A program made the position numbers and the translations under genes. The notes beneath the pieces were generated by a model. The model was given only the letters and a program-made list of their open reading frames with translations. It did not search any database and was not told the origin of the DNA. From Amphiscolops sp. MND2022 (Eukaryota), in the NCBI GenBank assembly GCA_964187785.1, contig OZ076409.1, forward strand, positions 42,100,001 through 42,160,000: 60,000 bases of DNA, written 5' to 3'. This document shows, one piece after another, positions 1-60,000 of this stretch (position 1 is the stretch's first letter; each line of letters begins with the position of its first letter).

Positions 1-3000
1 GGTGTTCTATTGCCTTTGCATTTTCGGGAATACCTGTGTTACGTGCGGTGAGATCTTCAGTGTTGAGCGCGTAGTTGGTCTCGTTTACTTCATGACTTTG
101 GTTGTCTGTGCAGGCTTCATCATCTGCATCGCTATTGATGGAGCTGTAAGTATTCTGAGACGAATCGGAAGTGCTATCCCTTGTCCCGGATCTGATTTTT
201 AGCTCTGAAAATTTTCCTAGTTCTCTTCCAGCGTCGAGACAACTCTGTGCTGACTCTATTTTCGGCAGGTTAGGTTCCTCGTAGATATTGTTAACTGTGA
301 AGTTATTTCCATCGTTTTGTAGGTGAAGAATTTTTCGTTCATCTCCTTTTTCGTACAGGATGGGGTAGAAATCGTTTTTTGACGTTTCTTCGTTTTCTTC
401 GTGTTTTATTTTGTAGTGTATTTGGGTTCCATGCTCGTCGAAGAAGTGAATATCGTTCGGTAGGATTTTGTGACTGAGTTGATGTTTTTTGTGTTCTTCT
501 ATCGATACGTTTCTGCTGAGTATATCAGGGAAGGCTAAATTGCTTCCTGGGGTCCAAATTATCTTGAGATTTGGGAATTTAGAGATTATTACTTGGTACC
601 TGAAGAAACGCGGTGAAACTTGTCCTTTTCGTCCCCAGAGATAAAGAATTGGTTTGTGGTCACAATATAAGTAAATTGGAAAGGGAGATCCAATGATATA
701 GTGTTCGTAGGTTTGTAATGCTGAGACTATTCCACATAGTTCTCTATGTAGAGTAGACATTTTTTGTTCTTCTTTTGCGAAGACTCTGGAATTGAAAGAA
801 ATGATCCGTTTCCCTTCTGGAAATTGTTGTATGAGGATACATCCTGTCCCTACGTTGGACGAGTCGACGTGTATATGAAAGGGATATTTTGTTGAAGGTA
901 CCGCAAGAACTGTGTCTTCGCTGATTCTTTTCTTTATTTGTTGGAAGAGGTCTTCATGTTCTTGGTTCCAACAGAAATTTGTATCCTTTTTTGTGAGTTC
1001 GTAAAAGGGTCGACTATCGACGTGAAGGTTCTTGATGTAGCAGCTGTAGAAACCTAAGGCTCCCAAGAAGCTTTTCACTTCGGTTTTGGTTTTTGGTGAT
1101 TTGAGATTATGTAGGTCTCTTACTCGTTTAGCTACGGGTTGTATTCCTTCTGCTGCAATCACATGTCCCAAAAACTTGACTTTCCTCAAGAAGAAGAGTG
1201 TTTTGTCAGGTGCCGCTTTTAGTCCCGCTTTCCGTAGTAGGTTATGGTATTCTTGAATCACTGTGAACATTTCTTGTTTACTTTTCGCTTGCATCAACGT
1301 GTCGTCTATGTAGGTGATTGCTTGTTTCTTTTTAATGAGAGGTTCGAAGTGAATTGTCATCATTCGGCTAAAGAAGCTTGGTAACCCTTTAAGTCCGTAG
1401 AATCCTCTGGTGAAGGTGTATTGTTTCCCGCCTATGATGAAGCTTGTAAGTTTTTGTGTAGGCTCGTCTAATGGGACTTGGTGAAATGCACAGGAGAGAT
1501 CACTTACTGAGAAGATGTTCCCGTTGATTAGTGTCATTATGGTTTGGATCGGTTCTAAGGGCCAGGAGTAGTTTGTTAGATCCGTCACTGAATTTAGGTA
1601 TCTTGCGTCTATGATCAGTTTTACATAGTCGTGTTTTGGTTGTAGTATAATAGGATTTACGAATAAGGATCCCATTTCGTCGTCATCGCCCATCTCTCTG
1701 ATAATATCGGCGTCTTTGAGTTGTGTGAGTAGCTTCTCTAACTTTTCTCTTAGGTGAAGTGGTACTTTGCTGGGTCTCTGTCTCTTCAGGATTGCTCCAG
1801 GTTCGAGTTTGATGTTAAATTTCTGTCTGGTTTTTCCTACGTCGAATTTGTGTTGGGAGTATACATCTCTCGCATCCATTAGTAGGTCTATTAGGAGCAC
1901 AAGTTCCTCGTCAGTAAGGTCTGAGTAGCGAAAGTCGAATTCTTTGATGTATTGCACTGCTTCTTTGTTCTGGTACTGAAGGTAATACTCGATCAGTCTT
2001 TCGTTGTCTTCTTTTTGCCTGAAGATTTTAAATTGCTCATCGCAGGGTGGTTGACAAGACTTTGCGTCACTCGTAAAGTCTGTCTCCAGCTCTCTATGTT
2101 TAAGGTGAAATTGCTCGGAAAATTGTTGTATCTCGTCTTCCAGCGCGTATTCGGGGTCTCCTCTCGTAGTCATAGCATAGACGTCTAGTTCATTTCTTGT
2201 ATAAATTCGGAGTTGTATTTCCGAGTAGGCAAAAACATCTTGAATAATTTGTGTCACATCTTGCCATTGGAAATCTTCTAGTTCTGACGCTTCTCGTAAC
2301 ATAGAAATGGTCTTGATACAATTCATTTTGGCGTGTGCTTTTAGAGTCTTCAGCGTTTGGACTAAGATTTGTGGGTCGATTTTGTCTTTTGATTTAGCTT
2401 TTGTGATTAGGACGTATATGAATCGTTTTAGATTCATGTCCCAGTAAGGTATTGTATCCCCCTTGAGTGGTTTCTGTTTTGCGCAAGATTCTTTTAACAA
2501 GGGTATGTTCGTTAGGATTTCTTTCGAGAAGCCTTTGGCTGGCTTCAGATCTGCCGGGACAAAGATCATGATGGAGTCGGGTCTGCTGAGGATTGTAGTA
2601 GAATTTCCTCCTTCTATTCTGATGCAATCGTTCATATCTTGTGAAGGGATGGTGGAGTGCAACAGGAAACAGTCATTGTATTCTTCGTTTTCGTTTAGGA
2701 TAGCGTAGGCGAGTTCCGTAGGGTTTCTAACTTGGTATTTTGGAATTTCTTGGTCTAATACGTCGAGCAGAGAGTATCCAATAGTTCCTTTTACTAGGGT
2801 GATTGTATGGTTTTTGTTATTTTCCATGACGATTGGCAAAGTCTTCTCAAATCTTGTACAAAGGACATTTATAAAATTTAGTCCTGTAGAGACTGCTTTT
2901 CTGTTGGGTAGGAACGTAGATCCGGGAGGAAAGGAGTTCTTGGGGTTTTCCGGTGCAAATTTGTAACATCTTGTCGTCTTTGGTTCGATATACATTGAGT

Positions 3001-3511
3001 GAGGAATTCGGACTGAGAGTATTTGTGATACGTAGGGGTAACATTTGTTGAGTTGTAGACTGCCATAGCAGAAAGTATTTATAGGTCTTTTGAGTTCTAT
3101 GCCAGGAAGATCAAAGTGTATTTTGTTAACTTGTTCTTGACAGAAGTTCATTCCAAGGAGGTTTTGGGTCTTCATCTCTGTTATCCAGACTGTCAGTGGG
3201 AAGTTATGTTGTCCATCGGAATCGTAGTAGAGTTTGAGGGTGATGTATCCCATCATAGGGATGATCTGCCCAGAGTAGTTCCGTGTTGTGTTGTTACTTC
3301 TGCTGAGTTCGAGGTCTTGTTGAAATTGACAGAGTTCTCTAAAGGTCCTGTAGTTAATGATTGAAGATGTTGCCCCAGTGTCTAGTAGAAATTCGATTTC
3401 TAAGCCACTATCTTTTTGTGAGTCTCCGGCAGCAAAATAATAAAGATTAAGACTAAATTTTAGTGGGGCAGTGCTGCTGTTACGGTTTTTCGGAGACCTT
3501 AATAGTTTAAA
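1..3511 (-). CDS. pol: Gypsy Pol polyprotein (partial): protease, dUTPase-like segment, macrodomain, RT, RNase H, linker
   Basis: Manual translation in one frame: LLDTGATSSII (~3375), NLLGMNF, FYGLKGLPSFF, ITYIDDTL (~1300-1318), IHVDSSNVGTGCIL (~865), RELCGIV, CDHKPI. Absent from the ORF track, consistent with no stop before the window edge. Confidence 0.93.
3405..3511 (-). other. Programmed -1 ribosomal frameshift signal (U UUA AAC plus downstream structure)
   Basis: gag ends CCT TTA AAC TAT TAA; the -1 frame continues into the DTGA protease; a complementary stem starts 6 nt after the heptamer. Confidence 0.85.
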
Positions 3512-4951
3512 GGGCGAATATCGGCGACAGAGTTCACCGAGTAATCTGTTTCGAGAAACTGTACGGTGTTATGTCTTCCCATGTCGTTAGTTCTAGGGAA
3601 CCTTTGTTCGTAAGTTTGAGTGGGGGTGTTTGGTCTTTCGTTTCTGTTTTGTGGTCTATTAAAGACTGAGTTATTCTTTGGTGGAAGAGGCTGTATGTTG
3701 CGGTTGAAGGAGTTAGGCTGGTCTCTGTTGAAGTTGAACGGAGATCTTGCTCTTTGGGGCCCAGGAGAAACACTTCTGGAATTGTTAGAATTGTTTAGAA
3801 AAGGTCTTCTTCCTTCTTGTGAAAATCTTTGGTTACCAGGACTGAATCTTGTATTCATAGGTCGGCGTTCTGGGTTGAAATTTCTTCTTTGTGGTCTATC
3901 ATATTGGTTCCGGGCAGGGTTTGACTGCATGGCTCCAGCAAGTGCTAGTTGATGTGCCACAGCCATATGTTTTCTGATTTCTGAATCGGGTAGTCTAGTT
4001 TGGAATCTAGAACCATGTCCAGGTCCAGTTCTTTTGTTGTAATCGTTGGTGAACGTTATTCGTCTCTCTGGGTTGGATTCATTTTGAACTTTCTTGATTT
4101 CTTCATCTCTCATCTTCTTTCTGCACCAGTTAGGCGTATGCCCATTTGTTCGGCAGTAGCTGCAAAACCTGGTGGCCATTCTACGTCCTGTTGCGTTCGG
4201 ATCAACAGTTTTCTCTATTGCATTGATAGTGTTGTTCGTCTGTTCTTTGATTTGTAGCTTGATTCCTTTGATGTCTTCTCGCAATTCTTGGATGAGTGGG
4301 TCTGCGTGTGATTCTCCACCGGTGAGAGGTAGTTACTGTGTAAGAAAGGTCTTTGTTTATTACAGCTTGAGAGAACTGCTCCCAGGTTGCATTCGGATGA
4401 TCCATTAAGTATTCGTGTGCCTTTTCCCTCAGTTTCGGGGGTCGAAGGCCTCTCAGTGAGTAGTCAATGCACCTCTGTCTTCTTTGTCTGTCTTGTGCTG
4501 CTCTTTCGGCGTCTCTATTGTTCTGTGCGACTCCGGCTAGATCATCTGGCCATCCTTTTCCGACTACTATTTTAATTCTGTGTAGGAAGTTCTTTATTTC
4601 TTCTCCATCTCGTCTGATGACGTGTTCGGCTTCCATTCTGTGTCTAAATTTGTTTCTGCCATCTGCGAATCGCGTTATGAACCTCTCTCTGATTTCTGCC
4701 CAAGTGTTAGCGTCTGTGATGCTGGTCTCGAACCACTCTGCTGCGGGTCCTCTTAATAGTGTAGCAAAATAGGATTTTCTTCTGAAGTTGTAGTCATCAA
4801 GTGCTGGTCCGTTGGCCGGGGTATCACCGTGAGAAAACCGGAACTTCTTTTCAATGAGCTGTATGAATTGTTCAGGATCTTGATCTGGGTCTGTTCCTGT
4901 GAATTGGTCTCGGCCTAGGTCTGGATAAGCCAAGTAATTTTGCGCAGCCAT
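3499..4951 (-). CDS. gag: Gypsy Gag with zinc knuckle, broken by one frameshift near 4325
   Basis: ORFs 4951-4202 and 4284-3499 join at SYTVTTS/LTGGESHAD; retrotransposon gag-like LRGPAAEWF..TWAEIRERF; CSYCRTNGHTPNWC = CX2CX4HX4C. Confidence 0.9.
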
Positions 4952-5966
4952 TGTGAGCTATTGAGGTTATAAAAGATAGAAGATGAAGTAAGGAAAAATA
5001 AGCCAAAGACTCTATGAGGTATGATACTCCTGGTTTTTGAGAGTAACTACAAAGAGCGGAAGAAAAAATTGTTTGTACAATGATTCTAACAGTGATAATT
5101 ATTAGGCAGGTCTGACAAAACATATACTCCGTAACTCGCTGCTAGTAAAAATGAAATTAGCGCATCTCAGCCCAGGATAGGCACATTCCCAGTATTTATT
5201 ACTGAAATTTCAAAATTTTTAGGGGATACTTACAAATCCCGCTTGTGTTACGATTACCGTAAAAAGGGTAGTTCGGAGTATACCAATCCTCCGAGTTAAG
5301 CTTAAAAGATTGGAGAGTACAGTCGGTCCAGTAGGTCTTCAATTCGCTAGACTAGCCTTTCAATGGCCTTTGTACAAGTAGTACTAGAACTAACCAACAG
5401 AGGGAGTCACTCTCGTCCTCAGGATTAAGTGCGCGGGGCCAAGATCACTATCATGCAAACACTCGGGTACTATCACTAGAATACTAGGTTTCCCACTTGG
5501 AATGCTACACAGGTTCCGGGACACCCACTGGGCTCACGGCCTTCAACCAGTCTCCGAGGAGACCTAGGCGGGCTTTTACTTAATGTGTGTCCGTCTGGAC
5601 TTGAGTGAACTTCCCAACTGTAAGTTTAAATTCCGTGTTAGAGGGCAGTTTCATTCTTGTTTAGGACCGAATGTAGTCTAGCATTTCCGTAAAAATAGAT
5701 CAGCGCTAACCTTTTTGTGGATTGAGAGGACTAAGTTGGGTAGAGCACAGTCTCTTCCAACGGCTGTTAAGCTGGAGAGATTCTATTAGAGTATTTACTA
5801 GCAGTTCTGTAATTTATATAGACTAAAGAAGCCACATATTGGGGCAGTAGGAGAAAAAAGAAAATCAGAAGTAAGATTAAGAGAAATAGGTAGTTAACCC
5901 TAACTTCTGAGAGTAGGGATTCGAACAGATTGCTCATTTACTTCTCTATAGTAAGAGAAAAAGGAT

Positions 5967-5984
5967 GCCTCACTGGTCGCACCA
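5967..5984 (-). promoter_or_regulatory. Primer binding site (18 nt)
   Basis: TGGTGCGACCAGTGAGGC, 3 nt inside the LTR end; complement GCCTCAC-TGGTCGC-A-CCA has tRNA 3' end layout. Confidence 0.85.
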
Positions 5985-5987
5985 GTT

Positions 5988-7485
5988 TGTCGCACGCATG
6001 GATAAATTTCAGTTCTGCTATTTTACAGTTTCCTCTTTTAGAGGGGAATTCCAAATTTGTTATCCGTATTAGTCAGCCCAGCTATTACAACATTTGGCAA
6101 AGTGCTTTTCAGACAACTGTTGTTTTATTGAAGTAGAACAAGTAGAAAAGTCTCAATAACTTAATTTTTTTTGTAATACCGAAAAGAAAGTGCCTTGCGT
6201 GTACGTGCGAACAAAGGAACTTGCGTGAGTAAGTGCAAGGCAGTGAATGTAAATGAGCTCTCTGAACTATAGAAAAAAAAAACATATGTTAGCAAACTTG
6301 TTGAATTACATAAAAGAGTTGAACTTCAGACATATCAGTTTTTATTCAACTGTTTACAAGTATTCAGTCAAACTCACCAAATTTATTTGCCAGCAACCGA
6401 AGTAATATCTTAGCTATTTCAATTTAGAGCATAAATTGATGAAGAAATTTAGCATCGAAGGAAATTCATAGTAATTTCCTTTAGTTCGAAGAAAGTTTTT
6501 TTTACGAAAAATCCAGTTTTGGTGTTGTAATAACTTAGACAACACTATTTAATTTTATAGTCTCTACTCCTTTGTTTTAGGAATAGCATTAAGACTTTAG
6601 GAATAGCATCTTTTTTTTGAATATGGGAATGGTAAAGACAAATAAGTTAACAGGGGAAAACCGCAGAATTAAATCAGCAGAATTATTCTAAGATAGAATT
6701 TTAACAACCGCAGAATTAAATCAGCGGAATTATTATAAGATAGAATCCGCAGAATTGAATCAGCGGAATTATTCTAAGATAGAGTTTAGTTAGAAGGAGG
6801 GAGAGTAAAAAATCTCCTCTAAAAGAAAAAATCTAAGATATTTTCGACTCACCCAACTGGAGACCAAGTTGAATTGAAGAGAATTTTCTAAGATAGAAAA
6901 TTCTGTTGGGGAATAGAGAAAAGGAAAAGATAAGTTTTTGCTTGAGGAAAGGGAGAAAAGGAGGAAAGTTTGACTTTATAAGTCTGAGATAAGACAAGTG
7001 CAATGTAAGCAAAGAGAAAGTGGAGAATAAGAGTCGAGGGGGAGAAGGGGGAGAGTAAGTGTAAGAGAAGTAGAGGAATTGATAAGTTGAGGAGAGAGAG
7101 AGAGAGAGCTGTAAGTTGAGCTCAGCCGTCCGGCGGGAATGAATGAATCTCCAGCCTGTGCGCGCGGTATAAAAACAGTTCAGCACAGCTGTTGAAGTGC
7201 CTGGCCGGCATGTGTTGCATGCTACCAATGGTAGCTCAGCTTTAAAATTCAAATATCCGCGGTAAGAAATAGAAATTTTCACTAGTGCAATTCCTTTCCC
7301 GTAGTATTCCATTACTTATTACTCCACTTCGAGGCCGCCGCGTTATGGCCGCCGCCATATTTACTTCAACTTTCCACTCTCCACACAACGTTAGTTCAAG
7401 TTTTATGTTTCTCTTTGCACGTGTTATTTTTTATAATAGAAAGCGCCTTTTGGTGATTCGTTAGAGCGTTAGTCATAGCGCGACA
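5988..7485 (-). repeat. 5' LTR (~1498 bp)
   Basis: TGTCGC...GCGACA inverted termini, one end adjacent to the PBS; second LTR not in window so outer boundary is unconfirmed. Confidence 0.8.
6661..6783. repeat. ~38-bp motif x3 inside the LTR
   Basis: CCGCAGAATTAAATCAGCRGAATTATTCTAAGATAGA-like unit at 6661, ~6708 and ~6747. Confidence 0.9.
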
Positions 7486-7801
7486 ACTCATTCAAAAAAT
7501 AAACCACGGTCAGATTTTTTTTGACCCGGTAATATCTTTTGTATATTTTTTAAAATCCAAAAGATCCATTTCTTTAAATACGTCATTGCATTCATGAATC
7601 AAGTAGAATTTTCAATCTCGAATAACTTTGAAGGTTATCAACGTCCATCAATTTTTGTCCACAGAATCTCAAAATTGATCAATTTTCAGCATGCAACGGT
7701 TGGATGTCTATTATTTCAGAGATGTGTGATATACGAAATCGGTATGTTGAGAAATATGTTTGTTGGGGGTTCGTTCTAAGGTTACGGGAGGGGTCTAAAA
7801 G

Positions 7802-9047
7802 TTATAAGTCTAAATTGGACGAGGCGCTGAAATCAATGGAATGGGCACTCTTCATGTGTCTGCGCACATTTCCCCGGTGGGCAGATGCGAAAGAACAGTG
7901 TTGACAGAGGAATAGAGCCTTCTCACCCACCTCGGACAGTTGTTCTCGAGTCAATCCAGGGTGCGCAGATGCCTGGTGCCTCCGCACATTGCCCTACAAC
8001 ACGAGTCTCTTACGTCATACCATATGAATCATCAAATTAGAGAAAAGATATAACATACGAAATTGTCTTTATGGATGGAGATAGATTTCTGAATATGATA
8101 GAATATTGAGCCCACAATTGATTGCATATTACACATTCTTCTCATTTTGGACACAAGTTAGAGCAACAGAAGGTACTTTCTGCGGCAATTTTTTCGCTAG
8201 AGAGCAATGAAGATGAATCTCTATGAATACACAAATTTTCAAAAAAATTTCACTTGACAAAGCAAAAATTACAGCTACATTAAGCTAATAGTTTCAAATT
8301 AACACCATTTCTACAATAGGCAAATTGGTTTGTGCTAAAGGTTTGCAAAAACTGGATTCGTATGGCATGAATAAAAAGAAAACTCAACGTAAAACTAACC
8401 CTATGAGCTGACTTGAACGTGCATAATGGACATAAATATGTATACTGAGTCAGAATCTTTTGAGGGTCGCTTACATCAACTTGGTCGGTAATTGATTTCT
8501 TCAACCGTTTCTGTTGGTTACATTCAACAGAATTATTCCCTGCAGTGAAATTGTGAGCTTGCTCTAATTGCACTGTGTAACCATTAGGAGCGCTCTTTGG
8601 AGCCATAAAACCATGACTGTGGTCGCTGTACAATGTACCAGGGTTTCCATAATATGGCTGCACAGGTAACTGCGATTGCAGCTTCAGAGGACTTCGAGCC
8701 TGATTTTGATTGCTTGGAAAATTTTGGTTTGGATCAGGCTGTAAGTCGTTTCTTCGACGTTCCTGGGCTGGTTCTTCTTTCAAAGAGCTGGTGTTACAAG
8801 TATACATATCAGTTCGAGGCTGAGTTTCGTTTTTGTAGGTGTGTGCGTTGGTTTGAGGTTGTGGTTTCATTTTGGGGATGTTGACAAACTCGGAAAGCCC
8901 AAACATTTTAGCCAGCTCCTTTTCGTCGTATTCCTGATATGCACTGGGAGCTGCACTCAAGTTAGTGGTCGGTGGTGTCCTTACGGGAACATTCATGTTC
9001 AGATCACCAACATCGGGCTCAGCTTTTATATTTACACCAGCTGCCAT
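7802..9047 (-). CDS. Small C2H2 zinc finger protein (2 fingers, ~279 aa, 2 coding exons)
   Basis: Exons 9047-8400 and 7993-7802; phase-0 GT-AG intron completes CPLCTFKSAHR|GNVRRHQASAH; second finger CQHCSFASAHRGNVRRHMKSAH. Confidence 0.85.
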
Positions 9048-9537
9048 TTATGGTATACAAAAAGTATCTGAAACTTGGCCTGCAATTTTATTTCATTCAA
9101 TGTGTTTACTGTGTCATGATTTTTACTGAAAGCAAACTAAGGTTTGTTGCTTTAATAAAGGACAGCAATCCTTCACACTTGAACACAAGGTAATACTTCA
9201 AGTACAGCATAATGAAATTTTACAGACACTCATTTAAAAGCTCTCAGTGAACGTTAATAATTGAAAAGTTGACACTCGCTCTATTTCTGTCATCTTAATG
9301 GCTGAGAGAATTATCAGAGACGCCTCGCAAAAAGACCAGTTGTTCAGCCTTAAGAAAAAACTTGATTTTAGAGTTTAAATAACATTCCAACTCACGCAGT
9401 CATATTATAGCAAGCGGACAATACGGGACGTGGTATCATTCTATCGAAAGCAAAGGAAATAAAATTTGTCAGAACGCAGAAAAATGTTTAAAATTTTTTT
9501 AAGCTTGCCTTACTATTTCAAAAAATGACTGGTTAGT

Positions 9538-9689
9538 GCAACCTTTACACTCGAACAAATTTCTTAATCCAACACAGGCGAAGCCTTTCAAAAACTTCAA
9601 TGAGGAATTTGTATACAAATTCCTCATTGAAGTTTTTGAAAGGCTTCGCCTGTGTTGGATTAAGAAATTTGTTCGAGTGTAAAGGTTGC
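9538..9689. repeat. Perfect 152-bp palindrome without spacer
   Basis: 76-bp arms are exact reverse complements centred on GTA|TAC (9613/9614). Confidence 0.97.
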
Positions 9690-9911
9690 TATAGCCGCTA
9701 TTTTCACGCTGTAGCGATAAGTATTCCAGTTAGGAAAGGAGAGTGTAATTAGGCCTTCCAATAGCTAGAATTAGCGAAATAGCAAAGCAGTTACTGCTGT
9801 TATGTTTTTGCAATTACTCAACGACAATTAACCCAACACTATTGTCCACATTTTGCAACAACAACAATCACTTCGGCGTTCATTAAAAACCAATTCACTA
9901 ATAGTCTGTTC

Positions 9912-10345
9912 CTGGGGTGTTCAATATTTTATTCGAATATTATTATTGCCTAAAAATGAATTCTTTTTATTTTCAGGGTAGAAAAAATAAATAATTGACT
10001 CATTTTTTTGCTAAAATTATTTCTATTCTCAGCGAAAATGGGTATCAACAAAAACTTAAATTATGCTCTGAATATCACAAACAGACTAAAATTTTTTGTT
10101 AGCCGTCAAAAAAAGTGACTCAAAGTTCACTGGGCTGAGTTTTTTCAACATGGATAACATTTCTCGAACTTAATTGGCTGACGATATGTTAAATTAAACG
10201 CTCTTAGTTTTAGTTATCTCAAGAATAATTATTTTCATTTCAGCAGGTCAAAAATAATTACTTTTATTCATTTGAGTGCAAAAATGAATTTTATTTTATT
10301 TATTATAATTATAATATATTCTTTATTATTTATTGAATACGCCTA
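9912..10345. mobile_element. hAT-type MITE (degenerate)
   Basis: Imperfect TIRs CTGGGGTGTTCAATA / TATTGAATACGCCTA; 8-bp TSD GTCTGTTC / GTCTCTTC; AT-rich interior. Confidence 0.6.
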
Positions 10346-10699
10346 GTCTCTTCATTTTTGTGCTTCAGGATTCGCGTAAGTGGGAAAATATCAAATCGCA
10401 TTTCATTGAAAACAAGACTCTTAGAAAATTCAGAATTCTTTCAGTCCGAGGTCTTAATCATTATAGATTTTAGAAAATATTGCCATTTTTTAAATTAGTA
10501 AACAATGTTAATAAATTCAATTTCATTGCTGAGGAGCACGAGACGTCACCATACATCAGAACTCATGTTGAATAAAACATTTATCAATTTTTGATATCAG
10601 ATTAAATTGACAATAAGTTTAAGAAAACGTCAATTACTCAATTTATAAGTGTATCATATCAAACGCAACCACGATTTCATGTAACAAAATCATTCACAG

Positions 10700-13600
10700 T
10701 CAAGACGTGTCCATCTCCTTATCTTCCTCTGCTTTCTCAGCGGACGTGTTTTCCTCGTTCTCCTGTTCCATGGGCTCCCCTTCAACTTTAGTGGCACCAC
10801 CCTCAGCTGAAGAAGCATCACCCTCCAAGGTTTCTCCCGTTGAGGCATGTGCCCCATTTTCAGAGGTATCCTTTTTCACTGAATTATTCAGAGCTTCCAC
10901 AAACTGCTTCAGGTCACCATTCGAAGCTGCTCTCAAAGCGTCTTCCCCTGAATCATCCCAGTAAATTAACTACGAGTTACGGCAAATCTTGATCAAAATT
11001 CTTTCTTTCAATTCAAATATTCCAGCTGGAACTGGGAAATGTTATAGGGAAGAATATTGTAAAAACAATGAAACTTCTTTCTGATCTTTGAACTTTTTTC
11101 AAACAATAATTTTTTTCTGGTCAATCAATGTTTTGGAGCAGAAAACTTTTAGGCATTTGAAAATTGACACTTATTCATAATGATAGTAGGGGGCGTTGGT
11201 TTGAGAAATTCGATGATGCAATGCCAGAATCTCCCTAGAACATTTCTAAGTTGCTTTCAAAAAACATATATATTAAACTACGTTTGATACATAATACAAC
11301 TTGAGAAAAAGAGAAATATTCTCGAGGGTTGATAATTAATGATGCTCACCTAAATTGAACTGACTGATGATAGGAGCTAGCTGGCCACTGGAGAAGGCGG
11401 TGGAGAACATGGAGAGTGCTTGCCGGAATTGAGGCGAATTCAGAGACTGCTTTAATTCATCCTTGACGCTGGGAATGAGGTCGCTCGGCTCCTGAGGAAC
11501 GTGCGGGGTTAGTCTGTTGCTCACTTCCTCCGAGCTTAGCACTGAGGCCAGATCCAGGGGTAGGGCTGCTGCCAAATTGGCTTGCTCTGGCCTGCAACCA
11601 AAAGTGCAATCAGTACTGACTGGATCTTTTGGACGGTTTTAGTTTTTATAAGCGGAAATATTATTGTACTCATGATTCATTTCTACCATGTTTCAGTAAC
11701 TATGCCATGCCAGTGGACGTTGCTATGAATGTCTCATGTTTGTTGTTTACAACTGATGTTTGTCTTTCAGTAACCGATGATGCTTCAATGCTTCCCAATT
11801 TAACTAAATTTTCAACAAAAAAACTACGCTCTAAATCACTTCTGGGTTTATCAACTTCTTTAAAATTCTAATAACATTGGTGTAACATTTGGAAAAAATA
11901 TTCGTTGATGCATCCCGGTGATTTAATCATCGGCTATTGTTGTATCTCGTTAGAATACTTGTTGAAAAAAGTTTATCATGTAAAATTCAACTATTCTCTA
12001 GCTCTGTTCTTTTTGTATTAATATGTAAGAGAGAACATCATCTGCATGTGGCAGGCAGGTACATACTATAAATAGCATCATTGTCGATATAGACAATAAA
12101 TAGAAATGAGGCAGACTAATTAGTTTCAAAATTCAGTTCGTCTGTCCTCCACAGCTATACTTTCACACAGACGCAAATAACTTTTTTTCTGAACGTCATT
12201 TACCGCTCAGAGAATACTAGCAAAATCATGCTGAGAAAACAGAAACTTTCCATGAAACTTCTTCAACCTTACTACCAGTTCAAACTTTATACACAATGAC
12301 AGACGTTTCTAAAAAAACTCATTTTTTAAAACAAAAATCCGCCATCGTTTATCTAACAATTGGGGGAAATGACAAAACTACACATTCTGAACATGACGCG
12401 AACTTAGCCACTGAGCTTAATATGATCAGTATATTGAGATTTTCACATTTAACATGAAACAGTAACACTCTAAAATTGGCTTCAGCGTGCAGCTACAAGA
12501 TGATAAGGAGATATCTTGACATTTTCGATAAACTTGTTGCGGGGAAAACGAAAAACACAGTCGCGACATAATTATGTGATCTCAATTTATTAGGACTTGA
12601 GCTAAGAAATTATTCCTTAGTTATTTATCAGCTTTAACTAAGTATTCGATGTTTAAGTAGATATACATATATCAGGACTAAGATATCGATGAAAAACAAT
12701 CATTAACAATTACAAAGAAGAACTGAAATATTTAATCACATACACTCGACATGAAACAGCACTTATCAAGCGGAAATGAATTAAGAATGGCGAAGCGAAT
12801 GTAATCATAATCAAAATATAGATGCAAAATCCTTGAAATGAGCCAAAAACCGATCAAAGTTTTCAAAGATCAATTTCCCAATTTTGAGAAAGACCTCCTC
12901 GTTTATTTCAACTAACATTTGTTTTTTTGGTTACTGCTATTCGAAGCACAATGCCCAAAGTATAACCGACTCGTAAAAATATCATGTTCTATTTTCGTTT
13001 TAACAACCATATTAACCAAAACCGCTTTTCTCTTGCCAATGAGCTTCATGTATACAATGGGTGAAAATATATAAAAGGAATATCGAAAAGATTTCAAGCA
13101 AAGCTAATTGAAAAACATGCGGTGTGCGTTCATTTCACGCACATTCATTTAACCCCATGTTCATTTCACACCATATTGTAATTATACAAACGCGTTTCGC
13201 CTTAATTAACCAATTAACGACTCAACTACTCAACTTTGATGCCTATTGTCTATTTTGAGTCAGCTTTGATTTGAACTGAGCGTGGGGTGAAATGAATGTG
13301 GGGTGAAATGAACGTGGAGTGAAATGAATGTGGGGTGAAATGACGAGGAGTGAAATGATTGTGGGGTTAAATGATACTAAACCAAAAACAACTTACGATG
13401 ACGAGGATGCTTGATTATTTCCACTCAGATTGCTCATAATATCTTGAAATTCTGCCAGCTGAATGGGTGCCGGAGCCTGGCTGCTCACTGGCCTGGATGG
13501 CCTCAATGAACTGTTCTCAGATGTCCTGGCACTTCGAGCTCTGGATCTAGGGTCACCAGTATTAGCTCCACCCAGTCTGGGTCCAAGAGCCCCCGACTGG

Positions 13601-15118
13601 AAAAACTGCTGTAGCATTTGCTCCTGTGCTGAGTTGCCTCCAGATCCACCTAAAAATGTTCAACAATTGACGGTTACTTTATCACCTTTACGTAGGTACC
13701 TCCGGTTCTCAGTGGGGCTCCGATATAGCGAATCATTTCAAGAATTCTACTTGTGTAACATTGAAACTGTTCCTTGATGTATAAACCGCCGTTACTCATC
13801 AGTAGAACTACCAAAGAAGTTTTCACCACTTGAAGAGTCTCAAATGATAAAAAAAATCAGCCACTACGGCACTCAGGAGGAACTTTTCTGCGACTTGCAA
13901 TAATTATCGAAAAGTGAATGTCACAAGCGAGACTAACCGAACATCTGAGAAAGAAGCTGCTCGGTGCTAGCACTAGAAAGGTTGGCCATCATATCGGCAC
14001 CTCCGTTTGTGCCGTCATCAGGCTCGTTCAAAATCTTGTTGATTTTGGTGGAGTATTCTTCGTCCTTGGTATCTTTCGGCTCCTGCATCCAGAAAAACAA
14101 CTTCTTGGAGGAGTTTGTGAAGCGCAGAAGGTACACACGACCAGTTTTAGACTGTGTGACTTTGGACCAATGACAATCGTCGGGAAATACTGAAACACAC
14201 TGAGAAGAATTGAAACTTGAACCTCAAAAACGAAAATCTTGCAATTAGTAATTAGGAGATACATTTCATCATAGTATATTCATTTCCATAAGATTAGTAT
14301 AATTGAGTTGCTCGTATAATTGGGTTTATGATACGAGATTTAGCTCTAAGCTGAAAAATGGAAAAATTTCCAATTCAAATAAAGATACTCCGCTTCTGAT
14401 ACAAAAATTGAACGAAATTTGTTTGGCAACGTAGCCCTACCCCACTTACAGCAGTATTTCCAGTTTTGAAAAAATTCTGCTGAAGGTGTAAACTTTCCAA
14501 AGCAAGACAATTATTGAGGAACGTTTTAGCTACTTTCATGATTTAAAAGGCAAAGAAATTATTGAAATAATATTGTAAAAAAGCTTTTGAAAATCGTCAA
14601 AGTAAATGCTTTCATTGCTTTTCTTGCCAATGAAAGCCCAAAAGGGGAAAACAGGTTCCTTGCAAATGATTCTAGGCATAATTATTTTTTACAAACCTTG
14701 GTTGAAAGACAAAAAACTTGAAAATTCTGGGGAGGAACTTTTCCTTGAGAAACGATTTTCTAACAGTGGCATTATTTTGCATTTTGATGCTCAAGAAAAA
14801 ATGACAAACACTGGAAATTATACAAAAATTTTCCTCCATCCTTACAACTGAATCTCTGCTGTTCCAAAAAACTTTTCACTTTTTGCTATTAAACTGACCG
14901 ATGAGATCGTCCTCAACAGCCCCGGAAGTTCTGTCTTTCCAACACACATGGGTGAGCATGGTCTCACGCTCCTTGTGAATGTAAAACATCCCCTTGCGCT
15001 TGTCTGCCACTACTTTGTTGCCCTTCAGTTCCATCTTACCAGCCTTGAACTCGATCAGGTTCTTGGATTCATTCCCTCTCGCCGAGTTTTGCACGCCCGC
15101 AGAAAACAAAGCTGCCAT
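10700..15118 (-). CDS. ADRM1: Proteasomal ubiquitin receptor ADRM1/Rpn13 (~404 aa)
   Basis: Exons 15118-14899, 14189-13938, 13649-13397, 11591-11350, 10947-10700, all GT-AG, total 1215 nt; PRU motifs [38 protein letters not shown]-terminal [12 protein letters not shown]. Confidence 0.96.
13120..13383. repeat. Foldback-like element with 16-bp tandem units in an ADRM1 intron
   Basis: ~6 x GTGGGGTGAAATGAAT at 13283-13375; ~3 inverted copies (TTCATTTCACVC) at 13128-13172. Confidence 0.7.
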
Positions 15119-15208
15119 TTCTATTCTGAAATAAATAGTTGCTTAAGGTCATGTAAAAAATAACTAGAACACCAACTTGAATTTTAGCTCATCTGTTTGA
15201 TCTGTTAT

Positions 15209-15560
15209 CTAATCGGCGTTTTATGAAATGAAACGCGACTATCATAGTGGCTTCTCTAGTTTTTTTCTAATCCGGTCAACGAGACGCAAAAAGTTTTACA
15301 CAAATTCTTCAATAGGCCAAAGATAGGCCGAGTGTCAAGGGGGATCGCTCTTTTCAACATTTTTATTCGAATTACAAACTATATGAGGTTTTTCGGCAGT
15401 GTGCAACTTTTTTCGTAAGAAGTTTTCATTCCACAAACGGTTCTCGCTTTGTTTTGTTTTCATGCTTTTAGTTTAAAAAATATTAAACCCAAAGGTCCCT
15501 CTTTCCGATTTTTTTTTCGGTGAGACTGACAATTTTGAGAATAACTCCTTGATGATTTGA
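15209..15560 (+). mobile_element. Truncated copy of Helentron-like family A
   Basis: Start resembles the 19895 copy (GAAACGCGACTAT..AGTG); no 3' end seen. Confidence 0.5.
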
Positions 15561-15754
15561 AGTAATCCGCTGTTTTAAAAACGTTCGCGCGCAATCACTC
15601 GGAGATGAATTTCTGCTTTAGTCTTCAAAGTTCAATATTACCAAGACGGGAACGTCTAAAGTCGGCGTTATATCTAAGGCTCAAAAAACGCAGAAATTTT
15701 AAAACTGTAAAAGGAGGGAACCTTCGGGCTTTTTGAAAATCCAATTTGTTGCAA

Positions 15755-16927
15755 TGAAGAAATGAATATATAAATCACATTTGTTACCCTGTAGGGTGCA
15801 CAAAACTCAAGTTTTCCACGTTTACAGCGGACACAGTCGGTGACCAATTTACAATACATACTGAGGTGCGTTAATCTTACGGTGCTTGTCAAAATCATCA
15901 GTTGATCAAGTTTCAGAATAGTGGGGTTTTGTTGATAGCACTTGCTTAGGTATTTTGCACGCAAGTCTTGTAACTCGGGGCAGACCAGTGAAAAGTGATC
16001 CTCATCGGCATTCACCTGATTATTACAGAGTGGACAAGGCGTCTCCTTTACCCCTGTATTTTTTCCTGACATCTGTTATAGTCAGTGCAGCACATCGAAA
16101 TCTACTCAATTCAATTCTATCTTTTGTCTTCAGGGTAAAAACATGGCTCTATCCGATATTTGTAATAATACGAAGCATGCACTCTGCAGAATGAGTTATT
16201 TTTCAATGAGGTGTTTCACTGTTGCATTGACACATCCTGTAGCTTGTTCTTGATATATTCTTTAAAGTGAGCTTCATTAACATTTTCGATAAAATGATAA
16301 GCACCGGGAATTCCGCATTCTATCAGTATTGCTTGAACACAGATAATCATTTATTTGGATGAGAAATTTTTCGTAGGTACATGTACATTAGGGACGAGTT
16401 TTTTGTCGTCGCTCAATCTTCTCAAGAACCCAAAACTCGAAGTCAAATTTGATAATTCATTTCACTTCTTCCTAATTCACTGTAAATTATTGCCTTTGGA
16501 GTTCGCAACTGTTCACCACGTTTAAAAGCGTTCGCAAAAAATTCTGATGAAAAATTTCAAAATGTTCACATCCCCAAACTTCGCAGCCATACCTTAGGAT
16601 CGGCAGAATAATCGAGTCGAACAAGTGTAGTTTTGTCTGTATTGCGACTTCATGACCACTTGTTTCGGCTCTCAATTTGAATAACGCTTTCCTTGCTTTG
16701 TCAACGTTAATTTTTATCGTTAGTTGAAAGCTATTGTTGTACTTCAAAATTACCCCTAAATAGCAAAAGCTGTTTGTTTCTAAAAACTCTTTGAATTGGG
16801 CTGTTGTTTATGAACATCATTGACGATTTACGAACTTTTCCCTGGACAAGATCATATATCTTGTTTTGGAACAGTTTATTCGATTATTAAAATTACTGGG
16901 AATTTGATATGCAGCATTCAAAGCGTT
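15755..16927 (-). pseudogene. 5'-truncated copy of the RTEX-like LINE
   Basis: Homologous to ~25440-26610 (KYNN..VDKA..LFDSIILPIL.YGCEVWG; CPLCNNQVNADEDHF..VC). Confidence 0.9.
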
Positions 16928-17362
16928 TCGCAAAATATCACAAAAATTGAAGGAGACGCTGAAAAATTTTCGAAAAAAAACGAAAAATGAGAATTTTGAA
17001 AAAGTCTCATAAAGCCAAAAAAATCAAAACCGGAGACCCTTTGGGCTTTTTGAAACTTTAGTTTGCTGCAAATTATCAAAAAAGTTGAAGGGGACCCTTT
17101 GGAGACAAAAACAATTCGAAAAAGCGTTCGCAAAAAAATTCTGATGAAAAATTTCAAAATGTTCACATCCCCGAACTTCGCAGCCATACCTTAGGATCGG
17201 CAAAATAATCGAGCCGAACAAGTGTAGTTTTGTCTGTATTGCGATTTCATGACCACTTGTTTCGGCTCTCAATTTGAATAACGCTTTCTTGGCTTTGTCA
17301 ACGTTAATTTTTATCGTTAGTTGAAAGCTATTGTTGTACTTCAAAATTACCCCTAAATAGCA

Positions 17363-17651
17363 CACAGAGGCGAAGCGGTGCTTCGCAACACATGACGAAG
17401 ACATCGATTATTTTAATATGCGTATATATATTATTTTAATCGCATGCGTATATATTCAACAGTTCAACTTTGTTCAATAACGTCCCTATGGCACAGTGGT
17501 CAACACTTATGCCGTGCAACCGGGAGGCTGCAGGTTCGAATTTCTCTGGGGTTTTGGCTTTATTCTAAAAAGCGCTCATTATGAAGTTGACTATAGTGGA
17601 AAAAAAACTTTCTTAGCTGGACTGCAATGCACATTGATTTCGTCATGTGCA
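17363..17651 (-). mobile_element. Helentron-like non-autonomous element, family B, with tRNA-like interior
   Basis: subTIRs CACATGACGAA (17389-17399) / TTCGTCATGTG (17639-17649); hairpin GCGAAGC-GGT-GCTTCGC (17370-17386); empty site visible at ~16765. Confidence 0.75.
17482..17555 (+). pseudogene. tRNA-derived sequence (A and B boxes, TGC anticodon-like), not a well-formed tRNA
   Basis: TGGCACAGTGG, GGTTCGAAT, followed by TTTT; stems poorly paired. Confidence 0.6.
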
Positions 17652-19894
17652 AAAAGCTGTTGGTTTCTAAAAACTCTTTGAATTGGGCTGTTGTTTATGA
17701 ACATCATTGACGATTTACAAACTTTTCCCAGGACAAGATCATATATCTTGTTTTGCAACAGTTTATTCGATTATTAAAATTACTGGGATTTTGATATGCA
17801 GCATTTAAAGCGTTTTGCAAAATATCACAAAAATAGAAGGGGGAGATGCTAAAAAATTTTCGAAAAAAAACGAAAAATGAGAATTTTGAAAAAGTCTCAA
17901 AAAGCCAAAAAAATCAAAACGGGAGACCCTTTGGGCTTTTTGAAACTTTGAAGGGGACCCTTTGGAGACAAAAACAATTCGAAAATTCGCACAGTGCCGA
18001 AAAAATTCAAAGGGGCCCTATAGTCCCGTCATGTTTTGTATCTTACGTTTAAAATGGAGTAAATGAAAGGGGGACACTTTGCACTAACTAAGATGCGTTT
18101 CCAGTTGCCGGTCCAGTAGTTTAGTAGTTCTGTAAAGTGTCCACTACGCATACACTGTTGCCTGACGAAAAAAAATAGTCACTGTAATAGTCGGGCTTTT
18201 TTCCTTTAAAAAATGCGCCGACTGAACACAACAGCTTGGAATAACTACACACTGCGGTTAAGTCTTCACACAGCGCAAATTTGTCCACTTTACCAGTTTA
18301 CAAAGCCTTTAACTCTTCTCGGATTAACGGAAAAACAACTACTAAAGTCTATACGACGTTTCGCATTCGTATTTAAGGTGGACTCTGTTGTTAAATGAAA
18401 AATTTCGAAAAAGTTGCACAAAGAGCATGAAAGTAGGGACCCTTTGCTACTTCCTAGTTTGTAACATGGTCCTAGATGCATTTTAGACTCGCTTCACAAC
18501 TAACGAAGTTGAACAAATCGAACTCAAAAAAGTGGACAATACGATGAGGCTGAAGAAAACAGGGCGACCAGCGGCCCCCGAAAACGCTTTTCTCTCAACG
18601 AAAACGTTTAAATACTATAGTGGGCTTATATTTTATATAGCAACAATTTAAAATCATTTTTTCTAGGTGTATCAGATCGGAAAGTTTCGAAAACATATAT
18701 TATTCGAAGCGGAAGTAGAGCAGATGGTTTAGACACCTCCTTAAAAAGCTTTGTCACAATACGGTAATAATTACGGCAACCTAAAAACATCAAATAGAGA
18801 TGGTACAAACTAGAGATCGTGCCAATATTAAACCCCGCATTAGTTCGCTTTCCCTAGGTCAAAGGTCAAACAGTGAAATTGAAACTCGCTATAAAAGAAA
18901 AGGTGCATTAACTGAGTTTCACTGCTGGCCCATTTTTGATAGAAATAAAAAAAAACAAGAGCTATTGTGTCAGTAATTTTACTATAAGTGTCGATTGTGC
19001 CATTGTTTATATTGAGACTGCTCAATAACCGGTTGATGAGTTTTTGAACAGTTGAGAAACTTCAACCGGTCGGTTAACGGAAAAAAGTTAAGGAAAATGG
19101 AATTTGAACACATACAAGTAGTTGGCCTTCTCGATGTTAAACATAGTTGTCCGTTGAACAGAGGACGTCGAAAAGATTCCAAGCTCGTTGATGCCTCAAA
19201 TTGAGGACATTTAGATTACCCCAAAGTGTCCCTCCACCAGCGTGGTTTTCGAAGTCACAAAAATGTTTTTTTTTCTATAACTTGACCATTTAAAAAATTG
19301 CAGAATGGGTGCTTTTATAATTCTCCAAAATTCCCTTCTTTCGGTCTCATTCCAATGTAATACCGTTTTGATTAAAGAAGCTTAAACTGAGAAAATTAGA
19401 ACCTAGTAACGAATATAGAATTTACAATTTTCTCAGGAGTAATTTTCTCAGGACTAAAAACTAATTAGTTTTTCACGGCTGTACACAAGAATTATAAATA
19501 CAGCTGTAGTTACAAGTGCTGTTTTCTAACAAAGTTTCAGAATGCTTCGGTACAGATGCAAGAACGATAGATTATGTCGTTAGTTGAGTTACCATATCGG
19601 TTTAAGGATTAACCAGTTTTTTTTTCAGGCTTAATCTATAAGGCAAAAATTTCAAACGGTCCAGGCAATTAATTGCTCCAGGGGATTTGAAGGCGTGGTA
19701 AAGTCAACAAGAGAACTGAGAATATTTGGTTTCCGAGAATCTGGTAATTCAATTGTCGCATTTAGAACTCATAAGACGCCAAGTCAGTAACCAAAAATTA
19801 CCAGCCTTCACTCACATTAAATGAGAATAATTGTCGATCAAATCGCATATATCAACTTTTGACGTTCGGCGAAAGGAACGTCCTTGACATATCA

Positions 19895-20580
19895 TTTTTA
19901 GTCAGCGCTTCATGAAGTGAAACGCGACTATTACAGTGACTTTTCCCTAAATTTTTTTCAATCCACACGAACTGACCAAAATAGTTCTTAAAAGTCCTAC
20001 GAAATTTTATGGTCCCAAATTGAATCATTTGGCCTGGCGAACTGGACAAAAAAGGTTTTTCCTCTTTTTCCGCGTAACATACAATACCGGGAAAGACTAA
20101 AGGGTCCGCCCTTTCAGTTTTTTTCGGTATTGTGAGAATTTTTTCGATAAAAATTCCCTTCAATTTTTTGATGCTTTGCGACAGAATGATGTTGAAAAAT
20201 CCATAAGCGTCCCCCTTTCAGTTTTTTTGGCATTGCGAGACTTTTTTCGGGAAAATTTTTTCCCAAAGCGTCCCCCTTTCAATTTTTTGATGTTTGCGAC
20301 AGAGTGGATGTTGAAAAATCACAAATGGTCCCCCTTTGTTTTTTTTCGGAATTTTTTTTTCACAATGGATGTTAAAAAATGCAAAATAGAGAATTCCCTC
20401 CTTTTAGCGCGCCAGGGGCCCGCGCTAGCGGGCACATGGCGCGCCAGTTCGGTTGTTTGGGTTTTTTCGTGAGTTTGATACTCTTTTTGTGAGTTTGATA
20501 CGGAGTTTTTTGAGACTTTCATGTCCTTTTGCTATTTTGAGCTTTAGATATGGCGCCGACTTATGCCGTTTCCGGCTTGT
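19895..20580 (+). mobile_element. Helentron-like family A copy
   Basis: TTTTTAGTCAGCGC..CGCGACT start; GGCGCCGACTT + GCCG-TTTC-CGGC hairpin + TTGT end. Confidence 0.75.
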
Positions 20581-22019
20581 ATAGTGTGAGTCAAATGTTA
20601 GAAAGAGGTTAAAAAAATCTAGGATTAAAGATATCAGCCAAATCGATTGAACCAATTTTAGAAAAACGAATTATCCGATTATTTAACATATTGAAACGCT
20701 CGAGGTTACTGAAAAGAACCACGCGGAAGAGTGATTTGGAATCCGAAAATGTGAGGAAATGGTGGTTTAAATCAAATATTAGCTTTGTGAAAAAAAATTG
20801 GATTTTTCAGATGTTGACGTTTCCAAAATAAAAAGTTCCCGAACTTAGTGCCTATCCACAGCACTGAAACAATCCGTTAAGGGACTCTTATTCAACGGAA
20901 TAGCGCTGATCTATCAGTTAACAATTTAGGCAATTCAAAAAACCGAACTGTTCATTCAATGGTGAATCCGGAAAACTGCAATTGGACAACCGTTCAGTTA
21001 GACGACTGTCCAATTGATCGATTGAAAATGCTCACCACAGGAAATCATTATCACAGGAACTTGATTCAAGTGCGGAACGGTCGGTTAGTAAACAAGCTAA
21101 AGTTTCACCACAGCATCGAATTCAATTATGTAATGCATTGAAATCTTTGATCTTAATACTTCAAAAACGTTACCGTTTTTTTCTAACTCCATCTGATTAC
21201 TGACTTCAACTTTTGAATTCTACATTGAGTCCGCAGAGAACCCTATTATCAGCACAGGAATTCCAATTTTACAAGCAAGTTAAACTGAAATTACCCTCCA
21301 ACAGCCCTACATTCTTTGGTGAGATCGTTCTTTTTCCGTTTTTTTTCTTCGACTGGTGAATGGTACATGTTATAGGAGCTAGTTCGCTCCACAAGGCCGA
21401 CAAAAGGTTGGACAACCTGAAAAAAGATGTAACGACTATCCCTGGTCTGAGTTTTGTCCACAATTCCCGATACAAACAGCTTGATTTTTTACTTGGCGCA
21501 TCACTAGCTAAGAAAAAAGGGTAGTTATTTGGCACGACCTATTGAACAACAGTGTTACGTCTCACTCATCAAATAACTATCGCCCCCTAAAATTGAAGAT
21601 CTTATTGAGCGCCTGAAAAAAGTGAAGAGTTTAGCTGCAGTTATTTATTGTCGTCGGATTTTTGCACCGGATTTTTACGACGCTTCGAAAAAAGTTGGTG
21701 TCCCGGTCATCGGTGTCACACGCAACTTAATCTCGAAACAAAAACAAGGCATACCGGACATACCACACAAGTACAAGCAGTTGCATCAACAACCAACACT
21801 AGAACAAAAGTCTTTGGGGATTGTGATAAAGTACAAGGACAATCTAAAGGGGTTGGAGAAAAACAGACGCTCCAAAAAGAGAAAAATATCACAAAGCCGA
21901 CGCAAAGCTCGTCAACGAAAGCTGCTATCCAATTAACAGTTGAAAAGGTAAGAAAAAGCGTTTCAGTTTGTTGACTTCGAGATTAGTTTCTCGAAGGCCT
22001 TTCTGTTTCGCCTTTTCTG

Positions 22020-23236
22020 ATGTCAAGATCAACTGTTAAAAGCAAGATACCGATTGGGAACAGTAATACTTAACAAAGATCGGACTAAACTGCTGCGAAG
22101 TCCAGTTGGATCAGAGAAAATGGAAAATTCAGCTGGTAAAGAGTTTGTCACACTGAGTCAGCCACTCAAAAAAGGACTTTGTCAGAATCCAAAGAAAGCG
22201 ATCTTGGCATATCGAGATGGAAGACATTGCTACATCGCTTGCTCCCTTGGTGGTAGAAAACATTCGCGAGAGCGTCACTAACAAGATAAACGAATCCCTT
22301 GAAACTTTAAACAACAATTTAAATGCCCAGTTAGGAAATATTGTCCAAAAACTTGACTCCATTTAAAGAAAAAACAGACATTGATGTTAAATTGAATAAC
22401 CTATCAGATAAAGTTGAGGATGTAAAGACCGAGCAACAGACTCTTGCGGCGAAAATTGATTACATGGAGCAAAAACACAACCAACAAACCGATGAAATAA
22501 AGGACTTGAAAATGCGTATACAAGAGCTGGAAATCAACAAAAGCAGTTTCACTATGAAATTGGACAGATACGAGAGGACTTAGCTCAACCCGTATTGGTT
22601 AACCAAATGGTAAATGAGACGAGAGAGCAAATGAATCAACTACTAGAAGATTCACAAGCGAAAGTACAGCAACGCCTTAATGAAATGGTCGAAAGAAAGG
22701 AGATGGAAACTGGAATGGACGCGAACGAAATCATTTGTTTACAGAATGAAAGCAGGTTAGAAGGACTGGAACAGTATGCAAGGAGAGACTACCTCATGTT
22801 CTTCGGTCTAGTTGAAGAAAGAGAAGAAAACACCACCATGAAGGTCGTTGAAACAGCGGCAGCCATGGGTCTAGATATCAGTGTGGAAAAAGTGTCAATC
22901 AGCCATCGACTGCAAACCAGAAACCGGCAAGATGGAGAGCCACGCCCCATCATTGCCAAGTTTGTCCGGAGGACGACTAAACAAATGGTGTACTCAGCGA
23001 AGCACAAACTCAAATTCTCTGATAACCACTTCAGTGTATATATCAGAGAACATTTGACGCAAGAAAGAGCCCGCGCTGTTTACCACTTGAAGAAGAAAGG
23101 CTACAGCGTCTATACGGACGAATCCCGACTAAACTACTCTAAAGACAATGAAAAAGGAGTCATTAATGCTCTCATTGAACTACACACTAAACTGAATTGG
23201 GATAAACAACAAATGTTGAAAGTGTTCAACAAGTAG
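22020..23236 (+). pseudogene. LINE ORF1 (coiled coil plus RRM-like), degenerate
   Basis: Heptad-rich region, then LEQYARRDYLMFFGL..PRPIIAKF..YIREHLT typical of LINE ORF1; internal stops. Confidence 0.85.
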
Positions 23237-23266
23237 CAGCCAAAAAAGAGTGAAAAAACGGCATCT

Positions 23267-26200
23267 ATGGAAAAGAAACTAAAATGATTTTTTATTAACG
23301 TACGAGGTCTGAATGCGAAAATAAGGTTGAACTTGATACAAGACGAAGTTAACAGGTACGATGTTATTGGCTTTGCAGAAACGCTAAGCAACTGTTTTCC
23401 TTCCAAATAGTTCGAGAGTTTTGACATCTTTTTTGGCGATGATCATAAAATATTAAAAGGGTATCATGGATTGGCACTTTTAGTCAGGAAAGATATACCG
23501 CATTACTTTTTTGAAACAGATCTTGGTCTGTGGGTTCGGATCCCAAACTTCGAAGCTCCGTTATTGGTAGGATTGTATTATATGCCCTGTGAAAATTGTA
23601 GAAACTGGAATAAGGATACCTTCGCATCAATTTTGGAAGATATAGGACGAATAAAAACAGAAGACAGTGAAATGGTTGTAATGGGGAATTTTAATGCAAG
23701 AACTGGCACCATGCAAGATTATATAGACATAGATGGCGAAGATCTTCAGCCATCTGAACGAACAAACAAAGACTCTAAAGTAAATACAAATGGACGGTCA
23801 TTGATTGACGTATGTAAAACAACTGATATGATGATACTGAACGGGCGAAGTGGCAAGGATAGAGGTGTTGGTAACTTTACTTGTAACAATTACAACGGAA
23901 AGAGTGTGGTAGATTATATAATAGCTGACAATTCGTTGATAGATAAACTGTTAAATTTTGAATTAAAACAGTTTGATCCAAGTCTATCAGACGTCCACTG
24001 CGGTCTAAAAGTTGAAGTTTTAAGAGCTATAGATGTGGAAGTTAATAAAAACAATGAATGTATCGGTGGAACGAAAAAATTCTGGAATGATGTGTTGAAG
24101 TCCAATTTTTTAAGGTCACTGGAAAATCAAGACCTTAGTAACATTTGTAATTTGCTAAAAAATAAAAATGCAACATTGTCTGAAATCAATGAAATTGATC
24201 GAGAATTGAGACGTATACTTGTTGAATCTGCAGAAATATCTAATGTTTTACGTACCCCACGTCGAGTGCCTAGAAAAAACCAATGGTTCGACATGGAATG
24301 TCATGTAAAAAGGACTCAATATAGAAGTATGTGTAGGAACTCGCTAAGCATAACTCAAAAAAAGCAGCGCTGAAAAGTGACAAAAACTTTATACTCCTGA
24401 AAAAGAAAACGTTCTTGAAAAATTTCAATGAAAAACTATTGAGACTACGATCGAAAAACTCTAAAGAATACTGGTTGGTAATAGGGAGTTTGAAATGTAA
24501 AAGCTCTCTCCCCAAATTACATGTGAAAAGTTTCTCTGAACACTTTCAACATTTGCATTTGCTACCATCGAGCTTTTGTATTGATGATGTAGAGTCCACC
24601 GAAAGGGACATCAATGTTGAATTGAATAAAAATTTTAGTTGTGAAGAGGTGAGGGAATCTCTGCAAAATCTTAAATGCGGGAAATCAGCTGGTCAAGATA
24701 ATATTCAACAGGAATTTCTGAAATATGTTCCTGGGAACCTTGTCGAAGTACTTAATAGTTTTTTCAACCTAGTTTCAAAGACAGGAATTGTCCCTGATGA
24801 TTGGGCTCTGTCAACTATATGTCCAATTCATAAGAAGGGACCAATGACCGACCCTAATAATTATCGGGGAATTTCGTTGATTAATTGCATCGGAAAAGTT
24901 TTCTCGTCAATTATAAGTACCAGAATCAAACACTATTTAGATTTAACAAACAGAATTGGTTCGGAACAGGCTGGCTTCAGAAAAGGACACGGCTGCGAGG
25001 ACCATACTTTCTGACTAAAATTCTATCTTCGTATTTGGCAAATGGCGAAAGAGTGTACGCCACCTTTCTCGATTATGAAAAAGCATTCAATTTAGTTGAT
25101 CGAGCAATTCTTTGGAAGAAGTTACAGGATCATAATATCAATGGAAATGTTTTCAATGTCATACGTAGTCTTTAATCAAAAACAAAAGCATGTGTCAAAG
25201 TGGGCAACTGTTATTCTAGTTTTTTCAAATGTGAGGTTGGTGTTAGGCAGGGTGATAATTTATCACCACTATTGTTCACAATTTTTGTAAATGACTTCAA
25301 AGCATACTTGCAAAATCATTGTAACGGATTGAACTTTCTATCGAACTCAATGAAGAGCAACCTGGATGTCGACGAGAAAATCTTTGCACTTCTGTATGCT
25401 GATGATACCATTATTTTGACAGAAAGCGAAAATGGCATGCAAAAAACCTTAAATGCTGCATGTCAATATTGCAGAAATTTTAATATTCTAGTAAATTGCT
25501 CCAAGACAAAACATATGATCTTCTCCAGGGGAAAGGTTCGTAAATCGACAGTGATGTTTATAAACAACAGCCCAATTGAAAGAGTTGACAGTTTTTGCTA
25601 TTTAGGAGTGATTTTCAAGTACAATAACACCTTTCGACTAACGATAAAAAACAACGTTGACAAAGCAAAGAAGGCGTTGTTCAAATTGAGAGCCGAAACA
25701 AGTGGACATAAACTCGCAATACAAACAAAACTACACTTGTTTGACTCAATTGTTTTACCGATCCTAACCTATGGTTGCGAAGTTTGGGGACATGAACTTT
25801 ATGAACAGATTGAAAGTTTCCATCGGAATTTTTTGCGAACGCTTTTAAACGTTAGGAACAGTACTCCAAATGCTATGATTTACGGTGAATTAGGTGGAAA
25901 TGAAATAAAATACAAATTTGGCTTCGAATTTTGGGTTTCTGGAAAAAGTTGAGCGACGACAAAAACAAACTCTCGTCCCTTATGTACAAGTACTTACGAA
26001 AAATTTTCCCCTCAGACAAATGGTTGTCTTGTGTTCAAACAGTACTGATAGAATGCGGAATCCCCGGTGCTTATCACTTTACCGAAAATGTTAATGAAGC
26101 TCACTTTAAAGAATATACCAAGAACAAGCTACAGGATGTGTCAATACAACAGTGGAACACATCAGTGAAAAACAACTCACTCAGCAGATTGTACGCTTCA

Positions 26201-26624
26201 TATAAGTACAAATATCGAATCGAGCCATATGTTTTTACCTTGAGGACAAAACCCAGAATTGAATTGAGTAGATTTCGACGTGCTGCACTGATTATAACAG
26301 ACGTCAGGGAAAAATTTACAGGGGTAAAAGAGACACATTGCCCACTTTGTAATAATCAGGTGAATGCTGATGAGTACCATTTTTTACTTGTCTGTACTGA
26401 GTTAAAAGACTTACGTGCAAAATACCTAAGCAAGTGCTACCAACATAACCCCAGTCTGCTGAAACTTGACCAACTGATGAACTTGACAAGCACCGTAAGA
26501 TTAACGCACCTTAGTATGTATTGTAAATTGGTCACCGACCGTGTCCGCTGTAAAATTGAAAGTTTGAGTTTTGTACACCCTTCGGGGTAACGAAAGTGAA
26601 TTAAATATTCATTCATCATTCATC
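23267..26624 (+). mobile_element. LINE ORF2 (APE + RT + CCHC), frameshifted; RTEX-like; ATTC-type 3' tail
   Basis: INVRGL, GNFNARTG, SVVDY, SDVH (APE); NYRGISL, EQAGFR, GVRQGDNLSPLLF, LYADD (RT); YGELG; CPLC..DEYHFLLVC; tail ATTCATTCATCATTCATC. Clade is inferred from motifs. Confidence 0.9.
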
Positions 26625-26984
26625 TTACGTGATCGGAGTATGTCAGCGAGGCTCACTCAAATAATTTGGAAACATCTAATGGGTCTTCCAATTGATAAAT
26701 CGGCTAGTTGAGCGGTCGTCCGATTCAGCTCAACTCGGTTATACCACTGATTCATTTGGACACCGCTGCTTGCATTTGTAATTTCTGTCTCGCATCTGTG
26801 AGTCCTGTGATTTAAAAATGGAACGTTTATTTGGTGATGAAGTTTTGAAGGCCTTACGATATTCATGGTTGGTCTTTTATAAGTTATTCATCGTAAATAA
26901 CAAACTTACATGTTAAAAACGTAAATAACATAAAATGTTAATTATTTCTTCACAAACAGAACTTGAACAATTTTATTGGACATT

Positions 26985-28173
26985 CATTTGTTTGTAGAGA
27001 AATGCGAGTTTCCCCGCTTTTTCGACCCCAAGCTGAATTCTTCGCTTCCCGTATGTGAGCCCCACTATGAACTGGGACTCCCGTCCACTTCGTAACCGTC
27101 CAACATTTTGTAGGGGTTCTCTCTCGCGATGTATTTCATCAGGTCACTGACGCAGCTGGGTTTGCACTCTTTGATGCATTCCATTGCCTTTGAAGTCTCC
27201 ACAGCGTCCAATTTAGCACCTCGGTACCGTGGGTCTATCAGATAGGCGGCGAGAAACACGTTTGTGATAGCTTGTTTTGATCGCTTCCATATCTTTTCTT
27301 GGAACTGACATGGCGCCTGAATCCGAAGCCCGTGCTAAATATCGAAGACGTCTCCCATTACTGCCGAATCATTTTGCAGACGATCCAATGCAATACTGAT
27401 GGGTTGAAAAATTTGCAAGAGCTCCGAAGCTACCCTTTTAAGGCCAACATCTTGCATGTCCCTGTAAATTTTGTCTCCAGGCTTGAATGCTTCATTTACA
27501 ATAACCACTATTGATGACCAATGCGTGCAAAAATAACTGAGGGTTTCATGTAGAGAATTCCAGCGAATCTCACTGGAAATTGGCGGCCGAGGAAGATTCT
27601 TTTCTTTGAGGAGGGCAAATTCCGCTGGTGAACTCGAAGATGCTTGACGAAACCGATGATTCTTGACACATTTTGTACAGAGCTCGTTATGTTCTTGCAC
27701 AAAAAATTGAGTATATAAGCTTGGCAACCATATGTGTGAATCAACTGCTCTGGCGCCTTGATCGAATTTCGCATACCAGACATATTGGTTGCATTATCGG
27801 TAACAACGGCAGTTACTTTGACGTTCCAATCCTCTTGATACTTAATTTCATTTCGTTCCAGGGCGAAGTAATTTTACGAACTCAGGATTTTCTGCCTGCA
27901 GAAATGCGGTATTAGATGCAATAAAATAATGAAGAATTTGAATGTTGATGTCTTCTTGCTTAGCATTTGAACAGCAGCGTAACACCGACTGAACCAGTTT
28001 TGGAGCCTTCGAAGTAGGATCATCATCAGTTTTTTCGCATCTTGTCAAATGAGATTTCAATCGTTCAGGGTTGTTGACAACAGTTTCCTTGGATTTTTTG
28101 CATTCTCCACGAGACTCCGTCAACTTTAACTTCTTTGAAGTTTGACCAAATATCGCTTTTTCTCCGTCCTATA
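26985..28173 (-). pseudogene. Degenerate hAT transposase
   Basis: GRRKSDIWSNF..RLKSHL..C (BED-like), VVTDNATNM, YGCQAYILN, EIRWNS, AAYLIDPRYRG, KRRIQLGVEKAGKL; multiple frameshifts and deletions. Confidence 0.85.
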
Positions 28174-28619
28174 GTTCAACTCAATCAGAAACGCGTTGAA
28201 GTATAGTAGTTGGCTCTAAAGTAGGAGTGTTCATCAACGAAAAGGTTCTGAAACTGTTATTTTAAAATATTCAATTTGACAGCTGTTATTTAAAGGCACG
28301 TTAAATACCATGTTATTTATATTGACCAACGTTGACGATACTTCGAGTTTCTCAAATACTGTAAATTTTTATAGAAGAGAATACAAACATCTATTTTTCG
28401 GATTTGGTCTTCAAAATCTCATTTTGAAAGTCTAGTTTCCAAGCTATTGTTCAAGATGCCCATCATTGACTAATTACACTAGGAATATATGAATCTCTCT
28501 AAGGTTCGCATGTAAAAAAGATAATCACAAACTCGGTGTCTTTAATCGATACCCATTCGACAGCAAAATGTGGCATTCCAAACATTGATATCAATTAGGG
28601 GTTCAATTCTCCTATGACA

Positions 28620-29490
28620 GAAAAATAGAAATTTTGAACATTGTCACAATGCCGAAAATGTAAAAGGGGAACCCTTCTGGTTTTTTAACATCCATTCTGT
28701 TACAAAATTGAAGGGTACCCTTTGGTGCAATCCAAAAAATTTCAAAAAAAGTCTCAGTGCCGAAATAAATCGATGTGGAAAACACCAAGATAGCCAAAGG
28801 GGATCCTTAGGATGTTTTCGAGGTTCTGGACGTCGGTTGTTTTTTGTTTTGGACGAAGTTCTGACGTTTCGAGTATGTTTTAAACGTAGTTACTTCAAGT
28901 TGTTGAACAAATGAACAAAAAAGTGGACTTTACGCGTGTAAAAAAATAACCCACTGTAAGAGTCGGGCACTTTTACCCACCAATTTTTGAAAATCGCTTT
29001 TTCGTCGGGAAAGTGTTTCGTGGTGCCGGAAAAGAAGCTTTAAGCTCGCAAAAGCATTTCTCAAGCCGAAAACATTTATGAGAGTAAATGGATACCTTTG
29101 ACTAAAAAATGTTTCTCGAAAAAAAACTCACAGTGCCCAAAAAACCGTAAGTATATTGAAAACTATTGAGAAAACTATAATCAGTCCGACTGGATCTGAA
29201 AACAACAAAAATGCCAACTTTTAGACTTGGAAAACAAGTTTCTTATAACAAAACAGAAAAAACAAGGTCAGAAAAACTTTTTGGGCAATTTCAAATTCTC
29301 CTCTGAATTTTTTTTTCGAAAAGTCGCATAGTACCGAAAAACTAAAGGGACCCTCTATGTTCGCAAAACCATTGTTGAGAAACAAGGGGGGCTTCGGTAG
29401 AAAAAGTCGCATAGGGGCAGGAAAACCCAAAGGGGGACATGTTACCGTATGTAGGGGCACTTTGGACTTTGCTCTATCTTGCCAATCATG
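28620..29490 (-). repeat. Partial or rearranged family A segments
   Basis: AGTGCCGAAA / GGGACCC / AACATCCATTCTGTT units and ACTGTAAGAGTCGGGCAC end motif. Confidence 0.65.
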
Positions 29491-30982
29491 AACAAGCCGG
29501 GAACGGCCCAAGTCGGCGACATATCTAAGGCTCAAAAATAGCAAAAGGACTTCAAAGTGTCAAGTATTCTCTTCTACAGTACCCGCATGAGGAAAAAATT
29601 GAAAAATCCGAAATTTTTTCGAACTTTTTTTGGTCTCCGGTAAGTCGCATAGTGCCAAAAAATGTAGAAGGGAGCCTTTTGTGAGGTTTTGAACATCCAT
29701 TCATTTGCAAAATAGAAAAAAAATGAAGAGGGGACCCTTTGGAGACATTTCAAAACTTTGCGGAAAAAACTCACAAAACCGAAATAACCTGCACAAAAAA
29801 ATTTTGGTCAAGGGCGGGACTCGAACCCACGACCTTCTGCTTGGCAGACCTCAAAAAAAGCCTATTTAACCTCTATGCCAAGTGCCAGTAGAAGTCGTGT
29901 GGCAGTTAGTGTTCTGACCCCCTGTTTCGTTTCTGGTAAAAATTGAGGAGGGGCTTCGGTGAAAACATATTTTAAAAAAGTCGCATAGGAAAAACACCGG
30001 TCTTTAAAAAAAAACAAAAATCGGATATAGCGTGTTGCGCCTGAGAAAACCTAAAATTTAAGACGAAAATTATTCCTTTTGAAAAATCTCACAATGCCGA
30101 AAACTGTAAAAGGGGGCCCTCTGAGATTTTTTTACATCCATTCTGTTGCAAAATTGAAGGGGGACCTTTTGGAAAAAAACAAATTTTAATGGCAGTCTCA
30201 TAGTACCGAAAAATCTGAAAAAGGGACCATTTGGAATTTTTTAACATTCCTTCTGTTGCAAGATATCAAACAAATTGAAGGGGGGACCCTTTGGGGACAT
30301 TAAAAAATTTTCGAAAAAACGTCTCACAAAGCCGAAAGGGGAGGGGGAAGTCTCATAGTGCCGAAAAAAGTGAGAACGTTCTGCTTCGGATATTTGTAAA
30401 AAAAATTAGCGCATACGCACGGGTAAGAACACGAACCCTCTGGGTTGAAAAGCAAGCATTTAACCACTGGACCACGAACACCTGAACTATGCGACTTGCG
30501 GGCTGAAACGAGAGAGTTGTCGCCCGGGAAAAATCACCCGCACTTTCCCATAACACTTGCTTATCTCAAGTGTAATAAGGTGGATATATATTGAGAAAAC
30601 CTAATATCAGATGAGAATTTTGAACAAAATGAGAAAGTTTAACAGTCTATAGTGCCGAAAAATCTAAAAGGGGGGACCTTTCGGGATTTTTTAACATCAA
30701 TTCTGTTGCAAAAGACCAAGAAAATTCAAGGGGACCCATGGGACACATTAAAAAGTCTCATGGCGCCGAACAAAAAAATGAAAGGGGGACCCTTCTTCTT
30801 TGGAATGGTTTTGTATTTCATGTAAGAGGCTTTGGATGCGTTCAAAACCAAATACTAAATAGTTATGGACCAAGTGCACAGTGCCAGTGCACAAAAAGTG
30901 GGCCATTTAGAGTGAGACTGACAAAAAACAAGTCACTGTGATAGTCGGGTTTTTTCCTTAATGGAAAAGCGCCTACTAAAAA
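29491..30982 (-). mobile_element. Helentron-like family A, long copy with tRNA-like fragments
   Basis: AACAAGCCGGGAACGGCCCAAGTCGGCG.. to ..AGTCGGG..GCGCCTACTAAAA; B box GGTTCGAGTCC on minus strand near 29820. Confidence 0.75.
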
Positions 30983-32422
30983 CACATCAAGACAATTTTG
31001 AAATCCGAATAACTTCTGGCTCAAACTGGTCATTTCTAACGTTGATCATATTTCTCACATAAGTTTCGAGCTTTAATTTTATTCACTGGATCCGATTCCA
31101 AGAAACTTTGCTTCGCAGCAAAATTACTATTTCGTTCAATACGTTAAATATTCGGGGTTGGACGCCAAAATCGGAACAAGTGTATGCATCTGATAAAGTC
31201 CATTCTTTAAAGCAAATAGTGTAAGTCCAAGGCCAAAAGTTCGAACCTGATAGCACTCACAGCCCAAGAGCCTTCACTAGGAAACTTTAATCACATTGCC
31301 AGAGAACTACTTTTGAAGTCACTGGAAAAGCTCTGCTTGCAAAAAGAATTGATATTATATAGGTAATGGAATTTGAAATGGCAAACACCATTATGACGAG
31401 AAAATAATTTGGGTAGTTTACTATCATCATATGAATCAACTAAAAATATGAAAACGCTAAAACTACAGTTGTATCAACGGAGAAAATTAAATTGTTGGAT
31501 GTAGCACAAAAATATCGGCATCTATCTGCGCTGAAATTTTCCGCACTGTCAACCAACTAAAAGTCAACATCAAAGACTTGTTTACTGAAACATGTTCACT
31601 AAACACGTTTAATTGCAATAAAATGATAAATACGCAGACGTAGCCTTGAATTCCCGAAATTAATTCAAAAACTTTTACACTCGATATTCAGCGGTTTTTT
31701 ATTCGAACTTTTATTGGAAAAATGAGGATTATTTGAACTGAGCTAATCCACACTTTTCCCCCAATTTACTCACAATTTGATTTACAAAACAAGACTGCGT
31801 CTGTCCGATTTGCGTTTCAAACGTCAACAAAAAATTTATAGCTAGACTGTAAATCAAACTCCGGTTATAATAAATTGGTAGTGAATTTGCATTTATTTAA
31901 TACAGCATATCTATCTGAATGTTAGTTGTTCTCATATAATAATAGTGATTTGCACGATAGTCGTGTAAAACGTTGGACATTGTACCATTTTAAATAGAAA
32001 CAGTAGAAAGATAGAAGTGGTCTCTAATCTAATTGAAACAAACAACCAGTAGCACAAATTAGGAGTGTGCACACACAACCGACATCGACACATTTTTGTG
32101 ACGAGATTGATTCAGTGAAAATATTCGGACCAAAAAATCACACAATGAGAAAAATATTAAAGCTCAAAATATTGAGAAAATCTTTACAAGAATGTATAAT
32201 CATAATGAATAAACAAACATCTGATTCGAACAACAACACGGTGCTACGGTACTGACAGGATTAATTCTATGTTGAGATATTGCTACTTCGGGTCAATCGG
32301 GTGCCTTGCTGCCTGATTCAGTTCCCAGAACTACTCAAGCGACGGCAACAGAAACGACAGCCATGACGTCATTATTTGAAATTGAGCAGATTGAATTATT
32401 GTTCGCACAGGTGCTGCTGCTG

Positions 32423-35400
32423 CTATCTGCGGAATATGGATGAATGGATTTGGTATGCATCGTGAAAACTGGTGGGGCCGCCGCCACTCATGTCTATTAC
32501 GTGTACTTGCGGCGGCGGGGGAGGTAGTTGATGAGGATTAGGGTGTTGAGGGGCAGAATTTTGGCCCAATTGTGTAGAGTAGGGGAGCTGGTAGGTAGGG
32601 TACACTTGATTGGATCCAGGGGTGTTGCTTAGTGTCAGGGAGGAGTCGGCAGATCTAAGGTGGGAGAAGTCAGCAGAGTTTGCATCTATACCGGCGGAAC
32701 CAGCAGCCGCACTCAAAACAATGGCCCCCACAGGAATTTGGTAGTTATTCGTCTCCATTTCGTTGAAAGCCGCCGCCGCCGGTGACTTGCCAATACAAAC
32801 ATTTTGATACTCGCTCATTGAAGTGTCCATCGATTGAAGATGCATGCTTGTCGCTGCCGACAGTCCAGAAGGATTAGAAGCACTTAGAAGTTGCTGCTGA
32901 GCACTAGAGGGGTTGAACACGCCTCCGAAAGTGGCCTCGCTTTGGAATGTAGGTGCAACCTGAACGATAGATATTTATTTCAAAAATTTCTAAATCTACG
33001 TCCTTAAAATGAGTTAAGGACAGCACCGTGTTTTTATAGTGACTTCACGCACCTGAGAAGCTTTTATCGCCATTGAATATTGAAGTTCGACAACTTTCCA
33101 ATCAAATAAGCTTTGATTTGCAATTTTTAAGCTCTGCTGTCTATTCTCCCCGGTCTATTGTTTCTACTATCAAAAAGGTGAAAAGGGACCGTGCGCACTG
33201 AAATCACAAAGCTATATCATACAGCAAGGTGTTCAAATCAAATCGAAGGTTTTTGTGTCCTTGTCTTATAAGGTCAATCATTTTAGCTAAACTTGAATTG
33301 GGGATGTGTGCATACCTGAGGTGTGGAGCTATGATGCACAGCTGAGGGTATACCAGGTAGGCCAGTTTGACTTATAGGCACGTGTACAGGCGGCGGTGGA
33401 GCTAGTCTAGTCACGTTGTCATTAATGGGAGAGGGCGTATTGTGAGAGATAGTAGGCACAGAATAGATTTTTGGAGGCGTAGATGAGATGCTATTCATGG
33501 CAGCAGAACTGTCACTAGTTTGTTGTCGGTGCATTTTCATATGCGCGTTTCGACTCTTCACCTTCGTAAAAATCCTTAAAAGGAAACAAATTATAATGTC
33601 TTCTTTCTAACAGACTAACACGAAATATTCATCCACCATACCCCGTTTAAATTTTTACTTCATTTCCAGATTTGACAAGTTCAGTCTAAAGGCAGAAACA
33701 AAAACTCGTGTCATCTTTTTTCGTTTTAAAAACAAGTGATATGTTCTTTGTGTCAAAAATGATCGCCTCATTCAAATTTAGAATTTCTACAACAAACCTT
33801 CATCTCTTCAAACTAATCGAGATCTGAAATCAATAATATCAAAAATGGATGAAAATTAGCCATATCTATCTAACTTGCACAAAATTGGTCGCAAACTTTC
33901 AAAAGCGATTCAGTAAATTTGTTCTAATACAGAAAACTTTTTTGGCCTTCCCAAAGTGATTATTTCTTTCGGAGAAGTCGACTTCTAGTTCATCACACTG
34001 CAATAAACATAATTGGAATGGGAAGAGTACGCATGGATCTCTGTCTTAATATCCGCATAATCAATGCGATCGATTATTTTAATCATTGAATTCTTTTACG
34101 AATCTTTCAATTTTTTAAACAAAATAATTCAGGTTTATTGCTCAGTAAAGCCGTGCATTCTTGACAGTTGGACAATTTTTGGGCACAACTCACTTTCCGC
34201 AAACTTCGCAAGGAAAGTGGCCGTATGCAGATACAGGAGAGGTATCTAAACCGTCTTCCGTGCAAATTGAAGGCACACTGCTTTTTGCACTTTGTCGTAC
34301 TTCAGCTGACATTCTACTGGTGCTGCTGTTCAAAGAGGTCGGGAGGTAGTTGACGTCACCACTTAAGTGTCTCTGAAGGTCATTCAGACTATCTTGGGGA
34401 CTCGACCCATGAGCATCGAAACAAGACGAACTGACAGACGACATCACATTGGATTGCAACTGGGCCGAGCTGGAAAGACCTACATGACAGCTTCGGACAT
34501 GTTCGTTCAACAAAGACGCCGAATCAAACTGCATGTAGCAACCCTCATACTGACAACTCAGTTTGCGTCGTTTGAAACTTGTCATGCCGCCCGAGCATGA
34601 GGCCCCCCCACCGCTAGAGTTGGAGGAGGTGCTGGGGTAGCGGTGCTTTTGAGGTGAGCCCGACAAACGCCTAGTTCCACCACAGTTTTCAGCACCCTCT
34701 GGCATATCTGCATTGTTTTCAGACACGGATTTTTGGTACTCTTTTCTGCAAACCAACTTCCAAGAGTAGTAATATTCCACAACTTCTTTCAATGTTTTGT
34801 CAGGAAGCTGAAATGGAAAAGCATTTCATGAAACATGCACGTTAATATTAGGTATGTCACGATGAAATAGAAGTCGTAATAAGATGAAAGCTTGAGAGAA
34901 TATAAAGAGATCAATTCATTCATCACTCTATATACGGTTCCATCATCAAATACATCTTTTTAGTCGGCGTCTTTTCCCCCGACTATTACAATGGATAGTT
35001 TTTTTCAGCCTACAATCTCACTCTGAATGGTCCACTTTTGTTACTATTCTTACAATTCTTCCTTAGCTTACGAAGTAGTATCTTTACATCATCTGAGAAA
35101 CTCAACGGGGCCAAAGGGTACTCCCTTAGAGTATTTTCGGCTCTGTGAGACTTTTTTTGAAAAAAATGTTTCACCAAAGGGTCCCCCTTCAATTTTTTGA
35201 TAATTTCCGATAGAATGGATGTTGAAAAATCCCAAAGGGTCCCCTTTCTGTTTTTTTCGGCATTATGAGACTTTTTCCAAATTTTTTTTCATAAAAGGGT
35301 CCCCAATTCACAATACTTTGACATTTTGAAGTCCTTCAGCTATTTTTGAGCCTTAGATATGGCGCCGACTTGGGCCGTTACCGGCTAGTTACGAATTTTC

Positions 35401-38400
35401 CTTTATACCTTTTTAAAATGTCTACTCCAGTTTTAATATTTTGATTTATTCATGATTGAACCATAATAGGACCTGGTATTGTCCGCCAATAGCTATTGTA
35501 ATGATACAGTAATTCAGACGTATTAAGAGCAATTAACTAAAATTAATTTAGGATGAAATTGTGGAAGGTTAAAAATGCACAGGACGAATTGCCTTGACGC
35601 CGCTAAAAATTTAACGTGACAGACAAGTAAAACGAGAAATGGCACTAACGTTTGCTTTGATTCTGATGAAATCTTTCCCATAAATATTCCAGTTCTTGTC
35701 AAATTTTTTTCTCTCCTCAGTGGACCAATAAGCACTATCTGAAACACAAGAACAAAATCCTCTCAAAAGACGCCGGATGACGAATCCAAGAGCTCGTGGG
35801 TGGATACAAATACAGACAAGTCTCGACTATTTCAGAAATATAGAAGTATTTCAAAAGTTTTGTTAGCAAGATGAGATGCATGAAAGAACGAACTTTGATA
35901 ATGATAATCTTCCAGCGGGTCATTGAAGAAGACGCGTTGTTTTCTGCCCAGAATCTGTTTCATGGCCAACTTGACAGAGCCCCCAGCCTTGGCTAAGGCA
36001 TGGAAGGCCAACTCTGTGTTGCCGCCACCTCCATTCACACAACACGAATTAGCCGCTGAGAGGTATTGGTCAACTGAAACACACACTCAGTGTCAAAAAT
36101 TGGCAATAATTGCTAGATTGGCATCATGGGGCATTTTGAATGACACAAAAGTTGTCATTTCCAGGTTTTAGTTTTGAAACCCGACCTTGAATTCAAAAAG
36201 GAGTAATTGGAAAACCTATGATTGACTTTCCTCATTACAGCTGATTGCACAAGCGTTGATTTTCAAATACTAAATTTGGACAACAATATGGGTTTCCGTG
36301 AAAGGAAAATAAGCGCGAGTATCCCAAATACACATGATGCATCCTCGTTCTTTGGCAAAAAAACTTATGAAGCATCAAAACTACGAAAAATCCTGTTCAG
36401 TTTTTGTTTTCATCGCAAAGCGTACGGTCTCAGAATCTTTAAAAATCCAAAAATGTCAAGGCTGAGGCGACCTAGTTATAGAAAATCGATCAAGTAATCG
36501 TACTCAAGAACAATAAAATTCATAAATAATAGTCAAAGTAATTTACTCTCTAGGTCATTGGCAGACGAATCAAACATGGGAGCCCAAACAAGAACAGCTC
36601 GATCTTCAATTTCATCCGTGGGTGGCAACTTTCTCAATTCCGGCAACGCGGCCTGAAAACCGGGACCTACGTTGATTTTAGGTTCCAATTCTGGCTCATT
36701 CAAATTGTTCACGTCAGCACTGAAACTTCCTGAACGTTTGCCTAAAAACATAAGCAATTGTAATATATACCACCAAGAGATTAGATTCTAAAGATTGCAC
36801 ATTTATTAGATATCTGCTGCTCACTTCGTTTCAGCTGACAGTTTTCAACAGGTATATTGGGGAAACTACCGACAAACAGGCCAGGACCAGATCTTTTGGG
36901 AGTTAGCATCGGAGGCGGGGTATAAGGCGGTGGTTCCATGCCTACACTGAGCCTGAAGCATTGAAAACAATGTGATATAAAATTTTTATAACACATAACC
37001 CCATATTTGAAAATATCTTCTAATTAAAAATTCACCTGGGAGACTTAAGGCAACTCCTGAAGACACCAGTAGAGATATGTTTGGGAATATGCAAAGGTTT
37101 TGGTTTGAAGCTTCTTCTCATATTGCTGGGTGGCGAGTTGCTCTCTGATTTCTCTGAGTTCGAATTGTTCACTTTCCAGGGCTGGGCAGTCATCACACTG
37201 GGTGCTATGGATCCCGGGATCTTGAAAACCCCTGGAGGTGAAAGATTGTTGGATAACTTAGAGGGAGACACCGTAACCTCGCTTGTTGAATGGCGTCTGA
37301 TAGAACTGCTATTGCATATTGAACTCGTCTGGGCATTAAGAAGTAACTTATTTTCTATGCTAGTGCTGTCACTGTATTGCGCAGCGCAGTGTTGAGATGA
37401 GATTGCAGGGGTGGATATGGGCACTTCATTAGAACTCGTCACTCTTTCCTCATCTAAGCGACAGGGGAACGTGGCAACAGAGTTTCTTCTCAGAATGGGT
37501 TCATCTGGAAAAAGTTCATCCAATCGGTCAGGGGTCAAAAGCCCATTGGTTGCTGTTACTTGGCTGGATATAGAATATTCCCTTGATCTTGGTACTTCCA
37601 TAGATGGGTCAAATTTGAACAAGGAGTTGTCATTTTTGTCAACCGCAAATGACGCGGAAAGACAATGCTGGTAATACTGAGCGGTGAACTTGCCACCATT
37701 AGCAGTGTAACCCTGTGAAGGATGTAGAAAGGTACCGGGCTCAAAATTATTGGCGCTCTTTGGAATGACTAAGGGTTTAGGACACGTCGCTCGCAACCTT
37801 GAAGACACCGTCATATGACAATGTGCTTTTGAAATACAACTTGTAGGTGGTGCTACTTCGCCAGGAGGTAGGAAGGCATCGTCGTCGTCATCGTCAATGT
37901 CATCACAAAAATCTTGCATCTCGTTAGTCTCTGTCACTGAAATCGACGGTCGCACTTGCGACTGAACAGTGCTGTTGTATTCCATGGGCTTTTCTCTTTC
38001 TGCTCGGTTTCTTTTAGCACTAATTTCCCCAGGACTAACATCAATTGGTTTGGTTTGCAGCGGAGAGGTATCGCAAGCAAACGAATACTGACGCTGGTTC
38101 ATTTTTTCAAGTTCTCCGGCAATGAATTCGTCACATACATTTAGAAACTCGTCAATATCTGGTTTCGGATGTAACGCCCGTTCGTCAACGGAGTAACTAC
38201 GATTTCTAATCGACATGGGATCTGTTACTTTAGCTGCGTCTTGCAGGTGCTTGGGTATTGCTGAAGGCGTATGGAATCCACTCGAATGGGGATATGCTCT
38301 GGAATTATACCTGTTTTCTACACATTCACTGTACGGAGGTGGCTGAGAAATCTTTTTATGCATGCTCGAATGATTGCACGCATCAATGTTAGAATTACCA

Positions 38401-41400
38401 TAAATTTTCATATCGTGCCGAGCAGAATTTTCAAGGTCATTGCATGAGCCATAAACACTTTCTCCATTAGCGACTGGCGGAGGAAAGACGAAATGCACGG
38501 ATTTTGAAGGACCTGGGCTTTTAACTGCGTATGGAGACTTGAGTGCAGACTGAGTGGGATAACATTGCCTGAGCGATTCTATTTTCTTGATACCTTGTGG
38601 TTGACTAATTGAAAGTTTATCATCTGTGTCCATGGGAGGAAAACAAGAACTACTTCTCTCGTTTCCAAGGCCTGTCGAGCGTGGAGGAACAGTGAGGAAT
38701 CTAGAGGAAACAGGCACGTTGGGCGCGGATGGTGGCGGAGTGCGCGGATCACATACAGGGGGGTATTTAGTCATATCGGCACAAGGAGGTGACATATGTG
38801 ACTTTGGGTTGTTCTCTAGTTTCAGAGTTGGAACCGTCATTTCTTTTTTAACTTCAGAAGCAGCTATGTTGGAGCTAATTTGGCTTTGGTAACTTGGTGG
38901 TCCAGCTAGGTTTTCTGCCATGAAGGGCGTTTTGGAAGTTCCTTTAGAAGACAGAGGAGGAACGGTCGAAGGAGGAATGAAGGAAAGAGGAGCAGATGAT
39001 GCGGCTGCCATAGTCTCAACCACACCTGGCTGTTTCACCATGTTAAGCACATTCAACGTGGAAGAAAGTTTTTCAGAAACAGTAGGGTTGAAGCAGGAAG
39101 ATATACTCTGCAAGACATCCGAAGATGGTGCCATGGGCAACGAGATATGGCTCACAGTACTTGGTGGCAAGCTTGTCACGCCTTGTGAGGCTATGACCGC
39201 TTCTCTCAGAGCTGATATCAAAGAGGATTGGTTCATTTCAGTGGCGGCGTCTAGCAGATGAGAAGCTTGAGTGGGGGGAGCATTGACTGAGGACAAAAGG
39301 TGTGAAGAAAGGTTCGATGCTTTATGAGGCATAGTTAGGGCAAGAGGCTGCACAGGTGAAGACACACTCGAGGAAGAATTCGATCCAGGTCCTCCTGGTG
39401 TCGCCAGTCCCGCCACCTGCAAACACCATTGCATCAATGAGTATACTTCGATTAATGGTATTTTCTAAATGCCCATGATGCGCGAAAACCGAAAAACATT
39501 TCTCAGCGAATTGGTTGTATCAATAATTGGCCCTTTCAGTCTATGTACTACCTACTCTAATTTTGATGTTCTCAACGGCCAAATATTACAACCAATACTA
39601 TTACAGATACTTCGCAATAAAATAATGCCAATAGTAATAAGCTATGTGGGATTTTAGAAAATTGTCTAAACTGTAATTTCAACCAAGGTTAACACAACTG
39701 ATTTTTTATACACGAAAATTTTATACACGCAAAAAGCATGGTTAAAATACTGGAAAAAAGGTGTCTTTCCTTTAATTTTTAGTGGAAGCTTCGAAGAATT
39801 ATATTTCAAACATTTGGTACATGAGGTGACAAAAAATTTGCAGCTTGGGATGAGATGAATGAATTTTATAGAAGGCTTCCATTTTTCTCGACAATGAAAT
39901 GATGTGCAGGACTCTTAAAAGTGAATCGCGATGTCAAAAAATGCTCGAAAACTTATTTTCATATTGCCAACTGAATTACTGTTTTGGATGGAAAATTAAA
40001 AAAATCGTGTTGAAACATTTTTAATTTAAAAACTGTAAAAACACTTTCTCATCCCTGATAAAAACTGAGAGTTTGAATGAAGCCTTTATACTACTTTATA
40101 TAGTCAACCGAATAAGAAATTACGTTCTTAGATGGAAAATAATAAAAATAGCGCAAAACTTTTAAAAACTAAAAAAAAAACGTCAAGTACGGGAAAAAAT
40201 CTTTTCCCCATCCCTGATTCAAACTGAGCTTTGAAGCCTTTAGTACTTAACATTGTCAACTGAAAAAAACTACGGTGTTGGAAGGGAAATGAAAAAATTG
40301 CGGAAAACCATTCTTTATTTTTAAAACAACTACAGTGGATCAACGTCAGGGGAATGACTATTGATGTTTCTTATAATCGAACTGTTTTATATGCGGGTTT
40401 GAAAAAGATTGAAATTGGGTCATTATACGCATTGACTGTAAGCGGGTATTTCTTATAAGCCACTTTCTTACAGACGGGATCCACTGTAATAACTTCAACT
40501 ACGGGAAAAACGCTTTTCCAATCCCTGATTCAAACTTTAACTATTAAGACCTTCAGTAGTTTTACCAATAGCAATTGAAACTACCTGGCCGCTATTGCCA
40601 TTGGAGGGAGACCCCTGACTAAGGTTGACAGCTGCACTGGCCGCGCACAGACTGGCAGCGAAGTTGGACGTGACACCCACTCCTGAAGGGACACTGGGAG
40701 GGGAGTCTATCATCTGTGGCTGCTGGTGCACATTGCGGAGAACTTTCTCACGGAAGGCTTGCTCTTTGCCCTCCTTGTCATACCCACCATGCAACCTCAT
40801 ATGGCCATTTAACGCCGGCAGTGTTGGGAACGTCTTGTTGCATACAGGACAAATGGATTCTTTTTCGCTGAAATATGTACCAAATACATGTTAATTGGAT
40901 TATGTCGCACCATTACCGCTCCCTTTTAATCAACTTGAGAAGTATATGAAAATCTCGCTTTCCATAACGTTAAGAAGAAATAGATTCACAAACTATTTTT
41001 AGTTGGCACTTTTTGTAACAAAAAGTGCCCGAATATTTCAGAGGTAAGATTTGGGTCAAACCACAGACCTTACAATGTAAGATGGCACACGTTTTAGACT
41101 TCACGTGCAAGCTCTAAAGGGTACCCAAGGAGGATAAAGAGTACTCCCTTAGAGTTTTTCATAGTATTTACCGTATCCTCGAAATTATTTGGGACCAAAG
41201 AGCCGACTTAGGTTTTTTTCGGCACTGTGTGACTTTTTTCCCGAAAATTTCGATTTTCACCAAAGGGCCCCCATTAATTAAATATCAGTTGAGGCAATAC
41301 GTTTTAAGAGCGCAAAGGGTCCCCTTCAGGTTTTTCGGCATTGTGTGACTTTTCAAAAACCGTTTCGAAACGATTTCCCAATTTTGCTGTTTTCAGTTAG

Positions 41401-44400
41401 AGGAGAGCGTTTTCCGAGCACGAAAGGCTCCCTTCGGACATTTTTGGCACATTTATAATTGTCCGATTTTCCTTGTAAAAAACAACAGTGAGCATATTTT
41501 AGAAATTTTGCGCTTTGCCTTTTGAGCCTAAAGCGGGGCGCCGACTTGAGACGTTTCCATCTTGTCATACCCTTCAAATATAATCACGCCTCAAGCTACG
41601 AACTGATGCTCAGTATTTTAGGGTTACTCCTTAGAAGCGAGAAAAAGACTCGTTTGCTTAAAAGATACACTTAAACCAAAAAGTGTCTCTTAATCGCAAG
41701 AAAATAAAATCATGGATCTTTTGAGATGTCACAGTAATTTGAATAACTTTTGTGCTGTTGCAATTTTAATATGATAAGAGGCTTGAAAGTATTGATTTAA
41801 ATATCATTGTCTAAATTGAGCTGAGCGCGTCTGCTCGGTCGACCTGGTCCTTGCTTAAAATAGCTTACTGTTTCTCTATTTGGGACACAAAACACAGACA
41901 TTGTTTTAAATTGATCTGAGCCGGGAGCTGTGCAACGCGGTGAATAAAAAATGGACAAAAGTTGCATTTAAAATTCTATTCTCTTTAATTTATCTTCTTT
42001 GAATTGCAAGAGAGACTATTGGAGTGCTCTGCAAAGCCTGCTAAAACATTAATAACCGGTCTTCTTTTTCTGTTTTCTGCTTGACAAAACATTGATTTGT
42101 GACTTCAACTTGAGAATGATAGAAAGGAGCAAAAAGACGAGAAAAACCGAACGAGAGGTGAATAACGGTAGAAAAGTATCTATAGAATTGAGAAACAATT
42201 CGACAGAGACAGGACTGTACGAAGCACAACACGGAAGGTGGTTGCTTTTCTCAGACGACAACAAAAACATCCCGGTTCGAGAATGACAGTTCGGAAGCGG
42301 AGAATGGAGACAATGACTAGAAGGACTTTAAGCGAAAAAATTTTGATAATTCATGCCAGCAGGGAAATGATGTTTGAAAGAGAATGAAATGCATTGCATA
42401 TTCATTTCTCACGGCAGCAGGCCATTATGGGACATGCCACAGGTCCAATCAATGCAATAACAAATGCAGCTCTGCTCTTTCAATCAGGTAATACTCTCAA
42501 CATTGTGTTCATCCCACTCATCTCGTCTCTCGCAACACAATCCCAACTGGCGCTAGTGCCAATCAAACCATCACAAACACCATACATTACTTGTCCTGTC
42601 CGTTTGGTCCTACCACAAAGTCCACTCATCAATTTATGCCACTTGTACCACACAAAACAACAACAATAATAATGATAACAACGGCACCAACAACAAAAAC
42701 AACTGCCAGTGAATGGCACCACGGCTATGCTTTTGCAAGTGTTTATTTTCTCACCATCTCGCTCTACGGCAAAAGTCAAGCATGGTCTGAAAGACTTATC
42801 TAATTTTGAAATAGACAAAAAGGCAGTCTGAGACTGGTAGTGGACAAATGATTCATCATCAATTTGAAACCTCAGAACCCAATCAAGAGGCTACAAACTG
42901 TTGGAAACATCGTGGGTCAACATCGCTGTTGATGAAAGTTCAAATTTTAAGAAAGTAAAATATGACAGGATGTCAACAAATTATTTGAATATTTTGATCT
43001 TGGTTCCTAACTTTGAGTTGAGTTTCAAGTTGAGGATGAATCACTTTTGCCACAACCAAAGTTGGAAACCAACATCAAAATATTCAAATAGCTTGACGAT
43101 AGCCTTTCATATCTTACTTTCTTATAATGTGAACTTTCAACAACAACAATTTTGGCCCACGATGTTTTCAATAGTTTTAAGCCATTTGATTAGTTAGGCT
43201 GAGACTGCGTTTATTATTGAAATTCACACATTTGAGAAAAAAATTTTCAGCGACGAAAAAGTAGACCTTGCATCAGCCAACGTGGAGTGAACAATCAATT
43301 GGCTAGTATTTCAAAGAAAACTAGTGACTAATTTAAGAGAAAACGTTTAAAAAATTGCCCTGATTGCTTCTGAGGATGAGCGTGCATCATTCAAGATGCG
43401 TTTCTGAAAACTTGCGTCCCAAAGATGAGCTGATTTTGTTCGTACAAAAAGGAACCGGAGACAATGAAGCTTTCATGGAAAATAACCCTGCTGTATTACT
43501 CTGCCGACCAAACCAAAGAATGGTAACCCCAAATTAAGACTATTCGAAGTCCCAGTTCGTCGAAAGATTTGATAGTTTTCATGAAAATCTAAAATTTATT
43601 GAATCACGGAGAATAAAAAACCAAATCGGGCTAAAAATTAGACCCCCAATTTGAATTCCCGCTTAATTCCAACCGGACTTCCCCACAGAAATTTACCCAT
43701 TCTTTTTTAACTGAGAAACTGCACAGTAGTTGACTAATTTGTAGAGGAAGTACTGCTATCTTTAGTGCGGCTAGTGCGTTAAAGTCTTTTGCAAGCAACA
43801 ATGATTGCCATAGATCAACGCAGAGAATTCTGAAAATTGAATCTATAGCACAGATTTGACGCTAATCGTTAAAAGCGCCGCTTTAGCGTTAGCGAAGGAT
43901 TACATTAGCGGAAATTAGTTAGCGTAATACATATTATTTAGCGACCGCTTAGCGATGGCGTTTTCCTATTGGTAAGTTTTCTATAACCACGCTTGATTTT
44001 GCATCGAACATTACATACATATCACAAATTGTCTCAACATATACTGATTTCTCCCAAGAACTGTTATATATTATCATATTTAGAGTGATAATATATAGTA
44101 AACAGTAATGAATTCTTTTTCAGATCGATTTTTAAACATAATGTGAAGTGAACGTTTCACTATAGATTCTAGTTACCGTTAGCGATTAGCGACTATCAAT
44201 TAGCGAAGTTAGCGATTAGAGATATATAATTAGCGTTAGTTAGCGATTAGCGAAAAAAATAGTGAGTCAAATCTCTGACCTATAGTACTGTGATTAAACA
44301 TTGTCTCACCAAGTGCTGAGCGTCGTTATCAGCCAATTAAAATTGTCTATTTGCTCTCACTTTCAATTTTGATTGGTGCAGAAACACTAGATTTTTTTCT

Positions 44401-47400
44401 AAATTTGGGCAGGTTTGGGAAATTCTCTAAAATTTAGATTCAACGATTTCTCCGCAGGCTTTCTAAAATCTATAGTAGTGATACTAGAAAAGGCAGCATG
44501 TGGCAAATCTCAAAATCGAATATCTCGAAAACGGCAGTGATTTTTGAAAAATAGTAAAACTAAGAGTTTTTTTTAGATTTGTCTAGTTCACAAATACGTT
44601 TGTTTGAAAAATATGCGCCGGAAATTGTAAAAATTACATCACGCGATTTTTAGCCAAATCTAGTTCAAAATGGAGGTTTTTCTCACTTTTGGTCATATTG
44701 TACCCAAAGGTTTTGAGAAAATTTATGCTGGATCGACCCCCCCCCCCAACTTACCGAAGCCCCTGATATGTTTTGATTTCGGAATCACACTTAGTCCTCA
44801 CAAAAATAGGCTGTAAAATTAGTCTTTCTATACATCTATTATGATACACCTATTACAGATACGACTTTGAAATTCAACAACTTCAAACAAGCTCATACAA
44901 ATACAATTCACTGTTTCCAAGAAAAAATTATATTGTCAGTTTCGAAATGTTCCGGAGATTACTTCTGCCAGTGCCAAGTTATTTTGAAATCAAAAAATGA
45001 TGTTTTGAAAGTAGCTCTCGACCAATAATATAGGCACGTGAGACCTTAATTAGCCAATAAGAATTGTTTATTCATTCTATTTCCGAGTTATATGGTGCTT
45101 CTTCTAAAATCACTACTTCAGTGGTATATTTGTTGTACCAGAAACATTCTGAATAATTATTGCAAATTTTCTTTGCGAAAACCTAAATACTAAAGTAATG
45201 TAAATTGAAGACCTTTTTAGTCGGCGCATTTTAGTAGAAAATGTGCCCGACTCTTACAGGGTAGTTTTTTTACTCGCGTAAGGTCCACTTTCAAAGTGGA
45301 CCTTACGCGAGTAAAAAAAAATGTTTTGGTCAAACTGAACAAATGAACAAAAAGTTTTTGTTCATTTGTTCAGTTTGACCAAAACATACCGCAAACCTAA
45401 AAACCTCATCCAAAATTATAAAACCGACGTCCAGAACCTTGAAAACAACTAAGGATCCCCACTTTGGCTATCTGGGTGTTTTTAACTTGGATTTTTTCGG
45501 CACTATGAGACTTTTTCGAAAATTTTTTGATTGTACCGAAGGGTCCCCCTTCAATGTTTTTGACATTTTGGAACATAATAGATGTTTGAAAATCCCAAAG
45601 GGTCGCCCCTTTCAGATTTTTCGGCACTATGATACTGTTCAAAATTGTCATTTTTCATCTGACATTAGGTTTTCTCAATACATATCCACCAATATTTTTT
45701 TTCAATACTATCCGAAATTTGAACGTAATATCCGGAGTAAAGCGCTATATCCGAATTTTTGACGTTATTTACGAAGTATATTCCGTTTCACTGAGGAGGA
45801 GGCGGAGGTTCGAAAACAAGTGCTCGCATTTGTCCCAGCCGCTATATCCGAACTTCTGAAGCGTTTTCCCAGCACGGAAGGCTTCCTTTGGGTGAAACTT
45901 TTTTTGTGAGTTTTTCATAAAAAAACGTCATGAGCATATTTTGAAAATTTTGCACTTTTTGAGCCTTAGATATAGCGTGGTCGTTCTTGGCTTGTTACCT
46001 TTTCAGCCTGAGAGTTCTGAAACCCTAGATTATTTTCGATGATTATAACCACGGCTTCAGTAGAATTGGTGACTCAAAATTTGCAAATTGCAACTTTCGT
46101 ATTTGTTAGAAATTTCTAAAAAAACTCATGTAAACAGATGAAAATTTTGAAAAGCATCAGAAATGAAAACTGTGATAAAGATGATGGGCTACTGGCAAAA
46201 TGATTCAGAAGTTGAAAAAAGTAGATTACTTTCAAGTATCGTTTCGTTAATTGGGGTTTAAAAAGTGAACAATTATTTCGTCAGAGACTCAAGTGCAAAA
46301 AAAATAATGGCTGTCAAGATTTTGGACGTGAAAGTCAGCGCGATTTCTCGGGTTGCATGAAGTTGTCACAATTGTCAACCATCGTCACGAGTTTTTGAAC
46401 AGACAAAGGCGACGGATTTTCTAAGATGCATTGAATAAAATACGACACGTTTCACTAATGGAAATCTTGACCAGAAAATGTAAACGTTAAAATTGGAAAA
46501 TTCCAACGGAGAAGAACTGGAAAAGTACTGGCTGTATTTTACAGTTCTTAAAAAAAACGAAAAAGAACAATAGAGGGTCGGGTTGAGATTGTAACTGAGC
46601 TTGAAATTTTATTCTTGGAAAATATCAGGTTGAGCCATAGATCATTTTTCAAATACAAAAGAGCCGCTGAAAAAAACAACGAAAACGGTACCTTTCAGCT
46701 AGTTCCAGAGATACGGAACTGTCGCGTTTCTATTAAAGAGCTTCCGGTAAACACCTGTTTGCAATTTTAGAATTCAGACTGTTTTGTCAATTCGGTCCGT
46801 GTTGAAAGAAAAGGGCGGTAAGTAATGTAATGTTTCCCACTTCCCATTACTTCATTTCCTGACATATCTTGGGACATTGGTATCGCCTTTTTCTTTAAAA
46901 AAAATTAAACCAAAATTTCGAGGTGTTTCTCAAAATTGAAAGTAAAATCGAATTGAATGGACAAGAATTTTGGAATAAATCTTACCCATTGAATTCTTTC
47001 TAAAAAACGCCCAAAAATTGTGCGATGAAAAAAATGAGGTATGAACATGATTACATCTTTGAACAAAGTTCAAAAGATACAATATCACGTGAGCTACGCG
47101 AATTTTTAATGGGAAATATTCTCACAGTGACTTTTCACAGTGATACATTTTAATAACTCAATGTATGACGTAAATACATGCTCTGGAAGTCTTACTTGAA
47201 AAACAGAGGCAAGAAAGGGAGAGGAGAAATTAACGAATGGATGAGTACAACCGCAGGTATATAGCGATATTCAAGGTGAAATTAACAATTCCTAAGGAAA
47301 CAAAAAGTTACAACTTTCAGGGTCATAGACATGCACATTTAATCTCTTTAATTAGAACAGAAAAAAAAGCAGAACCTTCGTCCTTGAGAACCCATTAAAG

Positions 47401-50400
47401 TAAAGCAAACATTTTGTTCAAATGATTGTAAGCCAATAAGCGAGTGCCTGGAACATGTTACCTTCTACTGGTGAGAATTCCCCTCGTAATTCAGTGTCAA
47501 CTTTGTGACGCAGCATTCACGATTCTTCAAGAAATAAGGTCCAGAAGATTTGACTGTAATAAAGTCCAAAAAACGCAATCGTGAGCTACCAAGGTCACAT
47601 ACCTTTGGTGCCCTAGAAGCAAAAGCGAAGCAACGTGCCATTACCAGTCTAGCGGCTGGTTTTAACGAAAGCCGACCTGAGGGGGCGTGAAGGGGAACTG
47701 AAGGAGGAACCCTGGGTCATACAACAAACTTTTCAATCAGTTTTTAATTTTCAAATAGTCTTGGATGTCAACTCGCTTTGGACGTTATTTCCTGTAACCG
47801 TGCGAAGTAACCATAATTATCCCAGATTTGTTATCAATCGAAGAGTGCTCAGAAAAGTTTCAGAGGAATTAATAGTCCTACTAACTTGGAAGCAGTGGAC
47901 GATTCGTCATTTGGAGTGAGTGCAAAAACTTGAGTATCTGCTCCATTTGCGCCCGGTAGAGCCATCAACTGAAACAAAAAAACAAGACCATAGTTCCTCA
48001 ATTCATCGCAGTTTCAGAACTGATCGTCCAAAAACCTTATGATATTTAAAGTTGTCAGATAAATTTAAATATAAAACAATCAAAATATCTCCTCGAGAAG
48101 TTATTCTCCATTTTAGTTTTCAAATGTTTTCCGTCATTTCATTTTCATTTCTCAATGATTTCTAAAATACGAAAGTTTTTTTATTCTGAAACCAGGGTAC
48201 TCTTGATGGCTCATATGTTTGCTTGAAACTGATCAAAAACGAATCTCAAGTTGTAAATGAATTATGGAAGAGTTAATCATCTAGCCAACTGCCCCTGGAT
48301 ATCGTTTGAAACATCATCGAGTGAGAAAGTTTCCAGAATCTAGGAGGCACTGAGACGTTATCAAGAGTTTCCCGGAGGCTTTCAGACACGGGTGTTACTG
48401 TTGTATGGTCTGGAACCATCTAATTAAAATTAAACTTTACGTTTAACACATTGGCGTCAATCATGGTATCAAGAGGCGATAGTTGCAGGGAAGCTGGATG
48501 TTTCCATAGGTGAACTTTTTGTGACGGTGGAAAATTCAAACTCATCAAAGGGTAATTTTGGTTGAGAAATATTTGAATTGGCACTTAATCGAAGTGACTA
48601 GCTCTCGAGTCTATCCCGGCTACCTCAAAATGAATATTAATACAGACAACAATCCATGTGAACAACTCCCAATTGTGAACATCTGCTTTTTTGTCGCTCA
48701 CTTGTACGGCCAAATGGAGGGAAGGAGCGGCCAGGAGAAGTGATTTGTCATCCTGTTTATGGCTGACATTTCGTTGACTGTTCTCTTGCAGTCAAGCGTC
48801 AAATGGTGTGTTTCTTTTTTCCAATTCAAATGCATACATACAAATTTCATGAGCAGTGCTCACAAAACAACAAATGAATTGATTTCCTGTTAGCCCCATC
48901 CCAATTGCCAAACCAACCCCTCCTCCTTTTGGATTGTATTTGTGTTTGGATGGACATCCAGACGGTCCAGTTTTCCTGGATACGCGTCTGACCAATTGCT
49001 TTGGACATGTCTATTGGAGCGAGACGCTTGGTGGCATCCTTTATTTTATGGCCCTGAAGTTACACCTATTGCGTTTCTGAATAGAACACTCCCATTAAAA
49101 TATCCAACTGAAGTAATTTTTATTTCAGGGCGGCCAGCAGCCTCATTCACGAGGGGCTGTCTCAACAAATAGGCAAGGGTTGTATTATTACACAATGGTT
49201 AGTGGTCGAAGGGTTACTCATTAATTAGTATGGATTGAATATTATAAATAAATGAAACAATGAAGCAGCCAAAGTATCCTGACATTGAACAGGTGGTTAT
49301 TCCAGTAATAACCATCATCATCGGTTATAAAATGAATGATCGTACCAGTGACCTTTTTATATGACCACCAACACCAAGTCAACTGTCCAACTTCAACAGA
49401 CAATGAACACAATTCGAATTGTTTCACCTGAGCATCTGTTTCAAGAGCGCGAATCGTCTTCCTTTTTCCACTTGAAAATACCATCAGTCCGTTAACCAAC
49501 AATAGCAACAGCCAACAGCCAGAGCAACAAAAGCCCTATGATAACTTTACAAGGGGCAGTGGCAATTATCGTGCGTGCTAGGTATAACCTTGAGCCTGTT
49601 TAGTGATGTCGTGAGCTACGATACTTCATTACTTAGCCACCTTAGTTCCTAGAAATAGCACTTGGATCCGGACTAATTGCCTGTTCGTTATGTTTCTCGA
49701 AGTTTAGAAAAAACTAAAATTGTTTTCAAAAATACCAAAATGGTTCTCAACGAGTTAATTATTTTTGCAGCAGAAAACTTCAAAAACTTGAGAATTTCCA
49801 GCTCAAGAAGTAAGAAGTGCATACTGTGAAAATGTCAACAATTGACTAAGTTTAGGATCTCTCAATTCATAGATAACACTTTGTTAAACCCCCCACTAAT
49901 GAGGTGAAACGTGGCATTATTTTGCACCACAGCAATCCTAAATTTCGAGGAGTACCCTTATGTAGGTCGTATGGGTGACTCACGGTAGAGTTAGCACTAG
50001 AAGAAAACAGTTTGCTCTTCCTGAGTTGGGAGTAGTCGACATCGTGGATGCCATGTTGGTTGGTGAGATGTCTTTTAAGTTGGCGCTGGTCACAGTAGCT
50101 CTTGCCACAGTCGGGCTCATGACATACAAACGGTTTCGTCGCACTGTGAGTCAACTTATGCCCATTGCTGAAACAAAGCATTGAGATTATTCGGCATCCA
50201 TGTGAGCTTCTGAAACTCAAAAAAAATACACCCAACTCCCGTTATAAGCAACTGAAGAACTGTAACGAGGTTCACACTGCTTGCTTACATTTTAGGCTTT
50301 TTTTGAAGCTTTTTAGCTTATACGTTGCTTGGCTCGAGACAAAGCGAAGCTCGTTTTGCTCAATTTTCTCAGCGTGAGGCTGACGAATGCTTGCGAACTG

Positions 50401-53400
50401 TTTAGTTTTTTTAGGCATTCTAAGTCTCAAAATGCCAATCATCATCTTTTTCTCATTGACAACCATTTATAAAATTCACTTGAAGTACTTAAAAATTTCT
50501 TGAAGTAAAAACTATTGATTTTACCAATACGATGAACGTCGGAGACCTTCAAACAGATCTTTGATATCCTACAAAAATCGAATTTAAAATGACCGGAAAA
50601 GCAGTCACGGTTATTTTTTCTGTCCAGATGCTTGAGCTCGGAAAATCTTATATTGATGTTATTTCTCTATCATCTGAAACAGTGGGACAATAACAGCTGG
50701 AAAGGACGATAGAATCAATAGATAAGACAAGAATCTTCCCACTGACAAAAAGTTAATATCGATTTTTTCTCAAAACAGTTTGTCCATTCATTACCGCCTC
50801 TTTCGGTCTGTGAAGCCAATCATATCAATCAATAGCAACCAGCCTATTACCACAATAAAAAGAAGTATCGATCCATGTAGCCTCGCTTATTTTCAGAAGC
50901 CACTAAGTCGAGTGGTGAAAAAACGACTTTCGTCACTTATTTATTCCCCCAGCAAACAAGACAAAAGGTTCCTAGAATATTCAATTAAAGTGATGAAAGT
51001 AGATACGCAGACTGAAAATGAAACTGTTATTGGCTCTTATTAAAAATCAATGCCAAAAATTAATGAGTCATCAAAATACTTGCCTTCAATTAATTAATTA
51101 ATTAATTACAGCATTAATAACGAATTGGATCTACGATAATGAAAGAATAAATGACAGAAAAACTTGAATATTTTGCTGGCTCTTTTGTTACCCCACCTTA
51201 AAAAACTTAACGAGAATTTTTGCAAATATTTTGCAACTATCAATATTCCATCGAAATCTTTTTCTGGTACCGGAAGATAACTTCATGCGACGCAAGATTT
51301 TCATTAAGACAGGAAACTTCTTGATAATGAATTTCATCAAAATGACTCTTGAATGACTCAGTCAGTGAATTTTTCTTCATAACTGAAGTATTGCTTCATG
51401 AGGAAAGATATGGTGACTTATATCTATAGAAGTATTCTTATCTAAGTCTGAAAAAGTTTGAGTATAATCCCTTTCAAAGAAATTTCAATATAATTCTCGA
51501 GAAAAAATAGCAGGTGGGGAGAGGCGGACAGAAAAGAACCAATTTGCTGCTACGTGCAACTACTGAAGATTTTTTAAAATCCAAACTTTTGAGTGAAGAG
51601 TAACGAGAACAGTTCAAGCAAATCGTTGCTGCTTTAATTCCATCAATCAAGTTAAACGCTAAAAATGCCCACCCATAAATTTGAGATGTTTATGGAATAT
51701 ATTATCAATATAAAACCTTCATAAGCATAATTAAAAATGCAATCAAAAAATCTCACAATTGGACAGACTGGTGAGAACTAGAAATGGCGCATTTTCTGTT
51801 GTCCCTATATACCGAGGGGGTCCCGCGTAACTTCTCACGTTGAGATTTTTCTTCCTAGCCTCCTCATTGAGGCCCCCTAATAATCGAATGTGACATTGAC
51901 AGGTGACAATGTAGTTAGTGTAAGCACGGATGTTTCAAACTATTTAATCAGACTCTGCAATGGAAACCTCCCGAAAGACGTGTTTCTCTTTATCTACAGC
52001 CATTAATTATACGTCCTATTCTAATTTTTAGATTCCGCTCATAATTCATGAAGAAAGAATCTCGCTGGTTTTTTACAATTGTTTCCATACCCTAGTTTTA
52101 TATTCTAAGATAGAATTCAATAGAACTCAACAATTATTTTAAATAGAGATTTGCGCAAATTATGAACAATTTTTCCGATACATGTTGATTAAATAGTCCA
52201 GGGCGGAAAACTTCACAGTGTTTAGCGGGTGAATTGCTTTTATTCGCGTAAAATTTGGTAGTTCTGGTAATTTTTGAATGACTAACAGATGGTCTTGTCG
52301 TTTGAATCGCTTGTGACAAAGATTGCAGGAGTATCTTCTCTCGTCGCTGTGTGTCAACTTGTGTTTGGCTAGGGCGCTGGAAGATGTGAAGACCTTGCAA
52401 CACTCGCTGCACATCTGGGGGTTCTTGCCCGTGACCATGGACCCCCCATTCGCACCACTCAGGGTCCCATTCGCGCCCCCGCCGTTCATACTGCCGGGAC
52501 TGCCTGCCGTGGGAGTTAGGACTCCAAAGCCGTTCATAGAAGATGACGCTGGTGATGTTAGGGTTAGCGACCCAAAGGCCCCACCTGCATTGGCAGAGGA
52601 AAGAAACAAATTTAGCCATGCTGACAGCTTGGAAGAATACATTCTAGAATAATTCTACCATTTGAATAAATCTCAATTTAAAAAGTATGAAATGCAAGAG
52701 CCAAGTCGTCACGATCAGCACGGACCCGGCGGCGACGAAAGACAAAAGTTGGTCGCCAAAATTTGATTTCAGATTGGCGTTACAATTAAATTTAATACAA
52801 CTGTTGATAGACTTGGCTTTCGGTACAAGTTTGGGTTTGTTGCTATCTGTCAGTGATCACAAATCAAATTGGTAGAACATGAACAAAGACAGATCATCTT
52901 GTAGTGTTTCATCGTGTTTGCACATTAGAGACGATCCGTATACACGTTGGGTGCGGTCGATCACTTGCATTGAAGGATATGTCTAGAGATTACAGAATCA
53001 AAAATAGGGTGGCAATGTTATCTAATTCTAATTAGGAAATGCAACATTTTAAGGTCACCGACTCGACGAAAGAAAAACAACACCGCCGGCTAATCATTTG
53101 GGTCTTGATAACCCAGAAAAGCACCTTCGAAAAGTTACAAGGAATAAATCAAAAACTTTCGAGTCATCTATCAATTATATCTATTCAATAAATTGAAGTC
53201 TTTGGCAGCAATTGGACATGGAAATCGAAAAACCTTATATCGAACACGATAACAAGAAACACAGACCAAGTTTTTCATTGGCTGCATCATATTTCGATAA
53301 TATTCACCCAAGTATTAAACTTGCAACGGTCAAAATAATGTTCAACACTTTTCTTTCAATTTTCACAAAAAAGTTTGAAGCCTTTAACCGATTCGAAGGC

Positions 53401-55483
53401 ACAAATAATCTCCCATATACAGTAGGCTACCAAAAGTTTGCGCACACTTAAATCAATGAAGTCAAAAAATAGCTATACGTAAACTTTTGATAGGCTACTT
53501 TAATACCCTTTGGGACTAAAGCAATGCTACAAAATGCTCCAAAAGTTGAAGATGAATATTACTAGGTTCAAAACAGTTAACAGTCTCCGCGTATATAATA
53601 TTCAACCCTAGCTTGCTTTTTATAAAAAAGGGGCATTTTGTACAGATTAACTAACATCTTCTTAGGGTGAAGTAGATTAAAAGGTAACAAGTACTAACCA
53701 GAGTAGAAATTATAAGGATTACCAATCATACTGGGAATTAATCCAGGCAACATTGTCAATTGTAAGTGCTTCAATAAAACAAAAAATCATTGACGTGCAT
53801 TGTTCCATTTTATAGAATTGGTTCTATTTTTGATGTTTGTCAGTCCACCGGTGGTAACATTGGCCGGCCGGCAGGCCCATCATAAAAAGCAATGCCTACT
53901 TATTCCTATTTGTCATGAAATTTCAGATGCTACTCAATTTTTCATCCGACGTTTCTCTTTCACATGTCTCACGAGACTTCAATTTCCTCTCAACAGAATG
54001 ACAAAGACACTCTTGCTAGAAGAGGCTATAAAAATGTAAAATCCATCGAATTCTGCGTTAAAAACAAAAAAATGATATGATTGAAATTGTTTACATCAAT
54101 GATTTTGCATCGGAAGTAATTTTCAAGCAAGAGACAGCAATAGATGAAGGACGGAAATGGGAGCTAACTAAAAATTTGATTTGAATAAAAATTGTGTAAT
54201 AATTGCAGGATAATTTTGAATTGAATGGAATTGAAAAATTTTGATTTTTAACACGAATGTTTTTGAGGCCGGCGCCGTATGCGACTGAAAATATTTCGGA
54301 GATATTCAATTGTAAACAACTTGAAGTATGGCTAAAGCAAAATTGATCGTAGAACAAAAAGGTGTGAATAATTAATTTGAACAGTAAGCTGCAACTTTTT
54401 GATAACAATGCTGCATAAAAGCTTGAATAGAGACTCTAACTTCAGAACGACCAAGGCATTCTTAGTGGAGGAAAGTAGCACTAAGGAGGAAAAGGAATGA
54501 AGGGGAGCACAGCACGGAAAGGGAGGGAGGGAGGCAAACGAGGGGCAAGGAAGCGACAGGAGGAGCAGGAGAGGCGAGGAATGATAGAGAGGATAGAGAG
54601 AAGCGAAGAAAGCAAGCGACTGAAGTTATATTGAGAAGAGAGAAAAGAAGGAAACTGAGTAGGTCTACTCACTGAAGCCATTAGGAGGAGTGAGATTGAC
54701 ATTGGAGGAATTAGAACCAGTACCGCCGGCGCTGGCGGCTGTGCTACCGCTACTACAGTCACCGCCTGCTGCTACAGCACCGGTGATAGAGCAGCTTGAG
54801 CCGCCACTGTCGCTCCCCTTGTTTTCACCTGGGCTGCTGCTCACACTGATGTTGTTTAGACACGCCTGTTCATCAACGATACCTGCCCCTCCGTCAAAAG
54901 TACTATCGATGCCCCCTCCGCTATCAAAATCGACCACGACTGCCGCTGCTGCCGCCGCAGAAAGTGGAGAAGAGCAGTTCTGACTGTCAAATTTGAAACT
55001 TGTCGCTCTGTCCAAACTTGTGAGACTTCTCAAGTCCACGCTTTGAAGAGCAGCACTTCTAGCGCGACTGTTAGCAACTACCAAAGCAGCAGTGGCCTCT
55101 AATGACGAACAGTGCTGCTTCTTGCTATTCTCCACTGACGATGTCGATGATGATATTGATATATTAGAGTTTGTGTTGTTGCACTTGTTAAGCTGAGGCG
55201 GCGGCAGTTGGTTGGCGGTGGCTTGGCGTTTATTGTGTTTCACCGTCACCTGCTGCAGCAGTACAGATTTCTCTCCGGAACAGAGGGCAGGAGCTCTTCG
55301 GGGGTGGAGATGTGAGGAGGGGGCAGACGACTGAACCAAGGGGGGATGACGAGCTGATGGCAACACAGGCAATGGCGGTGGGGATTGAGTTGCTGAGGCG
55401 GCGGCGACTGCTGTGGCCGTGATCATTGGCGGAGTTTGAGTTAGTTGCTGCTGTGTTGAAACAAAGGGCCCTTGTAGTATCAT
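32423..55483 (-). CDS. ZNF541: ZNF541/TRERF1/MIDEAS-family ELM2-SANT C2H2 transcriptional regulator (~2013 aa)
   Basis: Exons 55483-54673, 52584-52287, 50167-49984, 47968-47886, 40867-40585, 39416-37036, 36952-36825, 36741-36547, 36073-35894, 35738-35650, 34807-34194, 33574-33316, 32959-32423; all GT-AG, phase-consistent, 6042 nt. Motifs KRQDHL.GH.LTH..KPFVC, LPALNGHMR.HGG, PPYTPPPML, PKINVGPGFQA (ELM2), VEYYYSWK (SANT), KSRNAHMK.H. Start codon and the 83-nt exon are less certain; symbol denotes family. Confidence 0.88.
34957..35390 (+). mobile_element. Helentron-like family A short copy (intronic)
   Basis: TTTTTAGTCGGCG..CCCGACT start; GGCGCCGACTTGG-GCCG-TTAC-CGGC-TAGTT end. Confidence 0.8.
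40996..41565 (+). mobile_element. Helentron-like family A diverged copy (intronic)
   Basis: TTTTTAGTTGGCAC..GTGCCCGA start; GGCGCCGACTT..CTTGT end. Confidence 0.7.
43849..44277. mobile_element. hAT-type MITE with TTAGCG subterminal repeats
   Basis: TIRs CACAGATTTGAC / GTCAAATCTCTG (11/12); 8-bp TSD ATCTATAG / ACCTATAG; many TTAGCG motifs near both ends. Confidence 0.85.
45214..45996 (+). mobile_element. Helentron-like family A copy (intronic) with double palindrome
   Basis: TTTTTAGTCGGCGC..GCCCGACT start; GAGCCTTAGATATAGCG..CTTGTT end. Confidence 0.75.
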
Positions 55484-57419
55484 TTCGCACTTCCATTGAA
55501 AGTTGCGTCGCTAAACTTTTTTCTCGAGGGTCATTGTCTTCAACAGAAGTTTGCACATTGAAGTACAAGTGCCTAAAATGCACGATTGAAGATGAAATAG
55601 GAAGAAAAGAAGTATACATTGCAAAACGGCTCAATGAAACATCTTGTATGAATTTATTTATGAAGCTTCTAATCAAAATTGGACAAAAGAATGAGAAGAA
55701 CTGAGATGAGATGCCTGGTTTTTGCTGGTTGCCGGTTCTCAGACCCTTTAATTTGCAATGAGCCTTGAAATGATAGGAAATTTTGGGAACAATAAGAAAC
55801 AAGAGCTAGTACACAATGATTGGTCAAACATAAAAGAAATGAAAGATAAAACCTCAATGCCTCAGAGCATCGACGGCGCCCTAACTGGTGTTTATGCTCC
55901 TAATTGGCTCTCACGTCGTCTCATCTTGTCGTCTGTCTTTAAAATTGCCAACGACAGACCAAAAACTAGTCAGCAAAAATAATTGTAAACAGCACGCTTC
56001 ACTTGTTAGCAACAGAGAAAGCGAAACAGCGAGAAAACATTATGATATCACTTTCCAGTCGAAACACCTACTTGTACTTTTATTCAATCGTTGCTATGGC
56101 AATTATTCTTACTGGTAAAAAGTTAAATGGTCTACGCACCGCCATCGTGTTTTCAATTCCTAATTGGAATCATCCAAAAACCGATTGAGAATCATCGATT
56201 GAGCAACTGCATCAGCAGAATACAAATGAATAGAAAAACGAAGGAATAATTCAATTACTTCAGCGATATTTTTGTTTTAGAGACTAGTCAGTCTTTTTTC
56301 TAATTCAAACCGAAAGGGTTACGAATTAACGCTAAGGATAAAATCATTGAGGATGAAACGATAGAGTTTTTAACCGGAAGACACATTAAAAGTTAGAATG
56401 TGCAACATAGGCTTCTTCGATTAGAGTGACGAAACAGACATTATCGATATTCCTTGACGAAAATAATTGCACAAAACAGGGATTGTTCGAAAGAGGAGGA
56501 AAACACGACAAACATTCTAAGTAACAAGCACTAACAGAACCTGAAAACACTGAATTTGAGCCATTCTGTACAAAAAACCCTGGAAAGTTGATTACCCTAG
56601 ACGAAAAGTCAGACGTTTTCTCCAATATTCTTACATGTCTCCAAGGATTCAGACAAAACATGCAACTTTACTGTATTTCAATATCTTTTGTAAGATCAGA
56701 GATATTTTCAAAGATTCTTGGACATAGAATGTCTGAAACTTCCAAGATACTTGCAAGAAAACAGCTGAAAAGCAAAAGTACTTCTCAATTCATTTCCAGC
56801 TTGTTTCATATATGACTGAAGAAATAGCAAAATATTAAAACAACCAGATCGAAGATAGGGTTTATTAATTGGAAAAACTGAAAATATTCACTGCCAAAAA
56901 GGCAAATACTGCATGACAAAGATATGATTTATTGAAAACCTTTAATTTTTTGAAATTCTCGAAAAGCGTCCAAGGGGTCTAATTTTATACCCCAAAGATG
57001 AAGTTTCTTCCACAAAATCCAACGACAAAATTCAGGTTTTTAGCATATGCAGTCGTGACGATATTTGAATTTTTTGAAAGTTATCGAAACTAAAGTTATC
57101 GAAACTAAAGAAAACCACCAAAAACCCCTCAAATTAAACTTTTGAAGAAAAGTCGAAACGCCAAAATTTTTCGATTATTGACCGTTTTATGCGAGTATTG
57201 TACATGTTGCGAAAACTTTCGTGGACATGAGTTCTTAGAGATTTCAACAACAAAGCCATAAACTCTGTAGCAAACTTTTTATAATGTTTTCAAAAAAGAA
57301 TAAGATGCACCAAAAAGCGTAAGATTTTCAAATTTGTAAACATTTCGTGCAAATTTAAAACTTTTTCGTAGGAATGCATTTAGAAAAACACTATTTCCTT
57401 CATTAATAAATGACAAAAA

Positions 57420-59480
57420 ATAATTTATTTTCAGAAGGCAGTGTATTTACAGTCTTGTAACATTTTTTTAAGTAGGAGGGGTATCATTATGTTTTGCAAA
57501 TACAATACAGCTAATCTATCGAAAACGATTTTAACTCCAACACTTTTTTCCATATTCGAAATTGTCTTTTTCGCTTACATATTTTAGGTATTGTTTGATA
57601 TTTTTTTGGTTGTTATCTAGGTACATTTCCCAATTTTTAGCTTGTCAGGTAACTCGTTACATATGGGTACTGTCATAAGAGTCAGTTTTGCATTGGATGT
57701 TGAAGTAGTCTTTCTGGGTTCGTTTGTGAGATCTTATGTGACCGGTAGGAAATTTCATTTTCGAAGCAAAAGCCGGAAGTTTTTTGTTTTTCCATTTCCA
57801 GTAGAAGTTGGCAGTTTTGATTTGGAAGAGATCGGACTGGGAGGATATTATGCTGAATTTTGAGATCTGAGGAATGATCATAATTTAAACGGTTGAAACA
57901 TGCTTTTATTCCCCAATTTAACTGTTCTTCCAAAGTGGTAAGAAGGTTTTCTGAAATACCGCTTAGGAAGATAGCTGAGTAGTGCAAGTGGCTCACCACT
58001 AGGGCGTTTAAAAGCAATTTCCTGTTTTTTTTGGGGAATATGTCTCGTACAGAGCACAGACTGTTTATTCGCAGTGCCATCTTGCGGAGGATATTTTTGA
58101 TCTCGATTTGGTAGTTTAGGTTTTGATCTAGGTAAACACCGAGATATTTCACATTAGAAATTGCCAAAATAACTTGGTTATGAACTTTGAGTTTTAGTTT
58201 ATTCATCGAATCGTTTTTGCTTTTCTACAATAAATTATAAAGTCAGTCTTGTCAGCATTGATGGTCAACCGGTGACTTTCAAAAAAGAATAATAACTTCT
58301 TCAAATTTTGTTCAAGTGAGGCTAGTGCTTTGTGGATATTACTATCTGATTTGAACACCATGGTTTCATCTGCGTATTGCAAAAGACTGCAGTCATTTTG
58401 AACCTCATGTTGCATATCATTAACGTAGATGTTCAATAGTAATGGACCGAGTACGGTTCCTTGAGGAACACCTTGGTATAGTTTTATCCAATCTGAGTGA
58501 CAGTTGGGAAGCGTTACTTTTTGGTATCTTTCGGAAAGAAACTTCGTATCATCGAAATTGACATCAGGTCGCAGTTATACTGCTTTAATTTATTTAACAA
58601 GATTTCATGCGATATGGAATCGAAGGCTTTTGATAAATCCAAGAATGCTACTGCGACGTTTTCGCCATCGTCTAAAATTTTCCTGATAGTTTCAGTAGCA
58701 TAAAGTAATGCATCGATTGTTGAAAAACGTGCTCGAAAACCAAACTGTGTTTCGCTTAATAACTGATTTTCCTCCAGATATTCATTCATTTGTTTTCTTA
58801 GAACTTTTTCGAAAATTTTTGATAAGGCAGGGGTTATTGAGATGGGTCGATAATTGCATGGGTCTTCTCTGTCTCCCTTTTTGTAAATAGGGGTTACCAA
58901 AGCGTGTTTCAAATGATTCGGAAATTTTCCTTCTTTGATGAAGGCATTGATTAGGTAGCAAAGGGGCTCAGCAATGACGTTTCTACAGTCTCTCAAAACC
59001 CATACAGGAATACTACACGGTCCTATAGGTTTATTTTTTTTGAGACATAATAACTGTTTTTTACAGCCATAAAGACTGATGGGTTGAAACGAAAATACTT
59101 TTTTGTGATTTTTGTTTCGGGTACTGTTGGCGGATCGTAATGCCTAGCAGTCCTCATATAGTCCCCTAATTTTGAGAACCGAAAATTTAGTAGGTTTGCA
59201 ATTTTCTTTTGATCTGTTACATGGTCGCCGAAACAATTCTTTAGGCTTGTTATTTCAGTTTTTGTTCGCCTTGCATCCCTGGATTCATTTATAAATTTCC
59301 ATTTGTCCTTTTCAGTAGTCAGGTTGTTGAAAGTTGCTATTTGATCTTCAAGGCGGTTTGCTTCGAGGTTTTCAAGGAAATCTCGTTTAAGTGATAAGTA
59401 GGTTTGATCAGTAGGATGCATACTTCTAATTTTCGGTAAAGTTTCTTTGTTTCTTGGCTGACCCAGTTTTCGTGGATTTT
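57420..59480 (-). pseudogene. 5'-truncated L2/CR1-group LINE RT, frameshifted
   Basis: NYRPISI, QFGFR, AFLDLSKAFDSI, GVPQGTVLGPLL, LQYADET, KYLGVYLD. Confidence 0.9.
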
Positions 59481-60000
59481 GGGCGACAATTTGGGCGACA
59501 TTTATTGGCGACAATCAAGCCTTGAAAATTTGTTGTAGCAGTATGTTGTGTCCCGGTACTCAATGGTCGTCTTGCTAGTTTCCGTTCCCACATTTCATGG
59601 GAGAAAGAAAAATTACTAACTCAACAGGGCTTTATCCGTAATTTTGCTATGCTCCAAAATGCTCAAAATCATAAGAGAATATCCAATGTAATTAAACTAC
59701 CACAAAATTATGTTCGTAGCATATGTATTCGTGACGATATTTGAATTTTTGAGAGTTATTCAAAATAAAGCGCCCCGAAAAACGCTGAAATGCCCTCAAA
59801 TTGACTCAAAAATGCACATTCCTCGAATCTTTGACCGTTTTGGTGCAAGTCAGTGGTTCGACCCTAAGAGTAATTCAGCTATCGCTACTGATAATGATCA
59901 GAAGCGGTAGCTAGCTGAAGATGAATGAATTGATCGGCTAATTTTTTTTTTCATTCGCTAAAATAATTCAGGATGGAAAATAACCACGGGCTCAGTGGGA

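Follow-up and report, generated by a model that had tools for sequence, protein, structure and literature searches.

We analysed a 60,000-nt window of the Amphiscolops sp. MND2022 genome (GCA_964187785.1, contig OZ076409.1, positions 42,100,001-42,160,000), the left end of which carries part of an LTR retrotransposon on the minus strand. The pol open frame of this element (2-3568) exits at the window edge and encodes 1854 aa at full length in the genome. The 144-aa translation behind the original prediction lies in this frame, at exactly 2195-2626 on the minus strand, and makes up Pol residues 315-458; the plus strand of the segment is rich in stops. A genome search in which the best 150 of 922 candidates were scored returned 53 full-length copies as its top matches (83-100% identity), 24 of them with open frames of at least 1800 aa. 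We refer to the window family, represented by these top full-length copies, as family A and to a 66% subfamily as A2; families B (same genome) and C (elsewhere) are relatives described below. The window element is a member of a young, multicopy, env-bearing Ty3/Gypsy family, and contains the following features:

1-3568, minus strand: pol open frame (1854 aa), extending left of the window to the integrase
575-970, minus strand: RNase H (PF17919/PF17917)
1079-1936, minus strand: reverse transcriptase (RT), limits approximate (PF00078, E 5e-19)
2195-2626, minus strand: TARG1/OARD1-type (ALC1-like class) macrodomain with a remodelled ADP-ribose pocket (phmmer, structure model, Foldseek, pocket count, Atlas)
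2276-2299, minus strand: remodelled diphosphate-binding loop, with Glu in place of both Gly123 (2282-2284) and Asp125 (2276-2278)
2399-2401, minus strand: retained codon for the Lys that corresponds to catalytic Lys84 of TARG1 (alignment; 37 of 37 family-A copies)
2654-3133, minus strand: conserved ~160-aa domain (Pol residues 146-305) between protease and macrodomain, likely a degenerate dUTPase-like fold (weak, transitive)
3137-3406, minus strand: aspartic protease, Pol residues 55-144 (PF13975, E 1.2e-5)
3499-4951, minus strand: gag, in two frames in the window copy, which breaks near 4325, and in one frame of 486 aa in siblings
3505-3511, minus strand: TTTAAAC heptamer in slippery register just 5' of the gag stop, predicted -1 frameshift site leading to Gag-Pol
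5968-5984, minus strand: putative primer-binding-site-like stretch just inside the LTR, proposed from sequence
5988-7490, minus strand: 5' LTR, about 1.5 kb long and sharing 99.5% identity with the 3' LTR at L032:7698-9196

The full element reads 5' LTR, gag, pol, env, a 200-aa ORF, a 327-aa TRAF-like ORF and 3' LTR, with everything from env onward lying beyond the window. Pfam located the integrase in a sibling copy, and the order protease-RT-RNase H-integrase, together with LTRs and gag, is that of a Ty3/Gypsy element. The two LTRs share 99.5% identity across 1505 nt, which marks the insertion as recent. The TTTAAAC heptamer, which we take to be a slippery site, precedes the gag stop in the window copy and in all 10 of the further copies checked from families A and B, and would drive a -1 frameshift that yields a Gag-Pol precursor. 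Env, the third ORF (719 aa), matches PF24664 (E 3.4e-31) as a class III-like fusion protein, the glycoprotein type expected of an errantivirus-like element, and has a dN/dS of 0.03. All dN/dS values given here are pairwise NG86 estimates, with A vs A2 and A vs B left out for saturated dS.

Several further features accompany the element. A second partial copy (L032:4086-9196), 99.8% identical, lies directly after the 3' LTR and shares it; its gag frame is unbroken and its pol is cut inside the macrodomain, and it represents either a tandem insertion or an assembly duplication. The TRAF-like ORF between env and 3' LTR occurs in families A, A2 and B (L064:4529-5509, L063:5432-6583, L065:6097-7119). 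In the window element it spans L031/L032 as a 327-aa frame with the same start as the sibling's, which encodes a coiled coil and a TRAF-type MATH domain (PF22486, E 1e-11; TRAF5/TRAF4 chains, E 2-4e-7). The MATH domain has a dN/dS of 0.13 (one pair), and the N-terminus of the ORF in A and A2 shows a PAM2-like motif (Pfam E 0.08 in one). The 200-aa ORF that follows env and precedes the TRAF-like ORF (L031:208-807, minus strand) has a C-terminus common to A, A2 and B and gave no match in a Pfam search. Between pol and env, several A subfamilies contain an antisense ORF of 213-238 aa (L031:4793-5446, plus strand), with a similar ORF in A2 and no convincing match in Pfam. Elsewhere the window holds an 83-nt near-perfect hairpin (9531-9696) and families of short repeats, both direct and inverted, dispersed over 15637-45630 and including long inverted arms at 15814-17362 and 25529-26561. 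An open frame at 11336-11638 on the minus strand, which we take to resemble an ADRM1/Rpn13 exon, suggests that a host gene adjoins the element.

A TARG1-type macrodomain with a remodelled pocket

Searched against the PDB with phmmer, the macro segment gave six matches, five of which are chains of human TARG1/OARD1 (E 1.3-1.4e-9). An AlphaFold model built from an 8-row alignment has a mean pLDDT of 88.9, and Foldseek placed TARG1 in the best eight positions (TM 0.85-0.88) and DarG in the ninth (TM 0.81), giving the macro fold that this check had been proposed to look for. An Atlas search returned Macro/OARD1-like clusters at 0.93-0.94. The macrodomain of sister family B matches TARG1 at E 2.7e-24, and the window domain nests among such intact-motif relatives in a macrodomain tree. 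By modelled fold and by descent, window 2195-2626 is confirmed as a TARG1-type macrodomain, which upholds the central claim of the original prediction, a TARG1-like macrodomain inside a Gypsy Pol (phmmer E 1.3e-9, pLDDT 88.9, TM 0.87 to TARG1). The segment has no Pfam match at E<=1 and is 24-25% identical to TARG1, as might be expected of a chance resemblance or a neutrally decaying insert; we regard that explanation as extremely improbable, since it is already refuted by the fold match and the dN/dS values below, and a stop falls inside the macrodomain in just 3 of the 53 full-length family copies. The intact-motif relatives themselves reach only E 0.02-0.09 in Pfam, so Pfam-based surveys would miss TARG1-type macrodomains in elements.

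The macrodomain lies between protease and RT, as had been claimed, with a spacing of about 85 aa to RT in the window Pol, but it does not directly adjoin the protease: a conserved domain of ~160 aa (residues 146-305) intervenes, and the same domain is present in macro-less relatives. It has no direct Pfam or PDB match. Fold prediction of the protease-macro interval gave pLDDT<50 for residues 1-169, an Atlas search on the interval returned unnamed clusters only, and no match emerged when profiles were compared with one dUTPase-like element region. A degenerate dUTPase-like fold is nevertheless the likely assignment, because of weak transitive matches (12-14 bits to PF00692-positive element regions) and a positional precedent reported for a planarian element (PMC6431247).

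To describe the ADP-ribose pocket we took 124 TARG1-like rows from outside the clade, of which at least 80% agree at 30 positions: 19 in pocket loops that we defined from sequence and 11 in the core. The window domain keeps 6 of the 19 pocket positions versus 18 of 19 in family B (p 1e-4), and 8 of the 11 core positions versus 9 of 11. Lys84 and Asp125 are reported as the catalytic dyad of TARG1 (PMC5087735, PMC8501950, PMC7050489; the last prints Glu125). Across 37 family-A loci the lysine is kept in all, while the Asp125 position is never Asp and is Glu, preserving the carboxylate, in 36, in agreement with the predicted Lys retention and Asp-to-Glu change (phmmer alignment, family comparison). 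The Gly123 position, where 98% of the 124 outside rows have Gly, is Glu at all 37 loci. Of the features of an active TARG1-type hydrolase, the domain therefore has Lys84 and lacks both Asp125 and the Gly123 diphosphate-binding loop. The original prediction described both Gly-rich loops as altered, and this holds for the second. The change in the first loop is mostly shared with the intact-motif sister families, which read SKGFA there with Gly43 kept, and we rejected it as a mark of damage on that ground. As judged from these alignments, the decisive change is that in the second loop, Glu at the Gly123 position.

The G123E mutation of TARG1 is reported to abolish ADP-ribose binding and hydrolysis, to raise thermostability and to leave RNA binding in place (PMC5928194). 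Because 13 of the 19 conserved pocket positions are changed in the window family, including the equivalent of this binding-dead substitution, an eraser and an ADP-ribose decoy are both unlikely here; of the three roles first proposed (eraser, decoy or repurposed binder), the repurposed binder survives. An altered ADP-ribose chemistry, in which Lys and Glu serve an eraser of altered specificity, a trap or a decoy that counters host PARPs, would draw on the constancy of Lys84 (37/37), of Glu at position 125 (36/37) and of the Asp37 and Gly43 equivalents (both kept in 36/37), on the finding that constraint within the domain is strongest in the remodelled pocket, and on a host genome with 32 PARP-domain matches, many in frames of 900-2100 aa. 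SCO6735 offers a reported precedent for ALC1-class activity without the TARG1 dyad, although it retains the glycine loop (PMC5087735, PMC7050489). Weighing against such chemistry are Glu at Gly123, which alone is reported to end binding and catalysis by TARG1 (PMC5928194), and the loss of the His32, Cys33, Ser35, Pro118 and Ile120 equivalents, and we judge it rather improbable.

The same loop has been altered in other proteins. P0014, an outside relative about 52% identical over the aligned region, shares the remodelled motifs of the window domain and is acidic at the Gly43 position as well as at Gly123, and in the P0163 cluster the loop has been independently acidified at other positions in 6 of the 6 members covering it. 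The family-A domain is basic (pI 9.2-9.4; window 9.3) compared with that of family B (7.9-8.5), and some outside TARG1-like proteins are equally basic (9.5-9.7).

Origin of the insertion and selection on the domain

An RT-region search found 73 related Pols, nine of which carry a macrodomain, always placed after the 160-aa domain and before RT; among the macro-less rest, many are truncated or near-duplicates. We built a FastTree phylogeny of the RT-RNase H region from 32 rows (21 of these 73 Pols, 7 genome copies and 4 other Gypsy Pols), in which supports are local values rather than bootstraps and which, with no named reference RTs among its rows, addresses the relationships among these Pols. 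Every carrier of a protease-RT macrodomain falls into one clade (support 0.99), whose sister group consists of macro-less Pols that pass from the same 160-aa domain to RT in 69-86 aa; P0166, P0167 and P0169-P0171 are macro-less close relatives. Family A is sister to family C (0.95), and both B and C keep the full catalytic motif, Lys84/GCGLD. Family B, which also has env and the TRAF-like ORF, occupies at least 150 rows in its own genome search, and its macrodomain is 35-38% identical to that of family A. Loop and lysine are intact at 21 of 21 family-B loci (20 distinct places), and the family keeps the TARG1 site.

The macrodomain tree is broadly congruent with the RT-RNase H tree, with the exception of P0168, whose macrodomain lies outside the protease-RT macro clade and whose RT lies inside the macro-bearing clade. 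This conflict makes a second insertion possible, and P0168 may carry a separate one. The single clade and the broadly congruent trees make one insertion the simplest reading: most likely, an intact domain was inserted once and changed later in lineage A, the closest relatives being without a macrodomain. As to the donor, in a FastTree analysis with weak deep nodes the protease-RT macrodomains group neither with the candidate host TARG1 nor with the other element macrodomains of this genome.

Sibling copies have retained the domain without the neutral decay that would have told against the original prediction: dN/dS of the macrodomain is 0.02-0.09 in five unsaturated family-A pairs and 0.05-0.16 in family B, compared within family A with 0.01-0.025 for RT and integrase and 0.10-0.14 for the RNase H-integrase spacer. 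Among six family-A subfamily copies, variable codons in the pocket are synonymous-only in 18 cases and amino-acid-changing in one, versus 57 and 31 in the rest of the macrodomain (Fisher p 0.011, indicative only since the six copies are related). Family B shows a like pattern (12:0 in the pocket, 28:17 elsewhere). The family-A macrodomain is under strong purifying selection, tightest in the remodelled pocket, where several positions lie on core strands, so that constraint there may be structural. We also considered a whole-domain acceleration in family A and rejected it, because its macro-to-RT branch-length ratio (about 5.9) shows no burst against those of families B (6.3) and C (4.6).

These data suggest to us, with roughly even confidence, that the window macrodomain is a pseudo-enzyme with a blocked pocket, kept for a non-catalytic contact with a nucleic acid or protein partner. 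In its proposed history, the ancestor of the clade would have gained a TARG1-type domain between RT and the dUTPase-like domain, at first an active enzyme that cleared ADP-ribose from Asp/Glu residues or from the ends of nucleic acids. Families B and C, whose intact motifs fit a predicted eraser role, would still be in this ancestral state, and ancestral and sibling domains alike may strip ADP-ribose from proteins of the element or from nucleic-acid ends within the particle. The domain would be made in low copy through the -1 frameshift and packaged with Pol. In family A, an acidic side chain would occupy the diphosphate site and shut the pocket; what is left would be a stable module, basic (pI 9.3) and subject to a new constraint, whose retained role would be a non-catalytic contact in the Gag-Pol precursor or particle.

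Another explanation is that the domain is a passive folded relic, which persists since the polyprotein must fold and be processed and is selected for stability rather than function. Consistent with this, G123E is reported to stabilise TARG1 (PMC5928194), the dN/dS of the family-A macrodomain lies mostly above that of RT and integrase, the macro-less close relatives named above replicate without it, and the pocket has been lost twice within the clade. An in-frame deletion that restores the macro-less arrangement looks possible, yet the macrodomain is kept in 53 of 53 top full-length matches, a count from a search blind to macro-deleted copies, and the surface loop at residues 110-117 varies only synonymously among the six subfamily copies. 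We consider a relic unlikely, though slightly less so than altered ADP-ribose chemistry, and favour the pseudo-enzyme kept for a binding contact.

TARG1 carriage in other retroelements and comparison with known systems

The original prediction rested its novelty on the position between protease and RT. This ground is weaker than claimed, and we rejected the position as a unique feature, because it is one of several. In a genome search with an outside TARG1-like protein (best 150 of 941 candidates scored), we examined 11 places and found TARG1-type domains between RNase H and integrase (L084/L091, L085/L092, L087), downstream of integrase (L086, L093), and as the last domain of one gag-protease-macro ORF carried by an LTR element of 8-9 kb (L083, 83-8399; L089; L090) that shows no trace of RT, RNase H or integrase. 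Counting the protease-RT site, TARG1 is carried at four polyprotein positions in this genome. Lysine, Gly123 and Asp125 are kept in all examined domains at the further positions, and the RT tree sets these lineages well apart from family A; L085 also gave a match to an F-type env (PF12259). The gag-protease-macro family, which is non-autonomous and present in high copy, has LTRs 98.5-99.7% identical, a macrodomain dN/dS of 0.19 (one pair), and at least 44 of the best 150 rows in similar frames of 833-846 aa. Outside this genome, 7 of 55 longer matches scanned (of 155) are retroelement proteins with a macrodomain, two sawfly records among them, placed after RNase H or after integrase-region domains; for P0106 the automatic annotation already names a macro-retroelement fusion. 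TARG1-type macrodomains also occur in invertebrate RNA viruses (P0009, P0129).

On the host side, L088:4556-5500 (minus strand) is a candidate single host TARG1 gene, with an intact C-terminal domain in a 315-aa frame; its domain groups with outside proteins and not with element macrodomains. Many of the catalytic domains among the 32 PARP-domain matches lie in uninterrupted frames of 900-2100 aa (G000 C4, C7, C8, C13), which suggests an expanded set of large PARPs. In DNA ligase 3 proteins (P0005, P0007, P0056, P0127), one of them named Lepeophtheirus salmonis, a TARG1-like macrodomain adjoins the C-terminal BRCT region.

RNA viruses and phages are established cases of conflict between macrodomains and PARPs. 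The links reported for retrotransposons are indirect, through SIRT6 MARylation in L1 silencing (PMC4695847) and restriction by ZAP (PMC4441479). The elements described here hint at an ADP-ribosylation-based defence against retrotransposons in the host, which gains weight because TARG1 occurs at four polyprotein positions in the genome. In a broader and more tentative scenario, possible but not one we would lean towards, the host restricts LTR retrotransposons by ADP-ribosylation and the elements answer with TARG1 erasers at four positions, even in an element lacking RT, RNase H and integrase; in the window family the enzyme would then have become a pseudo-macrodomain, its pocket re-lined to hold a different ligand (genomic RNA, cDNA or a protein of host defence), and the element would also have captured a TRAF-like adaptor. 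The window macrodomain is real, selected and more informative than a lone odd insert, with the eraser role predicted for its relatives. One genome offers TARG1 in several unrelated LTR lineages, with intact and pocket-blocked sisters and macro-less outgroups, as a comparative set that could show what the macro fold does once ADP-ribose reading stops, and the isolated domains could show whether ADP-ribosylation hits retroelement proteins or cDNA ends.

We found no paper describing a macrodomain in a Ty3/Gypsy Pol in a literature search that excluded subscription papers and Repbase reports, and term searches showed no macrodomain in PMC13524379, PMC6338049, PMC6431247 and bioRxiv 2021.11.30.470311. 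The main text of PMC13524379 has no macro, ADP or dUTPase term, and in its supplement the 4 of 10 matches listed are species names. Macrodomain ORFs are reported in fish epsilon-like endogenous retroviruses (PMC4977317, citing Basta et al. 2009); these resemble the window element as env-bearing, retro-transcribing elements with a captured macrodomain, but are described as Retroviridae with the domain in additional ORFs, whereas here it is inserted in a Ty3/Gypsy Pol upstream of RT.

The closest known protein is human TARG1/OARD1/C6orf130 (PDB 4J5S, 4J5R), with which the window domain shares the minimal macro fold (TM 0.87) and Lys84, and from which it differs by its embedding in a retroelement Pol, Glu at Gly123 and Asp125, and 6 of 19 pocket positions kept. 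The DarG macrodomain (PDB 5M31, 5M3E) has the next-best fold (TM 0.81) and a reported equivalent of the catalytic lysine (PMC8501950); the window domain is 18% identical to it, belongs to the eukaryotic TARG1 lineage and has no cognate DarT in sight. The characterised macrodomains of RNA viruses are presumably MacroD-type. Like the window domain, those that counter antiviral PARPs are carried in a replication polyprotein (PMC7729036), but the characterised ones are active, whereas the window domain is TARG1-type and predicted to be inactive. Among retroelements, errantiviruses with an HSV/gB-type env (Chary and Hayashi, PMC13524379) share the gag-pol-env Ty3/Gypsy plan and the class III-like fusion protein. 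The planarian giant Gypsy element Burro/GYPSM1 is reported to have env, MATH_TRAF_C and a dUTPase-like domain between protease and RT (PMC6431247); it differs in that no macrodomain is mentioned there, env is fused in frame and ORF1 is far larger.
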